From contig QCCN01000007.1 in assembly GCA_003278925.1 (NCBI GenBank), positions 19,742 through 83,741 on the forward strand: a stretch of DNA of 64,000 nt, in the 5' to 3' direction. The notes under the pieces are model-generated. The model did not search any database. It worked only from the letters and a program-made list of their open reading frames with translations, and was not told where the DNA came from. Shown here piece by piece: positions 1 through 64,000 of this stretch; the first letter of the stretch is position 1, and every line of letters begins with the position of its first letter. The position numbers were made by a program, and so were the translations under genes. Origin of the DNA: Prochlorococcus sp. AG-347-L17 (lineage in GTDB: Bacteria; Cyanobacteriota; Cyanobacteriia; PCC-6307; Cyanobiaceae).

Positions 1-643
1 CAATAGGAATGAAAATACTAAAAAAAATTCTTAAAGAAAATGAAAATGAATTTAGAGGGAATCTTCCAATATAAAGGAATGATCTTAATACTTCTGTTGC
101 ATTCCAAGTCTTAACAAACCAAATAGTAGTAGTAGAGATAAAAAACCATAGGCTATATAAAATACAAATTGAGCAGCTTATCGTAATCAAGGATAGGGTC
201 AGAAAACTTAAATTTAAATTTATTTGATTTATTCTTATGCAGAAGAACAACAAGAAAAATCCTAGTATTATTTCTAAAAATCCAGATGGATTTAATTTTT
301 TTAATGAAATAAAAAATTGACTATCAATAGGTTTTAAAAGTACGAAGTCAAGTGTTCCTTCTCTTATATGTTTAACTATTTCTGTAAGGTTAGGATTGAA
401 CCATGTATTTGTTATTCCATTCAAAATTGTATAAATAGCCTGAATTATTAGTGCCTGTTCAAATTTCCACCCTCCAATATATCCATTATTTTGAAAGAAA
501 ATAGATAATAGAAAAATACTACCTATTAAACTTAAAATTGCAGTAATTAAATCAACTAATATATTTGTCTTGTACTCCAATTCAGAAGCCAAAGAAGTAT
601 GCAAGAATTTTTTATAAACTTTTAGATATTTACTTATATTCAT
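1..643 (-). CDS. ABC-2 family transporter permease (partial, runs off window start)
   Basis: Manual translation from ATG at 643: MNISKYLKVYKKFLHTSLASELEYKTNILVDLITAILSL..., hydrophobic; ATGA overlap with the stop of 640..1434; third gene of the ABC operon. Confidence 0.85.
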   Translation of the reverse strand, partial: MNISKYLKVYKKFLHTSLASELEYKTNILVDLITAILSLIGSIFLLSIFFQNNGYIGGWKFEQALIIQAIYTILNGITNTWFNPNLTEIVKHIREGTLDFVLLKPIDSQFFISLKKLNPSGFLEIILGFFLLFFCIRINQINLNLSFLTLSLITISCSICILYSLWFFISTTTIWFVKTWNATEVLRSFLYIGRFPLNSFSFSLRIFFSIFIPI

Positions 644-1434
644 GAACCCATAGCTGTAAATTTTTTAGTTCCTTCAGACCAGATTTTCTTAAATAATGGG
701 AAAAGTAACAAAATCCATAGAATTTGCATGCTTAAGCCTCCACTAATATTTGTTTCATTGCCTGATAACAAGTTCGCTGGGAAATCAATTAAATATGGAA
801 AAGGAGTTAAATAAATCCAAGTTTTAACGTATGCGGGAAATGAAACGACTGGGGCTAAAAGACCTGAGAGAAATAAGGTTGGAATAAATAACAATCTTTC
901 TATCGATGATGCTTTCTCTGTCCAGAAACATAAACATGCAACTATTGACTGAATTAAAAATTGAATCAAGAAGGACAAGAAAATAGATAATATCGATAAG
1001 AGTAAAATACCTAAATTTGGCATCCATATACTTTCAGGATTAAAAAGAAAAAAGAAAAATGCGATTATTAGTGCGAAAGGAAATCTTGTTATTTGTTCAG
1101 CAAGATGTTGTGCAAAATATCTGAAAAATGGATTTAAAGGTTGGATTAAATACGGAGATACTTTCCCCAGAAGAGAATCCTCTTCAAAACTAAATACAAC
1201 CCAAACTACAGAAAACTGTCTTACAAAAAAAGCACATAAAAAATACCTAGAAAGCATAACATCACTAATGTTTATGGATTCATTTAAATTATTATTTGTC
1301 CATATGTTTAACATGAAAAAAGGAATAATCCCTGAAATTGCCCATAATGCAATTTCTACCCTATATTCCAACATGTTTGAATATTGGACTTTTAATAAGG
1401 TGAATATTTTTCGGTTAATCAATTTAGATATCAT
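640..1434 (-). CDS. ABC-2 family transporter permease
   Basis: 264-aa polytopic membrane ORF (MLEYR, YLIQP, PFPYLIDFPA motifs) overlapping the ABC ATPase gene. Confidence 0.85.
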   Translation of the reverse strand: MISKLINRKIFTLLKVQYSNMLEYRVEIALWAISGIIPFFMLNIWTNNNLNESINISDVMLSRYFLCAFFVRQFSVVWVVFSFEEDSLLGKVSPYLIQPLNPFFRYFAQHLAEQITRFPFALIIAFFFFLFNPESIWMPNLGILLLSILSIFLSFLIQFLIQSIVACLCFWTEKASSIERLLFIPTLFLSGLLAPVVSFPAYVKTWIYLTPFPYLIDFPANLLSGNETNISGGLSMQILWILLLFPLFKKIWSEGTKKFTAMGS

Positions 1435-2419
1435 AATCTTTTTTGATTAATACCTTCCCAATAATTTCATCTATAGGTGGCTCATTTATAAAAAGGTCTT
1501 CAATATCAAAATTATTTAGGATGGTTTTTAGTGAAGAGGTAATAGAGTTGTTTTCAATTTTAATAGTGATTTCATTCTTTATTTTATTTTTAACGGTAAA
1601 GCCGTATTTTTCTAATTTAATTGCATCCTCTTCTGAGCGACAAACTATTAATATATCTTTAACAGGAGATAGTTTTTTCAATAATAGATCAAGTTTTCCA
1701 TCATATGATATGGACCCTTCGTGCACACATATGACTCTCTTGCATAGCGATGTAATATCTTTCATGTAATGACTGGTTAGGCATATCGTTGCATTAGTTT
1801 CCTTATTATATTTTTGAAGGAATTTTCTTAAATTTCTCTGTGCATTAATATCTAATCCAAGTGTCGGCTCGTCTAAAAACAGAATATTTGGTTCATGTAT
1901 CAAAGCTGCTAGTAATTCTGACTTCATACGCTGACCTAGTGAAAGTTTTCTGACAGGTATGAATATCTCTTCATCAAGTTCAAGCATATCAGATAGTTTT
2001 TTTATTCTCTTTTTAGCTTCCAACTTATCTAAGTCATATATTGATGCATTTAAATAGAATGATTCAATTGGCGGAAGATCCCAAATAAGCTGTTGCTTTT
2101 GTCCCATTATTAATGTGATATTCTTTAGGAAATTTTCTTTTCTTCTGAAGGGTAAGTAGCCTGAAACCGAAATCGAACCTTCACTTGGATAAATTAAGCC
2201 ACAAAGCATTTTTAATATTGTTGTTTTCCCAGCTCCATTAGCACCTAGAAAACCCACTATTTCTCCTTCTTTAATTTCAAAACTTATATCTTTTATAACT
2301 TTTAAATTTTTTGTTTTTCTTCTAAAAAAATGTTTAATTGTTCCTTTTATACCTGGTTCTTTGGATGAGATATCAAATGACTTAGATAAATTTCTTACAT
2401 CGATAATATTTTGTACCAT
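1424..2419 (-). CDS. ABC transporter ATP-binding protein
   Basis: Walker A GANGAGKT, signature LSLGQ, Walker B ILFLDEP, H-loop TSH. Confidence 0.95.
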   Translation of the reverse strand: MVQNIIDVRNLSKSFDISSKEPGIKGTIKHFFRRKTKNLKVIKDISFEIKEGEIVGFLGANGAGKTTILKMLCGLIYPSEGSISVSGYLPFRRKENFLKNITLIMGQKQQLIWDLPPIESFYLNASIYDLDKLEAKKRIKKLSDMLELDEEIFIPVRKLSLGQRMKSELLAALIHEPNILFLDEPTLGLDINAQRNLRKFLQKYNKETNATICLTSHYMKDITSLCKRVICVHEGSISYDGKLDLLLKKLSPVKDILIVCRSEEDAIKLEKYGFTVKNKIKNEITIKIENNSITSSLKTILNNFDIEDLFINEPPIDEIIGKVLIKKDYDI

Positions 2420-2496
2420 TTAATCTTTAATTACTGAAATTTTATATTTAAATAAATTATTAAAATATTTCTTATTGTAGAAAATTTTTTAACCAA

Positions 2497-2886
2497 TTAA
2501 AAAATATCTTTAAACGATACAACCAGCCAGATAAAAAAGTTAATTGGATTAAGTAACTCGCTTACCTTATTTTTATTTTCATAATTTAATTCTCTTAAAA
2601 AATTAAATATAAAATTACTATTCTCTTTTTTATCATTATTTTTTTTAATTACATTACCATTTTCGTCAAAGAGGTCAATTTCATCTTCAAAAAACCATTG
2701 TTCTTTCCCATTAGATAATTGCAATATAACTCCAATACCTTTGCCATCAGTTATTCTGAAATCACTTATCTTAGCCACAGATGAAACATTTATGGCTCCA
2801 ACTGCCTCTTTAGTAAGCCTATCCTTTGATAGTTTTAAGTTTATTTGAACTGAATCGCCTATCTTTGCCTTGTCTAAAATTGACAT
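2497..2886 (-). CDS. PetP-like / DUF2862 family protein
   Basis: Motif DFRITDGKGIGVILQLSNGKEQWFFEDEI resembles cyanobacterial PetP (recalled, not searched). Confidence 0.65.
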   Translation of the reverse strand: MSILDKAKIGDSVQINLKLSKDRLTKEAVGAINVSSVAKISDFRITDGKGIGVILQLSNGKEQWFFEDEIDLFDENGNVIKKNNDKKENSNFIFNFLRELNYENKNKVSELLNPINFFIWLVVSFKDIF

Positions 2887-2956
2887 TTTTAGGTTATTAT
2901 ACCTAGTGATAAAGGATTTATGTGATTAATTATGAATTATTTATTTATTTAAATAT

Positions 2957-3103
2957 TTATGATTTTTTGAAAATAGCTTCAAGGATTCTTTTTATTGAAA
3001 TTGTTAATACTCTCAAGAATACAAAAAAAAGTCCTAACCAACCTAAAATGACAGCTATTGATAATAAGCTTGAACCTAAATCACGCTGTAGCAAATTCTG
3101 CAT
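2957..3103 (-). CDS. 48-aa single-TM small protein
   Basis: Manual translation MQNLLQRDLGSSLLSIAVILGWLGLFFVFLRVLTISIKRILEAIFKKS*; ATG start, clear TM helix followed by a basic tail; below the 60-aa cutoff of the track. Confidence 0.65.
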   Translation of the reverse strand: MQNLLQRDLGSSLLSIAVILGWLGLFFVFLRVLTISIKRILEAIFKKS

Positions 3104-3267
3104 ATAATTTTAATTATTCTAAATTATATAAATTTTACTCTACTTTATTAAATTACTTATTAAAGCCGTAAATGTTAAAAATTCAGATGCTTTAAATTCT
3201 TTTTTTTGAATTATTTAATACATATGATTTGTGAGTTAAAATTTAGATAGAAAAATATTTTAATATT

Positions 3268-3369
3268 TTGGACCTATCTTTGAATTCATACATAGGAATA
3301 CTTTTTATCATTACTGGCCTAATAGTTAGGGTTGACTTGAAATTCTCTATTGAAAAAGATATTCAATAA
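3268..3369 (+). CDS. possible 33-aa hydrophobic peptide (TTG start)
   Basis: TTG GAC CTA...CAA TAA gives (M)DLSLNSYIGILFIITGLIVRVDLKFSIEKDIQ*; short, with a weak start. Confidence 0.25.
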   Translation: MDLSLNSYIGILFIITGLIVRVDLKFSIEKDIQ

Positions 3370-3446
3370 TTTTTAGTAAACTCTTTTTAGTTAAGACTTT
3401 ATAATCTTTATTTTTGTAATTTCTGTTACTAGTGCAAAAACTAAAA

Positions 3447-3466
3447 AAGCAGCTTTGAAGCTGCTT
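3447..3466 (-). terminator. Rho-independent terminator downstream of tRNA-fMet
   Basis: AAGCAGCTT-TG-AAGCTGCTT perfect inverted repeat followed on the minus strand by a T run. Confidence 0.75.
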
Positions 3467-3471
3467 CTAAT

Positions 3472-3548
<77 letters not shown>

Positions 3549-3593
3549 ACATATACATAGCATACATCTGAAAGGGTTATTTTTTTCCGTTTT

Positions 3594-4559
3594 TTAGGAT
3601 TCTTGGAATTTTACTTTACCTTTAACATCAAGTCGCACCCCTTCAGAAAAATTAAATACCTTTTCTTCAATGTCTTGAATTCTTAAGTCAGATATCCACT
3701 CTAACTGTTTAAGTAAGTGAAGACTAACAGCATGTTTAGCTCTTCTTGAACCATCTTCTACTTTTAAAGCCAAACCTATACCTTCATTTACTTTACATAG
3801 ACACTGTATTCCTTCTGCACCTCCTTTACCTATCACTTGTCCATGAGAAGCTTTAATTATTTCTGTATCAAATTTATTGTTGTCACTTATCATTATCGGG
3901 TTTATTGTCATAGCTCTACTTATTTGTTCTAATTCAGCATTGTCGGAACTACTTAGAAGTGAATATAACCTAGACATTTCTAATAGTTTTAAATAAAGAG
4001 TGGGGGCACCACAATCATCGCGTCCTGCTTCTATTTCAGATAAAGGGATTTCAAGTAATTCAGAAACAATTCTGAATATTTCTATTTGAAGTGGATGATC
4101 CCCCTTTAAATAACTATTTAATGGCCAATTCATTTTTTTGCATGTAGCTAAAAAAGCAGCATGTTTACCCGAACAATTATGTTCTAATGGACTTGTCTTA
4201 GATTTTGGACATTTCATATTTTTAATGTCAATGTCATATTCCCATAAAATTTTGAAGGCTTCTCTTGAATGAAGTTTTGATCCACTATGTGACCCGCATG
4301 CTAATGCGATTGATTTTGATTCATTATTGATTTTTGATGCCGCTCCACTACTAACAAAAGGTATTGCTTGAAACGGTTTAAGTGCTGACCTTATGAAACT
4401 TTTATATTCTGGATTTCCTGCGCACATTAAAACCCTTCCTTTTTTGTCAGTAATAACAGCATGAATTTTATGGATCGACTCAATATTTGATCCTCTCATT
4501 AAGATTGCTTGTAAAGGAGGATTATTAGATGTGTAGAGATTTTTGAAATTAGAACTCAT
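3594..4559 (-). CDS. L-asparaginase II (Rhizobium AnsA-type) family protein
   Basis: Motifs RSALKPFQ, HNCSGKH, DDCGAP, GKGGAEG. Confidence 0.88.
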   Translation of the reverse strand: MSSNFKNLYTSNNPPLQAILMRGSNIESIHKIHAVITDKKGRVLMCAGNPEYKSFIRSALKPFQAIPFVSSGAASKINNESKSIALACGSHSGSKLHSREAFKILWEYDIDIKNMKCPKSKTSPLEHNCSGKHAAFLATCKKMNWPLNSYLKGDHPLQIEIFRIVSELLEIPLSEIEAGRDDCGAPTLYLKLLEMSRLYSLLSSSDNAELEQISRAMTINPIMISDNNKFDTEIIKASHGQVIGKGGAEGIQCLCKVNEGIGLALKVEDGSRRAKHAVSLHLLKQLEWISDLRIQDIEEKVFNFSEGVRLDVKGKVKFQES

Positions 4560-4576
4560 TTAGAACTCATTTAGAA
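4549..4576. repeat. 11-bp tandem duplication TTAGAACTCAT x2.5 spanning the asparaginase start
   Basis: 4549-4559 and 4560-4570 are identical, followed by partial TTAGAA. Confidence 0.9.
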
Positions 4577-5065
4577 ATTGTTATATTGAAAAATCAAAAT
4601 GCCAGACAAAGCTAAGACTGAAATAATAGAAAAAATTTGAATTAAATTTTTTAAAATAGGCTTTACCTCAATTGAGGCAATAAGTGATTCTTTTTCTTTC
4701 AGAGCTATTGGCTTTTCCCATACTTGACCGTCATACCAACCGGACTCCTCGTATTCCACTTTTTCAGATATTAGTCTATTAAATATATGATTCCAACCTA
4801 AATATAACCTTATAGAAATTAAAAGAGGTATTGATAAGCTGCAAAAAAAACTTAATAGAACATATCTTAAGAGAGATGTTTTGAAATATACACTTCCTGA
4901 AGAAATGACAAGAAATAGAATAAAAGCTCCTACCCAGAATTTTATCAATGCAAGAATTAGTGACTTTTTTGTTTTTGGCCAAGAAAAAATTTTAGATTTT
5001 GACAATTCTATAAATTCATTTGTTGGTTGTTGATCTCTGGGCACAGGACATTTGGATTCGATCAT
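4571..5065 (-). CDS. CGLD27/Ycf36-like (DUF1230) membrane protein
   Basis: CPVPRDQQP N-terminus and YEESGWYDGQVWEKP motif. Confidence 0.85.
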   Translation of the reverse strand: MIESKCPVPRDQQPTNEFIELSKSKIFSWPKTKKSLILALIKFWVGAFILFLVISSGSVYFKTSLLRYVLLSFFCSLSIPLLISIRLYLGWNHIFNRLISEKVEYEESGWYDGQVWEKPIALKEKESLIASIEVKPILKNLIQIFSIISVLALSGILIFQYNNF

Positions 5066-5073
5066 AAAAAAAA

Positions 5074-5418
5074 TTATGGAAATATAAGATTATCCCCATT
5101 ACTCCAGAATGATTCAAGGTCATAATATTTTCTTATTTCTGGTTGAAAAATATTTACTATCAAATCACCATAATCAAGTAAAGCCCATTTCGCTTCATTA
5201 ACCCCTTCTTTTCGTATCGGTTCAATTTTAGCTTTCTCTCTAAGCTCTCCCTCTACAGAGTTAGTTATAGATCTAACTTGTACATCAGATAATCCTTCTG
5301 CAATTAAAATCCATTCGCTTATAAATGATACTTTGTCAATTTTTATAAGTTTTATATCTTTTGCTTTTTTTTCATCACATGCTTTAGCTGCCATTAAAAC
5401 CAAACTTTTATTGTCCAT
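5074..5418 (-). CDS. rsfS: ribosome silencing factor (Iojap)
   Basis: AKACDEKKAKDI, W(A)LLDYGDLIVNIF, RKYYDLE motifs; start re-called to ATG at 5418 (MDNKSLV...). Confidence 0.92.
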   Translation of the reverse strand: MDNKSLVLMAAKACDEKKAKDIKLIKIDKVSFISEWILIAEGLSDVQVRSITNSVEGELREKAKIEPIRKEGVNEAKWALLDYGDLIVNIFQPEIRKYYDLESFWSNGDNLIFP

Positions 5419-6046
5419 AAACATTTTCACTTGAAACTGATTTTTCTGAACCTTCTTGCTGAGATAATTCTGCTCTTGCTTTTTCAGCACTTTTTCTTAA
5501 GGCCTCTAATCTATCTTCAAAGAAACTTCTTTTTTTCTTTTTTCGTGTCTTATCTATTAACTCCTTTAATGCTCCTCCAAGGCTTTTATAAGCATTTGGA
5601 ATGCTGTATCCAAACCTACAAGCAAGATCGATAGCTCTTTCATCTGCATAAATAGCATCTTGAAGCTTTTTTTCTGAATTATTTTTTAAATATAATCTAT
5701 ACCCAGCAAAACCTGATAAACCAAGAGCAAGTAATAAAAGTAAACCATCTTGCACCCACAACTCTCCAATTGCCCCCCCGAGACCTATTGCAAGAGCAGC
5801 CATTTCCCATCCATCTCTGGGAATTGTGTCGTTTTGAATTTTTCCAACCTCGTGCCAAAATAAGAGATTTCTATGGTCAATAGCGAAGTTATCCCATTCA
5901 TCTAAGTCAATTTGAATTTCTACTTCGTCACGACCTATTTCCTCAAGTGTTATTAAAGGTGGATCTATAGCCGCAGCAGCTTCAACAAATACCCAACTTT
6001 CATTTTCTGGAGGCAACAAACTTTTAAGTCGCTGAAGTTCGCTCAT
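5408..6046 (-). CDS. DUF3318 family membrane protein
   Basis: Cyanobacterial conserved pattern LLFWHEVG, GWEMAALAIGLGG, ADERAI. Confidence 0.75.
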   Translation of the reverse strand: MSELQRLKSLLPPENESWVFVEAAAAIDPPLITLEEIGRDEVEIQIDLDEWDNFAIDHRNLLFWHEVGKIQNDTIPRDGWEMAALAIGLGGAIGELWVQDGLLLLLALGLSGFAGYRLYLKNNSEKKLQDAIYADERAIDLACRFGYSIPNAYKSLGGALKELIDKTRKKKKRSFFEDRLEALRKSAEKARAELSQQEGSEKSVSSENVYGQ

Positions 6047-6154
6047 AAAAAATTAATTTCTTTCAATACTATAGAAACAAATGTTGCTTTTCAAGTAACT
6101 TGATTAACATCTGATGATTTATAAGTAGCATGTGATAAATGAAGGTTTTCAATT

Positions 6155-9100
6155 ATGCCTCAAAGAGGTGATCTTAAAAAAATTCTTATTTTAGGTTCGG
6201 GACCAATAGTTATAGGACAAGCATGCGAATTTGATTACTCTGGTACTCAAGCTTGCAAAGCTTTAAGAAACGCTGGTTATGAAATTATCTTGATAAACTC
6301 AAATCCAGCATCAATAATGACTGATCCTGAGATCGCAAGCAAAACATATATTGAACCATTGACTCCTGAAATAGTTTCTCAGATCATTTTAAAAGAAAAA
6401 CCTGATGCCATTCTTCCCACTATGGGAGGTCAAACAGCTTTAAATCTTGCCGTTAGATTATCAGAGTCAGATTTTTTAAAACAAAATAATATTGAATTAA
6501 TTGGTGCTGATTTAAGAGCTATTAATAAAGCTGAAGATAGAAAATTGTTTAAAGAATCGATGGAGAAAATAAATGTAAATGTTTGTCCATCTGGTATTGC
6601 ATCTAACCTGAATGAAGCTAAAGAGGTATTAAAAAAAATTAGTTCTTATCCTCTAATAATAAGGCCTGCATTTACATTAGGTGGTGTAGGAGGTGGAATT
6701 GCTTTTAACCTCGAAGAATTTGTCGATTTATGTAAATCAGGTTTAGAGGAAAGTCCAAGTAATCAAATATTGATTGAAAAATCACTTATTGGATGGAAGG
6801 AGTTTGAACTAGAGGTAATGAGAGATACTGCTGACAATGTGGTAATAGTTTGCAGTATTGAAAATTTAGACCCAATGGGTGTCCACACTGGAGATTCGAT
6901 TACTGTAGCTCCTGCACAGACCTTAACAGATAAGGAGTATCAGAGGTTACGGGATTTGTCATTGAAGATTATTAGAGAGGTGGGAGTTGAAACAGGAGGA
7001 AGTAATATTCAATTTGCAATAAATCCATCTAATGGAGAAGTAATTGTTATAGAAATGAATCCTCGTGTAAGTAGATCTTCTGCCTTGGCAAGTAAAGCAA
7101 CTGGATTCCCTATAGCTAAGATTGCAGCTTTATTATCTGTTGGCTATACACTTGATGAGATTATTAATGACATTACAAAAAAAACACCTGCATGTTTTGA
7201 GCCCTCAATTGATTACGTAGTTACTAAGATCCCAAGATTTGCTTTTGAAAAGTTTAAAGGCTCATCTAATACTTTAAGCACTGCTATGAAATCTGTTGGT
7301 GAGTCAATGGCAATCGGTCGTTCTTTTGAAGAATCATTTCAGAAAGCATTAAGGTCATTAGAAGTAGGTGTTTTTGGATGGGAATGTGATTCACAAGATG
7401 AATTTAAAGATGAAAGTCAAATTAAAAATAGTTTAAGAAACCCTACATCTGAAAGAATTCTCCTGATTAAAAAAGCAATGAAGCTTGGGAAGACTGATAA
7501 TTATATTCAAGAAGTTACAAATATAGATTTATGGTTTATCGAAAAATTACGTAATATCTTTAATTTTGAAAATGATTTTTTGAAAGATAAGGAACTCTAC
7601 ACTCTAGATAGGGACTTGATGTTACATGCTAAACAATTAGGCTTTTCAGATCAACAGATTGCAAAGTTAACTAATTCTGAGTTTTTTGAAGTAAGAAGAT
7701 ATAGAAAAAAACTTAATATAATTCCAATTTATAAAACCGTTGACACTTGTTCAGCAGAATTCTCATCCTCAACTCCCTATCATTATTCAACTTACGAAGA
7801 ATCTTTCATTAATTTTAATTCTCAAATTTTTGATAGCGAGATTTCAGAAAAAAGTAAATCAAAAAAAATTATGATTTTAGGAGGAGGTCCAAACAGAATT
7901 GGTCAGGGAATAGAATTTGATTACTGTTGTTGTCATGCATCATATCAAGCTTCTACAAATGGTTATAAAACAATAATGGTTAATAGTAACCCTGAAACTG
8001 TATCAACAGATTATGATACTAGCGATATTTTATATTTTGAGCCTGTAACTTTGGAGGATGTGCTTAACATAATAGAAGCTGAAAATCCTTATGGTTTGAT
8101 TGTTCAATTTGGAGGTCAAACTCCACTGAAATTATCTTTACCTTTATTTGAATGGCTTAAATCTAATGATGGGATCAGAACTGGATCAAAAATTCTAGGG
8201 ACTTCTCCAATATCTATCGATTTAGCAGAAGATAGAGAGGAATTTACAAAAATTCTTGAAGAATTAAGTATTAGACAACCTTTAAACGGTATTGCACGTA
8301 ATCAAAATGAAGCAGAAATAGTAGCAAAAAATATAGGATTCCCCTTGGTTGTAAGACCTTCATATGTTTTAGGCGGAAGGGCAATGGAAATTGTTAAAGA
8401 TGAGAATGAATTATCGAGATATATTTCTGAAGCAGTTAAGGTATCACCTGATCATCCAATCCTTCTTGATCAATATTTGAATAATGCAATCGAGATAGAT
8501 GTTGATGCTTTATGCGATTCAGAGGGTTCGGTTGTAATTGCTGGTCTAATGGAACATGTGGAACCTGCAGGAATTCATTCAGGAGATTCAGCTTGTTGCT
8601 TACCATCCATTTCTCTTTCAAAATCCACAATTGAAAATGTAAGGAACTGGACTAAATTAATTGCACAAAGATTAAATGTTGTTGGTTTAATTAATTTGCA
8701 ATTTGCAGTAATAAATACAAATAATAAAGAAAATAAATTATTTATTCTCGAAGCAAATCCAAGAGCATCCAGGACAGTTCCATTTGTTTCAAAAGCCATA
8801 GGTAAACCAGTTGCAAAATTAGCTACTAAGTTAATGCAAGGTTTTACATTAGAAGATCTTAATTTCACAGAAGAATTTTCTCCAAAATTTCAGGCAGTAA
8901 AAGAGGCCGTTTTACCTTTTAAAAGATTTCCTGGTTCTGATACATTACTTGGTCCTGAAATGAGATCTACTGGAGAAGTAATGGGTTTAGCTAAAGATTT
9001 TGGAATTGCCTATGCGAAGTCGGAATTGGCAGCAGGTAATGGTGTTCCTTCAGAAGGAGTTGCTTTTTTATCTACAAATGATTTAGATAAAAAAAATCTT

Positions 9101-9451
9101 GAGGAAGTTGCTAGAGAACTTTTGAATTTAGGATTTAAATTAATCGCAACAAAAGGTACAGCTTCATATTTGGTGAATTTAGGAATTCAAGTTGAAGAAG
9201 TGTTAAAAGTTCATGAAGGAAGACCAAATATTGAGGACCTAATTCGTTCGGGGCTTGTTCAATTAATAATTAATACTCCAATTGGTTCACAAGCTCTTCA
9301 CGATGATGCTTATTTAAGACGTGCCGCTTTAGAATATAATATCCCAACTTTTACAACTATTCCTGGAGCAAATGCTGCCATTAAGGCGATCAAAGCTTTG
9401 CAATGCAATAAGATTAATACTTACTCTTTACAAGAAATCCATAATTATTAA
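6155..9451 (+). CDS. carB: carbamoyl-phosphate synthase large subunit
   Basis: [17 protein letters not shown], duplicated ATP-grasp domains, GVHTGDS, C-terminal MGS domain. Confidence 0.99.
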
Positions 9452-9455
9452 AATT

Positions 9456-9674
9456 TTATTCTAAGTTATTTAGTTTTTCTCTTAATTGATTAACTAAATA
9501 GTTTCTACTAATTGAAATTAATTGGAGAGTATCTTGATGCATTTTAAGTTGTGTCTCCGCTATTTGTAGTACTTTTATAGATTCTTTTATTTCATTAGAA
9601 AGTTCATTTATTAAATATTTTTTCCCTTCAAAGGTTAAAACTGGATTCGCAGAATCATTTGTGTTTTCGCTCAT
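9456..9674 (-). CDS. small conserved coiled-coil protein (DUF6447-like)
   Basis: 72 aa; VLTFEGKKYLINELS...QLKMH pattern; convergent with carB. Confidence 0.65.
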   Translation of the reverse strand: MSENTNDSANPVLTFEGKKYLINELSNEIKESIKVLQIAETQLKMHQDTLQLISISRNYLVNQLREKLNNLE

Positions 9675-9717
9675 GGATTTACTTTTTTAATAAATATTTT
9701 TAATAAATAAAATAGAA

Positions 9718-11424
9718 CTATAATTTTTTAATCAATTGTTTTTCACATAATTCTTTATAAATTCCAGGTTTATTTATTAAATCAATGTGTTTTCCAACTT
9801 CAATAATTTTACCTTTATCGAAAACAACTATTTCATTAGCCTCTTGAGTAGTGGCCAATCTATGAGCAATTACAATAACTGTTCTATCTTTCATAGCTCT
9901 ATTAAGTCCTTTTTGTACTTCAGATTCAGATTCTGCATCTAATGCACTTGTGGCCTCATCTAAAAGGAGAATTGAGGGGTTCCCAAGTATTGCTCTTGCA
10001 ATTGCTATCCTCTGTATCTGGCCACCTGAGAAATTTGATCCTCTTTCAGATATTTCAGTTTCATATTTCTCAGGAAGCTTTTGAATGAAGTTGTGAGCGT
10101 TTGCTTTTCTTGCTGATTCTATAACCTCTTCTTTGGTGAAATTTCTCCCCATTCTTATTACATCAATAATTGTTCCTGAAAACAAAAAAGGCTGTTGTTG
10201 TACTAATGCAATGTTTTTTCTAATATCTTTTGTATTTAATATTTTGAGATTTTTATCATCTATAAAAATGTCTCCATTATTTGGAGTTATAAACTTTAAT
10301 ATCAAAGCCAACATTGTACTTTTACCAGCTCCAGAAGCTCCAACAAATGCTGTGACTTCACCTCTTTTAATTTCTAAATTGATATTTTTAAGTACTTGAT
10401 TATCTTTTTCGTAAGCGAAATTTACTTTCTTGAAACTTATCTTGCCTTCACAATTGGATATCCTTTGTAAATTTTCTTTACCATCTTCGACAGGTTCTTG
10501 ATTTATATTCTTCAACCTTTTTATTGAGGCTTCTGCCTGTTTATAGTCATTAAAATTTGTGCTTACATGGCTTATTGGATCAATAAGCATTAATATTGCT
10601 GCAAAAAAACTACTAAATTCTTCGCTTGTTAGAAGGCCTTGATTTATTCTTGCAGCTCCTAAACCTAATATTGCTAATATTCCAAATGCTTCAACAAATC
10701 CTACAACTGGATGTTGAAATGCAAGTAGTTTTAATGTTTTATATTTTGCTTGTTTATTTGTCCTTAATCTTTTATAAAATCTATTCTCAATCCAATTTTC
10801 TGCAGCAAAAGCTCTTATCGTGGACATTCCATTTATAGATTCACCTATTAATCCTGCTAAATTACTTGTTGATTCTTGACTTTTTTCGGATGCAATTAAA
10901 ACTCTTCTTCCAAAACTGTTAACTGAAAGAATAATCAATGGTGCTAAAACGAATGTTGACACTGTTAGTGACCAGTCTAAATAAAACATGTAGATTATTA
11001 CCGCTAACAACTGTAAGGTGCATGGAATAGTATCTTGAGCTGTTTTATAAATAACTTCGCTTACCCTGTCTGCATCTTCTGTAAGTCTATATGTGATGTC
11101 CCCAGCTGAAATACTTTCAACCGAATTCATCTTTATTTTTTGAATTCTTCTAAATAAATTTCCTCTCATCACTTCACTAATTTCTAAAGATGGTTTTGCT
11201 ATGAATACATCTTGTCCAAATTGAGCAGTTTTCTGAACTAAAAATACAAATAAAGACTTAATTATTATGCTAGAAACTTTTGAAAGATCACCTGACCCAA
11301 TTGATGGGATTAAGTTTCCAGCTAAAAAAGCTAATAAAGGCCAACAAGCTACGTAAATGAGCATGCATATAAAACCCTTGATAAACCTATTTGAATATGG
11401 TCTGACTGGTGGTATTAGTCTCAA
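9718..11424 (-). CDS. ABC transporter fused permease/ATPase (MsbA-like exporter)
   Basis: N-terminal TM domain; GASGAGKS, FSGGQ, ILLLDEAT, IAHR. Confidence 0.92.
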   Translation of the reverse strand: MRLIPPVRPYSNRFIKGFICMLIYVACWPLLAFLAGNLIPSIGSGDLSKVSSIIIKSLFVFLVQKTAQFGQDVFIAKPSLEISEVMRGNLFRRIQKIKMNSVESISAGDITYRLTEDADRVSEVIYKTAQDTIPCTLQLLAVIIYMFYLDWSLTVSTFVLAPLIILSVNSFGRRVLIASEKSQESTSNLAGLIGESINGMSTIRAFAAENWIENRFYKRLRTNKQAKYKTLKLLAFQHPVVGFVEAFGILAILGLGAARINQGLLTSEEFSSFFAAILMLIDPISHVSTNFNDYKQAEASIKRLKNINQEPVEDGKENLQRISNCEGKISFKKVNFAYEKDNQVLKNINLEIKRGEVTAFVGASGAGKSTMLALILKFITPNNGDIFIDDKNLKILNTKDIRKNIALVQQQPFLFSGTIIDVIRMGRNFTKEEVIESARKANAHNFIQKLPEKYETEISERGSNFSGGQIQRIAIARAILGNPSILLLDEATSALDAESESEVQKGLNRAMKDRTVIVIAHRLATTQEANEIVVFDKGKIIEVGKHIDLINKPGIYKELCEKQLIKKL

Positions 11425-11481
11425 GTTATTATATATTTAATTGTTTATCCTACTTTATCAATATCTTTGGGTATAAAAACA

Positions 11482-11658
11482 ATGAAATTGGATCAATTCT
11501 TAAAATGGAAAAATTTGGTATCTTCTGGTGGCGAAGCAAAAATTTTTATTAAATCGGGTTCTGTTAAGGTTAATGGTGTAATTGAGACTAGGAGAGGAAG
11601 GAAGTTAGATAAGGGAGATAAAGTAATATTTCTAAAAAATGAATTAATTTTTGAATAG
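11482..11658 (+). CDS. S4-domain RNA-binding protein (YaaA-like)
   Basis: MKLDQFLKW...SGGEAK...VKVNG.ETRRGRKL; start re-called to ATG 11482. Confidence 0.88.
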   Translation: MKLDQFLKWKNLVSSGGEAKIFIKSGSVKVNGVIETRRGRKLDKGDKVIFLKNELIFE

Positions 11659-11710
11659 TTAGCTTATTCAACTCACTTTGTATTAGTATGTTTTTCTTGG
11701 AGATAGTATT

Positions 11711-12436
11711 TTGAGAAAATCTGTAATTGCTGGTAATTGGAAAATGCACATGACTTGTGCTGATGCTAAATCATATCTAGAAAAGTTTATTCCCTTAATA
11801 AAAAACATAAAAAACGATCGTAAAATCGTTATTGCTCCACCTTTTACAGCTATTTCAACCTTTTCGGATCATTCTGATTTTGAATATTTAGATATTTCTA
11901 GTCAAAATATTCATTGGGAAGATCAAGGGGCATTTACTGCAGAAATATCTCCAAAAATGCTTCTTGAACATGGTGTCGCATATGCAATCGTTGGTCATAG
12001 TGAACCAAGGAAATATTTTAGTGAAAGTGATGAACAAATTAATAAAAGAGCAGTTTTTGCACAATCTAGTGGACTTACTCCAATAGTTTGTGTAGGAGAA
12101 ACATTAGAACAAAGAGAAAGAGGAGAAGCTGTTAGAGTTATTACTAGACAGGTCGAACAAGGATTAGAAAATACAGATCCAGCTAATTTAATTGTTGCCT
12201 ATGAACCAATATGGGCTATTGGCACTGGTAAAACATGTGAGGCAGAAGACGCTAATAAGATATGTTCTTTGATTCGGAAATTAATAGGTTTTGATGATGT
12301 AATTATTCAATATGGTGGATCTGTTAAACCTAATAATATTGACGAAATAATGTCAATGAGTGATATAGATGGGGTGTTAGTTGGAGGCGCTTCATTAGAT
12401 CCGAATAGTTTTGCGAGAATTGCAAATTATCAATAA
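11711..12436 (+). CDS. tpiA: triosephosphate isomerase
   Basis: [29 protein letters not shown]. Confidence 0.98.
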
Positions 12437-13265
12437 GACGAATCCATGGCCAAAAGGGTGGGGCCAAAAAACTTCAATTATGGGAGTTATTAATTTAACT
12501 CCTGATTCATTTAGTGATGGTGGGGAATTAAACTCCTCAAAAAAAGTTATAGATCAAGTAGACCATTTCTTGAGCAATGGTGTTGATGTAATTGATCTTG
12601 GTGCTCAAAGTACGAGACCTGGAGCTGAAGAAGTTGGATCTAGTAAAGAAATAAAAAGATTGATCCCATATCTAAAATTAATAAAATCTGAATTTCCAGA
12701 TGTTTTGATTTCTATTGATACTTTTAATTCTGAAGTGGCTTACGAAGCTCTTTTAAATGGTGCTAACTGGATAAATGATGTCACGGGAGGAAGAAGAGAT
12801 ATAAAAATTTTGGATGTTGTATCAAAATTCAACTGTCCATTTGTGATAACTCATAGTCGTGGTAATAGTCAAAATATGAATCAACTCTCTAATTACCAGA
12901 ATGTATTGAGTGATGTTAAGTGCTCGCTTGATAATTTAATAAAAAATGCTTTAGAAAAAAATATATCTGAAAAAAATATAATAGTTGATCCTGGAATTGG
13001 GTTTTCAAAGGATATCATTCATAATTTGGAAATCTTGAGAAACTTAGATGTATTTAAAAAATGGAATTTGCCAATTTTGATAGGTGCATCTAGGAAGAGA
13101 TTTATCGGAGAAATTTTGAATGAGAAAAATCCCAAAGAAAGAGATATAGGAACACTCGCAATAAGTTGTCTTTGTTCTCAATTTAATATTGACATTGTGA
13201 GGGTTCACAACGTCAAACTAAATTATCAAATCCTTAAAGTAGCTGATAAGATTTACAGAAAATGA
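12411..13265 (+). CDS. folP: dihydropteroate synthase
   Basis: [33 protein letters not shown]; exact start uncertain. Confidence 0.97.
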
Positions 13266-13273
13266 TAAATTAA

Positions 13274-16200
13274 TTATTCTTTAACTCCTTCGATTTTATC
13301 CTCTACCTCTTGGTATAGTTCTTTCAACTGTTCAATATTCTCATCTGAAGTTTCCCAATATCCCCTACCATTAACTTCTAGCAAAGTTCCAACAATTCTT
13401 CTGAAACTATTAGGATTAAGATCCATTAATCTTTTCCTCATCTCTTCGTCATTTATAAATGTTTCATTAGTTTCTTCATATACAAAATTATCTACTTGAC
13501 CACTTGTCGCACTCCAACCAAGAGTGTAATTAAGTCTGTTAGAAAGTTCTCTAACTCCTTCATAACCAGATTTAAGCATACCTTCATACCACTTAGGATT
13601 TAAAAGTTTTGTCCTTGAGTCTAATCTGATGGTTTCTCCAAGTGTTCTAACTTGAGCATTAGAAGTAGTAGTGTCTGCTATATAGCTACTTGGTTCTTTC
13701 CCATCATCTCTAAGTGTCTTAATCAATTTTGTTGGATCTGAATCAAAATAATGACTTACATCTGTTAATGAAATCTCTGAGGAATCAAGGTTTTGAAATG
13801 TAACATCTGCTGTTTTCATTACTGACTCAAATACCTCTCTTTTTTGATTCATTTCACCTGGATTATCAGCATTAAAAGCATATGTTTTGCGTGATAAATA
13901 CATTTCTTGTAATTCATTTTCTTCCTCCCAAGTTGAGTTTTCTACAGCTAAATTAACATTTGAACTGTAGCTTCCACTTGCGTTAGAGAATACTCTCGCT
14001 GAAGCTTCTCTTATAGAGGTACCTTCTTTTTCTGCTTGTTCTAGTGAATGTTTCCTTACAAAATTAGATTCCAATGGTTCATCAGCCTCAGCCGCTAATT
14101 TGACCGCCTGATCTATTAAGGCCATCTGATTTATAAATAGATCTCTAAAAACTCCTGAGCAGTTAACGACTACATCTATTCTTGGCCTACCTAATTCTTC
14201 TAAAGGGATTAATTCTAATTTGTTGATTCTTCCCACAGAATCTGGTTTTGGTTTTACACCGACAAACCATAAGATTTGAGCAAGTGATTCTCCATAAGTT
14301 TTGATATTATCAGTACCCCATAAAACACAGGCAATTGTTTCAGGCCAAGTTCCTTGCTCTTCTTTTTGTCTTTCAATTAATTTGTCAACAACTGACTTTG
14401 CAGCAGCTACAGCTGCTGTAGTAGGGATTGATTGTGGATCAAGTGCATGGATATTTTTACCACTTGGTAAAACACCTGGATTTCTTATGGGATCTCCACC
14501 TGGTCCAGGTAAAACATAATTTCCATCTAATGCTTTAATGAGGCTATCCATTTCTTTATCAGCACAGACCTGTTCCAAACAGAAAAGTAAGTAATCAAAT
14601 AATTTATTTAATTCCTTCTGATTAACTTCATTAAATCCATTTAAGGTACAGACCCTTAGCCAAGGGGTAGGTAAATTCAAACCAAATACTTTAAGAAAGT
14701 CAAACAATTTGGAAAGAAGTGATTTTTCTAAATAAACTCTGCCATCAACAATTTTTAAAGAGTTGACCATTGCAAAAATAGACTCTCTTGCTGTCTTTAT
14801 GATTTTTTCATTTAGCTCTACAAATTTGAGTTCACCTTTATTATTGCCATCATAAATTTGTTCAATAGTTAGGCCCATGGATTCAGCTAGCAATCCAGGA
14901 AGAGATCTTAATCCCTCTTGCTCTCTTTCTAATGATGCAATATTTACAAGTGTTGCAACAGCTTCTTCTGCTGTTGGGGCTTCTCCAATAGTATGAAGAC
15001 CGCAAGGTAATAATCTACTTTCAATTTCCATCAACTGTTTATAGACATTCCCAACAAATAAATCTCTTTCATCTATTGAGAGTTCTTCTACATCTTTTGA
15101 AGGGAGCTCAACATCCTTGTCAAGATTACATTGTTTAGAAGTCTCAACTATCGCATTAACAATTTGAATACCCCTGCTATTTTCTCTTAATTGTTGATAA
15201 GAACCAACGAGTTCACTTAGTTCTTTAAGTCCTTTGTAGAGTCCTGCATTTTCCGCTGGAGGAGTCAGATAACTAATAGTTGAAGCATATCCTCTTCTCT
15301 TCGCAATTGTTGCTTCAGATGGATTATTCGCAGCATAGTAATACAAATTAGGCAATGATCCAATGAGAGAATCCGGATAGCAAGTTTCACTCATGCCCAT
15401 CTGTTTACCAGGCATAAATTCAAGTGATCCATGAGTTCCAAAATGAAGAACAGCATCAGCTCCCCAGATTTTTTCTACATAGGTGTAATAAGCGGCAAAA
15501 CCATGATGAGGACTAGCACTTCTTGAATAAAGTAACCTCATTGGATCACCTTCATAACCGAATGTAGGTTGAACACCTATAAAAACATTTCCAAAATGTT
15601 TTCCATAAATAAGAAGGTTTTGTCCGTCACTATTGAGGTTTCCAGGAGGTTTACCCCAATTCTCTTCAAGTCTTTGAGAATATGGTGTGAACTCTTCGTA
15701 TTCTTTTACTGACATCTTATGAGCAATATTTAACTCTGGAGAGCCATCCATCGCTTCAGGGTTGTTAATTACTTTTTCCATTAATTCTTTTGAATTACTT
15801 GGAAGTTCATCTATTTGATATCCTTTTGATTTCATTTCAAGAAGTACTCTATAAATTGAACCAAAAACATTCAAGTATGCTGCCGTTCCAACATTTCCTT
15901 TGTCTGGTGGAAAACTAAATACTGTGATGGCTAATTTTTTTTCCTTTCTTTGTTTAACTCTTAAAGTTGACCATTTTATTGCTCTTTCAGCTATTACATC
16001 AACACGATCTTGGAGCGTATGCGCCTTACCTGTAGCATCATCACGACCTGAGAGAATAATAGGTTCAATAGCACCATCAAGCTCTGGAATTGCAATCTGT
16101 AGTGCTACCTGAACAGGGTGTAAACCTAGATCACTATCTTCCCATTCTTGTGTGGTTTGGAAAACTAATGGAAGTGCAACCATATAGGGTCTGTTTAACC

Positions 16201-17284
16201 TTTTTAGGGCTTCAATAGCTTTAGGATGATCTTGTCTTGCTGGCCCACCAACTAGTGCAAATCCTGTTAGAGATACAACTCCATCTACTATAGGTTGATC
16301 TTTATTTATGGAATCATAATAAAATTCATTAACTGGTTTAGAAAAATCTAAACCTCCACAAAAGATAGGTAGAACTCTCGCACCTCTGTATTCTAATTCT
16401 TGAATAACAGCAACGTAATGAGCATCATCTCCCGTAACGATATGACTCCTTTGAAGCACTAGGCCTATTGTTGGAGTTTTGTCATCTTTAGGATTTATAT
16501 CTTTCCTGTTATTTTCCCAATTTTGATATTCTTTAAGACTTTCAAACATGCAAGGAGCAAGAGGATGCCAAATTCCTAAATCTGGAAATGTTTCAGGGTC
16601 TTGAATTTTGAATTCTTCTATTTGATCCTTTATTATTTCTGAAACAGCGTACTTTTCAGAAATCATTAACAAGAAGTTTTTTAGGTTCTCAGTTGTACCA
16701 CCTAACCAGTACTGAAAACTTAGAATAAATGTTCTAGCATCTTGAGCTTTTTCTACTGGTAGATATTTAAGTATTGAAGGTAGTGTATTTAATAACTTCA
16801 ACATTGAATCTTGGAAACTTGCTCCATCAGATTCTTTTTTCTTTTTTATTAAATCTCCAATAATACTTTTAGATTGACCAAGTTGGGCCATACTAAATGA
16901 ACCTAGCTTATTTAATCTCATTACCTCTGGCATGGAGGGGAAAACAATTGACGCTTTAAGTTTGTCCTTAAATGGAGATACCGCATCAACAACTTTTTGA
17001 GCAAGGTCTTCAATGAATATTAGAGAAGCAACGAATATATCTGCATTAGCTATATCTTCTTTAAAATCTTCAAAATTACTATCATTCCTAAGTTCTTCGA
17101 TAAGATAGCCGCTAAGGTCTATACCTATTGGCCCATTCATCTTATTTATTGACTTTGCAGCTTCTGTTAAGGAATTTTGGTATTGTGGCTCAAGGACAAC
17201 ATAAACTGCTTTTATTACAACTTTGTGTTTGTTATCCTCAACAGGAGATACTCTGCGGTTTGCTGAGCGGACCTGCGTAAACAT
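13274..17284 (-). CDS. chlH: magnesium chelatase subunit H
   Basis: 1336 aa; [38 protein letters not shown]. Confidence 0.97.
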
Positions 17285-17386
17285 TGATTTTCTTTAAGTA
17301 TTTCTACCAGCCTACGAATGAAAAGACGTTATTGTGTGCAATATAAATAGCGTGTAACAACCTTTAAAAAAAAATTTTTTAAAAAA

Positions 17387-18235
17387 ATGATTGAAAATTC
17401 CAAAAAACCCATACCAGTACTAGTATCCGGAGCTTTAGGCAGAATGGGTAGTGAAGTTGTTAATACTGTATTAAATTCTACAGATTGTGAACTTGTTGCA
17501 GCAATCGACATAAACGAAAAGAACAATGGTTCAAATATTTCTACCTTATTGAAGGTAAAAGATTGTGATGTTTTTGTTTCAAATGATTTTGAAGGAACTT
17601 TATGTTCTGTTAGTCAAAATTATAGAAATGAAAATATCAAACCTGTACTGGTTGATTTTACTCATCCTGATTCTGTATATGAAAATACCAGGTCAGCTAT
17701 TGCATATGGTGTATCACCAGTTGTAGGAACTACAGGTCTAAGCCCTTCGCAAATACAAGATTTGTCTGTTTTTGCTCAGAAAGCATCTGTTGGTTGTGCA
17801 ATAATTCCTAATTTTTCAGTCGGTATGGTTCTTCTTCAGCAGGCGGCATCTGTAGCTGCAAGGTTTTACGACAATATTGAATTAATTGAGATGCATCATA
17901 ATCAAAAAGCTGATTCTCCTAGTGGGACGTGTATAAAAACTGCAGAAATGATTGAAGAATATCCAAAGAAATTTAATCAGAATTTAGTAAAGGAGTCTGA
18001 GTCATTGAAAGGTGTACGCGGTGGGCTCAGAGATTCAGGAATCAATATACATTCTGTACGATTACCAGGATTACTCGCTCATCAGTTAGTAATTATGGGA
18101 TCTCCAGGTGAAACTTACACAATTAAACATGACACTATTGATAGAAAGGCATATATGCCAGGAGTTTTACAGGCTATTAAAAAAATTGGTAATTATGAAA
18201 CTTTAGTTTACGGACTTGAAAAATTGATTTTTTAA
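17387..18235 (+). CDS. dapB: 4-hydroxy-tetrahydrodipicolinate reductase
   Basis: [30 protein letters not shown]. Confidence 0.97.
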
Positions 18236-18236
18236 A

Positions 18237-18878
18237 ATGATAATTCCAATTAATTCAAGTCAAATTTCAAAACTTATTCCTGCCGTTGGTACAGGAAGTC
18301 AATTTAAGTACGCGTTGGGGAATCCTAGAAAAATTCTTCAAAGAGTAATAGTTTCTTCAATTGGTGGATTTATCTCATTAATTATTAGTTCGACTGGAGA
18401 TCAAACTAATAATTTCTGGTTATTCCTATGTGTAGGTTTCTTTTTGTATATCATCTGGGGCCCTATTCTTGAATCAAGTAGAAAAAACTTGCAATTAAGA
18501 AAATATAAATTTTTTTCTATATTTGATGGATATGTATCAGATATTTATAAAACAGAAAAGATTGAAAGTTCAAGAGAACAATCTAATAGGCAAGGTCGAT
18601 TAGAAGTTATCGAAAACAAAAGGACTTGGTTAGTACTTGAATTAGAAGATGAAGATGGTTATTTGGAAAAATTAAGTTTTCCTATGGAAAATAAGCACAG
18701 TCAAATTAGGGTTGGTTCGAGCATTAGGTGTTTAATAACATCTGATAACCGTAATTTTGACAGAGATTTTTATTTGACCGATGCTTGGCTTCCTGAAATT
18801 AACTTATGGGTTGGTGAGTACCCCTATTTATTAAGACCAGCATTTGAGGAAATTTGCTATATTTATCTGAATAGATAG
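18237..18878 (+). CDS. conserved cyanobacterial hypothetical membrane protein
   Basis: 213-aa ORF immediately after dapB with two TM segments; WVGEYPYL C-terminal motif. Confidence 0.75.
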   Translation: MIIPINSSQISKLIPAVGTGSQFKYALGNPRKILQRVIVSSIGGFISLIISSTGDQTNNFWLFLCVGFFLYIIWGPILESSRKNLQLRKYKFFSIFDGYVSDIYKTEKIESSREQSNRQGRLEVIENKRTWLVLELEDEDGYLEKLSFPMENKHSQIRVGSSIRCLITSDNRNFDRDFYLTDAWLPEINLWVGEYPYLLRPAFEEICYIYLNR

Positions 18879-18897
18879 TTGATGCTCATATAATACG

Positions 18898-20052
18898 ATG
18901 AAAAATAAATTGAATTTTAAAATTGTTGGATCAGGTCCCACAGGTTTATTACTTTCAATTGCACTTTCAAAATTTGATTGCAATATTTTTTTAACTGATT
19001 TATTAACAAAAGATAGATTAATTGATAAAGATAAAACTTATGCAATTACTCACTCATCAAGAAAAATCTTATCTAAATTCAGACTTTGGGAAAAATTAGA
19101 ACCATTTTTATTTGGCTTTGATACCCTTTCAATTTCAGATAGCGTAACTTCTGCTTTCACCAATTTATCAACTTCTGACTTAGATGATGATATAAGTTCT
19201 GCCGAAAATATTGGCTGGGTAGTTAAACATTCGGATCTCATGAACGTATTTTTTCAAGAAATTGACAATTATGAAAATATTTTTTTTATAACGCCACAGA
19301 GATTGTTACGTAAAAAAATATTATTTGACTATCAATTCTTTTCAACAGGGGCTAACTCACTTGATAAAAAATTCATAGATTTTGTTGATATAAAAAAATC
19401 GTATAGTCAGTCTTGTTTAACTTTTAAAGTTTCTCTTAGAGGTCATTCTGAAAAACGAGCTTATGAAATTTTTAGAAAAGAAGGCCCACTTGCATTATTA
19501 CCTTTAGAAAAAAACTTATATCAAGTAATTTGGACTTCAAGTACATTAAAGGCAATTGAAAGGTTGAATTCTGACAAGAATTTTTTAATGGATAATTTAT
19601 CAACAATCTTGCCTAATGAATTTAAGTTGGACCAAATTATAGGCGAATTTAATATTTTTCCTGTTTCATTATCCTTAAACTTACCAGTTTTAAATTTTAA
19701 AAAATTAGTTTTTGTAGGAGATGCATTTCATACATTTCATCCTGTTGGTGGTCAGGGTTTAAATACTTGCTGGAGAGATGTTAATACTATTTATGATCTT
19801 TTTAATAAAAATACTGCTTTTACTAAATTGCAATTGATAATATTTAAATTTAAGTATTTATCAAGCAGAATTTTAGATATTATTGTCACTATTTTTATAA
19901 CTGACTCGTTGATATCAATTTTTGCTAATCGAAACGTTTTTTTATTTCCAATAAGGAAATTTTCATTTTTACTTTTAAATAAATTTCTTTTTACAAGAAA
20001 ATTAGTCCTTAATCAAATGACTAAATCTCTAATTTACTCAAGTATTAAATAG
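18898..20052 (+). CDS. FAD-dependent monooxygenase, UbiH/COQ6 family
   Basis: IVGSGPTG FAD motif, GPLALLP, VGDAFHTFHPVGGQGLN. Confidence 0.85.
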   Translation: MKNKLNFKIVGSGPTGLLLSIALSKFDCNIFLTDLLTKDRLIDKDKTYAITHSSRKILSKFRLWEKLEPFLFGFDTLSISDSVTSAFTNLSTSDLDDDISSAENIGWVVKHSDLMNVFFQEIDNYENIFFITPQRLLRKKILFDYQFFSTGANSLDKKFIDFVDIKKSYSQSCLTFKVSLRGHSEKRAYEIFRKEGPLALLPLEKNLYQVIWTSSTLKAIERLNSDKNFLMDNLSTILPNEFKLDQIIGEFNIFPVSLSLNLPVLNFKKLVFVGDAFHTFHPVGGQGLNTCWRDVNTIYDLFNKNTAFTKLQLIIFKFKYLSSRILDIIVTIFITDSLISIFANRNVFLFPIRKFSFLLLNKFLFTRKLVLNQMTKSLIYSSIK

Positions 20053-20057
20053 AATTC

Positions 20058-20255
20058 ATGAATAATTACTTATCTAGAGAAATGATAATTTATTTATTTG
20101 ATGTATTAGGTTTAGATGAATCTACTATTGAACTTGGTATAAAATTATCTATAAAAAATAACACTCCATTGCCAATATTATTATGGAGTTATGGAATGCT
20201 AACTATTGAAGAACTAGATAAGTTATATTCATTTTTATTTCAAAAAATGGATTAA
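20058..20255 (+). CDS. DUF2949 family small protein
   Basis: PLPILLWSYGMLTIEELDKL motif. Confidence 0.75.
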   Translation: MNNYLSREMIIYLFDVLGLDESTIELGIKLSIKNNTPLPILLWSYGMLTIEELDKLYSFLFQKMD

Positions 20256-20294
20256 TAATTCTGTTATAATTTTCTTATATCTTAATCGAGAACA

Positions 20295-20825
20295 ATTACA
20301 GATTTAACTAAGGGAAATCAGGTATCAAGACAATCTATAGAGAAGCTTGATTTATTATTAATAATCCTAGAAACTATTGATTTAAATGGTATACAATCCC
20401 TTTACGCTATATCAAATAGACTTGATTTAAATGATGTTCTGCCAAATAAAATTACTATTTGGAAATTAAGGAATAATAATCCATTGAGAAATTCTTATGT
20501 TAACAACAATATTAAAGTAAACGAATTCGATGCCTTAATTAAAATCACCGTTGAAATGTCCAAATATTTATATCCTTATATTAGAGAGATACTGAAATCT
20601 AAAGAAGATATTAAAGAGAATTCAATTATTTGGAGTGATTTTAATAAGAGATTTATTGAGTTGATTAAAGAGAGATTTAATGTAGATAGTATGAGAGTGA
20701 AAAAGCTTTTAAATCAAACTGAAAATGGTGAGATTATAATAAAATATTTGCTTATTTTATCTTTTTGTATTTCAAATCAGGGTTATCAAAAGTTGAAGAA
20801 TTTTTTATACGATTTTTTAATATGA
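20295..20825 (+). CDS. DUF3038 family protein, probable non-AUG (ATT) start
   Basis: Frame is open from 20286 and has no ATG/GTG/TTG until 20484; the upstream part reads TDLTKGNQVSRQSIEKLDLLLIILETIDLNGIQ..., typical of the family N-terminus. Confidence 0.65.
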   Translation: MTDLTKGNQVSRQSIEKLDLLLIILETIDLNGIQSLYAISNRLDLNDVLPNKITIWKLRNNNPLRNSYVNNNIKVNEFDALIKITVEMSKYLYPYIREILKSKEDIKENSIIWSDFNKRFIELIKERFNVDSMRVKKLLNQTENGEIIIKYLLILSFCISNQGYQKLKNFLYDFLI

Positions 20826-21412
20826 TGCAAAATAAATTGTCATTTCATCAATCTTCAGTAAGTCTCGAAATAATCGGATTGCCAGATTATTCCAATAATG
20901 AAAATAAAGATCAAATATCTATAATTTCTCAATGGAAACTAACCATAGTTGATAAACCACTAATTGAAGGCAAAATTGAACATTTAGGGCCTATTATTGA
21001 TGCTTTTTATATTTATTCAAATCTTTTAATAAAAAACGAAATTCCAATATATGAGTCTAAATTAATCGATATTAAAGCCGATAATCTCCACATACATAAT
21101 ATTGTTCTCAAGAGCTCTAAAGCAAATGTAAAGCCTTTAGTTCTAAAGATTGGTAATTCATTGCTTTCAGATACCATAAATTGTTTTGATCAGTTAATTG
21201 AATCGCCAAAAGTAAGAATAAAAAAAACAGATATACCTACTAAAATTCCAAAGAAATTAAAATTTGGGTTAAATAATAAAGTTAAATTTTTCAATTTCTT
21301 AATTCCACCGTTTTTTGCAATTTGTTCTTTAATTCTATTCTCTTCTTCTTTTATTTATTTTTATAGTCCTTTTGAAAATATAGAAAAAAAAGAACTAACA
21401 AATCCTAAATAA
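20822..21412 (+). CDS. DUF4335 family protein
   Basis: Start re-called to ATG 20822 (ATGA overlap with the previous stop); SLEIIGLPD motif, C-terminal TM. Confidence 0.7.
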   Translation: MMQNKLSFHQSSVSLEIIGLPDYSNNENKDQISIISQWKLTIVDKPLIEGKIEHLGPIIDAFYIYSNLLIKNEIPIYESKLIDIKADNLHIHNIVLKSSKANVKPLVLKIGNSLLSDTINCFDQLIESPKVRIKKTDIPTKIPKKLKFGLNNKVKFFNFLIPPFFAICSLILFSSSFIYFYSPFENIEKKELTNPK

Positions 21413-21500
21413 AGAGCAATTAGCATCTTAAATACAAAGACGATACCATAGGTTAATTTCTTTTCAGAGTTATTCAAATTTTTTCTTTGAGCTTTGATTT

Positions 21501-21869
21501 ATGGCAGATTTAAACATCCCAAATTTGAATATTAAACCTGATAAATATATTTTTAAAAAAAAATTAAATTTAAGAAGAAAATCTAAAAGAAGACTATTTA
21601 CTGAATCTTTCTTTTTGTTTATTTTGAGTGTTTTATTAGTTTACATAAATTATTTAATTCCTAATAAAAATTTGCTGTTACAAAATCTACCTTCGACATT
21701 TAATAAATCTTATTTATTATTGATTGATCTCTTTTCATATCTGTATGAGATATTTTTGGTGATTTTTATTTTTGTATCTTCTTTTACTTCTATTATTTTA
21801 ATGATAGGTTCATTTAATAGGTTATTTAAAGTCTCTAAGAGAAAGTCAAAACAAATTGTTCTTAAATAA
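21501..21869 (+). CDS. hypothetical membrane protein
   Basis: 122 aa, ATG start, two TM segments, basic termini. Confidence 0.7.
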   Translation: MADLNIPNLNIKPDKYIFKKKLNLRRKSKRRLFTESFFLFILSVLLVYINYLIPNKNLLLQNLPSTFNKSYLLLIDLFSYLYEIFLVIFIFVSSFTSIILMIGSFNRLFKVSKRKSKQIVLK

Positions 21870-21871
21870 TT

Positions 21872-22033
21872 TTAAATAGGTTGCATTAAGCCACCACTTC
21901 CTGAATCAGAATCATCATCATCATTTTCTGTTTCTTCACCAAATAATGCAAATATGCCTAATACAATGGATGAAAGAATAATTGATAAGGGTAAAATCGA
22001 AGTTTGGATTCCGACGTCTATATATTCACCCAT
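21872..22033 (-). CDS. 53-aa TM micro-protein with acidic/Gly tail
   Basis: MGEYIDVGIQTSILPLSIILSSIVLGIFALFGEETENDDDDSDSGSGGLMQPI*; fills the gap between 21869 and mfd. Confidence 0.75.
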   Translation of the reverse strand: MGEYIDVGIQTSILPLSIILSSIVLGIFALFGEETENDDDDSDSGSGGLMQPI

Positions 22034-22105
22034 AAAATAAATAAATTTTTATAAACCTAACCGAAATCAAACTGTTTCGCGGATTTTAAATAATTATTTA
22101 ATAAT

Positions 22106-25100
22106 TTAATTTCTTTTAATAAGTTCTTTATCGAAATTCTTAATTTCTCTTTCAAAAGACCCGAACCACAACATTAGTTGATCAATTTGATTTTGAATTT
22201 CAGTTGCACCTAAGCCCCTTATAGTGATGATTGAAAATGGTTGGCCTTCATTAAAATTAAATTTATTTTGAACACTACTTGCTAAAGAATTTTTAAGAAT
22301 TTTAAAAGTAGAATTTTTTAATTTTGTCTCAATCAAGATGTTTGGCTTTTTGAGCTTGATCTTATTAAAACCACATTTTTTAGCTAGTAATTTTATTCTC
22401 ATTATCATAATTAAGGACTCAACAGGTTTGGGTAAGTTTCCATATCTATTAACCCAGTCTGTAGCTAATTCAGTTAATTCATCATTATTTGAACATTCAG
22501 TTACAGATTTGTAAGCTTCAAGTTTCTCTTCTCTGTTTAATATCCATGTTGCAGGTATAAATGCATTTATTGGTAGATCAATTTGAGTGTCATTAACTTC
22601 AGGTATTTCTTGCCCGCTGATTTCTGAAATAGCCTCATGGAGCATTTCTATATATAAATCATATCCAATAGCATTAACCTTTCCACTTTGTTCTTCTCCT
22701 AGTAAACTACCAACACCTCTTATTTCCATATCTTTCATTGCAAGTTGGTATCCACTGCCTAGTTCTGAAAAGTCTTTTATCGCTTTCAATCTTTGTTTTG
22801 CAGCATCATTAATTTTATTTATATTTGGATAAAATAACCAAGCATGAGCTTGTACACCGCTTCTACCTACTCTTCCTCTAAGTTGATAAAGTTGTGAAAG
22901 GCCAAATTTGTGTGAATCTTCAATAATGATTGTATTTACTTTAGGGATGTCTAATCCACTTTCAATTATCGTTGTGCATATCATTAAATCTACTTCTCCA
23001 TTATTAAAAGCAATCATTGCATTTTCAAGCTCTGTTTCGTTCATTTGCCCATGAGCAACAATAAATTTTAAGCTGGGAAACATATTATTTAATTTGTTTA
23101 CAGCTTGATCTATATCAGAAATTCTTGGAAGAACATAAAAAATTTGACCTCCCCTATCAAGTTCTTGATTAATTGCAGTTCTTATAACATCCATATCTAT
23201 TTCAGATAAATATGTTTTTATTGATCTTCTTGATGGTGGAGGAGTGTTTAGTAAGCTCATTTGTCTTAGTCCAGATAAGCTCATATAAAGAGTTCTTGGA
23301 ATTGGAGTTGCCGAGAGAGTTAAAACGTCTATATTGTTTTTGATTTTTTTTATTTTCTCCTTTTGCCTTACTCCAAATCTTTGTTCTTCATCAATAACTA
23401 GAAGTCCTAAGTTTTTAATTTCTATTTCTTTTCCTAAAATTTGGTGCGTTGCTACAACTAAATCAATTTTGTTATTTTTTAAACCTGAATAGATTTCCTT
23501 TCTTTCATTAACAGTTTTGAATCTATTGAGTAATGATACTTTTATTGGGTAAGGTGAAAATCTATTACTTATTGTCCTCCAATGTTGCTGAGCTAGGATT
23601 GTTGTAGGTGCTAGTAATATTACCTGTTTGCCTGATGTAATAGCCTTAAAAATAGCCCGAACAGCTACTTCTGTTTTGCCAAATCCTACATCTCCACAAA
23701 CTAGCCTGTCCATTGGCTTTTCGCTTTCCATATCAGATTTTATTTCTTCTACAGCAGTAATTTGGTCAGGTGTTGGTTGATAAGGGAATGATTCCTCTAA
23801 TTCATCTTGCCAAGGACCATCTTCTGGGTAAATGTAACCCTTTAATTTTTCTCTCTTTGCATAAAGTTTTAAAATATCGACAGCAACTTTTTTGATTTGT
23901 TTCTTATTTTTTTCTTTTATTTTTTCCCACTCTGTCCCTCCTAATTTATTTATTTTCGGCTTTATTTTTCCGCTTGATCTATATCTGTTAACACTACCAA
24001 GTTGATCAGCGGCAACACTTATCTTTCCATCTTGATACTGAATGACTAAATAATCTCTTGAATCCCCAGTTATATTTATTTTTTCTATTTTTAAAAATTT
24101 TCCTATTCCATGATTTTTATGAACTATAAAATCACCGGGACTAATCTTATTTACATTTATATTTGAATTGACACTTCTTTTTTTTCTTCTTATGAATACA
24201 TTATTAAAAAGAGATTGTTGTGAATATAATTCTTTATCTGTTATCAGGACAACTTTCCATATCGGTAGATAAAACCCCTCGATTTCGTAATTGTTCTTAT
24301 TTTTTAAAATTAGAGGAGTTGAATTATTAATTGACTTATATGCTTCATCAATATCATTAGGATTATTTAAGAAGTTTGCATTACATTCGTGCTCAAAAAG
24401 TAAAGTCCTTGTTCTCAATGGTTGTGCTGATAATATCCATACTTTTTCATTATTTTTTATATTTTTATTTATATCATTGGATAATTTCCCTACATTTTTA
24501 GAGTATGAATTTAATCTTTTATCGTTTAACAAAAATCTATTATCGATATTGATTTTAGATTCAAATTCATAAAATTTTATTAAATTAAAATTTCCTAGTG
24601 ATTTTAATATTTCGTTAAACTTTAAATGCAAATTAGGTTTGGCCTCTAAATTAATGTCATTATTTTTAAGGTTCTCATTTAATTCGTACCTATAATTATC
24701 AAAATTACTTTCTGAATCTAGATACCAATTATTTGCAAATTTTTTACAATCTTCTAATTCATCAATTACAAGAATTGTTTCCCTATTTATAAAATCTATT
24801 ATGTTTGAGGGTTCTCCTTCAATTATTCCTAAATAACGATCAAGGTTATTTTTATTTATATCTTCTGAATTAAAAAGATTGTTCTTGGATAAATTATTTA
24901 ACTTATCTTTTATTAGCAAATCAAATCCAGCCTGTATTATTTCAATAGTATTTATACTTTCTAATGTTTTCTGTGTCTGGGGATCATATTCTCTTATTTT
25001 CTCAATTACATTATCAAAAAATTCTAATCTTATAGGAAACTCATTATTGACAGGATAAATATCTATTATTTCCCCTCTCCTACTCCAGAATCCTTCAGTT

Positions 25101-25615
25101 GAAGTTACATTATCCTTTGTATAGCCCAACAAAGTAAGTTTATTTGCTAATTCTTGAATCTCGATTTGAACTCCTTTTTGCAAATCCAACTTGTTTTCAA
25201 TTAATAGGTTTTTATTTATTAGATGAGGTTGTAATGATCTCTCAGTTGATATAACAATATTAAGTTCATTTTTCTCTTTTTTTATTAATTTGGATAAAAC
25301 AGTAAGCTGACTAAATTCAATCTCTTTGGATTTATTAATTGATGAGTATGGGAGATGTTCTGTTGGAGGATAATATAAAATTGCTTTATCATTTATACTT
25401 TCAAAATAACCAATCCATTTGTAGGCAATTTCTACATTAGGACAAATTAATAATATATTTTTTTCCTCTTTTTTTGCGATGCTATCTAATATTATTGATT
25501 TTGCATATCTACTTGAACCAACAATATTTAATTCATTATTTTTTGAAATTCTTTTTATCAATTCAGAAGTAATTTGTGAGTTCGAAATATAATCAACTAA
25601 AGTATTTAAACTCAT
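22106..25615 (-). CDS. mfd: transcription-repair coupling factor
   Basis: CarD-like RID, DRLVCGDVGFGKTEVA, DEEQRFGV, QLRGRVGR, TRG motif, TRCF C-terminus. Confidence 0.98.
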   Translation of the reverse strand: MSLNTLVDYISNSQITSELIKRISKNNELNIVGSSRYAKSIILDSIAKKEEKNILLICPNVEIAYKWIGYFESINDKAILYYPPTEHLPYSSINKSKEIEFSQLTVLSKLIKKEKNELNIVISTERSLQPHLINKNLLIENKLDLQKGVQIEIQELANKLTLLGYTKDNVTSTEGFWSRRGEIIDIYPVNNEFPIRLEFFDNVIEKIREYDPQTQKTLESINTIEIIQAGFDLLIKDKLNNLSKNNLFNSEDINKNNLDRYLGIIEGEPSNIIDFINRETILVIDELEDCKKFANNWYLDSESNFDNYRYELNENLKNNDINLEAKPNLHLKFNEILKSLGNFNLIKFYEFESKINIDNRFLLNDKRLNSYSKNVGKLSNDINKNIKNNEKVWILSAQPLRTRTLLFEHECNANFLNNPNDIDEAYKSINNSTPLILKNKNNYEIEGFYLPIWKVVLITDKELYSQQSLFNNVFIRRKKRSVNSNINVNKISPGDFIVHKNHGIGKFLKIEKINITGDSRDYLVIQYQDGKISVAADQLGSVNRYRSSGKIKPKINKLGGTEWEKIKEKNKKQIKKVAVDILKLYAKREKLKGYIYPEDGPWQDELEESFPYQPTPDQITAVEEIKSDMESEKPMDRLVCGDVGFGKTEVAVRAIFKAITSGKQVILLAPTTILAQQHWRTISNRFSPYPIKVSLLNRFKTVNERKEIYSGLKNNKIDLVVATHQILGKEIEIKNLGLLVIDEEQRFGVRQKEKIKKIKNNIDVLTLSATPIPRTLYMSLSGLRQMSLLNTPPPSRRSIKTYLSEIDMDVIRTAINQELDRGGQIFYVLPRISDIDQAVNKLNNMFPSLKFIVAHGQMNETELENAMIAFNNGEVDLMICTTIIESGLDIPKVNTIIIEDSHKFGLSQLYQLRGRVGRSGVQAHAWLFYPNINKINDAAKQRLKAIKDFSELGSGYQLAMKDMEIRGVGSLLGEEQSGKVNAIGYDLYIEMLHEAISEISGQEIPEVNDTQIDLPINAFIPATWILNREEKLEAYKSVTECSNNDELTELATDWVNRYGNLPKPVESLIMIMRIKLLAKKCGFNKIKLKKPNILIETKLKNSTFKILKNSLASSVQNKFNFNEGQPFSIITIRGLGATEIQNQIDQLMLWFGSFEREIKNFDKELIKRN

Positions 25616-25689
25616 TTATAACTATCAATCTTGATTACAAATATCCGATACATTATATTAGATTTTATACTGATTGTGAATAATATTAG

Positions 25690-26400
25690 ATGGATTCCGC
25701 CGCAATAAATTCTTTTATACCCACACTAGATCAGGTAGACAGTTGGTACGAAATCTTTACACTTTTACCAATATTAATTTCTCTAGAATTATTATTATCT
25801 GCAGACAATGCTGTAGCACTAGCTTCTCTTACTAAATCCCTCGATAGTTCAGAATTAAGGTCAAGAGCCTTAAATATTGGTATAACAATATCTTTATTAT
25901 TTAGAATTATTCTAATCATATTATCTAATGTTCTTCTAAAGTTTATTCTTATTAGAGTTTTTGCTGGTTTTTATTTAATTTATTTATTCTTCTCTAATGT
26001 TTTTTTAAATTCAGATATAGAAAACGCTGAAAATGGGACAGATAATAATAAAAATAATTTTAGGTTTTTGAGGGTTGTTGCGCTTCTTTCAATTACTGAT
26101 TTTGCTTTTTCCATAGACAGTATCACTACTGCAGTAGCTATAAGTGATCAATACATATTAATTATATTTGGAGCAGTGATAGGAGTATTAGCCTTAAGAT
26201 TTACATCGGGGATTTTTCTAAAACTTCTGGATATATTTTCTAGATTAGAAACAGCCGGTTACGTAGCAATTTTAATAGTTGGGATTAAACTTTTACTAAA
26301 TACGTTAATTAAAGAATCTATTCTCCCAGACTATTATTTTTATTTTTTGATTCTTTTTGCTTTCATTTGGGGATTCTCTAAAAAAGAATCTAAAACTTAA
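25690..26400 (+). CDS. TerC family (YkoY-like) membrane protein
   Basis: ELLLSADNA and DFAFSIDSI motifs. Confidence 0.88.
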   Translation: MDSAAINSFIPTLDQVDSWYEIFTLLPILISLELLLSADNAVALASLTKSLDSSELRSRALNIGITISLLFRIILIILSNVLLKFILIRVFAGFYLIYLFFSNVFLNSDIENAENGTDNNKNNFRFLRVVALLSITDFAFSIDSITTAVAISDQYILIIFGAVIGVLALRFTSGIFLKLLDIFSRLETAGYVAILIVGIKLLLNTLIKESILPDYYFYFLILFAFIWGFSKKESKT

Positions 26401-27383
26401 TCTGAGAGATATTCACCTGCTGATGGCTTTAACTGTTGAATCAATTGCTTTTTGCTAGAAATGTTTTTGCCTTCAAGTTTTGCTTCTAACAAAATAATCG
26501 GATCAGTTTTAGTTGAAATTATAATTCCTTCATTTTCTATTACAGCGAGAATAATACCTGGTCTTGAATAATTGCTCATGAAAAGGTATTTTTCATTTTT
26601 AATTACATCACTAGTCAAAACTTTGATTTTAAGTATTTTAAGGTTCTTACCTCTAAGATTTGTATTTGTTCGTGGATATAATCCTCTTATTTTTTGAGAA
26701 ATTTTAATTGCCTCATTACCCCAATCAACTTTAAAGTCTGATTTTTCAATCATTCTTGCGTAAGTAATTTCTCTTCCAAGGGTATTTTGTTTTATTAATT
26801 GAGGATTAGAATTTTTATTAATATTTTCTTCGATTATAGATGTAGCATTTAAAAATAATTTTGACGATAAAATACTAAGTTTTTCCGATAGTGTATTTAA
26901 ATTATCGTTATTATTAATTTTAATTTTTTCTTCCAACAATATGTCGCCAGTATCTAGTCCCTCATTCATTTTCATAATTCCTACACCAGTAAATTCATCG
27001 CCTCTTATTAGGGACCATTGAATTGGGGCGGCACCACGCCATCTAGGCAGTAATGAAGCATGTGCGTTCCAACATCCAAATTTTGGGATTTCCAATATCT
27101 CTTTGGGTAAAATTTTCCCGTAAGCTATAACAATAAATAAATCACAAGAAAGTGATTTAAGTTCATTTATAAAATCTATATTGCCCCTGATTTTTTCTGG
27201 AGTATAAATTTTTATAGATTCTTTCTCAGCAAAGCTTTTTACAGGTGAGGCTATTAATTTATTTCCCCTAGATCTCTTCTTATCAGGTTGGCTAACTACT
27301 GCAATTACCTCGTGCTTAGATTTAATAAAAATATCAAGACTAGGAATTGAATATTCAGGTGTTCCCCAGAATATAATTCTCAC
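26397..27383 (-). CDS. fmt: methionyl-tRNA formyltransferase
   Basis: FWGTPEY, SQPDK, NAHASLLPRWRGAAPIQW, GLDTGD. Confidence 0.97.
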   Translation of the reverse strand: MRIIFWGTPEYSIPSLDIFIKSKHEVIAVVSQPDKKRSRGNKLIASPVKSFAEKESIKIYTPEKIRGNIDFINELKSLSCDLFIVIAYGKILPKEILEIPKFGCWNAHASLLPRWRGAAPIQWSLIRGDEFTGVGIMKMNEGLDTGDILLEEKIKINNNDNLNTLSEKLSILSSKLFLNATSIIEENINKNSNPQLIKQNTLGREITYARMIEKSDFKVDWGNEAIKISQKIRGLYPRTNTNLRGKNLKILKIKVLTSDVIKNEKYLFMSNYSRPGIILAVIENEGIIISTKTDPIILLEAKLEGKNISSKKQLIQQLKPSAGEYLSD

Positions 27384-28732
27384 GCGTCACCAGTTATTGA
27401 TAATTCATCTACCCATATATGTGGAGAAATTCCACTTGTTGTTACCTCCTGGCTTGATTCAATATTTACTATATTTTTCAAAAGATATTTAATATCACCT
27501 GCTACTGTGGCAGATTCTATTGAGATTTTTTTTCCGTTTTTGTAGAGCCATCCATCAAATGGAAGAGAAAATGAACCTTGACTTGCTCTAACACCTGCAT
27601 GGATTGCATTTAACTCTTCTATATAAACAAATTCTCCCTCATAAGTAGAGTGATCTAGTGATGTTTTTAGATCAAAGTTTTCATCTGATTTTTCAACTAC
27701 GATCCAATCAGGAGATACTGAAACTTTTGATCCTAGTCCAGCGTGGCCAGTGGGAGTCGTTTTAAATATTCTTGCAGTTGATTCAGAATGTATAAAATTT
27801 TCAATTCTCCCTCTGTTAATTAGACATAGTCTTTTGGTTGGGGTTCCCTCTCCATCAAATGGTGTTGAAGAAATATTCTTTTCGTGAAGACCATCATCAT
27901 AAATATTAAGTGCTTCTGTAGATAGTTTCTCTCCAATTGAATTTTTATTAGATAAGCTCACTCCATCTATGATGCTTCTAGCATTAAACATTGAGCTAAA
28001 GGCGTTAATGATAGTTAAAAAAGACTCTGGGGAAAAACATATTAAATATTTATCAGTTTTAATAGATGAATAATTTAAATGAGAAATTGTTTTATTTGAA
28101 GCCTCTTTAATACAGGACTCTATATCTATATCATCAGCTCCATATCCAAGTTTTACGGAACCTGAACTACGAGGCTTCTTATTTTTCTCTTCTGCTCTTG
28201 CATATAAATATAGTGCTGCTTGACTTTTGGAATAACTTCGAAAGGCTCCCTCACTATTTGCATAAACTCTCTCAAAGAAACTCTCAGATAAACCATTATA
28301 TGGAACAGATTTTATGGATTCATGACTTTCTAATAATTTTACTTCCGCTTCTCTTAAAACTGTAAGTAATTTTTTTATTCCAACAGGATTTCTTTTTTTA
28401 ACTTCCTTAACTTTAATAGGATCCTTCGCTAGTGGTGAAAATTCTGTAGATTCATTCTTATTGCCGAAATCAGAAGCTATATTTGCTTGCTTAAGAGCCT
28501 TTTTAATACCAGATTCACTAATATCACTTGTTGTAGTAATACCAACTAGATTAGATTGATTCCAAACTCTTATAGTTAAAATTTGTTTTTGTGATGCCTT
28601 AAGTTGTTTAGCCTCTCCTTTGTCTACTTGCACAGAATAATCATTAGAGAAGCTTGCTCCATAATCCCATTTTCTAAGATTTAGGAAATCTGCAGCTTTG
28701 GAGATTTGAGTTGTGATTTCTCTTGAATTCAT
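27380..28732 (-). CDS. pmbA: TldE/PmbA family protein
   Basis: PFDGEGTP, TPTGHA, G.FSLP motifs; paired with tldD. Confidence 0.88.
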   Translation of the reverse strand: MNSREITTQISKAADFLNLRKWDYGASFSNDYSVQVDKGEAKQLKASQKQILTIRVWNQSNLVGITTTSDISESGIKKALKQANIASDFGNKNESTEFSPLAKDPIKVKEVKKRNPVGIKKLLTVLREAEVKLLESHESIKSVPYNGLSESFFERVYANSEGAFRSYSKSQAALYLYARAEEKNKKPRSSGSVKLGYGADDIDIESCIKEASNKTISHLNYSSIKTDKYLICFSPESFLTIINAFSSMFNARSIIDGVSLSNKNSIGEKLSTEALNIYDDGLHEKNISSTPFDGEGTPTKRLCLINRGRIENFIHSESTARIFKTTPTGHAGLGSKVSVSPDWIVVEKSDENFDLKTSLDHSTYEGEFVYIEELNAIHAGVRASQGSFSLPFDGWLYKNGKKISIESATVAGDIKYLLKNIVNIESSQEVTTSGISPHIWVDELSITGDA

Positions 28733-28735
28733 ATC

Positions 28736-30157
28736 TTATCTTCCGCCAACAGTTATTGAATCAACCTTAATATGAGGTTGGCCAACTGTAACGTTGACAC
28801 TTCCACTAATGGATCCACAGAATCCAGGAGCCAATTCAAGATCATTTCCGCACATTGATATTTTTGGCATAACTTCTTTAGCCTCACCGATCAATGTTGC
28901 TCCCTTTACTGGACTAGTTAATTTTCCATTTTTAATAAGATATCCTTCTTCTACCGCAAAATTAAATTGTCCTGTAGCACCTACACTGCCACCACCCATT
29001 GATTTGCAGTAAAGCCCTTCACTAATACTATTGATTAAATCCTCTTTAGAGTGCTCACCTTTAGCTATATAAGTATTTCTCATTCTTGAAGCTGCAGCAA
29101 AAGAATAATTTTGTCTTCTTCCACTTCCTGTTCTTTTATGGCCAGTTCTTAATTCACCTGCCCTATCGGATATGAATTTTTTTAAAATTCCATCTTTTAT
29201 AAGAACTGATTTTTCGGGTTCCATACCTTCATCATCTACTGATAATGAACCGAAGGATCCTTCTGATATCCCTTCATCTATTGCTGTTACAGATTCATGA
29301 GCAATTTTTTCATTCAATTTATTCTCAAATGGTGTTGTTCCTCTCTCTATTTGAGTAGTTTCAAGTAGATGACCACAGGCTTCATGGAATATAACGCCAC
29401 CAAATTTATTAGCTAATACAACAGGCATTTGTCCTGCATCAACATAATCTGCATACAACATGTTCATTGAACTTTCAAACACATCATTAGCTGCTTTTTC
29501 GTGATCCCATAATCTAAATTCATTAGGCATCCCTGACGATCCAAATCTTCTACTTCCACTAGATCTATATTGGGCATCACTTGCAATTACGTTGAGACCA
29601 ACTGTTTGATGCAATCTAATATCTGAGACATAGGTTCCGTCACTGGCGGCTATAATTACCTCTTGAAGATTTCTTGAGTAACTTCCTTTCCTAGTTATAA
29701 TTTTATTATTTTTTTTTAAAGACTTTGTGCTAACTAGTAGTTTTTCACTTATCTCATGAATAGATGGGACTTCATTAATCCATTTTTTCTTGGATAAACT
29801 ATAGTCCCTATGTTTATTTAAACCGTTAAATAGTTCTCTTTTGTTATCTGTTATGTCTAACATCTCAATAGCCTGAGATACCGATCTCATCAAGCCATGC
29901 TTTGTTAAATCATTTGTACTTACAAATCCATCCTTTTTTCCGTTGAAGATTCTAATGCCAGCACCCCTTCCAAATGATGGACTTACACTTGTAATAAAAT
30001 CTTCTTCTGCTAACACGCTTGAGTTGTCAGTATTCTCTATAAATATTTCTACAAAATCAGCACCAAGTCCAATTCCGTAGAAAATGATTTCTTCTAATAA
30101 ATCTTTATTGCAACTACCAAAAACGATTTCATTTGATTTGATTTGTGACGAAAGCAT
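28736..30157 (-). CDS. tldD: TldD metalloprotease
   Basis: Intact FHEACGH zinc motif, DDEG, RMRNT, CG...VGQPH. Confidence 0.92.
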   Translation of the reverse strand: MLSSQIKSNEIVFGSCNKDLLEEIIFYGIGLGADFVEIFIENTDNSSVLAEEDFITSVSPSFGRGAGIRIFNGKKDGFVSTNDLTKHGLMRSVSQAIEMLDITDNKRELFNGLNKHRDYSLSKKKWINEVPSIHEISEKLLVSTKSLKKNNKIITRKGSYSRNLQEVIIAASDGTYVSDIRLHQTVGLNVIASDAQYRSSGSRRFGSSGMPNEFRLWDHEKAANDVFESSMNMLYADYVDAGQMPVVLANKFGGVIFHEACGHLLETTQIERGTTPFENKLNEKIAHESVTAIDEGISEGSFGSLSVDDEGMEPEKSVLIKDGILKKFISDRAGELRTGHKRTGSGRRQNYSFAAASRMRNTYIAKGEHSKEDLINSISEGLYCKSMGGGSVGATGQFNFAVEEGYLIKNGKLTSPVKGATLIGEAKEVMPKISMCGNDLELAPGFCGSISGSVNVTVGQPHIKVDSITVGGR

Positions 30158-30188
30158 ATGAGTCTATAAATCTTCTCTGTATTAAAGA

Positions 30189-31361
30189 TTATCTAATCGA
30201 AGGTTGGAAATCTTTGCTATCAAGAGGTTTTAATAAGTATAGTCTTAATAACTGGTAACCGTTTGATAAATATTTAGGTAATTTTTTAAAAGTTTTAGAT
30301 ACTTTATTTCCATCACTGTTTGCAATATCAGAAAGAATCTTATTATTCTCTACTATTTTATCTAATCTTCCATAAAAAGATTTATCATAAACGTCCATTA
30401 CTACAGGGAAAACTCTAGCTGCAGTTTCATTCGTTTTATTAATAACAAACTGATCGTAATCTCTGGCATCTAAACCTAAAGAACTGTAGAAATCTTTTTT
30501 AATTCCCAAATCCCTTGCATACATAGTTGCAAATACAGCTAATAGAAAGAACCTTGACCATAACTTGGATGTTAATGGAAGATTATTCAAGAAATATCTA
30601 AACCTATGGAAGTAGTCGAATAATGGGTGTGTAAAAGTAGAGCCGCCAATGGTAATTTTTTGGCTTAATGATTTAACAGTACGCGGCTGTGCTTTCATTA
30701 ATGCGTCAAAGAAATCCCCATGTCTATTTTCATCTTGACACCAATTTTCAAAGTAATTAAATAGTGGAAAAATTTTGCTATCAGGGTTCTTTTCGAGATG
30801 CCTATAAATTGCTATGTATCTCCAATAACCTATTTTTTCGGATAAATAAGTAGCGTAAAAAATACTTCTAGGAGGGAAATAAGTGTAATCTTTATTGGCT
30901 GTTAAAAAACCTAAATCTAACTGAAGTCCAAAGTCACTCATTGATTTATTTAAAAAACCTGCATGTCTTGCTTCATCTCTGGCCATATGAGCAAAACATT
31001 CAGCAAGTAGAGGGTTTTTGACTTTAATTCTCTTACTAAGTTCCTTGTAAAGTAAAAAACCTGAAAATTCTGATGTACAACTTCCCTCGAGAAAATCAAC
31101 AAAAAGCTCTCTTGTCTCAGGATCTAATTTTTCTGCAGCGCCTTCAAATTCACTATTTCTTACAAAATGATGCCTATTGTAATCTTTCCTAAATTCCTCA
31201 CAAATAGCTTCTAATTCCTCCTCGTTTATTGATAAATCCATATTTTCCATAGCCTCAAAGTCTGTTGTATAGAATCTTGGGGACAAAATTGTTTCTTTTG
31301 CTGGTATCTTTCCATTATTAATATCTTTTTTATTTTTTGATTCAACAGTTGATTGAGCCAT
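30189..31361 (-). CDS. acsF: Mg-protoporphyrin IX monomethyl ester oxidative cyclase
   Basis: [34 protein letters not shown] di-iron motifs. Confidence 0.97.
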
Positions 31362-31441
31362 TTTTTATTCGGTTTATTAATACTATTATTTACTATTATT
31401 TGTATTTTCGAGGGAAAAGTTAACTTGGTGTTATTGTTTTT

Positions 31442-32008
31442 CTAATTAACTCCTATTAACTTTTGCCCATTCAATCTTTGAAGTACTCTTGAAATTATTA
31501 ATTTTAGGGTAATTCTTTTTTCGTCAATAAGAAAGGATTCAATAATACTGGGTTGTTGATTAGGTTTTGATAAGGAAATACTTTTTAATGAACTAATGTC
31601 ATCCTTCTCAAAGGATAACCAAAAGTTACATGTATCTTTAATTTCACAATTTATTACCCAACATTTATCTCCAGCAATGGGTCTATTTGTGTTAGTAAGG
31701 TTAATATTGTTTATTTCAAATCCTCTATGATTAATTTCCTCAGTAAGTGAAGGAATTAGGTGCATGTTAATGAATTCTTGGAAAGGCTTTTTCTCTACTG
31801 GGAGTTCTTTTTTTGGTTTTGTTATAGGTTTTTCGGGAGTATTAATTTCATTTTTTATAAGAACTTTAGTAGCAGAATCACCATTATTTATATCCTTGTT
31901 GATAACTTTTTCTGATTTAGGTTCTTTTATTTCCTCAGAGTTTGATTTAGTAGTGTTGTCAGATATTTCTTTATTAGCTTCATTATTTTTGTCTAAATTT
32001 TCTTCCAT
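31442..32008 (-). CDS. DUF2996 family protein
   Basis: E.KPF.EFI and IESFLIDEKRITL...RLNGQK motifs. Confidence 0.75.
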   Translation of the reverse strand: MEENLDKNNEANKEISDNTTKSNSEEIKEPKSEKVINKDINNGDSATKVLIKNEINTPEKPITKPKKELPVEKKPFQEFINMHLIPSLTEEINHRGFEINNINLTNTNRPIAGDKCWVINCEIKDTCNFWLSFEKDDISSLKSISLSKPNQQPSIIESFLIDEKRITLKLIISRVLQRLNGQKLIGVN

Positions 32009-32068
32009 AAAAAAAAAACTATTTATCCTATTATAAATTAAAAAAACATTTTTTAATTAATTTTTTTT

Positions 32069-32512
32069 CTACCAATCATTATCGGCACTATCCCAGTCAT
32101 CGTTAATATCCTGATTTGAATAACTTTGATCTTTTTTAAAATTATTATCATCCATATTTTTGACTACTCTGTAATTAACAGAAATCGTTGGTTGAGTTTC
32201 TCTAATATCCCTTTGTGGCGGCATCTCAACGTTTGGTTCTATTTCTTCCTCATTATTATTAGATACAAAATTATCTTCCACATTTTCGAAAGTTTTTTTT
32301 CTGAAACTAGTACTAGTTATTGTTGTATTTAATAAAGTGCTTACAAATAAACCTGAAAAAAATGAAATACTGATTAACTTACCTATACTTACTTCCTGGA
32401 GAGTCCATTTAAAGTATCTAAATGAAGTCTTCTGATTATTATTTGTATATAATAAAATTTGAATAATTATTAGAAAAAAAAGAGTTAATAATAAATATTT
32501 TTTTTTAAACAT
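32069..32512 (-). CDS. hypothetical membrane protein (LapA-like N-terminus, acidic tail)
   Basis: Two N-terminal hydrophobic segments; PPQRDIRETQPTISVNYRV; DDW tail. Confidence 0.7.
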   Translation of the reverse strand: MFKKKYLLLTLFFLIIIQILLYTNNNQKTSFRYFKWTLQEVSIGKLISISFFSGLFVSTLLNTTITSTSFRKKTFENVEDNFVSNNNEEEIEPNVEMPPQRDIRETQPTISVNYRVVKNMDDNNFKKDQSYSNQDINDDWDSADNDW

Positions 32513-32579
32513 ATTTCTAATAAAGTTATCTTAAATTTTTTGGGTTAATATTTCCATAATATAATTTTTGAAAAAATAT

Positions 32580-34802
32580 TTATGTTAATTCTAAATCAAT
32601 TTGATATTTAAGAATATCGACTTTTATGATTTTTACTTCTATTGCATCTCCAACTTTGTATGATTTTTTAGATTTTCTGCCAAGCAATAGATTTTGCCTT
32701 GATCTATATTCATACCAATCATTATTGAGAGTGCTGACATGTACTAAACCCTCTACATTTAGTTCTGATATCTCAACAAAGAAACCATATGTTTGAACTG
32801 ATAATATAAACCCACTATAAATATTACCTAGTAATTTTTCTGCTTTTCTTACTTTTTTTATATTTATCATATTTGATTTATATTGGTTAACTTTATGCTT
32901 GTATTCATTAAGTTTATCTATTACAAACTTGTTAAATAATATTTCTAGATTCTTTGAAATTGATGAATTAAATATATCCCATTTTACTAGGTCTAATGAT
33001 TTACTTTCCGATATATTGATTGCATTAATATTACTTTTCTTTGATTTCTTACCATTTATTATCATATTAAAAATGCAGTACTGGTTAATAAGATTAGTGA
33101 AGTCAAAACCAGGAATTGTCCATGGAGAAATAAATAATTTTTCTGATTCCTCATTATCAGGATTTTTAGATATCAACCTTATTTCATTTTCCTTAAATTC
33201 ATTAATAAGAAGTTTATGTAAGATTCTTTTTTTATTATCATCGCCACATAATTTAATTACTTGACTAAATGTCAAATTGCCATTTTCATTAAGCTCTATA
33301 TCATTATCAATAAATTCTGAATATTTGATGATTTCATTTGCATTAACGTAATCTATTTCCTTTGAAATGTATCCTGCACTCTTTAAGCTATATTGGTTTG
33401 AATGTTTGAACCATATTAAATTAGCTTCATGTAGTATTGATGAAAGATAAGTTTGGCAATCTTCTTTATTTAATGATTCAAAATATCCTTTTGAATATTC
33501 AGCTGGATTGTGAATAAAAAATTCTTTTAGTGCTTCAATATTATTAAGTGGTGCAGGAATTTCAACCTTACCCTCCAAAAGATGTTTTTGTCTGAATGAA
33601 CATGAAATTTCAAGTATTTTATCTAAATCGTCGATATAATCCTTTAAAGGTTTTAATACCCGAGAGGTGATTCTTGATTTACTTTTTCTAGATAGAAGAG
33701 CCTCGGTATGATCACTTCCGACAATAAGAGAGCATTTTACTAAAGTAAGATGAAATGACCAATCAATTATTTCATTATCACTATTTAAATGCATGCAGAG
33801 GCTTATTGCTTCATTTTTTTCACCAAATTTAAATTCAGAATCATTTCTAATGGCTTCACTAAGGTAGTTTTGCCAATCATTTAATAAGGGCAATGATTCA
33901 AGGGCTTTAAATAATATTTCTAGAGATTTTTTACTATTTAGATCTACTCTTTCTGCAATGTTATTTGTATGTATCCATAATTTAGTATTTTTATTTTTCT
34001 CCTGCTCTATTTGAATCATTGGGAGCATTGGAGAATTATTAGAATTCCAACTTTTGAATAAATAAGAGTTTTTATCTGTAAGGTCTATCCTCTCCCTTTT
34101 TTCTATTTTTTTAGACTCAATATGATTTAAATTGTATGATTTAACGATATTACTTTTAGATAAAACAAAGTCTGTATCATACTCTTCATTATTATTTAGT
34201 TTTAGTTCTTTTATCACATGACCTAGTCCTTCTTCTTGACCTATGGGAAATCTATCAATCTCAACTTTTACTATATTCTTGTTGTCTGGTTTGAAAGTGT
34301 ATTTTTTATTCTCTTTTGGAAGTTTAATTTTAGAAAGGATCCTATCGTCTATTGGGATTGCATATACATCATTGTTTATTATTTCAACTTTAGAAAGAAG
34401 TATTTGATTTGATCTTTCAAGAATACAATCAACTATTCCTTCAGGTGATCTTCTTCTATAACCCTCTTTTATTATCCTTACTAATACTTTATCTCCATTC
34501 CAGGCATAGTTAAGTAGATTTTCTTTAATATAGATATCTTCTTTATCTTTTCCCCTTACAGCAAAGCAATACCCTTTGCTACTACATCTTATTTTGGCGA
34601 CAAGATGATCACTATCTTTTATGCAGGTATATTCTTCATCTTCATTTTTATTTATAATTTCAAGTGTTTCTAGAGCTTTTAAAGCAATATTTAATTTATC
34701 CTTATCAGATTTCTTTGTTATTTTTAATAATCTGCATAATTTTTTATATTCTAAACCTTCTGACTGATTAATATTATCAATTATTGAAGATGATGTGAAC
34801 AT
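32580..34802 (-). CDS. RNase R/II-like (RNB-fold, CSD + S1) protein with degenerate active site
   Basis: GYCFA...EDIYI...AWNGDKV cold-shock domain and C-terminal S1 (GFFVE...EGLVHVS); RNB motif I lacks the Asp cluster. Confidence 0.85.
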   Translation of the reverse strand: MFTSSSIIDNINQSEGLEYKKLCRLLKITKKSDKDKLNIALKALETLEIINKNEDEEYTCIKDSDHLVAKIRCSSKGYCFAVRGKDKEDIYIKENLLNYAWNGDKVLVRIIKEGYRRRSPEGIVDCILERSNQILLSKVEIINNDVYAIPIDDRILSKIKLPKENKKYTFKPDNKNIVKVEIDRFPIGQEEGLGHVIKELKLNNNEEYDTDFVLSKSNIVKSYNLNHIESKKIEKRERIDLTDKNSYLFKSWNSNNSPMLPMIQIEQEKNKNTKLWIHTNNIAERVDLNSKKSLEILFKALESLPLLNDWQNYLSEAIRNDSEFKFGEKNEAISLCMHLNSDNEIIDWSFHLTLVKCSLIVGSDHTEALLSRKSKSRITSRVLKPLKDYIDDLDKILEISCSFRQKHLLEGKVEIPAPLNNIEALKEFFIHNPAEYSKGYFESLNKEDCQTYLSSILHEANLIWFKHSNQYSLKSAGYISKEIDYVNANEIIKYSEFIDNDIELNENGNLTFSQVIKLCGDDNKKRILHKLLINEFKENEIRLISKNPDNEESEKLFISPWTIPGFDFTNLINQYCIFNMIINGKKSKKSNINAINISESKSLDLVKWDIFNSSISKNLEILFNKFVIDKLNEYKHKVNQYKSNMINIKKVRKAEKLLGNIYSGFILSVQTYGFFVEISELNVEGLVHVSTLNNDWYEYRSRQNLLLGRKSKKSYKVGDAIEVKIIKVDILKYQIDLELT

Positions 34803-34873
34803 GATCTAAATGAAATTATAAATTAATATTGGGGTATACCTTTATTATTACACCTAATTATCCAAGCTTAAAA

Positions 34874-35185
34874 CTAATTATTTTCTTTCTCTTCTTTTTC
34901 TTCTTTTTCGATAGTGAAAGAATTTATAAAAAGCCTTATACCTATGATAAAAAATGTAATGGAGGCTATTGACTTAAGAACAACTTCGGGTAAAAAACTG
35001 GAAATAGAACCGCCTGTTAAAGCTCCTAGTAAACTAGCAAAAACAAGTGCTGAAGAGGATCCTAGAAAAACTGCAAGTGGTTTATTTGAAGTGCCGCTTA
35101 TTGTTAAAGTAGCCAGTTGAGTTTTGTCACCTAATTCAGCTATGAAAACGGTTAGAAAAGTTGATAGTAATAAACTTAAAACCAT
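34874..35185 (-). CDS. half-size UPF0016 (TMEM165/GDT1) protein
   Basis: ELGDKTQ motif, 103 aa. Confidence 0.88.
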   Translation of the reverse strand: MVLSLLLSTFLTVFIAELGDKTQLATLTISGTSNKPLAVFLGSSSALVFASLLGALTGGSISSFLPEVVLKSIASITFFIIGIRLFINSFTIEKEEKEEKENN

Positions 35186-35512
35186 TTATAAATAATTTTT
35201 GAATGTTTCATAAGCTAAAAATATACTTATCAGTATCATTAAAGCACCAGTTGATAAAGCAAATTTGCTAGGAGATATTTTTTTTGATACCCATTTACCA
35301 ATAAGAACTCCTACTATGCTGGAGCTTATTAATGCAAGAGAACTTCCAAGAAAAACAATTATTGGCTTGCCCGATTCTGCAGAAAGCATCAATGTGGCTA
35401 TCTGAGTTTTATCACCAAGTTCAGCAATAAAGATTGTTGTAAAAGTCGTTATAAATATAGAAAAAAAACTTTTTTCTAAATTGTTTTCCTTTTTTTCTAA
35501 TTTACTATTCAT
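35186..35512 (-). CDS. half-size UPF0016 (TMEM165/GDT1) protein
   Basis: ELGDKTQ motif, 108 aa; abuts the second half-gene. Confidence 0.88.
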   Translation of the reverse strand: MNSKLEKKENNLEKSFFSIFITTFTTIFIAELGDKTQIATLMLSAESGKPIIVFLGSSLALISSSIVGVLIGKWVSKKISPSKFALSTGALMILISIFLAYETFKNYL

Positions 35513-35856
35513 TTTCCTGAAACAGCCATTTTAAAAGTTTTCATCTCTTTACTTTGATATCCATAATTTGATGAAATATGTTGTTTGCAGCAATCTATTA
35601 GAAATTTGTCACCAGATTTCAAATATCCTTTAAATGTAGTAGAAAATTCATTTACCCGGCAAAAATGTGGTCTGGTTTCATAAATTAAGCATTTTTTATT
35701 TTCTCTGTCTAGGTTCTTACACCAACCGTCTCTAGCAGTCATAGAATTTATCAACGCTATGTCTTCTTTGTTAAGTTTGTCAGCCAAATCGCTTCTTTCG
35801 TTCAAGTCGAATTTACAACAAGCTCCACAATTTTCTATACATGTCCATGATTTCAT
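35509..35856 (-). CDS. YkgJ-like cysteine-cluster protein
   Basis: CxxxCGACC, GWC, CLIYETRPxxC. Confidence 0.85.
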   Translation of the reverse strand: MKSWTCIENCGACCKFDLNERSDLADKLNKEDIALINSMTARDGWCKNLDRENKKCLIYETRPHFCRVNEFSTTFKGYLKSGDKFLIDCCKQHISSNYGYQSKEMKTFKMAVSGK

Positions 35857-35938
35857 AATTTAATTCAATCTTGTAACGTATCAGTACAGTTTCGTCATTT
35901 ATTTGTAAAAATAGTATCACAAAACATATTCATTAATC

Positions 35939-36016
35939 ATGGCAACACTTATTCCTTTGGCTGTAGTTGCGTTAGCAGGCCCAGCAATAATTGCTCTTGT
36001 ATTTTACCGTAAATAA
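35939..36016 (+). CDS. psb30: photosystem II protein Psb30/Ycf12, minimal 25-aa form
   Basis: MATLIPLAVVALAGPAIIALVFYRK*; matches the Ycf12 helix pattern (…GPxxIxL…R); not in the ORF track. Confidence 0.72.
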   Translation: MATLIPLAVVALAGPAIIALVFYRK

Positions 36017-36028
36017 AAGAAATTCTTT

Positions 36029-36793
36029 TTGGTGACGTATCTTGAGGGTGTTTATTGGGATTTAGATGGTACCATCGCAAATACTGAATTAGAGGCCCAT
36101 TTACCTGCTTTTAATAATGCTTTCAATGACCTTGGTATTAATTGGAATTGGGACACTAACAAATATATAGAACTTCTGAAGATAAATGGTGGGAAAAATA
36201 GAATTGCTTATTACGCAAAATCTAATGATGATCATTTCTCAGAAGATTTAATTCTCAAAATTCATGAAACAAAGCAGTTTCATTATTTAGAAATTATAAA
36301 AAAAAATTGCGTTAGATTAAAAACTGGTGTTTTTAGATTAATTAATGAATTACATAAAAAAAAAGTAAGACAATTTATTGTTACTTCAAGTTCAAGAATT
36401 CAAGTCAATCTACTTGTTGAATATCTTTTTAGTGGTTTCAACCCTTTTGAGTTCATTATTTCAAGTGAAGACGTTGAATTAAAGAAACCAAACCCATTAC
36501 CATATTTAAAGGCAATCCAATTAAGTGGTATAAACAAAAACAACTCAATTGTTTTTGAAGACTCTAATCCGGGATTGCAATCTTCTTTGGCAGCCAACTT
36601 GCCTACAATTTTTGTCCCTTCAAATATCCCAATTGTTCTTGAGGAAAATTTTAAATTAGATTGTATTTTAGACAGTCTTGGTGATGAGAATAATGTGGCA
36701 AATGTAATTAAAGGACCTAAACTAAAAAAATCATATATTGACTATAACTTTCTAAGTGATTATTTAGTGTCTTTTAGTAATGCAAAAAACTAA
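36029..36793 (+). CDS. HAD-IA hydrolase, CbbY-like
   Basis: WDLDGTIANTE, H..AFN, KKP.P..Y, FEDS. Confidence 0.88.
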   Translation: MVTYLEGVYWDLDGTIANTELEAHLPAFNNAFNDLGINWNWDTNKYIELLKINGGKNRIAYYAKSNDDHFSEDLILKIHETKQFHYLEIIKKNCVRLKTGVFRLINELHKKKVRQFIVTSSSRIQVNLLVEYLFSGFNPFEFIISSEDVELKKPNPLPYLKAIQLSGINKNNSIVFEDSNPGLQSSLAANLPTIFVPSNIPIVLEENFKLDCILDSLGDENNVANVIKGPKLKKSYIDYNFLSDYLVSFSNAKN

Positions 36794-37106
36794 TTTTTCA
36801 AGAATTACCTTCCAGTTAAATAACTTATTTTTTGGTTTTCTAAGTGATACTTGGAGAACAAAATCTATTGGCCTAATTTCTGTTTTGACAGGTTATTTTT
36901 TGTTCGCAAACTTTATTACAAAATTTATATCTGAAGGTAAAAATGAGTTGATAATGGTCCCCATAATTATTGTTTTTATTGAAATCATCATAAGAATTAA
37001 ACCTGCCACAAGTTCAAAGTTTTATTATCTATGGACCGTAGTTGATAAATTAAGAATTGGTGCAATTTATGCTGTTATACTTGAAGCATTTAAATTAGGG
37101 TCTTAA
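36780..37106 (+). CDS. DUF565 / Ycf20-like membrane protein
   Basis: RIGAIYAVILEAFKLGS C-terminus. Confidence 0.8.
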   Translation: MQKTNFSRITFQLNNLFFGFLSDTWRTKSIGLISVLTGYFLFANFITKFISEGKNELIMVPIIIVFIEIIIRIKPATSSKFYYLWTVVDKLRIGAIYAVILEAFKLGS

Positions 37107-37109
37107 AAG

Positions 37110-37280
37110 CTATTCTTCTTCTTCTTCTTCAATAGGATAAACAAATCCTTGAGCTTTCCCAGTTAAAACTGATTTACCTAAAGATATAGCTTTTTGAGCT
37201 GCTATTGCTGCTTTCCCTTTCCAAACAGCGTGTCTTTGGTTCCTTTTGCTCTTTGATTTTTTCTTCTTTGGTACAGCCAT
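37110..37280 (-). CDS. rpmF: 50S ribosomal protein L32
   Basis: [56 protein letters not shown]; not in the track (56 aa). Confidence 0.95.
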
Positions 37281-37411
37281 TCCGTTTCTTTATTTCCATA
37301 TAATAATATAACCTTTAACTGGTTATCTCCAAAACTTTTGAGTATATTTTGTTTATATACGTCAATTTTTTAAATAAGTATATATGCTTTATTAATCACT
37401 TATAAAGAATA

Positions 37412-39166
37412 GTGTTTAGATCAAAATTCTCATATTCAGATTCTAAATCAAGTTATTCGGATCTTCTAGAAGATATAGAGACGGGAAAAATAGAATCAAT
37501 ATTTTTCTATCCTAGGCAGAGAGAAATTGATGTTCTGTATAAAAATGGCGATAAATTTAAAATACCTATCCTTTACAACGATCAATTAATCCTTGAGAAG
37601 GCTACCGAAAATAAGGTGGATTTAACTATTAACAATAGTAGAAAAGAAGCTTCAGCTGCTAACTCATTTGCTTCAATAAGTCTTTTCCTGATTTTCATAT
37701 TAGCTATAGCCTTAATCTTGAGGAGTACATCAAAATTGGCTTCCAGAGCTTTTGGTTTTACCAAAAATCAAGCAAAATTTGTAACTATTGATGATGTAGA
37801 AACTAGATTCGATGATGTAGCTGGCGTCCCTGAAGCTGCAGAGGAATTAAAAGAGGTAATAACATTTTTGAAAGAACCGAAGAAGTTTGAAAATCTTGGA
37901 GCAAAAGTTCCTAAGGGAGTTCTTCTAATAGGCCCACCAGGAACAGGTAAAACATTATTAGCTAAAGCAATTGCTGGTGAATCAGGAGTGCCTTTTCTAT
38001 CAATATCGGCATCAGAGTTTGTAGAACTTTTTGTTGGTGTTGGAGCAAGCCGAGTTCGTGATCTATTCTCTAAGGCTAAGGAAAAATCTCCTTGTATAAT
38101 TTTTATTGATGAAATTGATTCCATTGGTAGGCAAAGAGGGTCTGGGATCGGTGGTGGAAATGATGAAAGAGAACAAACCCTTAATCAGCTTCTAACTGAA
38201 TTAGATGGTTTTGCTGATAATTCCGGGATTATTGTTTTAGCAGCAACAAATAGACCAGATATTTTGGATGCAGCATTATTAAGACCAGGTAGATTTGATA
38301 GAAAAATTGAAGTAATGCTTCCAGATTTAGATGGAAGAAAAAAAATTCTTTCAGTCCACTCACTTTCCAAACCACTTTCAAGCGAAGTTGACTTAGGATA
38401 TTGGGCTTCAAGAACAGTTGGATTTTCGGGAGCAGATCTTGCAAATTTGATGAATGAGAGTGCTATTCACTGTGCAAGAGATGAATCTAAATTAATCAGT
38501 GATCTTCATATAGAAAATGCTCTCGATAAAATTACCATAGGCCTGAGAAGTTCATTAATAACCTCTTCAAATATGAAAAAAATTATTGCTTATAACGAAG
38601 TAGGCAGAGCGATTGTATCTGCTGTGAGAAATGGAATTGAATCAGTTGATAAAATTACGATTTTACCTAGATCTGGATCTATAGGAGGATATACAAAAAT
38701 ATGCCCTGATGAAGATGTAGTTTCTAGTGGCTTGATTTCAAAAAAATTATTATTTTCAAAAATTGAAATTGCTCTAGCTGGAAGAGCAGCAGAAACGATA
38801 GTTTTTGGTGAAAGTGAAATTACACAATGCTCTCTAAACGATATCTCTTATGCGACGAATATCGTAAGGGAAATGGTTACAAAATATGGATTTTCAATTA
38901 TAGGTCCAATTTCAATGGATTCTGATAATAATGAAATGATTTTAGGAGATGGATTATTTAGAAGAAAGCCTCTCATAGCAGAAAATACTAGTTCTAGAAT
39001 AGATAATGAAATTATAAATATTTCTAAAATTTCATTAAATAATTCAATAAAAATATTGAAAAAAAATAGAGCCTTACTTGATAAATTAGTTGAAATACTT
39101 TTAAATCAAGAAACTATAAATAAAAAAGTTTTTAAATTAACAACTTCTAAATTGTTGAAAGTTTGA
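37412..39166 (+). CDS. ftsH: FtsH-family AAA+ protein with degenerate protease site
   Basis: Walker [12 protein letters not shown] pore loop, Walker B IIFIDE, SRH intact; HExxH reads NEVGR. Confidence 0.92.
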
Positions 39167-39204
39167 TTTAATTGTTTTAAATTAAAAAAAATTTTTATAT
39201 ATTC

Positions 39205-39957
39205 TTGATAAATAAAAACAATACAAACAAGTTAATAATTACATTTTTAATCTTACTTATTCTTCCATTTGTACAAAAGCAATGGTTTAATTTGTATGCA
39301 TTTAATATTAATGATATTTCCTTTTATTCAATCCTTTACTATTTAAGCGGTGCAATATGTCCATCTTTGGTGTGTTTAAACTCTTTAAATAACTATACAT
39401 ACTATAATTTTAATAAGGATAAAATTCATATTAAAAATATAATTAATGGAAAAAGATTATTATTCTTGGTAGCAATAAATTTAATATTTCTCTCTTACTT
39501 TATATCTGATTATATATATATAAATTTTGATCTTATAATTAATTTATTTCTTGAAGGATTTAATGTACCAAAACTGGATATTCTACAGTTAAGTTTTTTG
39601 ATGTTTTTAATTTCTATTTTATTAATTTTTAAGAAATCTAGGTTTTTATTAAAAAAATTAATATTGGTAAATTTTATTTTGATTTCTCTTTATCTTTGGC
39701 ATCTTCAAATTAACAATATTATTGTTGATGATCAGTTTCATATATATAGATATTTTGGTTTAAATGACTTAAATTTAATTAATCTTTTTATCCTAGTCGC
39801 CATAGAAATTTCTTTTTTTACATGGTCTTTTTTATCATATAAAACTAATTTAAGCGATTGGATAGTGCCCAAGCCTCAAAAAGGGGACATTATCCCCATT
39901 TTGAATATGTTAATTTTTTATTTTTTTATAATTATTTACTATTCAATACTTACTTAA
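39205..39957 (+). CDS. hypothetical polytopic membrane protein
   Basis: 250 aa with multiple TM segments; fills the gap between ftsH and prx. Confidence 0.7.
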   Translation: MINKNNTNKLIITFLILLILPFVQKQWFNLYAFNINDISFYSILYYLSGAICPSLVCLNSLNNYTYYNFNKDKIHIKNIINGKRLLFLVAINLIFLSYFISDYIYINFDLIINLFLEGFNVPKLDILQLSFLMFLISILLIFKKSRFLLKKLILVNFILISLYLWHLQINNIIVDDQFHIYRYFGLNDLNLINLFILVAIEISFFTWSFLSYKTNLSDWIVPKPQKGDIIPILNMLIFYFFIIIYYSILT

Positions 39958-39972
39958 ATGTTTCTAATCCTT

Positions 39973-40557
39973 CTATAGGGCAGAAAAATATTCCTTGCTA
40001 CCTTTAGGATCCTCTAACATTGTTTTCTCCCCGGGAGTCCAGTTTGCTGGACATACTTCATCTGGGTTTGCCGCCACGTATTGATAACCTTGAAGAATCC
40101 TTAGTGTTTCATCAACATTTCTGCCTACAGGAGCCTTGTTAACAGTGGTATGCATAACTACTCCCTCGGGATTGATAAGAAATAAACCTCTATCGGCCTC
40201 TCCATCATCATTAAGAACATTGTAAGCCTGGCAAATTTCCCTTTTTAAGTCAGATACTAGTGGGTAGTTAATATCACCTATTCCTCCTTCATTTCTTGGG
40301 GTTTGTATCCAAGCTAAATGGCAGTGTTTGCTATCAACTGATACCCCAAGTATTTCCGTATTAAGTGCTGAGAAGTCTTGGTATCTATCACTAAATGCAG
40401 TGATTTCAGTTGGACATACAAATGTAAAATCTAGTGGGTAAAAGAATAAAACAACCCATTTACCTCTTAGACCTGAAAGTGTAATCTCCTTAAACTCTTG
40501 ATCATATACTGCTGTAGCACTAAAGTCTGGTGCTTCTTGGCCAACTCTTAAGCTCAT
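39973..40557 (-). CDS. 2-Cys peroxiredoxin (AhpC/TSA)
   Basis: [13 protein letters not shown], second VCP, GGIG and C-terminal YF motifs. Confidence 0.97.
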
Positions 40558-40852
40558 GAAAAAATTTTTCCTTATTTAAAATATGTATGGTCTTAATGAC
40601 CGTAATAAGTATTATAATTTTATTGATAATGAATTAGCAAGTTTTTTTTTAATTCAATGAATTGGCATTATTCCTTTACTAGAAAATTTACAATTTTGAA
40701 TCATAATAAACTTTTAAAAAATCTCAAAAAAGAGTTAATTAAATATCCCATTAATAGACTTGACAATAAAAATTCTAATTAAAAGAAATTTTATTTTATT
40801 TAAGATTCCTTTAAATTCAACTCCCTATAATTAGGAATATTATTTTTTAATT

Positions 40853-41011
40853 ATGGCTAAATATATTGAAAGACTAAAGGATAAAGTTAAAATAAAAAAA
40901 TTTGATTCTAATCAACCAATTGGGGCTTGGATTTTTGTTATAGTACTGAATATAGTTGGGTTTGCGGGTTATTTTTACTTAAAGCTAAATCATATACAAC
41001 TAGGGAGTTAA
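40853..41011 (+). CDS. 52-aa single-TM protein
   Basis: MAKYIERLKDKVKIKKFDSNQPIGAWIFVIVLNIVGFAGYFYLKLNHIQLGS*. Confidence 0.6.
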   Translation: MAKYIERLKDKVKIKKFDSNQPIGAWIFVIVLNIVGFAGYFYLKLNHIQLGS

Positions 41012-41014
41012 AAC

Positions 41015-41239
41015 TTATTTTATTTCCTTTTTAATTGAGCGACAAAAATTTTTTAGCCTTTCATTACTCGTTAAGTCAGGTAAAGTCCAAATTGATTCTA
41101 TTTCAGGCAATGGATCTTCGCTCCATCCTTTGAATTCTTCAACTATAGAAGCTTTGTTTAATTTTGATATATACTTCTTGCGTTTTTTTAAATATTTTCT
41201 TATCACTATAAGATTTTCCTCAATATATTCTCTCATCAC
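41015..41239 (-). CDS. 74-aa hypothetical protein
   Basis: ORF track; ATG start; convergent with 40853..41011. Confidence 0.6.
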   Translation of the reverse strand: MMREYIEENLIVIRKYLKKRKKYISKLNKASIVEEFKGWSEDPLPEIESIWTLPDLTSNERLKNFCRSIKKEIK

Positions 41240-41299
41240 GAATATTTAGATTTATATTAATTTATCATCTAGCGAGTTATGCTTTAAAGAAAAGAACAA

Positions 41300-41470
41300 T
41301 TAGACATTTTGTACTGCTTGAAAAAGTCCAAACGAATAACCCCCTATTAGAATCCAGCCAAGTACACTTGATATTATTGTAGATCTTCTATTGTGTCTCC
41401 TTATAGCTGATTCAATCATTTCATTAACTTCATCTCTATTAAGATATTCTTTCTTTGGGTTTTTTTTCAT
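41300..41470 (-). CDS. 56-aa TM micro-protein (AIRRHN family pattern)
   Basis: MKKNPKKEYLNRDEVNEMIESAIRRHNRRSTIISSVLGWILIGGYSFGLFQAVQNV*. Confidence 0.7.
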   Translation of the reverse strand: MKKNPKKEYLNRDEVNEMIESAIRRHNRRSTIISSVLGWILIGGYSFGLFQAVQNV

Positions 41471-41669
41471 TTTTTTTTTCTTTTTACAATAAACGAATTT
41501 ATAAGAAAGTGAGTTTAAGATTTTTATTTATAAGTAAGAGTTTTATTTTTGATGATTTTATAAATATTTTTTATATTTATCATTAAATATATTATGAAAT
41601 TTTAAGAGTATTTTTTAAAATTATAAGTTAAAGTATTCACATTTAAAGTACATAGTTTTTACACAAATA

Positions 41670-41846
41670 ATGAATATTAATGATAAATCTGTTTTAGAAA
41701 AGCTTAATAAACTTATTGCTATTAATAGACTAAATAAAACTCAAATTCTTCAAATGGTGAATTTAGTTTTAATATCAAATAATATCAATGACTTAAAGGA
41801 TAACTTGAAATGGGAAAGTTATAAATCATATAATCAAAATATTTAA
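41670..41846 (+). CDS. 58-aa hypothetical protein
   Basis: MNINDKSVLEKLNKLIAINRLNKTQILQMVNLVLISNNINDLKDNLKWESYKSYNQNI*. Confidence 0.6.
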   Translation: MNINDKSVLEKLNKLIAINRLNKTQILQMVNLVLISNNINDLKDNLKWESYKSYNQNI

Positions 41847-41954
41847 ATATATATACTCATTATTTGATAATTATGAATTCTTAAAATTCACATAAGAGAT
41901 AAATAATAGTGCATTGAATAAATTAAATGTTTTAAAATAATTTATATAAGTTAT

Positions 41955-42128
41955 TCAAATAAATTTTTGATAATAATTCTTTTTATAAGAAACTTGCTCA
42001 TGATTACTATAATTAAGTGTTGTTTTCTTATCCTTGCTTAATGATTTAATTAATATTGTAGAGGTGATTATTATAATTATTATGATTAGTAAATCTCCAA
42101 CAGTAATCCCTCTCTCCTTAAGATTCAT
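41955..42128 (-). CDS. 57-aa protein with prepilin-like N-terminus
   Basis: MNLKERG/ITVGDLLIIIIIIITSTILIKSLSKDKKTTLNYSNHEQVSYKKNYYQKFI*. Confidence 0.65.
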   Translation of the reverse strand: MNLKERGITVGDLLIIIIIIITSTILIKSLSKDKKTTLNYSNHEQVSYKKNYYQKFI

Positions 42129-42294
42129 AATAAAAAATATATTTTGTTTAAATATAGCCTTTTTTTATTTGATAAAATAATATATTTAACAAACGTGCTA
42201 AAAATATATATATTAAGTAAATATAAAAATAATATAAAATTTTTAAGAGTAATATCTTTTGAATCATATAAAAATATATAGATAAATTAAATAT

Positions 42295-42474
42295 ATGGAA
42301 GTCAAAAAAAAAATTAGTAGTTCTAACACTCCTGGTTTTTTCTCTAAAGAGATGATTATCACAAAAAAATCACTTAACGAAAATCAACTCAAATTTACTT
42401 ATCAAAAACAGTTAATTTCAGATCTAGATTATAAGCACAAGGAATGGTCAAAATCGATTGACAGTAAATTTTAA
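42295..42474 (+). CDS. 59-aa hypothetical protein
   Basis: MEVKKKISSSNTPGFFSKEMIITKKSLNENQLKFTYQKQLISDLDYKHKEWSKSIDSKF*; stop overlaps the stop of the convergent ORF (TTAA). Confidence 0.5.
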   Translation: MEVKKKISSSNTPGFFSKEMIITKKSLNENQLKFTYQKQLISDLDYKHKEWSKSIDSKF

Positions 42475-42623
42475 AAGCTTTCGTTGATTATATTTAAAAG
42501 TTTATTTCTTTTATTTGTATTTATCTCTTCCCAATGAAGTGTTACTTCATCATTAATGATAGGTTTTGCTTCATAAGCAAAATACCAAAGAATAAATCCG
42601 ACAGGAAATATTAAAATATGCAT
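42471..42623 (-). CDS. 50-aa protein with N-terminal hydrophobic segment
   Basis: MHILIFPVGFILWYFAYEAKPIINDEVTLHWEEINTNKRNKLLNIINESF*. Confidence 0.6.
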   Translation of the reverse strand: MHILIFPVGFILWYFAYEAKPIINDEVTLHWEEINTNKRNKLLNIINESF

Positions 42624-42651
42624 AGCAAAATTAGTTGACTTAAATCAAATA

Positions 42652-42686
42652 TAGTGCAACACTTGTAATGTGCAAGTGTGACACTA
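42652..42686. promoter_or_regulatory. paired palindromic boxes upstream of the RHH gene (candidate operator)
   Basis: TAGTGCAACACTT (42652-42664) N9 AAGTGTGACACTA (42674-42686). Confidence 0.6.
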
Positions 42687-42701
42687 ATTTTATTTTTAAA
42701 T

Positions 42702-43067
42702 ATGCCCTCTCCGAGGAAAAGAATTGGTTTTTTGCCAAGTGAAGAAGTTCATGAGATTATTGAAAAATTGTGCACAGCTAATGAATTTAGTCAGTCAAAA
42801 GTCACAGGTTTATTGGTCGAAGAAGCGTTGAGGTCTCGAGGAGTATTAAATGACCCTTTTGGAAAAAAAATTAATGGGCAAGCGGATTTAATCAATTTTT
42901 GTTTTGATAGTGAAACATGCTCTGAAAATAATAAATCTCCAAGTAATGTGGACGAATATGCAGTTAATAAAAAAGTATTATCTGATAATATCAAATTGAT
43001 GCATGAATTTATTGAGTTTAAATATTTTAAGAAAGTCATGAAGCAAAATAACAAAATTTTTGATTAA
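42702..43067 (+). CDS. ribbon-helix-helix (CopG-like) DNA-binding protein
   Basis: MPSPRKRIGFLPSEEVHEIIEKLCTANEFSQSKVTGLLVEEALRSRG: beta-strand plus two helices; start re-called to ATG 42702. Confidence 0.72.
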   Translation: MPSPRKRIGFLPSEEVHEIIEKLCTANEFSQSKVTGLLVEEALRSRGVLNDPFGKKINGQADLINFCFDSETCSENNKSPSNVDEYAVNKKVLSDNIKLMHEFIEFKYFKKVMKQNNKIFD

Positions 43068-43068
43068 A

Positions 43069-43081
43069 TAGTGTCACACTT
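43069..43081. repeat. TAGTGTCACACTT, exact inverted copy of 42674-42686
   Basis: 13/13 reverse-complement match, starting 2 nt after the RHH stop. Confidence 0.9.
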
Positions 43082-43204
43082 CAAATATTTACATGAGATT
43101 GCTTTTCAATGGAATTTAGAAATTAAGCAATAATAAATATTTTTGATTATTTCTAATAAACTTCTTAAAGAGGGATACAAAATTAATTGAATCTTTAAAA
43201 ATTC

Positions 43205-43245
43205 AGCGGACTAAATCCTCGTGGAGATATGAACTTTAGCCCGCT
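43205..43245. other. GC-rich stem-loop in intergenic DNA (candidate sRNA or terminator)
   Basis: AGCGG-A-CTAAA ... TTTAG-C-CCGCT with an inner TCC-TCGT-GGA hairpin. Confidence 0.45.
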
Positions 43246-43331
43246 TTAAAAAAATAGCAATAAAAAATTATAAACACAATAAGTATGTAAATTTACGTTT
43301 GATTTAAAATTGGAATATAAAAACTCTAAAT

Positions 43332-43460
43332 ATGGCAGTAAGTGAATTAAATGAAGATACACAGGATCAAATATGTGATCTTCCTGAAATTCTTCAGCAA
43401 ATAGAGAAACATGAAAATAAAATTATACGAATTTTGCTTGATATGATATTTAGAAAATAG
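43332..43460 (+). CDS. 42-aa hypothetical protein, possibly prematurely truncated
   Basis: MAVSELNEDTQDQICDLPEILQQIEKHENKIIRILLDMIFRK*; frame continues EEKVVIK* and that stop overlaps the next ATG. Confidence 0.5.
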   Translation: MAVSELNEDTQDQICDLPEILQQIEKHENKIIRILLDMIFRK

Positions 43461-43480
43461 GAAGAGAAAGTAGTTATTAA

Positions 43481-43867
43481 ATGAAACGATTATTAATCTA
43501 ACTATTAGTTTTTCTTACTTTCTCAAATGTTGTTGATAACTCACATTTGTATAATTAAAGAGCACTAAAGAATCTATCGATTTAGCAAAATACCTTAAAG
43601 ATAGTTGCGTAGTTAATTATTAAGCATTATTGGTGACCTAATTGTATTAATCAAAGTGAACTACTTGGTAAGCAAGCCTACAGGGAAATTAATGTAGTTG
43701 AATGTGCAATGGAAGGGATAGCCTGTCAAAATCAATTATGCATAGATAAAAAAATTAAAGGGTTTCCGACATGGGAAATAAATAGAAAACTAATTTTAGG
43801 TGAACTTTTACTAAAAAAGTTTTCAAAGTTGACTGGATTTATAATTAAGGAACAAGTAAGAACATAA
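43481..43867 (+). pseudogene. degraded exported thioredoxin-like protein (VKOR-associated Trx domain type)
   Basis: Fragments MKRLLI*LLVFLTFS..., STKESIDLAKYLKD, AYW*PNC, ELLGKQAY, VVEC, QLCIDKKIKGFPTWEIN, SKLTGF; several stops and frameshifts. Confidence 0.8.
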
Positions 43868-43871
43868 ATAG

Positions 43872-44021
43872 TTAGAAATTAAAGGTTAATTCCTGAGTCC
43901 CTTTCACACAAATTCCAGTTGGATAATTAATTACTTTTTTTGATATTAATCCAATAATGATAGCAACTATTCTAATTCCAACAAATGCTCTGGATCTTTT
44001 GCTTAAGATAAGATATTTCAT
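43872..44021 (-). CDS. 49-aa single-TM protein
   Basis: MKYLILSKRSRAFVGIRIVAIIIGLISKKVINYPTGICVKGTQELTFNF*. Confidence 0.5.
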   Translation of the reverse strand: MKYLILSKRSRAFVGIRIVAIIIGLISKKVINYPTGICVKGTQELTFNF

Positions 44022-44356
44022 TTAGTATTTATAGTAGGGATTATGAAATTATTACTTGGATTTTTTTAAGAGAAAAACAACAAGGAACTCTAAATCTATA
44101 ATTTTTTTTAAAAATAATTTTTAAATATAAGATATCTTGAAAACACTTAACCACATAATTCTTATATTTTTTTTAGCATTTTTAGTCTGTATTTGAAGGC
44201 CTTTTTATGATTAATACGAGACTATTTCTTTATGAAAGATAAGGAATTTAATGTGACTCAAGGAATGGTTTTGTTACTTTTGAAGCCATTAAATTTACCC
44301 ACTAACTATGTTCTTAATCTCATAATTTATATATTTAACCATATTAGCAATATTTA

Positions 44357-44612
44357 TTAATAAGATTCTTCCCAAACTGGTTTAGTTTTCCTCCAACCTT
44401 GAGAGATTAATTTTTTTCAATTCATCTCTAGCTTTATCAACTTTAAGTTCTTCTCTTGTTGTCATTAGAAGTGGTTCTTTTCCTAATACACCAAGAATTC
44501 ATCCAGAGTCAATAAATATATATTCAAAAAATTTATCTTTATTTTGATTATTCTTTTAAAACCTTTTAATCCTTGAACGACTCGTATTTATAAGCAAAAA
44601 ATCTTCTTTCAA
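44357..44612 (-). pseudogene. DUF1651-like pseudogene
   Basis: LLINTSRSRIKRF*KNNQNKDKFFEYIFIDSG*ILGVLGKEPLLMTTREELKVDKARDE-(frameshift)-KKLISQGWRKTKPVWEESY*. Confidence 0.7.
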
Positions 44613-44623
44613 TCTTACTTATT

Positions 44624-44911
44624 TTATGTTTTCTCAATTGGAGCCATTGTTAATCCTTTGCTGAAGAGTTGCTCATGATATAGCTCTGCCTGTTCAAAAT
44701 TACCTCTCCATACTTCCGCCGATCCTGACTTGTCAACTTTAATAGTTAGATCCCAAGCCCTTTTTTCACTCATGCTTGGGATTATTGTTAGAAGACAATT
44801 TGCGACATGTTGAAAGGTATTAAAACTATCATCAAGAACTATTACCCTTGCTTCTGAATATTTTGCTTTAGATTTCTTTGGATCTAAGACTGTACCGAGT
44901 GAATTAAACAT
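44624..44911 (-). CDS. clpS: ATP-dependent Clp protease adaptor ClpS
   Basis: RVIVLDDSFNTFQHVANCL, GSAEVW.G..EQAELY, GLTMAP. Confidence 0.92.
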   Translation of the reverse strand: MFNSLGTVLDPKKSKAKYSEARVIVLDDSFNTFQHVANCLLTIIPSMSEKRAWDLTIKVDKSGSAEVWRGNFEQAELYHEQLFSKGLTMAPIEKT

Positions 44912-44978
44912 TAATTTCTGTATAGGATTAAGTAAATTAAATCTTCACCTAAGTTTTTCAATCGAGAAGTATTTGATA

Positions 44979-45052
<74 letters not shown>

Positions 45053-45081
45053 ATGAGAATATTGTAAGGCATTGATTGTAC

Positions 45082-45564
45082 TTAATTACCATTTTGAAAA
45101 TTTATTTGTTTATGGGCCTCATATATAGCAATTCCGCATGCTACAGAAAGGTTTAGACTCCTAACACCTTTTTGATCATTATTCCTAGTCTGTAAATTTG
45201 GCATAAATATTGATATTAAAAAGTCGCTTTTGTCAATAATTGAATCCGGCAATCCTGAATCTTCTCTCCCAAATAGCAAAATATCATCTTTCTTAAATTT
45301 AAAATCCTTCAAATATAATCCATTTTTTTTACTAAAAGAAATTATTCTTTTTGTTTTTTTTGACGCCAAAAATTTTTCATAATTCTCATGCTTATTAACA
45401 GTAACGAGAGGCCAATAGTCTAATCCTGCTCTTTTTAAATATTTATCTTCTAGTTTAAAACCCAAGGGCTCTATAAGATTTAAAGGTATATTAAACGCAG
45501 CACATGATCTGGCAATATTTCCAGTATTTTGTGGAATTCTAGGTTCAAAAAGAGCGACTTCCAA
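45082..45564 (-). CDS. trmL: tRNA (cytidine/uridine-34-2'-O)-methyltransferase, SpoU family
   Basis: EPRIPQNTGNIAR, RAGLDYW, FGRE..GLP, RSLNLS. Confidence 0.92.
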   Translation of the reverse strand: MEVALFEPRIPQNTGNIARSCAAFNIPLNLIEPLGFKLEDKYLKRAGLDYWPLVTVNKHENYEKFLASKKTKRIISFSKKNGLYLKDFKFKKDDILLFGREDSGLPDSIIDKSDFLISIFMPNLQTRNNDQKGVRSLNLSVACGIAIYEAHKQINFQNGN

Positions 45565-45566
45565 TT

Positions 45567-46127
45567 TTAATTAGGTATTTCAATACTTATTTCATCTATT
45601 TTGATTGCTCTTCCGTTTATTGCCAACCAATTATCTTTTGATATTTGGGTTATTCTCTTTTGAAGTTCGCCGATTCTTTCAATATAAGTATTACCAATTT
45701 TATATTCAGAAACAAGACTCCAACCTACTTGTTCTCCAACAATAATTGTTATGCTTACTCTTTTCATTAAGAGACTTATAAGTGAATTCATTTTTGTTGA
45801 CCATTCATTTTGTTCCTTGCCAATATTTTTCATAACGAATCCGCCAATAGAATCTATTAATAATGGACCTTCTTCTTTCTTTAATGTATTTAATAGATCT
45901 GTTGTTTCTATTAATTTCCAATCTTTTGGCCTTCTTTTTCGATGTAGATTAATTTTATATTGCCATTCTTTATCATCCAAATTGTTTTCTGATAAAGCAA
46001 CATATGATAATTTTTTTACATCCTTTGCAAGATACTCTGCGAATTCACTTTTACCGCTCTTTGTCCCCCCTGTAATAAATACTATATGAGATGAATATTC
46101 ACTAATACTTAAATCTTGGGTATTCAT
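45567..46127 (-). CDS. cobU: adenosylcobinamide kinase / phosphate guanylyltransferase
   Basis: TGGTKSGKSEFAE, HRKRRP, LIDSIG, EQVGWSLV. Confidence 0.92.
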   Translation of the reverse strand: MNTQDLSISEYSSHIVFITGGTKSGKSEFAEYLAKDVKKLSYVALSENNLDDKEWQYKINLHRKRRPKDWKLIETTDLLNTLKKEEGPLLIDSIGGFVMKNIGKEQNEWSTKMNSLISLLMKRVSITIIVGEQVGWSLVSEYKIGNTYIERIGELQKRITQISKDNWLAINGRAIKIDEISIEIPN

Positions 46128-46137
46128 AAATTCTCTA

Positions 46138-46449
46138 TTATTTAGAGAAATACCACCATGTTGCTAAAGGAATAATTGTGGCAGCAATTAATAAACCTAT
46201 AACTATATATGTAGCAGTTGAACTCTCAGTATCTTTTGATCTCATAGTGTTAAAATTTGGATCAACTACAGGGTTGTCAATCGATGAAGGCTGACTTTTT
46301 TCGTAATTTATAATATTCTTCTGTTGAGTAATAATAAAAAATTCATTTATATTATGAATTTCATTTGCGTATGTTGTCGATGGGATAAGAATTAAAATTA
46401 AGCCAGTTAAGATAAGAGAAGGTATATATTTTTTGATGTTTAGATTCAT
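46138..46449 (-). CDS. hypothetical protein, signal peptide plus C-terminal TM anchor
   Basis: N-terminal signal ending in TYA; C-terminal helix ending WWYFSK. Confidence 0.7.
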   Translation of the reverse strand: MNLNIKKYIPSLILTGLILILIPSTTYANEIHNINEFFIITQQKNIINYEKSQPSSIDNPVVDPNFNTMRSKDTESSTATYIVIGLLIAATIIPLATWWYFSK

Positions 46450-46561
46450 TTTAAAAGGTTTTGGTTAATTATATATTAAAAACCATATGATTGAGTAATT
46501 TTAAATGTACTAAATAATATAATATTTGCATAATTTAATTTAGAAATAACATATTTAAAAT

Positions 46562-47188
46562 ATGGGATTCAATGGGAAATCATTAATATTAATCGGTTTT
46601 ATACTGTTTATTTTTCAGATAGCAAATTTCATTTCTATAGAAACAATTACTCCTGAGCTTGAAAGAGCACAAGTATTAGCTGCAATAGCTTCATTAATTA
46701 TTATTTTGATAGGTTTTTTATTTAAACAATTCGAACCATTAGCTGGTGAGAAAGCTACTTTAAAAGGAGAAAATAAGTTCTTCTTCGATAGAAACATGCC
46801 GGATGAAGTTATTGATGAACTTGCATGGGGTTCAGAAGCGATATTAACTTCAACAGCAGCTGCAGCAATATTAATCCACAATGATGGCGTTAATATATTG
46901 AGGAGGGGAATCACTTCAAGTAATGATTTTAAACCTGGCGAAACTTGTCTGAGATCTATAAAAGATATGAAATTAATATCATTAGCAAACACTAAATTTT
47001 ATCCAGGAAGAGATGAATTTTTTAACTTTTGTGCTGAAATTCCATCCATCTTGATTGTACCTATAAATAATAAGGCTTTTATATTGATAGGAGGCTGGAG
47101 TTCAAAGTGTTTTACTAAGTCTGATGAAAAATGGATTAATAACTGGTCTAAAAAAATTAATAATATTTTTTCAAAAAATAAAATTTAA
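46562..47188 (+). CDS. cofactor assembly of complex C (CCB2/CCB4-like) protein
   Basis: Two N-terminal TMs; ELAWGSEAIL motif; LANTKFYPGRDEF. Confidence 0.7.
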   Translation: MGFNGKSLILIGFILFIFQIANFISIETITPELERAQVLAAIASLIIILIGFLFKQFEPLAGEKATLKGENKFFFDRNMPDEVIDELAWGSEAILTSTAAAAILIHNDGVNILRRGITSSNDFKPGETCLRSIKDMKLISLANTKFYPGRDEFFNFCAEIPSILIVPINNKAFILIGGWSSKCFTKSDEKWINNWSKKINNIFSKNKI

Positions 47189-47814
47189 AAATAAATTGTT
47201 GATTTAACTCTTTTATCTTTTGCTTCAAAACTTACTGATTCATTTTTTAAATTATAGAAAGCATTTTCTGAATTTATTTCATATTTATTTTCGTTATTTT
47301 CATCTTTTATTATATATTTTACGGGACTGAAAAATTCAATTATGTTATCTGAACCCAATATGGCTCTTCCTGAATTTAAGATGATATTTTGATTTTCAAA
47401 TCTTATATTACCCTCTAATAGATAGTTAGTATTTTCTATATTCCAAATAAAATTATCAGCATTTAAAATTTCATCATCTTTTTTAAGTGTTTTTAATTTA
47501 ACATTACCTTGCAATTTCAATAGTTTATTGTTGTCTGATAATGTAGATTCTTCTGAACTAATAATATATTTAGTTTCTTCCCCATTGAGAATATTAATGA
47601 TAGGTTTTTTTAATTCGAATTTCAATTCAATATTGTCATAACTTGAATTTGGACTGGTAATTGAATATATTTTATCTCCACTTTTAGAGAAAATAGTCAT
47701 ATCTAAACTGTTTATTTCTTGTATAATTTCTTTTTCGTCAATTACATTTGGTACACAACCAAGCATAAATAATGGAAGGATAATTATTAATCTATAAATG
47801 TTGATCATATTCAA
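47185..47814 (-). CDS. LptC-like LPS export periplasmic lipoprotein
   Basis: Lipobox LGC; beta-rich; L.GNV..., ADNFIW pattern. Confidence 0.65.
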   Translation of the reverse strand: MNMINIYRLIIILPLFMLGCVPNVIDEKEIIQEINSLDMTIFSKSGDKIYSITSPNSSYDNIELKFELKKPIINILNGEETKYIISSEESTLSDNNKLLKLQGNVKLKTLKKDDEILNADNFIWNIENTNYLLEGNIRFENQNIILNSGRAILGSDNIIEFFSPVKYIIKDENNENKYEINSENAFYNLKNESVSFEAKDKRVKSTIYF

Positions 47815-49336
47815 GTTTATTTATTATTGGAGTGGGTTTAGGAAGAATTGAGTTACTAACTAATAATCCCCAAATTAATTGTTGTTTCCAAGGAATTTCT
47901 TGATTATATATAGAACCAAGTTGTTCATTAATTTTTGTAGATAATTCGGGCAATAAAGGTAGTAATAATAATCCTATTATTCGGGTACTTTCTAAAACGT
48001 TATAAATAATTTCTTTAACTAGAGGTAGATTATCTTTCTCTTTTATTAACAGCCATGGCTGATTATCATTCAAATACAAATTTGTATTAATTGCTAGGCT
48101 AAGTACTTCATTAGCCGCCAACTCTAATTTGTAATTATCAAAGTTATAAATATAGTTTTGCACTGCAATTTTGGCAGAAATCTCTAATTTATTTTCACTT
48201 AAAATTTTTTCATTATTTGGTACTTTATTATCAAACCATTTTCTAGACATAGATGATGTTCTATTTAATAAATTACCAATTGTATTAGCTAAATCATTAT
48301 TGATAATGTCAACAAATCTTTTATCTTGAAAATCTCCATCATTACCTAGTGATATGTCTTTTATTAAGTACCACCTTACAGGATCATTTCCATATTTTGT
48401 AAGCAGTAAATCAGGGTCGAGTACATTTCCTAAGCTTTTACCCATTTTTTGCCCCTCTCTTGTAAGAAACCCATGCCCAAAAACCTTTTTAGGAACTTTC
48501 ATATTGGCAGAAATGAGCATTGCGGGCCAATATACAGCATGGAATCTCAGAATATCTTTACCAATTAAATGAACATCAGCGGGCCATCCACCATTAATAG
48601 AATTTTCTAATAAATTTTCTGTAGCATCAGAACTAATGGCACTTACATATCCAAGTAAAGCATCAAACCATACATAAAAAGTATGATTATCGTAACCAGG
48701 GACAGGAATTCCCCATGTGACATTTGTCCTTGAAATTGAAAAATCCTTTAAACCTCTAGAAACAAAATTTATTATTTCATTTTTTCTTTCTATTGGCTCA
48801 ATAAAAGAAGGTTCGTTGATTATTTTCTCTATTTCTTTTTGATATTTTGAAAGCCTAAAAAAGAGATTCTCTTCATTTTTCCATTCTAAATTTTTTTGAT
48901 GTATTGGACACTTATAAGTTGATGAGTTTTCTGGATTATCCTTAAATTCCTCACAACCGACACAATACCAACCTTTTTGAACTCCCATATATATATCATC
49001 TGATGCTTTTACTCTTTCATAAAATTCATTAACAACATATTCATGATTTTTTGAGCTTGTTCTTATAAATTTATCAAAGGATATATTCCAATTTTTCCAA
49101 TTATTATTAAAGACTTCTGAAATTTCATCACAATGTGATTTTGGTTCAATACCCTTTTCATTAGCTGTTCTTTGTATTTTTAAACCATGTTCATCAACTC
49201 CAGTGATAAAAAGAACTTGTTCACCTGTAAGCCTTTTATACCTAGCTATTGAGTCACAAATTATTGTTGTATATACACTTCCTAAATGAGGTTTATCATT
49301 AACATAGTATAAAGGGGTAGTAATGACAAAAGTCAT
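47792..49336 (-). CDS. metG: methionine--tRNA ligase
   Basis: PHLGS (HIGH), KMGKS (KMSKS), YVWFDALLGY, CVGCE...CPIH knuckle. Confidence 0.98.
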   Translation of the reverse strand: MTFVITTPLYYVNDKPHLGSVYTTIICDSIARYKRLTGEQVLFITGVDEHGLKIQRTANEKGIEPKSHCDEISEVFNNNWKNWNISFDKFIRTSSKNHEYVVNEFYERVKASDDIYMGVQKGWYCVGCEEFKDNPENSSTYKCPIHQKNLEWKNEENLFFRLSKYQKEIEKIINEPSFIEPIERKNEIINFVSRGLKDFSISRTNVTWGIPVPGYDNHTFYVWFDALLGYVSAISSDATENLLENSINGGWPADVHLIGKDILRFHAVYWPAMLISANMKVPKKVFGHGFLTREGQKMGKSLGNVLDPDLLLTKYGNDPVRWYLIKDISLGNDGDFQDKRFVDIINNDLANTIGNLLNRTSSMSRKWFDNKVPNNEKILSENKLEISAKIAVQNYIYNFDNYKLELAANEVLSLAINTNLYLNDNQPWLLIKEKDNLPLVKEIIYNVLESTRIIGLLLLPLLPELSTKINEQLGSIYNQEIPWKQQLIWGLLVSNSILPKPTPIINKLEYDQHL

Positions 49337-49404
49337 AAAGCTTTTTTATTAATACTAACAGATATTTTTTTAAACTAATAACAAGCTATTATTTTATTAT
49401 CTTA

Positions 49405-50589
49405 TTAATAAATAAACTCTAAAAGATTACTATCATTCATAATATATTTAACTTTATATGTTTTATTACTATATATTTCTATTGATACAAAAAGAGTAAT
49501 AAGTAATTCTAGTGAATAATATGGAAAATAAACCAAAGCAATATTTTTTTTATGATTAATCCACTTAACAAATATTATTTTATAAAACGATTTATTTTCA
49601 TTCTTAAAAAATATAGATAAATACTTAAATTTATCATTTTTAAAAATATTATTATTCTCTGATTGTCTATTTTTTGAATAATCAATAATCTTAGAGATTG
49701 AATCTTTACTTAGAATTTTAAAATTATTAATTTTATTATAGACTTGCCTTTGTATAACTAAATCAAGATATCTTCTTAATGGTGATGTACATTGTACATA
49801 CATTTTAAGTCCTAATGATTCATGTATTCCTGGCTTAGTTGTTATGTAACTTCTTCCCATATATTGTTTTAATATTATATACTTAATATCACTATCATTG
49901 TATTTATTAAGTATTTCAGATGGAGTACAATTTAATTTCTGAATCCTAAATGCTGCCCCTAAATTATATTTATCTATAAACAAACTTGTTACATAACCCA
50001 TTAAGATCATTGATTCTGCAACAATAGTTTGTGATATTGTTTTCTCTAATTTATATAGTACAACCTTATTCTCATATAATTTAATTTTACTATTAGGACT
50101 TTCAAAAATAATTGCCCCTTGTTTCTTTCTGAATGTAATACTTTTTTCTAATAAATTTTTAATTTCAATTAATTCAGTTTCTTCTTTAGGTTCTAATTCT
50201 AATATTTCGTTTGCATCTTCATATGTTAATTGATATTTTGGTTTTATTATTGCTTCAGTTATTTCATATTTATTTATTGATCCATCTTCATTAAATTCTA
50301 TTGCTGCACTAATAGTTTCTGAAATTTTATTTTGAGCAAGATTTGCCTTTTCAAGAATATCTTTAGGTAGCATTGGGACATATTGATCAATTAAATATAA
50401 ACTGCTATTTCTCTTTCTTGCATCTAAATCAACATTAGAGTCATGCAAAAAGAGTTTGCATGGATTACTAATATGTATCCATAAATTTTTTTTATTTCCT
50501 TCTTTAATTTCTAATGAAATAGCATCATCAACCTCATGGGGATCATCAGAGTCGATAATATATGTTTTTAAATTAGTTAAATCTTTCAA
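49405..50589 (-). CDS. RNase II/RNB-domain exoribonuclease, minimal form
   Basis: Intact DSDDPHEVDDA cluster, H.SLG...Y..CTSPLRRY.DL; no N-terminal CSD or C-terminal S1. Confidence 0.88.
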   Translation of the reverse strand: MKDLTNLKTYIIDSDDPHEVDDAISLEIKEGNKKNLWIHISNPCKLFLHDSNVDLDARKRNSSLYLIDQYVPMLPKDILEKANLAQNKISETISAAIEFNEDGSINKYEITEAIIKPKYQLTYEDANEILELEPKEETELIEIKNLLEKSITFRKKQGAIIFESPNSKIKLYENKVVLYKLEKTISQTIVAESMILMGYVTSLFIDKYNLGAAFRIQKLNCTPSEILNKYNDSDIKYIILKQYMGRSYITTKPGIHESLGLKMYVQCTSPLRRYLDLVIQRQVYNKINNFKILSKDSISKIIDYSKNRQSENNNIFKNDKFKYLSIFFKNENKSFYKIIFVKWINHKKNIALVYFPYYSLELLITLFVSIEIYSNKTYKVKYIMNDSNLLEFIY

Positions 50590-50634
50590 ATATTTGAGGT
50601 ACTAATTATAGTGCTTACTATATTAAATACGAAA

Positions 50635-50856
50635 TTATCCTTCAGGATTTACAAAGGGTAAAAGAGCTACAATTCTGGCTCTTTTTACAGCTAATGTAAG
50701 ATCTCTTTGTTGTTTAGAGGTTAAACCTGTCATCCTTCTTGGTAGGATTTTACCCCTCTCAGTTATGAATTTTTTTAGAAGTTCTACATCTTTATAGTCA
50801 ATAGGATCTCCAGGTTTGATGGGTGATAATTGTTTTTTAAAAATTGAATTAGGCAT
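50635..50856 (-). CDS. rpsR: 30S ribosomal protein S18
   Basis: [25 protein letters not shown]. Confidence 0.98.
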
Positions 50857-50873
50857 GATTTAATTTGTTTTGA

Positions 50874-51068
50874 TTACTTTATTTCTTTGTGAATTGTCAT
50901 TTTATTTAAATGAGGATTAAACTTTTTTAGTTCTAATCTTTCGGTTGTATTTCTACGATTCTTTTCAGTAGTATATCTTGAGACACCATTTGATCTCTTA
51001 GGATCTGTGCTTGTTCTAGCTTCAGTACATTCCAGGGTCACTACAACTCTTGTCCCTTTTTTGGCCAT
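50874..51068 (-). CDS. rpmG: 50S ribosomal protein L33
   Basis: [16 protein letters not shown]...[21 protein letters not shown]; start re-called to ATG 51068. Confidence 0.96.
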
Positions 51069-51168
51069 TTTAATTAATACTTTATTGTATAATTTTCTAT
51101 TGTACATCTTCAACAAACATTTTTGAAGATATACTCATTTCTATTATCATCATGGACTAAAAATATAT

Positions 51169-53613
51169 ATGAAAGTTTCTCAAAATTGGTTAAAAAATTT
51201 AGTAGAAATTACTTCTACTCCTGATGATCTCTCTGAGAAATTGTCTATTGGAGGATTTGAGGTTGAATCATTAGAAGATTGTTCAAAAAATATAAATGGT
51301 GTTGTTCTAGGTAAGGTATTATCTGTTTTAAAACACGAAGGATCTGACAAACTTTCAATTTGCCAAGTCGATATTGGTAATTCAAAGAATTTACAAATTA
51401 TATGCGGTGCGCGCAATATTAAACCAAATATTTATGTTTATGTTGCTACTGTCGGAGCGAAATTAAATGCAGTTGATTTAACTATTAAAAGAAGTGAAAT
51501 TAGAGGTGTTATGAGTGAAGGAATGATATGTTCTCTGCAGGAACTGGGTTTAGAAGACTCTAGCGAAGGGATAGAGATCATTGATGAAGATTTGGCCCTA
51601 AAATATGAATTGGGCACTCCAGGGTCTGAATTGCTTCAATTAAATGATTTTATATATGATTTAGCCATTACAGCTAATAGACCTGATGGAATGTCTGTTA
51701 TAGGTATTGCCCGTGAAATTTCTGCCCTTTTAGAATCCACCTTAAATTTTCCAGAATTAAATCATAAATACAATATTCATTTACTTAAGGGAATTAAACT
51801 TTGTCCAGAGGCTATAGAATCTAATTGCATTTATACAATAAGCTGCATTGATGGAGTAAATGGAGAGAAATTATCGCCAAATTGGCTTAAAGACCGTGTA
51901 GAAAAATCAGGTATAAAATCTATTAATCTTCTAGTTGATTTGACAAATTATATTCTTTTAGAACAAGGTCAACCTTTGCATGCGTTTGATAAAGATAAAC
52001 TGTCCAACTTAATTGGTAAGGAAGTTTCTCCAAAAGATTTCTCTATAAGAAAAGGAAAGGATAAGGAAAGCCTTATTTGCTTAGATGGTAAAGAATATGA
52101 CTTAAATGACAATATCACAGTTATTACTTGTTGTGATAAACCTGTTGCTATTGCTGGGGTTATAGGCGGTTTAGAAACTTCTGTAAGTAATACCACCTCA
52201 TCTATTTACCTTGAAGGCGCTGTTTTTAATCCAGTTACTATAAGAAAATCCTCCAAGGCTGTTGGCATAAGAACAGAATCTAGCAGCAGGTATGAAAAAG
52301 GGATTTCATCAAAAAATACTATAAATGCAGTAACTAGGGCAATTAATCTTTTAGAAGAATATTTTTCTATTAATTCACCAATTATTAATACTTCAAATTT
52401 AATAAGTAATGAGGATATATTTATTAAACTACGGAGAAATCGAATACATAAAATTCTTGGTCCACTAATATTTAACGATCAACTTGAAAAAAGGAATTTA
52501 TCTGATAATGAAATAGTTGATAAATTAACGCTCATAGGTTGTACTTTAAAGGATAAAGAATATGGCTGGGATGTAACAGTAATTCCTAATAGATCACATG
52601 ATTTAACAAGAGAAATAGATTTAATTGAGGAAATAGCTAGATTAATAGGGTACGACAGATTCGACTTAAAACTTCCTAATCCAATTAAGCCTGGAAAATT
52701 GTCATCAGAACAGTTAGCATTAAGAAAAGTAAAAAATGGTTTTATAGAAAATGGTTTTAATGAGGTACTAAGCTACTCTCTTGTTCCTGAAGATGATGAA
52801 AAGCTTATAAAAATTTCTAATCCTTTGTTATTAGAAACAAGCTGTCTTAGAGATAATATCTGGAAAGAACATTTGGAGATAGTGAACCGCAACATAAAAG
52901 CTGGACAAGCAAGTTGTTATATATTTGAAATTGGAAATGTTTTTCAAAAGAAAACTGAGTTCATTCAAGAAGAAGTTCTGAGTGGTGCGATTTATGGAGA
53001 TAAAAAATTTGGAAAATGGATAAATTCGGGTAAGGATAACGATCTTAATTATTACCAGGCCAGAGGAAAATTAAAGGAGGCTTTATCATGTTTGAACATA
53101 AAAATTGATGACAAACCTACTGATTCGATTGATTTTCTTCACCCAGGCAGAACAGCGAAATTAGTTATTGAAGGGAAAGATGCAGGTTATTTTGGTGAAA
53201 TACATCCCAAACTAACATTAGAAAAGAAGTCATTAAAAAAAGTTTATTTATTTAAAGTAAATATTAATAATCTCTTGGCAGCTAGCACAAGAAAAAATAA
53301 ATGGATTCCAATATATAAGCAATACCCAATTGTTCCAAAAATGGAAAGGGATATAAATTTTGTTTTCAGTAAGAAATTTTTAATTAGCGAAATAACATCA
53401 CAAATAAGAAAAACAGGGAAGAATCTCTTAGAGGATGTAAATTTACTTGATGTTTTTGAAGATACTAAATTTGGAGATGATCATATAAGTTATACATTTA
53501 GATTATCTTATAGAGATAAAGATAAAACATTACTGGACTCGGACATTACATCGATACATTCAAATATCATTTCTAATGTTGAAAAATGTTTTAACACTAA
53601 ATTGAGGAATTAA
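51169..53613 (+). CDS. pheT: phenylalanine--tRNA ligase beta subunit
   Basis: GFEVE, IRGVMSEGMICS, ITANRPD, DLIEEIARLIGYD, FDX-ACB C-terminus. Confidence 0.98.
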   Translation: MKVSQNWLKNLVEITSTPDDLSEKLSIGGFEVESLEDCSKNINGVVLGKVLSVLKHEGSDKLSICQVDIGNSKNLQIICGARNIKPNIYVYVATVGAKLNAVDLTIKRSEIRGVMSEGMICSLQELGLEDSSEGIEIIDEDLALKYELGTPGSELLQLNDFIYDLAITANRPDGMSVIGIAREISALLESTLNFPELNHKYNIHLLKGIKLCPEAIESNCIYTISCIDGVNGEKLSPNWLKDRVEKSGIKSINLLVDLTNYILLEQGQPLHAFDKDKLSNLIGKEVSPKDFSIRKGKDKESLICLDGKEYDLNDNITVITCCDKPVAIAGVIGGLETSVSNTTSSIYLEGAVFNPVTIRKSSKAVGIRTESSSRYEKGISSKNTINAVTRAINLLEEYFSINSPIINTSNLISNEDIFIKLRRNRIHKILGPLIFNDQLEKRNLSDNEIVDKLTLIGCTLKDKEYGWDVTVIPNRSHDLTREIDLIEEIARLIGYDRFDLKLPNPIKPGKLSSEQLALRKVKNGFIENGFNEVLSYSLVPEDDEKLIKISNPLLLETSCLRDNIWKEHLEIVNRNIKAGQASCYIFEIGNVFQKKTEFIQEEVLSGAIYGDKKFGKWINSGKDNDLNYYQARGKLKEALSCLNIKIDDKPTDSIDFLHPGRTAKLVIEGKDAGYFGEIHPKLTLEKKSLKKVYLFKVNINNLLAASTRKNKWIPIYKQYPIVPKMERDINFVFSKKFLISEITSQIRKTGKNLLEDVNLLDVFEDTKFGDDHISYTFRLSYRDKDKTLLDSDITSIHSNIISNVEKCFNTKLRN

Positions 53614-53625
53614 CTGTATCGATAA

Positions 53626-53672
53626 TCTTATATAAGACTTTAAACTAGTCTATATATAATTCTTATATAAGA
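53626..53672 (+). repeat. 47-bp structured element, copy 1
   Basis: TCTTATATAAGA CT TTAAACT AGTCT ATATATAAT TCTTATATAAGA. Confidence 0.85.
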
Positions 53673-53706
53673 CAGATAATAATCCTACAAAAGTAATTAA
53701 TGTTGT

Positions 53707-53967
53707 ATGATAATGATCATGTTCAACCTGCTATCTCTACTTTTATCTTCAGTGCTGTGGGTACAAGTACCTCAGTGGTCAGATGATTGGTCAAAATGTG
53801 CTGTTGACATACCAGATGCATCCTGTCACTGGTATATAACTGCACCTGATAATACTTTTGGTGATGGATTTGATTGGGCTAGCGCTCCTTGGTTTGATGC
53901 TAACGGATTAAGTGATGTCCCTAGTATTGATAAACAAACTGCAATTGAAAAACTTCAATCTAAGTAG
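53707..53967 (+). CDS. small exported Trp/Asp/Cys-rich protein
   Basis: Hydrophobic N-terminus then VQVPQWSDDWSKCAVDIPDASCHWY...FDWASAPWFDANG; true start may be one of the later in-frame ATGs. Confidence 0.8.
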   Translation: MIMIMFNLLSLLLSSVLWVQVPQWSDDWSKCAVDIPDASCHWYITAPDNTFGDGFDWASAPWFDANGLSDVPSIDKQTAIEKLQSK

Positions 53968-53987
53968 TACTGTCTTTAAGGCAGTAC
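53967..53987 (+). terminator. hairpin immediately after the stop codon
   Basis: GTACTGTC-TTTAA-GGCAGTAC (one G-U pair); no strong U-tract. Confidence 0.5.
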
Positions 53988-54154
53988 GGGTAAACATAAA
54001 AACCCTTGATATCAAGACTTTTTAAGCGTTATTAATTTCTTGGACAATGAAAGGACATAATTTGTGGATTTATTATTCAATTTTAGATTTTTCCAAGGTA
54101 ATCAACAGTTTGGGTATGAATCATCCAAATTGATAAATTAATTTATCTTACATA

Positions 54155-54201
54155 TCTTTTTTAAGACTATATAATAGACTTAATATAAGTCTCATATAAG
54201 A
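54155..54201 (-). repeat. 47-bp structured element, copy 2 (inverted)
   Basis: Reverse complement TCTTATATGAGA CT TATATTA AGTCT ATTATATAG TCTTAAAAAAGA. Confidence 0.85.
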
Positions 54202-54329
54202 AGTGCTATACAACGAATTTTATTCTTTAAAGGTATATTCTATTTTTATTTCATTTATACATAATTATTGTTTCCATATATTTGAATAATAATAATTGAC
54301 AAAAATGAGAAATTTTAGATTTGCGGCTA

Positions 54330-54376
54330 TCTTACATGAGACTTTTAGTTAGACTTAAAATTAGTCTTATTTGAGA
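54330..54376 (-). repeat. 47-bp structured element, copy 3 (inverted)
   Basis: Reverse complement TCTCAAATAAGA CT AATTTTA AGTCT AACTAAAAG TCTCATGTAAGA. Confidence 0.85.
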
Positions 54377-54385
54377 ATTAAAATA

Positions 54386-55396
54386 CTATTTTCTATATAA
54401 ATTTTTTAGCAATTGATACGCTTCATTTAATTTTCTCATTTGATCTGTAGATCCTCCAGCATCTGGATGCGTCTCTAAGGCGATTGATTTATAGGCCTCC
54501 CTAATTTTACGGAAAGTATGAGCGGAACCTGCGGATGTTGATAAATTCAATAATTTAAGTGCTCCATGTACTGTCATTGTTGAGTCCAAAGTGTCAAATG
54601 AATTTGATCTATTATTTCGCTTAAATCTACTTATAAACCTTCTCATAAGTGTTGGTATTCTATTTATAAGGTCTGATGTAGCAAAAGGGTCTTCTAAAAC
54701 GCCAATCATTAATAAAACAATTTCAAGGGATGGATTTTTCTTTATCCAGAATGGGCATAATTCTGACATTAATTTATTGGCTGCACTCCACGTAAAGGGT
54801 AGATTTTCAGTTCCATCAAGATTTGGCCATATATCCATTTCAAACCAATCCATCGAAGCTTCTACTACATGATCATTAGGAACTGATCCATATAAGGTTT
54901 TCCAATGACTAATTAACTCAATTCGACATTTTATTAATTCAGTTTCTTTAATTGTATTAATTTGAATATCATAAATATTCTCCTTTAATTTTTCACTATT
55001 AATACTTCTTCTTAGATTCCTTACTTTTTTTTCAACAAAATTGGGAAGGCTTATATTTAAGTTGGCTTTTTCTTTAGATTGATTGTTATTTGTAAATCTT
55101 TTATTCAAAGATATCTCATTAACATTTTTTTTTACGTCTGATTTAATTAATACCAATGCAGTATCTTCATCAATATTTAAATTTTCTTTATTATTATTCT
55201 CGTTAAAGTCTATTTCTTGCTGTTGGTTCTTAGGTAGTAAATCATCTTCTTGAAGAAGTTCTTTAAGTATCTTTTCTATTACAGGTCCTCTTGCTCTAAA
55301 ACCCCACTCTTTTCGTAATTGATCAAACCTGGAAATTAGTTCCTCAGGTAAATCAATTGAAATTCTTTTTGTATTTGAATTTTCAGGAATATTCAA
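54386..55396 (-). CDS. RHH (CopG-like) + C-terminal J-domain fusion protein
   Basis: N-terminal KRISIDLPEELISRFDQLRKEWG; C-terminal REAYKSIALETHPDAGGSTDQMRKLNEAYQLL with intact HPD. Confidence 0.85.
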   Translation of the reverse strand: MNIPENSNTKRISIDLPEELISRFDQLRKEWGFRARGPVIEKILKELLQEDDLLPKNQQQEIDFNENNNKENLNIDEDTALVLIKSDVKKNVNEISLNKRFTNNNQSKEKANLNISLPNFVEKKVRNLRRSINSEKLKENIYDIQINTIKETELIKCRIELISHWKTLYGSVPNDHVVEASMDWFEMDIWPNLDGTENLPFTWSAANKLMSELCPFWIKKNPSLEIVLLMIGVLEDPFATSDLINRIPTLMRRFISRFKRNNRSNSFDTLDSTMTVHGALKLLNLSTSAGSAHTFRKIREAYKSIALETHPDAGGSTDQMRKLNEAYQLLKNLYRK

Positions 55397-55540
55397 TAAT
55401 ATTTTCTTGAATAGTATGGAAATTTATTTAATTTTATTCAAAAAAAATTGAAAGTCCATACAAAATATTGTTTTTAAATTAAAAACAATTTATTTTTATG
55501 TCACAAGTTAATTAAGTGTCTTTTTATAATAAAAACAAAA

Positions 55541-55720
55541 ATGTTTAATTGTTATTTCAAGTCATCTAAAGAAAAAAAGAGTTTTTATCAACATAAGAAA
55601 TTAGAAATGCTTAATTATATTAAGGATTCACTTGAACGTAAAATTGCCTCAGTAACAGCATCTATAGAAGTTCTAGAAAACCAAATAAGCAGGGATAAGG
55701 AAGTTGAAGTGACTAACTAG
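55541..55720 (+). CDS. 59-aa coiled-coil protein
   Basis: MFNCYFKSSKEKKSFYQHKKLEMLNYIKDSLERKIASVTASIEVLENQISRDKEVEVTN*; divergent from the RHH-J gene. Confidence 0.65.
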   Translation: MFNCYFKSSKEKKSFYQHKKLEMLNYIKDSLERKIASVTASIEVLENQISRDKEVEVTN

Positions 55721-55723
55721 TAT

Positions 55724-56554
55724 TCAAACAAAATTTTCTAGAAGTTTTTCAGGACCTAATTTCTTTAAATAATTAATATTTGAATTTTCAGTTACTAATA
55801 AGTATCCTGCAAATCCTAAACCGTTAATACTGAAGCCATGGATATGATCATTTTTTCTTTTAATAATAGCGATCCATTTATTAGTTATTAAAATATTGTA
55901 AGGATATATCGGTTTCTTATCATTAATAGGGTTCCCAAGTCCTAATTTCTTGCATAATTCCAAGTAAAATTCAAAAAGACATGATGGATTTTCTAAAAAA
56001 TTAAATTTGGATACAACAATATTTTTTTTAAGCTTACTATCTATATCTTGATATGAGTTCATCTCTAAAAACCACTTTTCTCTAGGGCATGATATCTCAC
56101 CTTTAGATCTACGCAGAAGTTGAAAATGCCTGTGAGGTTGACTCGCTCCCGCAATTGGAGAACTATTGAAAAACCATAATCCACTAGTATCTTTATTAAC
56201 TTGTTGGATCGCTCTCCAATCTTTAATATCTAACCATCCATTTTGAGGTTTCCATTCATTTGTAATAAGTAAAATATGACCTTTTTGTACAGGGTACTTA
56301 TTTAATATTAATTGATGATTATCACCAATTTTATCAATTTCTAGTATCTTATCCCAAGGACAAAATGGATTTTGCTTAGGACCATAAATTTTTTTTTTAT
56401 TAAATTTTGAAGTATCGAGTTTCCTAATTATGAAGTCGTCTTTTTCATATAAATCTCTTGTAATAATATCAGTTTTGAGAGGATATAATGAATCATCATC
56501 AATTGATAATTGAGTTTGTTCTAGTGCTTTTTTCCAATATATTTCTAAACTCAT
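55724..56554 (-). CDS. ATP adenylyltransferase (Ap4A phosphorylase-like)
   Basis: NPFCP, LNKYPV, FFNS...AGASQPHRHFQ, NGLGFAG. Confidence 0.88.
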   Translation of the reverse strand: MSLEIYWKKALEQTQLSIDDDSLYPLKTDIITRDLYEKDDFIIRKLDTSKFNKKKIYGPKQNPFCPWDKILEIDKIGDNHQLILNKYPVQKGHILLITNEWKPQNGWLDIKDWRAIQQVNKDTSGLWFFNSSPIAGASQPHRHFQLLRRSKGEISCPREKWFLEMNSYQDIDSKLKKNIVVSKFNFLENPSCLFEFYLELCKKLGLGNPINDKKPIYPYNILITNKWIAIIKRKNDHIHGFSINGLGFAGYLLVTENSNINYLKKLGPEKLLENFV

Positions 56555-56602
56555 TTAAAAAAATTTATCATTATCATTTTAAAAAAAAAAATAAACTTGT
56601 AA

Positions 56603-56986
56603 TTACTTTTTATTAAATTGATATTCTTTCAATTTTTCCAGAGGTACTGATTCTAAGACTACAATATTCGTTGATTCTAATATGACTTTTGGTGCAAGAC
56701 CGTCTAATAATGCTTGCTTCCACCTATCAAGACAAATACACCAATGATCACCATCCTTTAGTCCTGGGAAGGAATAAATAGGCATGGGAGTTATTAAATC
56801 ATTACCTTGTGATTTACTATATTTCAGGAAATTATCATCCATTACACAACATATGGAATGATTCCCTCCATCATTTTTGTCATAGTTGCAATATCCATCC
56901 CTGAACCACCCTGTCATAGGTTCGCAGCTACAAATCTCAATTTCTTCTCCAAGGACATTTAACTGATTTTGATTATTTATGGTCAT
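56603..56986 (-). CDS. DUF2237 family protein
   Basis: PMTGWFRDGYC, FPGLKDGDHWCIC..RW. Confidence 0.88.
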   Translation of the reverse strand: MTINNQNQLNVLGEEIEICSCEPMTGWFRDGYCNYDKNDGGNHSICCVMDDNFLKYSKSQGNDLITPMPIYSFPGLKDGDHWCICLDRWKQALLDGLAPKVILESTNIVVLESVPLEKLKEYQFNKK

Positions 56987-57084
56987 AGTTTTTTTAATAA
57001 TAATAAAACACCAACATTTCTTTAAAAAAGGTTGACGAGTATGGGGGGTAAGGAGGTAATAATTCTAATAAGGTTTTTTTCATT

Positions 57085-57303
57085 ATGGATTGGGACTTTA
57101 CTGAAAACATTGCATTTAAAGCTCTTTATGAAGCTTTTAAAGATAGTGATGAAACTTCCGCATTAGAATTTTTATCTAGTGATGGTGCTTCATATTATCT
57201 TGAGTTAACACAGGATGCCGCGGGTGAGGGACTTGATCTGGGTGATAATGAAACGATGGAAGAACTACAGGAAGAAATTATTGAATATTTAGAAAATAAC
57301 TAA
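57085..57303 (+). CDS. 72-aa highly acidic protein
   Basis: ORF track; 21 Asp/Glu versus 2 Lys and 0 Arg by manual count. Confidence 0.75.
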   Translation: MDWDFTENIAFKALYEAFKDSDETSALEFLSSDGASYYLELTQDAAGEGLDLGDNETMEELQEEIIEYLENN

Positions 57304-57312
57304 AAATTTAGC

Positions 57313-60300
57313 TTAAGCGCTGAAATATTTAGCTTTTGAGTGTAGTGAAATGATAGCTGTAGTACTTTGTTCTGGATGAAGTTGTTCAGATTCATCCATG
57401 GTCAAGTTTATTCTTTTGGCATCCAACAATGATAATTGTATGTTTGAATCAGATACTTTTGGACATGCAGGATAACCAAAAGAATATCTAGCTCCTCTAT
57501 ATTTTTGAGCTAGTATTTCTCTATTTTTGTCTGGTTCTTCAGACCTAAAACCACATTCAATACGAATTAATGCATGGACATACTCAGCTAGAGCTTCTGC
57601 TAATTGCACTGTAAGTCCATGGAATAACAAATAATCGCTATATTTATCTTCTTTAAATAATTTTTGAGAATATTCGCTAGCAATATCGCCCATGGTTACT
57701 GCCTGCATAGGAAATATATCTATCGGTTTATCATTTTTCATATCACAATAAAAATCAGCTATGCATAAATTATTCCCAGATTTTTGTCGTGGAAAACTAA
57801 ATTGGGAAATTTTATTTAATGATTTCTCATCAAATAAGAAAATACTATTATCTTTTCTCCCGCATCTGAAATATCCATAAACTGCTTTGGGTGATATAAG
57901 TTTTTTCTCTATAATTATCTCTAACCATTTATCTAACAATGGTTTAGCATATGAATCCAAATAATTATTGTATTCATCTACGCTTTGGTTTTTTCCTTTT
58001 TTTATTTGCCATTGCCCGCTAAATAAAGCTTTTGTATCTAAATAAAATATTAACTTATTTAAATCTATATCAACATCGTTCAAGACTTTCGTTCCCAAGA
58101 AAGGGGCTTGAATTGGATCTTCTTCATTTATAAATTTAGATCTTATAAAATTTTCTTTTAAATTTAATTTTGAATTTTTGGTATTTATGGATATAGATTT
58201 TTTAACAGCTTGTGAGTTTGATTTTGATGAGGCTAAATTAATATTTATACCTTCATTGTTAATGAAACCCTCTGTATTTGACCAATTACCCTTTTTCTTG
58301 TTATCCATATATTCATTCATAAATTTAAGATCAGTAAACGCATCTTTTCCGTACAATATTTTCCCTTTATATATTTTGCTGCAGTCCTCATTTACAAATT
58401 TTGGGGTTAAGGCTGCGCCTCCTAATATTACTGGTACACTAATATTTTCATTGTTAAAAGCCTCTAAATTATCTTTCATAAAAGCAGTTGATTTAACAAG
58501 TAATCCGCTCATAGCGATGCAATCTGCATTGTATTTTTTTTGTGCATCTATAATTGCTGAAACATCTTGCTTTATTCCTAGATTTATTACGTCATAACCA
58601 TTATTTGTAAGTATTATATCTACCAAATTTTTCCCAATATCATGTACATCGCCTTTGACAGTTGCAATTAAGAGTTTTCCATTTGATATGTTCTCATCTA
58701 CAGTTTCCATGTATGGTTCTAAAATTGAAACAGCAAATTTCATTGTTTCAGCGGATTGGAGTACAAATGGCAATTGCATTTGACCTGAGCCAAATAAATC
58801 TCCTACAACTTTCATCCCATCTAGTAAAAAGGTATTAATTATTTCAAGAGGTTTATATTTTTTTAACGCTTTAATTAATTGATCCTCTAATCCTATTTTT
58901 TCTCCATCTATAATATGATTTTTCAGACTTTCTTCAAGAGTTAGGTTTTTATTTTCTGAAGATGCTTTTTTGAAATCTTGAATAGATAAATCTTGAAAAG
59001 CCTTTGTTAATTCTACTAATGGATCATAAATACAAATATCATCTTCAAATTTTCTTTTATCATAAATCAAATCTAAGCAAAGCTTTTTTGTTTCTTCAGA
59101 AATTTTTGATAATGGCAAAATTTTATTTGGTGCGATGATAGCAGAATCTAATCCTGCTTTAATGCATTCATCTAAAAATATTGAATTTAGATTAATTCTT
59201 GATAATGGTGAAAGACCAAAACTAATGTTTGATATCCCAAGTATGATATGAATATCTGGAAAATTTTCACGAATTTTTAATATAGCACTAATAGTTTCTT
59301 TAGCGTTTAATCTATCTTCTTCTATCCCTGTAGATATTGGCAGAGCTAATGGATCAAAAAATAGCTCATAATCTGACAAACCACATTCTCTTGTTCTATT
59401 AATCGCTCGTTTGACAATCTTATATTTTTTTTCTGAATTCCTTGCCATTCCATCTTCATCAATTGTTCCGACAACAAGACCTGCACCATACCCTAAGGCT
59501 AAATTTAGAACTTGATCAAACCTTTCATTGCCATCTTCGTAATTGGTTGAATTTATAATACATTTTCCACCAGCTGACTTTAATCCACTTTCCATTTTGT
59601 CTGCATCTGTAGAGTCAATCATTAATGGTAAATTTATATTTGTAACTAGTCTTGAAGTTATTTCTTTCATATCTTTCACTCCGTCTCTGCCTACATAATC
59701 AACATTTACATCAAGAACGTGAGCATTTTCTTTTTGTTGTTGCTTTGCAATTGCAACTAAGCCATCCCAATCGTCGTTATTTAATAACTCCCTTACCTTT
59801 TTCGATCCACTTGCATTTAATCTTTCTCCTACTATCAATATTGAATTGTCTTGTTTATATGGCACAGAGTTATATATTGATGAGGCAGATGGAATAAAAC
59901 CACTTGAATTTTTCTTACCATTGTTGTGGATCCTTTCGATATCAATAATTTCATCGATTATTGAAGACAGGTTTTTTATATGTTCAGGTGTTGTCCCACA
60001 ACATCCACCTATTAATTGAACATTAAAGTCATATATAAAATTCATTAACTGCATCTTTAATTCTATTGGCTTTAATCTATAGTGAGCTACACCACCAATA
60101 TTTTCAGGAAGACCTGCATTGGGAATACAGCTTATAGCGAAGGGAGAATTTTCTGACAAATATTTAATATGATCCTTCATTTGCTCAGGACCAGTTGCAC
60201 AATTAAGTCCAAGGATATCTATATTAAATGGCTCTAATATTGTTAATGCAGAAGCAATATCAGATCCAACAAGCATAGTACCTGTTGTTTCCATTGTTAT

Positions 60301-60879
60301 AGATACCATTAAAGGTATATCAATATTTTTACTTTCTAGAATTTCTTTTGATGCTAATAAGGCAGATTTAATTTGTAAAACATCCTGACAAGTTTCAATC
60401 AAAAGAAGATCAACTCCTCCATCTATAAGACCATAAATTTGTTCTTTATATGATTGCTTTAATTCATCAAAATCTATATGTCCTAAGGTGGGTAATTTAG
60501 TTGTTGGCCCAATTGAACCTGCTACAAACCTTGGTTTATCAACTGATGAGTATTTTGCAGCAGCTTTTTTTGCTATATATGCTGCATTTTTATTTATCTC
60601 ATAAGCCTTATCTGCAATATCATATTCATCAAGAACTATTGATGAGGCACCAAATGTATTAGTTTCTATAACATGACAACCTGCTTCTAAAAATGAATTA
60701 TGAACCTTCTCAACTACCTCTGGCGATGATAAAACAAGGTTTTCATTACATCCCTCTAATTCTTTTCCTCCAAAGTCATCTGCAGTAAGATTTAAGTTCT
60801 GAAAAGATGTTCCAGTACCTCCGTCAAAAATAATTAATGGTTTTTCATCTCTATTTAAATAGGTTCTGAAAGATTCCAT
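57313..60879 (-). CDS. metH: B12-dependent methionine synthase
   Basis: GLNC, GGCCG, IVGERLN, DVHDIGKN cobalamin motif, RYSFGYPACP. Confidence 0.98.
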   Translation of the reverse strand: MESFRTYLNRDEKPLIIFDGGTGTSFQNLNLTADDFGGKELEGCNENLVLSSPEVVEKVHNSFLEAGCHVIETNTFGASSIVLDEYDIADKAYEINKNAAYIAKKAAAKYSSVDKPRFVAGSIGPTTKLPTLGHIDFDELKQSYKEQIYGLIDGGVDLLLIETCQDVLQIKSALLASKEILESKNIDIPLMVSITMETTGTMLVGSDIASALTILEPFNIDILGLNCATGPEQMKDHIKYLSENSPFAISCIPNAGLPENIGGVAHYRLKPIELKMQLMNFIYDFNVQLIGGCCGTTPEHIKNLSSIIDEIIDIERIHNNGKKNSSGFIPSASSIYNSVPYKQDNSILIVGERLNASGSKKVRELLNNDDWDGLVAIAKQQQKENAHVLDVNVDYVGRDGVKDMKEITSRLVTNINLPLMIDSTDADKMESGLKSAGGKCIINSTNYEDGNERFDQVLNLALGYGAGLVVGTIDEDGMARNSEKKYKIVKRAINRTRECGLSDYELFFDPLALPISTGIEEDRLNAKETISAILKIRENFPDIHIILGISNISFGLSPLSRINLNSIFLDECIKAGLDSAIIAPNKILPLSKISEETKKLCLDLIYDKRKFEDDICIYDPLVELTKAFQDLSIQDFKKASSENKNLTLEESLKNHIIDGEKIGLEDQLIKALKKYKPLEIINTFLLDGMKVVGDLFGSGQMQLPFVLQSAETMKFAVSILEPYMETVDENISNGKLLIATVKGDVHDIGKNLVDIILTNNGYDVINLGIKQDVSAIIDAQKKYNADCIAMSGLLVKSTAFMKDNLEAFNNENISVPVILGGAALTPKFVNEDCSKIYKGKILYGKDAFTDLKFMNEYMDNKKKGNWSNTEGFINNEGININLASSKSNSQAVKKSISINTKNSKLNLKENFIRSKFINEEDPIQAPFLGTKVLNDVDIDLNKLIFYLDTKALFSGQWQIKKGKNQSVDEYNNYLDSYAKPLLDKWLEIIIEKKLISPKAVYGYFRCGRKDNSIFLFDEKSLNKISQFSFPRQKSGNNLCIADFYCDMKNDKPIDIFPMQAVTMGDIASEYSQKLFKEDKYSDYLLFHGLTVQLAEALAEYVHALIRIECGFRSEEPDKNREILAQKYRGARYSFGYPACPKVSDSNIQLSLLDAKRINLTMDESEQLHPEQSTTAIISLHSKAKYFSA

Positions 60880-60897
60880 TTTTAGGTAAAAAATAAT

Positions 60898-61812
60898 TTA
60901 TTTTAGTGAAATTCTTGTTACCCAATTATCATAGTCTTGCGAACGACCTTCTGTTATTTCTATAAGCTTACTTTTTAATTTATTCATTATTGGTCTTTCA
61001 ACATTTAATTCAGTTGATTCAATTTTTTTAACTGGTGTAATTTTTGCTGCTGTACCTGTTAGAAAAACTTCATCTGCTATTAATAATTCTGTTTTATCAA
61101 CAGGCCTCTCAATTACATTTATTCCAAATGATTTTGCTAATTCAATTACACTAGCTCTAGTAATACCCTCAAGGATATCTTGATCAACACCAGGAGTGAT
61201 TAAGTCTCCATTCCTTACAATAAATAAATTCATACCACTAGCTTCGCTTACCTTACCACTTGAATTTAATAGCAGGGCTTCATCAAAACCCGATAAACTA
61301 GCTTCTGTTTTGGCTAATGAACTAGTAATATATGCTCCACTTATTTTTCCTCTTAAGGGGAGAGATCTATCTTCTTGCCTTGTCCAACTACTCATTCTAC
61401 AAGAAACGCCATCTGGGGATAGATAATCTCCTAGTTCAATACAATAAATAAAGAAATTTGTTTCAATATTGTGTAACCTTGGCGCTATACCTAAATCGCT
61501 TGTATATACAAATGGTCTTATATAAATAGGTTTTTCTGGCTTGTTTCTTTTTATAACTTCTTCTAAGGCTTTATAAATATATTCTTCAGAAATTTCATTT
61601 AAGAGTAATTTTGCACTTTGAGATAATCTTTTTATGTGTTTATCAGTTCTAAACAAAAGGAATTCTTCTTTGTTTGTTGGGTTAGGTATCGCTCGCATTC
61701 CTCCAAATGCAGCAGTACCGTAATGTAGTGCATGAGTAGCTATTGATATTTTTGCTTCTTTAAATGGAACACATTTACCTTCGAACCAGGCGTATGGAAG
61801 AAATTCATGCAT
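60898..61812 (-). CDS. ilvE: branched-chain amino acid aminotransferase
   Basis: HALHYGT, GFDEAL, SEASGMN, ILEGITR, FLTGTAA. Confidence 0.95.
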   Translation of the reverse strand: MHEFLPYAWFEGKCVPFKEAKISIATHALHYGTAAFGGMRAIPNPTNKEEFLLFRTDKHIKRLSQSAKLLLNEISEEYIYKALEEVIKRNKPEKPIYIRPFVYTSDLGIAPRLHNIETNFFIYCIELGDYLSPDGVSCRMSSWTRQEDRSLPLRGKISGAYITSSLAKTEASLSGFDEALLLNSSGKVSEASGMNLFIVRNGDLITPGVDQDILEGITRASVIELAKSFGINVIERPVDKTELLIADEVFLTGTAAKITPVKKIESTELNVERPIMNKLKSKLIEITEGRSQDYDNWVTRISLK

Positions 61813-61884
61813 ATTTAATTTATTTAATTAAGGTAAACTTGTTTTATCCTACTTACGTATTCTAAACCTTATTTATATATAAAA

Positions 61885-64000
61885 ATGCACAGGATATTAA
61901 ATATAGCAGGAAATGAAAAGAATAAGAATGATTTAATTGAGCAACCAGCTGCAGATTTTATTTTTATAACAAGTGTCAAGGCTGATTTAAATCTTATATC
62001 AAACTTATTGTTAGAAAAAGAATTTGCTTCATTAAAAAATAATATAAGGGCTTTAGAAATTTCTAATTTAAATTCCTCTGCTCAAATAGATAATTATTTA
62101 TTAAAAACAATAAATTATGCAAAAGTAGTCGTACTTAGAATATTTGGAGATAAAGGTACATGGAACTATGGAATTGAACAACTTTTAAATTGGCAAGCAG
62201 TTAATAAAAAAAGGAAGTTAGTAATCCTATCAGGTACCATTGACCAGGAAATTTCCTTATGTGAAATAAGTAGTATAGATAAAAATATTGCATTAAATAT
62301 TTCTAGATTACTAAGATCTGGAGGACTGGATAATTATAGAAAGTTTCTTAATTGTTTAAATTATTTAGTTGTAGATGAAAAATTAATTCCTGATGATTTA
62401 TTAAATATTACTTTTTATGCAGATCCATATTTACATGATTGGAAAAATGAAAGTGGCGAAAAGATAGGAATAATATCCTATAAATCACTTTTTTTGGCTA
62501 ATGAAATTGAAGTAAACGAAAAACTTAACTTGCAATTAAGAAAATGCGGATTATCTCCTAAAACATTTTTTATTTCAACACTAAAAGATCATATTATTCA
62601 GAAGAAATTAATAGAAATTTTTAAAAAAGAAGATATTAAACTGATAATTACCACAACTTCATTTTCTTCATCTCAAATCAAAAATAATGAATTAATTGAA
62701 AATTCAACAAATATTTTTACTTCTCTTAAAATTCCAATTTTACAGCTTCTTTCCTCTAATAGATCAAGAAAAAAGTGGTTAAATTCATCTATTGGAATGA
62801 ATTCATCTGATTTATTAATGCAAATAATTATTCCTGAATTTGATGGAAGAATTACTACCTGTCCTTCAGCATTTAAAGAAATAATTTCTAAGAAAAATAC
62901 ACTATATAGTGAAATAACTAGTTACAAAGCTGATCAAGTAGGTATTCAATGGATTTCAAAATTTGCAACAAATTATGTGAAACTTCAGAATCTTAATAAT
63001 TTTGATAAAAGAATTTGTTTAGTAATAAGTAATTATCCAGTAAAGAACGGAAGAATCGGTAATGGCGTTGGTCTAAATACACCATCCTCAATAATAAATA
63101 TTATTAATTGGTTAAGAGAAGAAGGTTATGACCTTGGATCTTGTAATTATCCACAAGATTCTTCGGAATTAATGTCAATGCTTATAAAAACTAGAACTAA
63201 TGATATTGAATCTCAAAATAATAAACCATTAGATTATTTACCACTTAATGAATATTTAAAATATTGGAATTATTTAGAAATTGATCCCAAAAATATTATT
63301 GTTAGTCGTTGGGGTAAACCATCTGATGCGATCGATCTAGATAATAAAGGTTTCTCAATAAATGGTATTAGATTTGGAAAAATAACATTATTAATTCAAC
63401 CTCAACGAGGTTATGACGCTTTCACTGATAGAGATATTCATTCTCCCGATCTTCCACCTCCCCATAGATATTTAGCACAATATTTTTGGATTGAAAAAGT
63501 TTTTAATGCTAATGCTATTTGCCATATTGGTAAACATGGGACTGTAGAATGGTTACCTGGTAAATCTATAGGTCTCAGCAATAAATGTTTTCCAAATATT
63601 ATTTGTCCAGCAATACCAAACATATATCCCTTTATCGTCAATGATCCAGGGGAAGGATCCCAAGCTAAAAGAAGAACTGCTGCAACTATTATAGATCATT
63701 TAACCCCTCCTTTGGATAGGTCAGAATTATATGGAAAATATTCAATATTAGAAAATTATTTAGACGAATATTTTGAAGCAAAATTATTAAATTCAAATCG
63801 GATTGAAATAATAGAAAATTCCATTTTTGAATTAATAAAAAAAGATTTTAGCGAAATTACTTTAAAGAATAAAAATAATCAAATAGAAGAAATTGATTCC
63901 TTTCTTTGCAAAATTAAAGAATCTCAAATTAGGACAGGTTTGCATATTTTTGGCAATAGGCAAAATGACATTAATGAAATAAATTTATTCTTGTGTATTG
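61885..64000 (+). CDS. cobN: cobaltochelatase subunit CobN (partial, runs off window end)
   Basis: Manual translation MHRILNIAGNE...; GNGVGLNTP, IQPQRGY, HIGKHGTVEWLPGK, DPGEGSQAKRR, IDHLTPP. Confidence 0.93.
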   Translation, partial: MHRILNIAGNEKNKNDLIEQPAADFIFITSVKADLNLISNLLLEKEFASLKNNIRALEISNLNSSAQIDNYLLKTINYAKVVVLRIFGDKGTWNYGIEQLLNWQAVNKKRKLVILSGTIDQEISLCEISSIDKNIALNISRLLRSGGLDNYRKFLNCLNYLVVDEKLIPDDLLNITFYADPYLHDWKNESGEKIGIISYKSLFLANEIEVNEKLNLQLRKCGLSPKTFFISTLKDHIIQKKLIEIFKKEDIKLIITTTSFSSSQIKNNELIENSTNIFTSLKIPILQLLSSNRSRKKWLNSSIGMNSSDLLMQIIIPEFDGRITTCPSAFKEIISKKNTLYSEITSYKADQVGIQWISKFATNYVKLQNLNNFDKRICLVISNYPVKNGRIGNGVGLNTPSSIINIINWLREEGYDLGSCNYPQDSSELMSMLIKTRTNDIESQNNKPLDYLPLNEYLKYWNYLEIDPKNIIVSRWGKPSDAIDLDNKGFSINGIRFGKITLLIQPQRGYDAFTDRDIHSPDLPPPHRYLAQYFWIEKVFNANAICHIGKHGTVEWLPGKSIGLSNKCFPNIICPAIPNIYPFIVNDPGEGSQAKRRTAATIIDHLTPPLDRSELYGKYSILENYLDEYFEAKLLNSNRIEIIENSIFELIKKDFSEITLKNKNNQIEEIDSFLCKIKESQIRTGLHIFGNRQNDINEINLFLCI

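What the first reader, a model, noticed from the sequence alone, without database searches (positions are those of the whole stretch)
42652..43081. RHH gene bracketed precisely by a perfect 13-bp inverted repeat
Seen: AAGTGTGACACTA ends 15 nt before the ATG (42702), and its exact reverse complement TAGTGTCACACTT starts 2 nt after the stop. A third degenerate copy TAGTGCAACACTT lies 22 bp (two helical turns) upstream of the first. Each box is itself palindromic (AGTGT-N-ACACT). Inference: either autoregulatory operators at both gene ends (looping), or the termini of a one-gene mobile cassette in an island with no recombinase of its own.
Basis: partly seen in the sequence, partly recalled or inferred. 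Interest (0 to 1): 0.65.

Follow-up and report, generated by a model that had tools for sequence, protein, structure and literature searches.

The report
Prochlorococcus repressor gene flanked by operators
A small, unnamed DNA-binding repressor gene that almost all high-light Prochlorococcus carry sits between three strictly conserved copies of its own probable docking site, two over its promoter and one right after its stop codon, so it is a fixed self-regulating switch and not a mobile cassette.

Summary
Boxes B1 (42652-42664), B2 (42674-42686) and B3 (43069-43081) exist, and the exact core AGTGT-N-ACACT occurs nowhere else in the 1.5-Mb genome.

The 121-aa protein has a confidently modelled CopG/Arc-type ribbon-helix-helix (RHH) N-domain, a disordered linker and a C-terminal helix.

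The gene is core and syntenic in high-light Prochlorococcus (MED4 orthologue: PMM0858). All 93 orthologous loci examined keep the boxes. B1-B2 spacing is fixed at 22 bp, and B3 lies 0-30 nt after the stop.

A paralogue about 40% identical has the same three-box layout. A third paralogue (PMM0734) has one box over its mapped -10.

Both three-box genes are paired with a divergent gene for a ~50-aa membrane protein. Published MED4 start sites place that gene's -10 against B1.

Best reading: the boxes are operators of this RHH family. B1 and B2 would repress two overlapping divergent promoters. B3 would be an auxiliary operator that most likely loops out the gene, or else acts as a roadblock.

The mobile-cassette and island reading is refuted: 6.3 kb is colinear in 56 of 56 genomes. 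RNA 5'-3' pairing is unlikely.

The parts
42471..42623 (-). Divergent partner gene for a 50-aa single-pass membrane protein (MHILIFPVGFILWYFAYEAKP... with a charged tail). MED4 orthologue: CAP16411.
   Evidence: ORF. It is conserved, with its ATG 68-78 nt upstream of the RHH ATG, in 14 of 14 P1 loci. An analogous 46-52-aa protein sits at the same place beside the paralogue P2. It exists as an annotated protein in MED4 and MIT9515.
42635..42640 (+). TTGACT, a candidate -35 for the RHH gene. It lies 17 bp upstream of AACACT inside B1 and 23 bp upstream of TGTAAT.
   Evidence: Invariant in P1 and P2 promoters of all clades. Its function is inferred; no own start site has been mapped.
42648..42653 (-). 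-10 element TATATT of the divergent membrane-protein promoter. It overlaps B1 by 1 nt. The predicted start site is near 42640.
   Evidence: Same sequence and geometry as in MED4, where start sites at 815652(-) and 769201(-) lie 8 nt beyond this hexamer at the P1 and P2 modules (Read et al. 2017 supplementary tables). Transfer to this strain is by alignment.
42652..42664 (.). Box B1, TAGTGCAACACTT (core AGTG-CAA-CACT). It lies between the two back-to-back -10 elements.
   Evidence: The core is identical in 90 of 93 P1 loci and in all P2 loci.
42664..42669 (+). -10-like hexamer TGTAAT (TATAAT in most strains) for the RHH gene.
   Evidence: Conserved between B1 and B2 in the orthologues. Inferred only: no primary start site for PMM0858 appears in the MED4 tables.
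42670..42675 (-). -35 TTGCAC of the divergent promoter (TTGACT in P2). It is separated from TATATT by a 16-bp spacer and abuts B2.
   Evidence: Sequence reading, anchored on the MED4 start sites.
42674..42686 (.). Box B2, AAGTGTGACACTA. It lies over the predicted start and 5' leader of the RHH gene.
   Evidence: It is always 22 bp from B1 (92 of 93 loci). Its centre base is free (G 65, C 17-19, T 6). It reads AGTGTTACAAT in the MED4-type clade.
42702..43067 (+). RHH repressor gene, 121 aa (paralogue P1; MED4 PMM0858, MIT9312 ABB50001, MIT9515 P9515_09421).
   Evidence: There are 5465 clusters of relatives, all unnamed.
42702..42842 (+). N-terminal ribbon-helix-helix domain, residues 1-47. The ribbon is RKRIGFLP; the helices are 14-27 and 31-45.
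   Evidence: AlphaFold2 model of residues 1-50 has pLDDT 89.5. Top Foldseek hits are CopG (TM 0.71/0.78, rmsd 1.5 A, probability 0.98) and Arc, and nearly all top hits are RHH proteins.
42969..43052 (+). C-terminal amphipathic helix, residues 90-117 (conserved F-x-x-F-K-x-F-K). It follows a disordered, variable linker (46-89) and is the candidate dimer-dimer contact.
   Evidence: AlphaFold2 model and conservation in alignment A1. The oligomerisation role is inferred.
43069..43081 (.). Box B3, TAGTGTCACACTT, the post-stop operator.
   Evidence: The core AGTGTCACACT is present in 84 of 93 loci and begins 2 nt after the stop in 82 of 93. In MED4 it overlaps the stop codon (TAGTGTTACACT). It is retained where the downstream neighbour differs.

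Best explanation
The gene encodes a CopG/Arc-type ribbon-helix-helix (RHH) repressor, and the AGTG-N3-CACT boxes are operators for it and for its two paralogues, which share the same DNA-reading ribbon.

B1 sits between two back-to-back -10 elements. One belongs to the repressor gene. The other belongs to a divergently transcribed gene for a 50-aa membrane protein. B2, two helical turns away, covers the repressor's own start region and abuts the -35 of the divergent promoter. Occupied B1 and B2 would therefore shut both promoters, giving negative autoregulation plus control of the partner gene.

B3 occupies the first non-coding position after the stop. It is read as an auxiliary operator. A dimer bound there would pair with promoter-bound dimers through the C-terminal helix, which hangs on a ~45-residue flexible linker. 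This would loop out the ~0.4-kb gene and raise operator occupancy.

Shown: the boxes and their conservation, spacing and exclusivity; the fold; the divergent start sites in MED4.

Inferred: binding, repression and looping. My probabilities are about 0.8 for 'operators of this RHH family' and about 0.4 for looping as the specific role of B3.
For: - Exclusivity: the exact core occurs only at B2 and B3 in the genome. Five of the 11 AGTG-N3-CACT sites lie at P1 and P2. Within -500..+300 of each module, only B1, B2 and B3 recur.
- Conservation: 93 P1 loci down to 42% protein identity keep B1, B2 at exactly 22 bp, and B3 after the stop.
- Paralogue P2 has the same promoter skeleton (TTGACTTA-N9-AATAT-B1-...-B2) and a post-stop box. 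In MED4-type strains that box is the exact reverse complement of B1.
- Paralogue P3 (PMM0734) has a single box, AAGTGTTACAAT, which contains the -10 of its mapped start site 15 nt upstream of the ATG.
- Published MED4 start sites at 815652(-) and 769201(-) fit the predicted divergent promoter whose -10 touches B1.
- No primary start site is listed for PMM0858 or for P2 in four MED4 tables. This is compatible with tight repression.
- RHH fold. P2 also hits the PHROG 'CopG-like repressor' family at E=0.0013.
- B3 stays attached to the stop codon although the downstream neighbour changes: a hairpin and small ORF in HLII, a convergent tRNA gene in three other loci.
- A disordered linker plus a conserved C-terminal helix would allow bridging that does not depend on helical phase.
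Against: - No binding, expression or oligomerisation data exist for any member.
- Sequence-only links to RHH families are weak: Pfam RHH_5 E=0.25, nothing in NCBIfam, no PDB sequence hit.
- B2-B3 distance drifts continuously, 387-396 bp in P1 and 383-438 bp in P2, so helical phasing is not conserved. A rigid loop would need it.
- The invariance of B1 may owe as much to the overlapping promoter elements as to protein binding.
- Low-light relatives of the protein lack these boxes.
- The missing own start site could simply reflect low expression or the detection threshold.
Confidence: 0.7

Rival explanations
1. B3 is a protein roadblock or boundary. Repressor bound just after its own stop codon would halt RNA polymerase, either ending the repressor transcript or blocking transcription coming from downstream. 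The host lacks Rho and has few intrinsic terminators.
For: - B3 hugs the stop codon: the core starts 2 nt after the stop in 82 of 93 loci and overlaps the stop in MED4.
- No terminator-like site lies in 42300-43700.
- In three clades a convergent tRNA gene begins within ~15-25 nt of B3.
- The lack of helical phasing is irrelevant to a roadblock.
- Earlier notes from this scan describe phage RHH sites at gene 3' ends (unchecked leads only).
Against: - No 3'-end data could be obtained.
- The MED4 tables list no antisense start site near B3.
- In P2 the downstream gene is co-directional, so a single rationale does not cover both paralogues.
- When the repressor is abundant its own promoter is off, so a self-terminator would have little to stop.
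Confidence: 0.2
2. The boxes are bound by a different, unidentified regulator. The RHH genes would be its targets rather than being autoregulated.
For: No binding data exist. B1 is identical at two paralogues, which also fits a common upstream regulator.
Against: - The motif is found essentially only at genes of this one family.
- Palindromic sites over a repressor's own promoter are the norm for RHH repressors, for example TrcR.
- Prochlorococcus has very few other regulators (background knowledge).
Confidence: 0.1
3. B3 serves a promoter rather than the upstream one. It would be an operator for a transcript starting inside the 3' end of the gene or just downstream.
For: A weak internal start site at 816028(+) in MED4, 47 nt before B3, appears in 2 of 4 tables at ~100 reads. 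ATTAAT follows B3 in most HLII strains, mirroring B1-TATAAT.
Against: - The start site is at the detection threshold and lies in AT-rich coding sequence that encodes the conserved FKYFK motif.
- The hexamer after B3 is not conserved: TCAAAT here, others elsewhere.
- The downstream content differs between clades while B3 stays in place.
Confidence: 0.08
4. RNA-level function: B2 in the 5' leader pairs with B3 in the 3' UTR and closes the mRNA into a loop that affects its stability or translation.
For: In this strain B2 and B3 are perfectly complementary over 13 nt.
Against: - Only 8 of 92 loci have 13/13.
- The centre bases are C/C, which cannot pair, in 19 loci, and there is only one possible compensatory case.
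- The MED4-type B2 (ACAAT) is not compensated in B3.
- In P2 the post-stop box complements B1, which lies within or upstream of the promoter, and not B2.
- The complementarity follows automatically from each box being a palindrome.
Confidence: 0.04
5. The inverted repeats are the termini of a one-gene mobile cassette.
For: An inverted repeat flanks a single small gene. Two paralogous copies exist with boxes at both ends.
Against: - 39700-46030 is one colinear ~89%-identity alignment in 56 of 56 genomes, with no breakpoint.
- Each paralogue is at one fixed locus in all clades.
- There are no further copies of the boxes in the genome.
- Homology between the P1 and P2 promoters extends at least 22 bp outside B1 and includes a divergent partner gene.
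- There is no phage or plasmid-like relative.
Confidence: 0.02

Closest known systems
CopG (plasmid pMV158) and the P22 Arc/Mnt ribbon-helix-helix repressors
   Same: The predicted fold superposes on CopG and Arc (TM ~0.7-0.78, rmsd 1.5-2.4 A). Like them, this is a small repressor with short palindromic operators over its own promoter. Like Mnt, it has an RHH domain followed by a C-terminal helix that could join two dimers. Like the P22 immI region, it has two overlapping divergent promoters sharing operators (background knowledge).
   Different: No significant sequence similarity. The linker is long (~45 residues) and disordered. The operator sequence AGTG-N3-CACT differs. There is an additional conserved operator after the stop codon. 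The gene is chromosomal, core and Prochlorococcus-specific, not a phage or plasmid gene.
TrcR (All0854) of Anabaena PCC 7120, a cyanobacterial RHH autorepressor (PMC10272220)
   Same: It is a cyanobacteria-restricted RHH protein that represses its own promoter through a conserved motif overlapping the -10 box and start site. Its motif ATACTACACTTGTATTAC shares the 9-mer ACACTTGTA with B1 plus -10 in this strain.
   Different: The paper states that TrcR and its sites are missing in Prochlorococcus. The symmetry of the motif differs. TrcR has a wider regulon, including the trn operon. No 3' operator is described.
Auxiliary-operator looping systems: lac O1-O2 (401 bp downstream), lambda OR-OL bracketing the cI operon, and AmrZ of Pseudomonas (an RHH protein with a C-terminal oligomerisation domain)
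   Same: A main operator at the promoter is paired with a distant operator of the same sequence a few hundred bp downstream. As in lambda, the repressor's own gene lies inside the putative loop. AmrZ shows that an RHH protein can oligomerise through its C-terminus (background knowledge; AmrZ is among the fold hits).
   Different: Looping is not shown here. Operator distance is not phased. The distal site is placed exactly at the stop codon, which is not a feature of those systems.
RHH antitoxins of type II toxin-antitoxin modules (ParD, CopA, MazE-like)
   Same: An RHH N-domain is followed by a flexible C-terminal partner-binding region. The promoter carries palindromes and is autoregulated. 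A small adjacent partner gene is present. Several antitoxins appear among the fold hits.
   Different: The partner is divergently transcribed, not co-transcribed. It is a 50-aa membrane protein with no toxin family hit. The module is core, single-locus and vertically inherited.

Membership tests
Ribbon-helix-helix (CopG/Arc/MetJ) superfamily | Beta-strand, helix, helix fold of ~45 residues | tested here: met
   The AlphaFold2 model of residues 1-50 has pLDDT 89.5, an extended N-terminus, and helices at 14-27 and 31-45. Foldseek top hits are CopG 1ea4 (TM 0.71/0.78, rmsd 1.5 A) and Arc 1par, and almost all of the top 45 hits are RHH proteins. E-values are ~0.3 because the domain is tiny.
Ribbon-helix-helix (CopG/Arc/MetJ) superfamily | Match to a curated RHH sequence model | tested here: inconclusive
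   Pfam RHH_5 gives E=0.25, 11.5 bits against a cut-off of 26. One other family member reaches E=0.062. P2 hits the PHROG CopG-like family at E=0.0013. NCBIfam gives nothing. PDB profile searches give nothing.
Ribbon-helix-helix (CopG/Arc/MetJ) superfamily | Dimer with an antiparallel two-stranded ribbon inserted in the major groove | not testable with these tools
   Only single-chain prediction was available. The strand is modelled as extended coil in the monomer.
Autorepressor with operators at its own promoter | Conserved palindromic sites overlapping the gene's own promoter elements | tested here: met
   B1 and B2 flank the -10-like hexamer. Their 22-bp spacing holds in 92 of 93 loci. In P3 the box contains the -10 of a mapped start site. 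The divergent -10 touching B1 is confirmed by MED4 start sites.
Autorepressor with operators at its own promoter | The protein binds the sites and lowers its own transcription | not testable with these tools
   There are no binding or mutant data. The only hint is the absence of a primary start site for PMM0858 and P2 in four MED4 tables.
DNA-looping repressors with auxiliary operators | Second operator of the same sequence hundreds of bp away | tested here: met
   B3 lies 387-396 bp from B2 in P1 and 383-438 bp in P2. It is conserved in both paralogues.
DNA-looping repressors with auxiliary operators | Helical phasing between the operators is conserved | tested here: not met
   The distances form a continuous spread of 389-395 bp. 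For unique distances the Rayleigh statistic R is 0.10. The P2 distances differ by up to 55 bp.
DNA-looping repressors with auxiliary operators | An oligomerisation surface able to bridge two DNA-bound dimers | tested here: inconclusive
   A conserved C-terminal amphipathic helix follows a disordered linker. The oligomeric state is not testable here.
Mobile cassette or MITE with terminal inverted repeats | Presence/absence polymorphism with breakpoints at the repeats | tested here: not met
   56 of 56 loci are colinear across 6.3 kb. The gene is found in all examined genomes of the genus, in some as a divergent orthologue.
Mobile cassette or MITE with terminal inverted repeats | Multiple dispersed copies of the repeat or element | tested here: not met
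   The exact core occurs at only two sites in the genome. The looser motif is enriched only at the two paralogous genes.
TrcR family (Anabaena All0854) | TrcR-type binding motif ATACTACACTTGTATTAC at the promoter | tested here: not met
   Only a 9-nt overlap, ACACTTGTA, is present in this strain. The conserved core here is AGTG-N3-CACT.
TrcR family (Anabaena All0854) | Sequence homology to All0854 | not tested
   The TrcR sequence was not obtainable. The authors report that TrcR is absent from Prochlorococcus.
Type II toxin-antitoxin module with an RHH antitoxin | Co-transcribed toxin gene of a known family next to the antitoxin | tested here: not met
   The neighbour is divergent and is a 50-aa membrane protein. 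It has no Pfam or PADLOC hit.

The most novel reading that the evidence does not exclude
P1 and P2 could be two copies of a previously undescribed two-gene switch. A ~50-aa membrane-anchored protein with an acidic cytoplasmic tail would capture the basic C-terminal helix of its RHH partner, sequestering it at the membrane in the manner of an anti-repressor.

The RHH protein, bound at B1, B2 and B3, would both repress the divergent promoter pair and mark the end of its own transcription unit by acting as a roadblock at its stop codon. The host has no Rho and few intrinsic terminators. Together with PMM0734, the three paralogues share one operator code and would form a cross-regulated circuit in one of the most regulator-poor free-living cells.
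Probability: 0.12. Interest if true: 0.8.

Novelty: new variant of a known kind. Interest (0 to 1): 0.55.

Why it matters
Prochlorococcus is the most abundant photosynthetic cell on Earth and has very few transcription factors. This work identifies a three-member family of uncharacterised, clade-specific RHH regulators: PMM0858, an unannotated paralogue at MED4 769252, and PMM0734. It also gives their operator code (AGTG-N3-CACT), their promoter geometry and previously unlinked small membrane-protein partners.

The operator that sits on the stop codon is conserved in two paralogues through the whole high-light radiation. That placement is unusual for a chromosomal repressor. It gives a clean, small system for testing either gene-enclosing loops or protein-dependent transcript boundaries in a Rho-less bacterium. 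All of the predictions can be tested with purified protein and E. coli reporters.

Tried and rejected
Searches that found nothing:
- Rfam scan of 40000-46000: only a tRNA; no RNA family at the boxes or at the downstream hairpin.
- Promoter and terminator consensus scan: nothing useful at the boxes and no terminator.
- NCBIfam, PADLOC and PDB sequence and profile searches: no hits.
- Phage collection tblastn: no relative.
- Literature search for the box sequences and for PMM0858/0734: nothing relevant in main texts.

Tests that were inconclusive or negative:
- PMM1176, the 'CopG' gene discussed in two papers, did not surface in the P1 protein searches and has a different locus tag from the three paralogues. 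Its dark induction is therefore not used here.
- The TrcR sequence could not be retrieved from the paper's supplements.
- Homology between the two membrane partners: hhalign P=0.013, probability 3%. This is inconclusive.
- A regulon beyond the family: the only other perfect B1 core lies inside galE coding sequence, in the conserved SSSATLY motif, and is judged chance.
- Orthologues from the low-light LLI-type genus: no AGTG-N3-CACT boxes and no 3' box. An apparent alternative palindrome (TTGAAATTCAA and variants) was not consistent across 28 loci and was dropped.
- Helical phasing test for looping: negative.

No RNA-seq or read-level evidence could be laid on the window.

Full report
OBSERVATION

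- B1 is TAGTGCAACACTT at 42652-42664.
- B2 is AAGTGTGACACTA at 42674-42686 and ends 15 nt before the ATG at 42702.
- B3 is TAGTGTCACACTT at 43069-43081. It begins one base after the TAA stop at 43065-43067 and is the exact reverse complement of B2.

The boxes are more than chance would give. AGTGTNACACT with up to one mismatch hits only these three places in the 64-kb window, against 0.81 expected. The exact core occurs only at B2 and B3 in the whole 1.517-Mb assembly. The looser AGTG-N3-CACT has 11 sites genome-wide: three at this gene, two at a paralogue, and the rest apparently random. One of the random sites lies inside the galE coding sequence.

THE ORGANISM AND THE GENE

The window is from a high-light Prochlorococcus. 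The 121-aa product has 5465 clusters of close relatives, all unnamed. In a library of 1.8 billion representatives only 198 proteins match at E<=0.001, so the family is small and lineage-restricted.

The gene is core.
- 74 of 92 high-quality genomes of the genus match at E<=1e-25.
- Eleven further genomes were searched at E<=0.001, nine of them among the 18 below that cutoff. All hold a family match. Eight have a full-length orthologue at 42-51% identity. Of the other three, G169 has a shortened match with an in-frame TAG, and G208 and G224 yielded only P2-type matches.
- Exact look-ups identify the orthologues as PMM0858 in MED4 (CAE19317), P9515_09421 in MIT9515 and ABB50001 in MIT9312. All are annotated 'hypothetical'.

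The surroundings are not a variable island. Window 39700-46030 aligns as a single ~89%-identity segment in 56 of 56 loci that carry full flanks.

THE PROTEIN

A full-length AlphaFold2 model shows an extended N-terminus, helices at 14-27 and 31-45, a disordered stretch at 46-89 and a long helix at 90-117. The N-domain modelled alone has pLDDT 89.5. It superposes on CopG (TM 0.71/0.78, rmsd 1.5 A, probability 0.98) and on Arc, and almost every one of the top 45 hits is a ribbon-helix-helix (RHH) protein. The full-length model gave the same picture.

Sequence models are weak or silent:
- Pfam RHH_5 gives E=0.25.
- The paralogue hits the PHROG CopG-like family at E=0.0013.
- NCBIfam, PADLOC and PDB profile searches give nothing.

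I therefore accept the RHH fold on structural grounds and treat sequence membership as inconclusive. Family conservation is concentrated in two places: MPxxRKRIGFLP...LSQSKVTGILVEEAL, which forms the ribbon and the two helices, and a C-terminal F-x-x-F-K-x-F-K helix. The linker between them is hypervariable.

COMPARATIVE ANATOMY OF THE BOXES

I examined 93 orthologous loci: 80 species genomes plus more divergent clades.
- B1 is AGTGCAACACT in 90 of 93.
- B2 is always 22 bp downstream (92 of 93). Its centre base varies freely: G 65, C 17, T 6.
- B3 is AGTGTCACACT in 84 of 93. Its core starts 2 nt after the stop in 82 of 93.

In the MED4-type clade, B2 reads AGTGTTACAAT. There B3 directly follows or overlaps the stop, for example TAGTGTTACACT in MED4.

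What is selected is an 11-bp palindromic core.

B3 stays at the stop codon although the downstream neighbour differs. In HLII strains the neighbour is a conserved hairpin and a small ORF. In three other loci it is a convergent tRNA gene only 15-25 nt away.

PARALOGUES

Each high-light genome has three family members.

P2 is in this genome at C13:28005-28181(-). In MED4 it lies at 769252 and was absent from the original annotation. In MIT9312 and MIT9515 it is labelled 'BdrC3-like'. P2 has the same promoter skeleton as P1: TTGACTTA-N9-AATAT-AGTGCAACACT-N11-AGTGCYGAACT. It also has a box 4-30 nt after its stop. In MED4-type strains that box, AGTGTTGCACT, is the exact reverse complement of B1. 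In HLII strains it is split by a 9-nt insertion.

P3 is PMM0734, annotated 'copG family'. It has a single box, AAGTGTTACAAT, no 3' box and a different C-terminus.

Within -500..+300 of each module no other box recurs. Two lineages at roughly 40% protein identity have therefore kept the same three-site layout. I take this as the strongest evidence that B3 is functional and tied to the gene.

A DIVERGENT PARTNER GENE AND MAPPED START SITES

Upstream of both P1 and P2, on the other strand, lies a conserved gene for a 46-52-aa single-pass membrane protein. In the window it is at 42471-42623. Its ATG is 67-78 nt from the RHH ATG. The MED4 proteins are CAP16411 and CAP16397. Homology between the two partners is only suggestive (hhalign P=0.013).

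Reading the minus strand gives a -10 element, TATATT, that overlaps B1 by one base. It also gives a -35 element, TTGCAC in P1 and TTGACT in P2, that abuts B2, with a 16-bp spacer between them.

The published MED4 start-site tables of Read et al. 2017 (PMC5607370, supplementary files 12-15) list 'orphan' start sites at 815652(-) and 769201(-). Each lies 8 nt beyond that hexamer and 16-17 nt upstream of the partner's ATG. The same tables place the PMM0734 start site 15 nt upstream of its ATG, which makes TACAAT inside its box the -10.

No primary start site is listed for PMM0858 or for P2 in any of the four tables. Only a threshold-level internal start appears, at 816028(+).

B1 therefore lies between two back-to-back -10 elements. 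B2 lies on the repressor's own start region and on the partner promoter's -35.

MECHANISM

The most economical reading is that these are operators of the RHH family itself. The ribbon sequence is nearly identical in the three paralogues, so cross-regulation is likely. B1 and B2 would repress both divergent promoters.

For B3 I favour an auxiliary operator that pairs with the promoter sites through the C-terminal helix and loops out the ~0.4-kb gene. Two precedents are lac O2 and the lambda OR-OL loop that encloses cI.

Against a rigid loop, the distances drift: 387-396 bp in P1 and 383-438 bp in P2, with no phasing. The ~45-residue disordered linker could make bridging independent of phase, but that is inference.

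A roadblock or boundary role fits the strict placement at the stop codon and the absence of a terminator. It is my main rival explanation.

REJECTED READINGS

RNA 5'-3' pairing is unlikely:
- The centre bases are C/C in 19 loci.
- The MED4-type B2 change is not compensated in B3.
- In P2 the 3' box complements B1 rather than B2.

A mobile cassette is refuted:
- The region is colinear in all genomes compared.
- Each paralogue sits at a fixed locus.
- There are no dispersed copies of the boxes.
- Paralogue homology extends beyond B1 and includes the partner gene.

COMPARISON WITH KNOWN SYSTEMS

The system works like CopG, Arc and Mnt, and like the cyanobacterial RHH autorepressor TrcR. It does not carry the TrcR motif. 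The TrcR authors report that TrcR is missing in Prochlorococcus.

It is not a type II toxin-antitoxin pair. The partner is divergently transcribed, is a membrane protein and has no toxin family hit.

I found no description of this family, its motif or its partners in the searchable literature.

It reached the same operator reading. I treat it as agreement, not as independent evidence.

LIMITS

There are no binding, oligomerisation or 3'-end data. Promoter assignment for the repressor's own gene is inferred. The MED4 start sites are transferred to this strain by alignment.

Noticed in passing
window 43205-43245: A near-invariant hairpin, AGCGGACTAAATCCTCGTGGAGATATGAACyTTAGCCCGCT, lies ~140 nt downstream of B3. 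It folds better on the minus strand (-16.8 against -13.1 kcal/mol), where GAAUUUUU follows it. One divergent strain (L087) carries a change, C to T, that converts the stem's A-C mismatch into a perfect pair. It is probably the terminator of a leftward transcript or a small RNA. It has no Rfam match.
   Followed up: partly
own genome C13:~27750-28300 (locus L097): A second copy of the whole module lies here. It has a divergent 49-51-aa membrane protein gene, B1 and B2, a 132-aa RHH paralogue and a post-stop box that is split by a 9-nt insertion (AAGTGTTGC-TAAGTGATG-CACT). In MED4 this paralogue (769252-769620) was missing from the original annotation.
   Followed up: yes
own genome C4:72095-72247 (locus L103); MED4 PMM0734: The third paralogue is annotated 'copG family'. 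It has a single box overlapping a mapped -10 (TACAAT), a different C-terminus (DIELANKINILKESGLI), no membrane partner and no 3' box. The features 'type-A C-terminal helix, partner gene, double operator, 3' operator' go together in P1 and P2 and are all absent in P3.
   Followed up: partly
MED4 814913(+), 816976(+), 817333(+); equivalent to the AT-rich stretch 40600-44600 of the window: The published MED4 tables list strong 'orphan' start sites (1000-2200 reads) on both sides of PMM0858, in sequence that carries only micro-ORFs. This suggests unannotated small RNAs or small-protein genes around the module.
   Followed up: no
loci L106, L109, L111 (MIT9515-type clades): In these genomes a tRNA gene on the opposite strand ends or begins within ~15-25 nt of B3. 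The repressor gene and a tRNA gene therefore converge on the box.
   Followed up: no
MED4 PMM1176: This is another gene annotated 'HTH protein, copG family'. It is reported as dark-induced and as part of circadian iModulons. It was not picked up by the P1 protein search and bears a different locus tag from the three paralogues, so expression data cited for 'copG' in Prochlorococcus papers should not be transferred to this family.
   Followed up: partly
loci L143-L170 (LLI-type genus): Orthologues in the low-light genus keep the RHH domain and the F-x-x-F-K-type C-terminal helix. They have no AGTG-N3-CACT box upstream or after the stop. The operator code, or the regulation itself, changed between clades.
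   Followed up: partly

Follow-up and report, generated by a model that had tools for sequence, protein, structure and literature searches.

What reads a 47-bp DNA element that occurs three times around one small gene of Prochlorococcus, and what does the element do there? The question arises in a 64,000-nucleotide stretch of the genome of Prochlorococcus sp. AG-347-L17 (contig QCCN01000007.1; 'the window', to which coordinates below refer unless another genome is named). This is low-GC DNA (31% GC, as is the genome) with the gene order rpsR, rpmG, pheT, a small open reading frame, RHH-J and metH. An initial annotation, made from the letters of the window, had described the three copies and proposed them as operators for the adjacent RHH-J protein, controlling the small exported-protein gene and possibly two minus-strand transcripts.

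All three copies are where that annotation had placed them, and each matches the 47-bp pattern with 0 mismatches. Copy 1 (E1; 53626–53672, plus strand) reads TCT-N6-AGACT-N7-AGTCT-N7-ATTCT-N6-AGA and lies between the pheT stop codon, 12 nt away, and the gene for the small exported protein (53719–53967, plus strand; 82 amino acids). Copy 2 (E2; 54155–54201, minus strand) occupies an ORF-free gap between convergent genes. Copy 3 (E3; 54330–54376, minus strand), 175 bp from E2, sits 9 nt past the stop codon (54386–54388) of the RHH-J gene (54386–55396, minus strand). The element is nearly palindromic, and E1 matches the minus strand too (2 mismatches). Boxes fall at element positions 1, 10, 22, 34 and 45, and the spacers between them diverge. 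The consensus gains one more box at position −10, 10 nt upstream, which is GTCT in low-light Prochlorococcus and Synechococcus and has degenerated to GTAT in high-light strains; in the window this extra box is GTAT at 53616–53619 (plus strand) before E1, with ATAC as its equivalent at 54208–54211 for E2 and 54383–54386 for E3.

Even with 3 mismatches allowed, the 1.52-Mb genome contains no match besides these three copies, nor did an nhmmer profile made from them recover another. The core AGACT-N7-AGTCT has five sites genome-wide, three of them in this locus, and of the 76 AGACT or AGTCT words in the window nine lie inside these 800 bp. No match arose in 100 dinucleotide-preserving shuffles.

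Conservation was followed with a box-only pattern, TCT-N6-AGACT-N7-AGTCT-N7-AKTCT-N6-AGA. Of the 151 genomes scanned in the genus (MED4, AS9601, MIT9215 and MIT9515 among them), 123 had a match at no more than one mismatch, against 0 for a control pattern, and 47 of the 50 high-quality ones have the pattern at the orthologous locus. Copies in the genus always form one cluster of two to four with the same spacings, about 175 and about 530 bp. Alignment of 30 orthologous loci showed the boxes fixed and the spacers free; conserved boxes in both orientations at 12-bp spacing, with diverging spacers, as first described from the three copies, are seen across the 151 genomes. One genome carries four arrays (G061:C2:233629-234552). 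There a stretch of about 175 bp, made up of an array and its spacer, is repeated in tandem as an extra unit; this duplication suggests that an array and the roughly 128 bp downstream of it form a functional unit.

Box triplets at 12-bp spacing recur past the RHH-J stop codon in low-light Prochlorococcus, in which the other neighbour is often a rumA-like gene and not pheT or the small gene, and in marine Synechococcus (50–60% GC), in which the module lies between apcD and RHH-J. One array copy stands beside the RHH-J stop in both groups, in the same place as E3. A de novo count of 5-mers at spacing 12 in the Synechococcus flanks put AGACT on top, with 13 occurrences against 5 for the runner-up. 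Outside the genus, about 30 of about 44 matches of a three-box pattern in the family (Cyanobiaceae) were within 1.6 kb of an RHH-J gene, and with up to four mismatches allowed the full 47-bp architecture is recognizable in almost all lineages. Among the matches listed from 185,579 species genomes, the exact pattern was confined to cyanobacteria, and IMG/VR held no cyanophage copy. In the orthologous gap of a MIT9313-like genome (G195:C1), a run of about 17 C was seen about 600 bp beyond the RHH-J stop.

Such conservation could reflect recognition of the element as DNA or as RNA. We tested 181 distinct copies for covariation under three pairing models: each outer palindrome paired with itself, one arm paired with the other, and AGACT-N7-AGTCT. 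No variable or spacer position covaried under any of them, with z-scores near 0. Spacers that do not covary mean that the boxes act through their sequence, most likely as sites for a protein on double-stranded DNA, and the presence of the box in both orientations on one strand fits recognition of duplex DNA. The simplest reading would be that a symmetric, oligomerizing protein recognizes the fixed boxes.

That the element might instead act as RNA, as a hairpin, terminator or 3′-untranslated motif of the transcripts containing it, is suggested by the mutual complementarity of its outer arms and by a 12-bp stem at −9.2 kcal/mol that E1 can form. The missing covariation speaks against this, as does the folding of the three window copies relative to shuffles, which was not consistently better (z = −2.1, −1.5 and 0.0), E2 and E3 folding no better than the shuffled sequences; E1, moreover, lies upstream of the mapped transcription start site (TSS) described below, and an Rfam search at E up to 1 with this region and seven related loci returned nothing relevant. 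RNA and DNA hairpin models of the element were therefore rejected on covariation and inconsistent folds, and we consider an RNA role for the arrays, being largely refuted, very improbable. Still less credence goes to chance similarity in AT-rich DNA or to relics of a small mobile repeat. A genome of 31% GC and the extra tandem unit of G061 might be cited for these, but the shuffles and the control patterns (0 in 151 genomes) refute a chance origin, and position is kept across genomes of 31–60% GC. The spacers differ between copies, unlike those of recent mobile copies, neither near-identical dispersed copies nor an associated transposase was seen, and IMG/VR is without a match.

We then asked what the arrays flank. 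In MED4, in which PMM0871 is pheT, PMM0872 the small protein and PMM0873 RHH-J, a TSS has been mapped at 828957 on the plus strand with 4,821 to 17,983 reads, compared with 100–500 for its neighbours (PMC5607370, supplementary tables 8–10). It lies one base inside the PMM0872 start codon and is the only TSS listed at this place downstream of E1; the PMM0873 TSS is 17 nt upstream of its own start, and the MED4 tables list none between PMM0872 and PMM0873 and none near E2 or E3 (PMC5607370). The TSS of PMM0872 is among the strongest in that data set. In the window, TATGAT at 53706–53711 (plus strand; TATAAT in MED4) stands 7 nt before the ATG at 53719, and TATGAT or TATAAT before the ATG is conserved in the 30-locus alignment. 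By homology with MED4, this hexamer would be the −10 box of a very strong promoter, from which a leaderless transcript would start at about 53719. For the small gene itself, ATG 53719 is the most likely start, rather than 53707.

The MED4 TSS is 48 nt downstream of the element, and on the same homology E1 would occupy about −93 to −47 of the small-protein transcript and would not overlie its promoter. This bears on two of the original proposals. The TATAAT within E1 (53655–53660) is indeed present but is not the promoter mapped in MED4. Control of the exported-protein gene keeps the support of one copy upstream, although that copy does not overlap the mapped promoter. The suggested minus-strand transcripts found no counterpart, in that no TSS is reported near copies 2 and 3 in MED4. 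A PMM0872-type gene occurs at this locus only in high-light Prochlorococcus, with no homologue at the low-light Prochlorococcus or Synechococcus loci.

Directly after the small gene, beginning at the last base of its stop codon, lies a predicted RNA hairpin, GTACTGTCTTTAAGGCAGTAC (53967–53987, plus strand), that is unique in the genome and conserved family-wide with compensatory changes; it takes the form GCGTACCTGTGTCTACAGCAGGTACGC in Synechococcus and GCGTAACTGTCTATATAGCAGTTACGC in low-light strains. Unlike the arrays, it passes the test of base-pair covariation, with 43 double-change cells against 18.5 in shuffles (0 of 500 shuffles reached the observed value) and with 88% pairing against 23–42% when the partners were slid. 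A closing U·G pair, present in 27 of 37 sequences, fits the plus strand only, and the fold is more stable on that strand (−11.5 kcal/mol) than on the other (−7.0 kcal/mol). The hairpin is absent from genera without RHH-J. On its 3′ side, a TGGAC-N6-AGGAC block (54041–54056, plus strand) is kept from high-light Prochlorococcus to Synechococcus, in which it reads CTTGGAC...TGGAC.

Taken together, the locus forms a non-coding module that is conserved and single-copy, convergent with RHH-J and bracketed by arrays; in high-light strains it additionally carries the PMM0872 coding sequence. It was single-copy in all eight Synechococcus genomes with a match. Among the entries listed for Synechococcus CC9605 in situ, there was no non-coding RNA TSS in the orthologous gap. 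Given this, and the MED4 tables for E2 and E3, regulatory output is on record for E1 in high-light strains only. Outside those strains, no fixed spacing from array to promoter or from array to hairpin was found.

The protein encoded beside the arrays starts with an RHH-like domain and ends with a J domain bearing the HPD motif; a disordered linker and an all-alpha domain lie between the two. Its J domain is a true one: the Pfam DnaJ match scores 28.5 bits against a threshold of 27.8, HPD is invariant, and Foldseek aligns the domain with the Tim14 J domain (TM 0.72, probability 1.00). The all-alpha domain (residues 151–261, pLDDT about 90) matched none of the solved structures. For the N-terminus, Pfam RHH_1 gives E = 0.031 in this protein, below the Pfam threshold, while many homologues carry PF01402 and a profile matches the RHH domain of NikR (E about 0.012); a monomer model has two helices (pLDDT 60–73) and no strand, as expected of a monomer. 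RHH-J is a core gene of Cyanobiaceae, found in 112 of 121 genomes and 32 of 36 genera. A class-wide sample placed it in 17 of 17 Cyanobiaceae genomes and in 0 of 184 genomes of other families. It has been lost in the four genera from which it is missing (g5, g10, g14 and g25).

The arrays, however, extend beyond the protein. The initial annotation had suggested co-occurrence with RHH-J orthologues as a check; the two are tightly syntenic where both exist, but the complete 47-bp element is also found in at least six genera that have neither RHH-J nor any RHH domain like it, namely g5 of Cyanobiaceae and a Phormidesmis/Myxacorys-like group. The g5 copy adjoins the mnmE stop codon. The Phormidesmis/Myxacorys-like group belongs to another family, in which at least seven genera have good copies, at no more than one control match per genome. 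In one Phormidesmis-like genome (G426:C1:1509123-1512316), five arrays are distributed one per intergenic spacer among clustered small genes, 85–145 nt ahead of the next start codon, and other Phormidesmis-like genomes have box runs longer than 150 bp. There are two to five arrays per genome, and they are not at multiple loci. The G426 cluster includes genes for an HPF/RaiA-like protein and for small proteins of membrane or secreted type, with a RelA/SpoT gene adjoining, and may be a stress regulon under the same factor. Searches of the array-bearing genomes without RHH-J, using an RHH-domain profile and the full RHH-J protein, found no relative; the matches were J-domain proteins or RHH proteins of toxin–antitoxin type only, the latter away from the arrays. 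No protein recurs beside the arrays of the Phormidesmis-like and g5 loci.

Operators of RHH proteins (omega, ParG, MetJ and Arc, for example) typically consist of short boxes, some direct and some inverted. Omega of pSM19035 reads 7-bp heptads, ParG of TP228 reads ACTC boxes, MetJ reads metboxes (AGACGTCT) and P22 Arc reads TAGA half-sites. By analogy, we regard these box arrays as the nearest mechanistic relatives of the element. Like them, it repeats boxes directly and inverted at a fixed spacing, an arrangement that in the known systems is read cooperatively; its box contains the AGAC/GTCT core of the metbox, and a gene with an RHH-like N-terminus adjoins it. Unlike them, it has a spacing of 12 bp (7–11 bp in the known systems), covers 47–60 bp, lies at the 3′ end of the RHH gene and not in its promoter, and exists in genomes without that RHH protein. 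Of the features of an RHH operator, box repetition at fixed spacing with free spacers is seen here, and co-occurrence with the protein is not.

Are the arrays, then, operators of the adjacent RHH-J, its dimers binding the boxes cooperatively to control the exported-protein gene and possible minus-strand transcripts, with a J domain that may recruit DnaK? We hold this to be possible, though rather unlikely. In its favour, an array stands beside the RHH-J stop in nearly every genus of the family while the other neighbour varies (pheT, apcD or a rumA-like gene); the style of the array resembles RHH operators; the N-terminus is RHH-like by the PF01402 matches of homologues, the NikR match and the two-helix model; and a predicted β-strand motif, R-I/F-S/T-x-D/E-L-P, is conserved family-wide, as are the boxes. 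Against it, the RHH-J gene has no boxes in its own 5′ region, the RHH_1 match falls below threshold in this protein, the third predicted DNA-facing residue is acidic, and it is the hairpin, not the arrays, that vanishes with RHH-J. Most directly, the element occurs in genomes without RHH-J, so the protein cannot be the general binder and stays a candidate in picocyanobacteria. The operator proposal thus stood as to operator-like arrays and synteny, and gave way as to a general link with this protein. On these sequence comparisons, RHH-J is probably not the sole binder of the arrays, if it is a binder at all.

A different reading makes the arrays structural or boundary sites: a protein filament on 12-bp-periodic boxes might serve as a roadblock or insulator between packed or convergent units, or as a centromere-like or nucleoid-organizing site. 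Arrays usually begin 2–43 nt past a stop codon, as E1 does after pheT, E3 after RHH-J, the g5 copy after mnmE and each of the five G426 arrays after a gene, a placement that would suit a 3′-end or boundary role; E2 and E3 lie between convergent units, and Phormidesmis-like genomes have long box runs. To our knowledge cyanobacteria lack Rho, which also counts for a boundary role. With two to five arrays per genome, however, they are not a general termination system, and E1 is placed as expected of an upstream promoter element. There is also no GC or AT skew switch at the locus. We judge a purely structural role improbable. The MED4 locus (828863–829611 of 1,657,990) lies almost exactly at the midpoint of the chromosome. 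A replication terminus or dif site was dropped as a candidate, since neither GC nor AT skew, cumulated along the window's own 93-kb contig, shows a switch.

The explanation that we favour, and consider somewhat better than even, is that the arrays are an old cyanobacterial DNA element, read by protein, that sets the output of the conserved unit beside RHH-J, with a binder other than RHH-J alone. Five to six AGTCT/AGACT boxes, facing either way and placed roughly every 12 bp, would make up each array, and they would be recognized on double-stranded DNA by a sequence-specific and probably oligomeric protein. Because arrays exist in cyanobacteria without RHH-J, a binder must exist there too, and RHH-J can at most bind, or serve as a cofactor, in its own lineage; in our main explanation, the binder is a trans-acting protein older and more widespread than RHH-J. 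In picocyanobacteria, two to four arrays would bracket one single-copy transcription unit arranged tail-to-tail with the RHH-J gene. In high-light Prochlorococcus, a strong leaderless promoter below E1 would yield an exported-protein mRNA ending in the conserved hairpin, and E2 and E3 would mark the far end of the unit, beside the RHH-J stop codon. Binding at E1 could then activate or repress from upstream, while E2 and E3 might support cooperative binding, looping or a barrier, or may drive minus-strand transcripts seen only under particular conditions. The arrays are best read as controlling or delimiting this unit. Counting against this explanation are array-to-promoter distances that follow no fixed value beyond MED4, TSS tables with no entry near E2 or E3, and searches that turned up no candidate protein.

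A more specific version would involve the J domain. DNA binding or transcription is coupled to the chaperone system elsewhere: E. coli CbpA is a DNA-binding J-domain protein, and HspR/HAIR uses DnaK as a co-repressor. These parallels are relevant only if RHH-J binds DNA, and they are partial, as CbpA, which lacks an RHH domain, recognizes curved DNA rather than a specific sequence, HspR is of the MerR type, and neither has box arrays like these. RHH-J could be a DNA-tethered J-protein, its RHH dimers sitting on the AGTCT arrays and its J domain loading DnaK there, such that free DnaK, titrated by unfolded proteins, would act as the switch for the neighbouring unit (PMM0872 mRNA in high-light strains, hairpin RNA otherwise). 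We rate this as a long shot. If true, marine picocyanobacteria would have a transcription switch of their own that is coupled to chaperones, added to an older system of arrays and regulator that persists without RHH-J in Phormidesmis-like cyanobacteria.

Biological precedents come from the same organisms. CGRE1 is a conserved palindrome of 21–22 bp, with GTTA/GTTG flanks and a GTGATCAC-like centre, that starts 55–57 nt upstream of the TSS of several yfr2 genes, whose small transcripts are strongly regulated in Prochlorococcus and Synechococcus, and it occurs in picocyanobacteria only (PMC6191309). It was found by promoter comparison, and its binder, the GntR regulator PMM1637 of Yfr2 in marine picocyanobacteria, was found by DNA pull-down (PMC6191309). 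In Synechococcus and low-light Prochlorococcus, the promoter of the extremely abundant Yfr103 transcript has an imperfect palindrome (−29 to −58) with no known binder; Yfr103 is about 300 nt long and has up to seven paralogues per genome (PMC5069720). The arrays resemble CGRE1 as a conserved palindromic element upstream of a small transcript, and resemble the Yfr103 palindrome as a palindromic element upstream of a very abundant transcript. We accordingly suggest these two, by analogy, as the nearest biological precedents. Identity with CGRE1/PMM1637 was rejected because the sequences are unrelated, and identity with Yfr103 was rejected on copy number, the module here being single-copy in every Synechococcus tested.

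A search of the literature on PMM0872, PMM0873 and the box motif found nothing relevant. The element is real and strongly and deeply conserved, and no description of it came to light. Transcription factors are very few in Prochlorococcus, and only a few binding sites are known for them. Here a long, sharply defined element is kept from Prochlorococcus at 31% GC to Synechococcus and Cyanobium at 50–60% GC and to Phormidesmis-like filamentous cyanobacteria. It adjoins one of the strongest mapped promoters of MED4, and it adjoins the gene of an uncharacterized protein, confined to picocyanobacteria, in which a domain of DNA-binding type is combined with a J domain of the kind that recruits chaperones. 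The arrays are a potential bait for finding the missing cyanobacterial regulator and an entry point to RHH-J, and a conserved non-coding module of arrays, hairpin and GGAC block is now defined for functional study.
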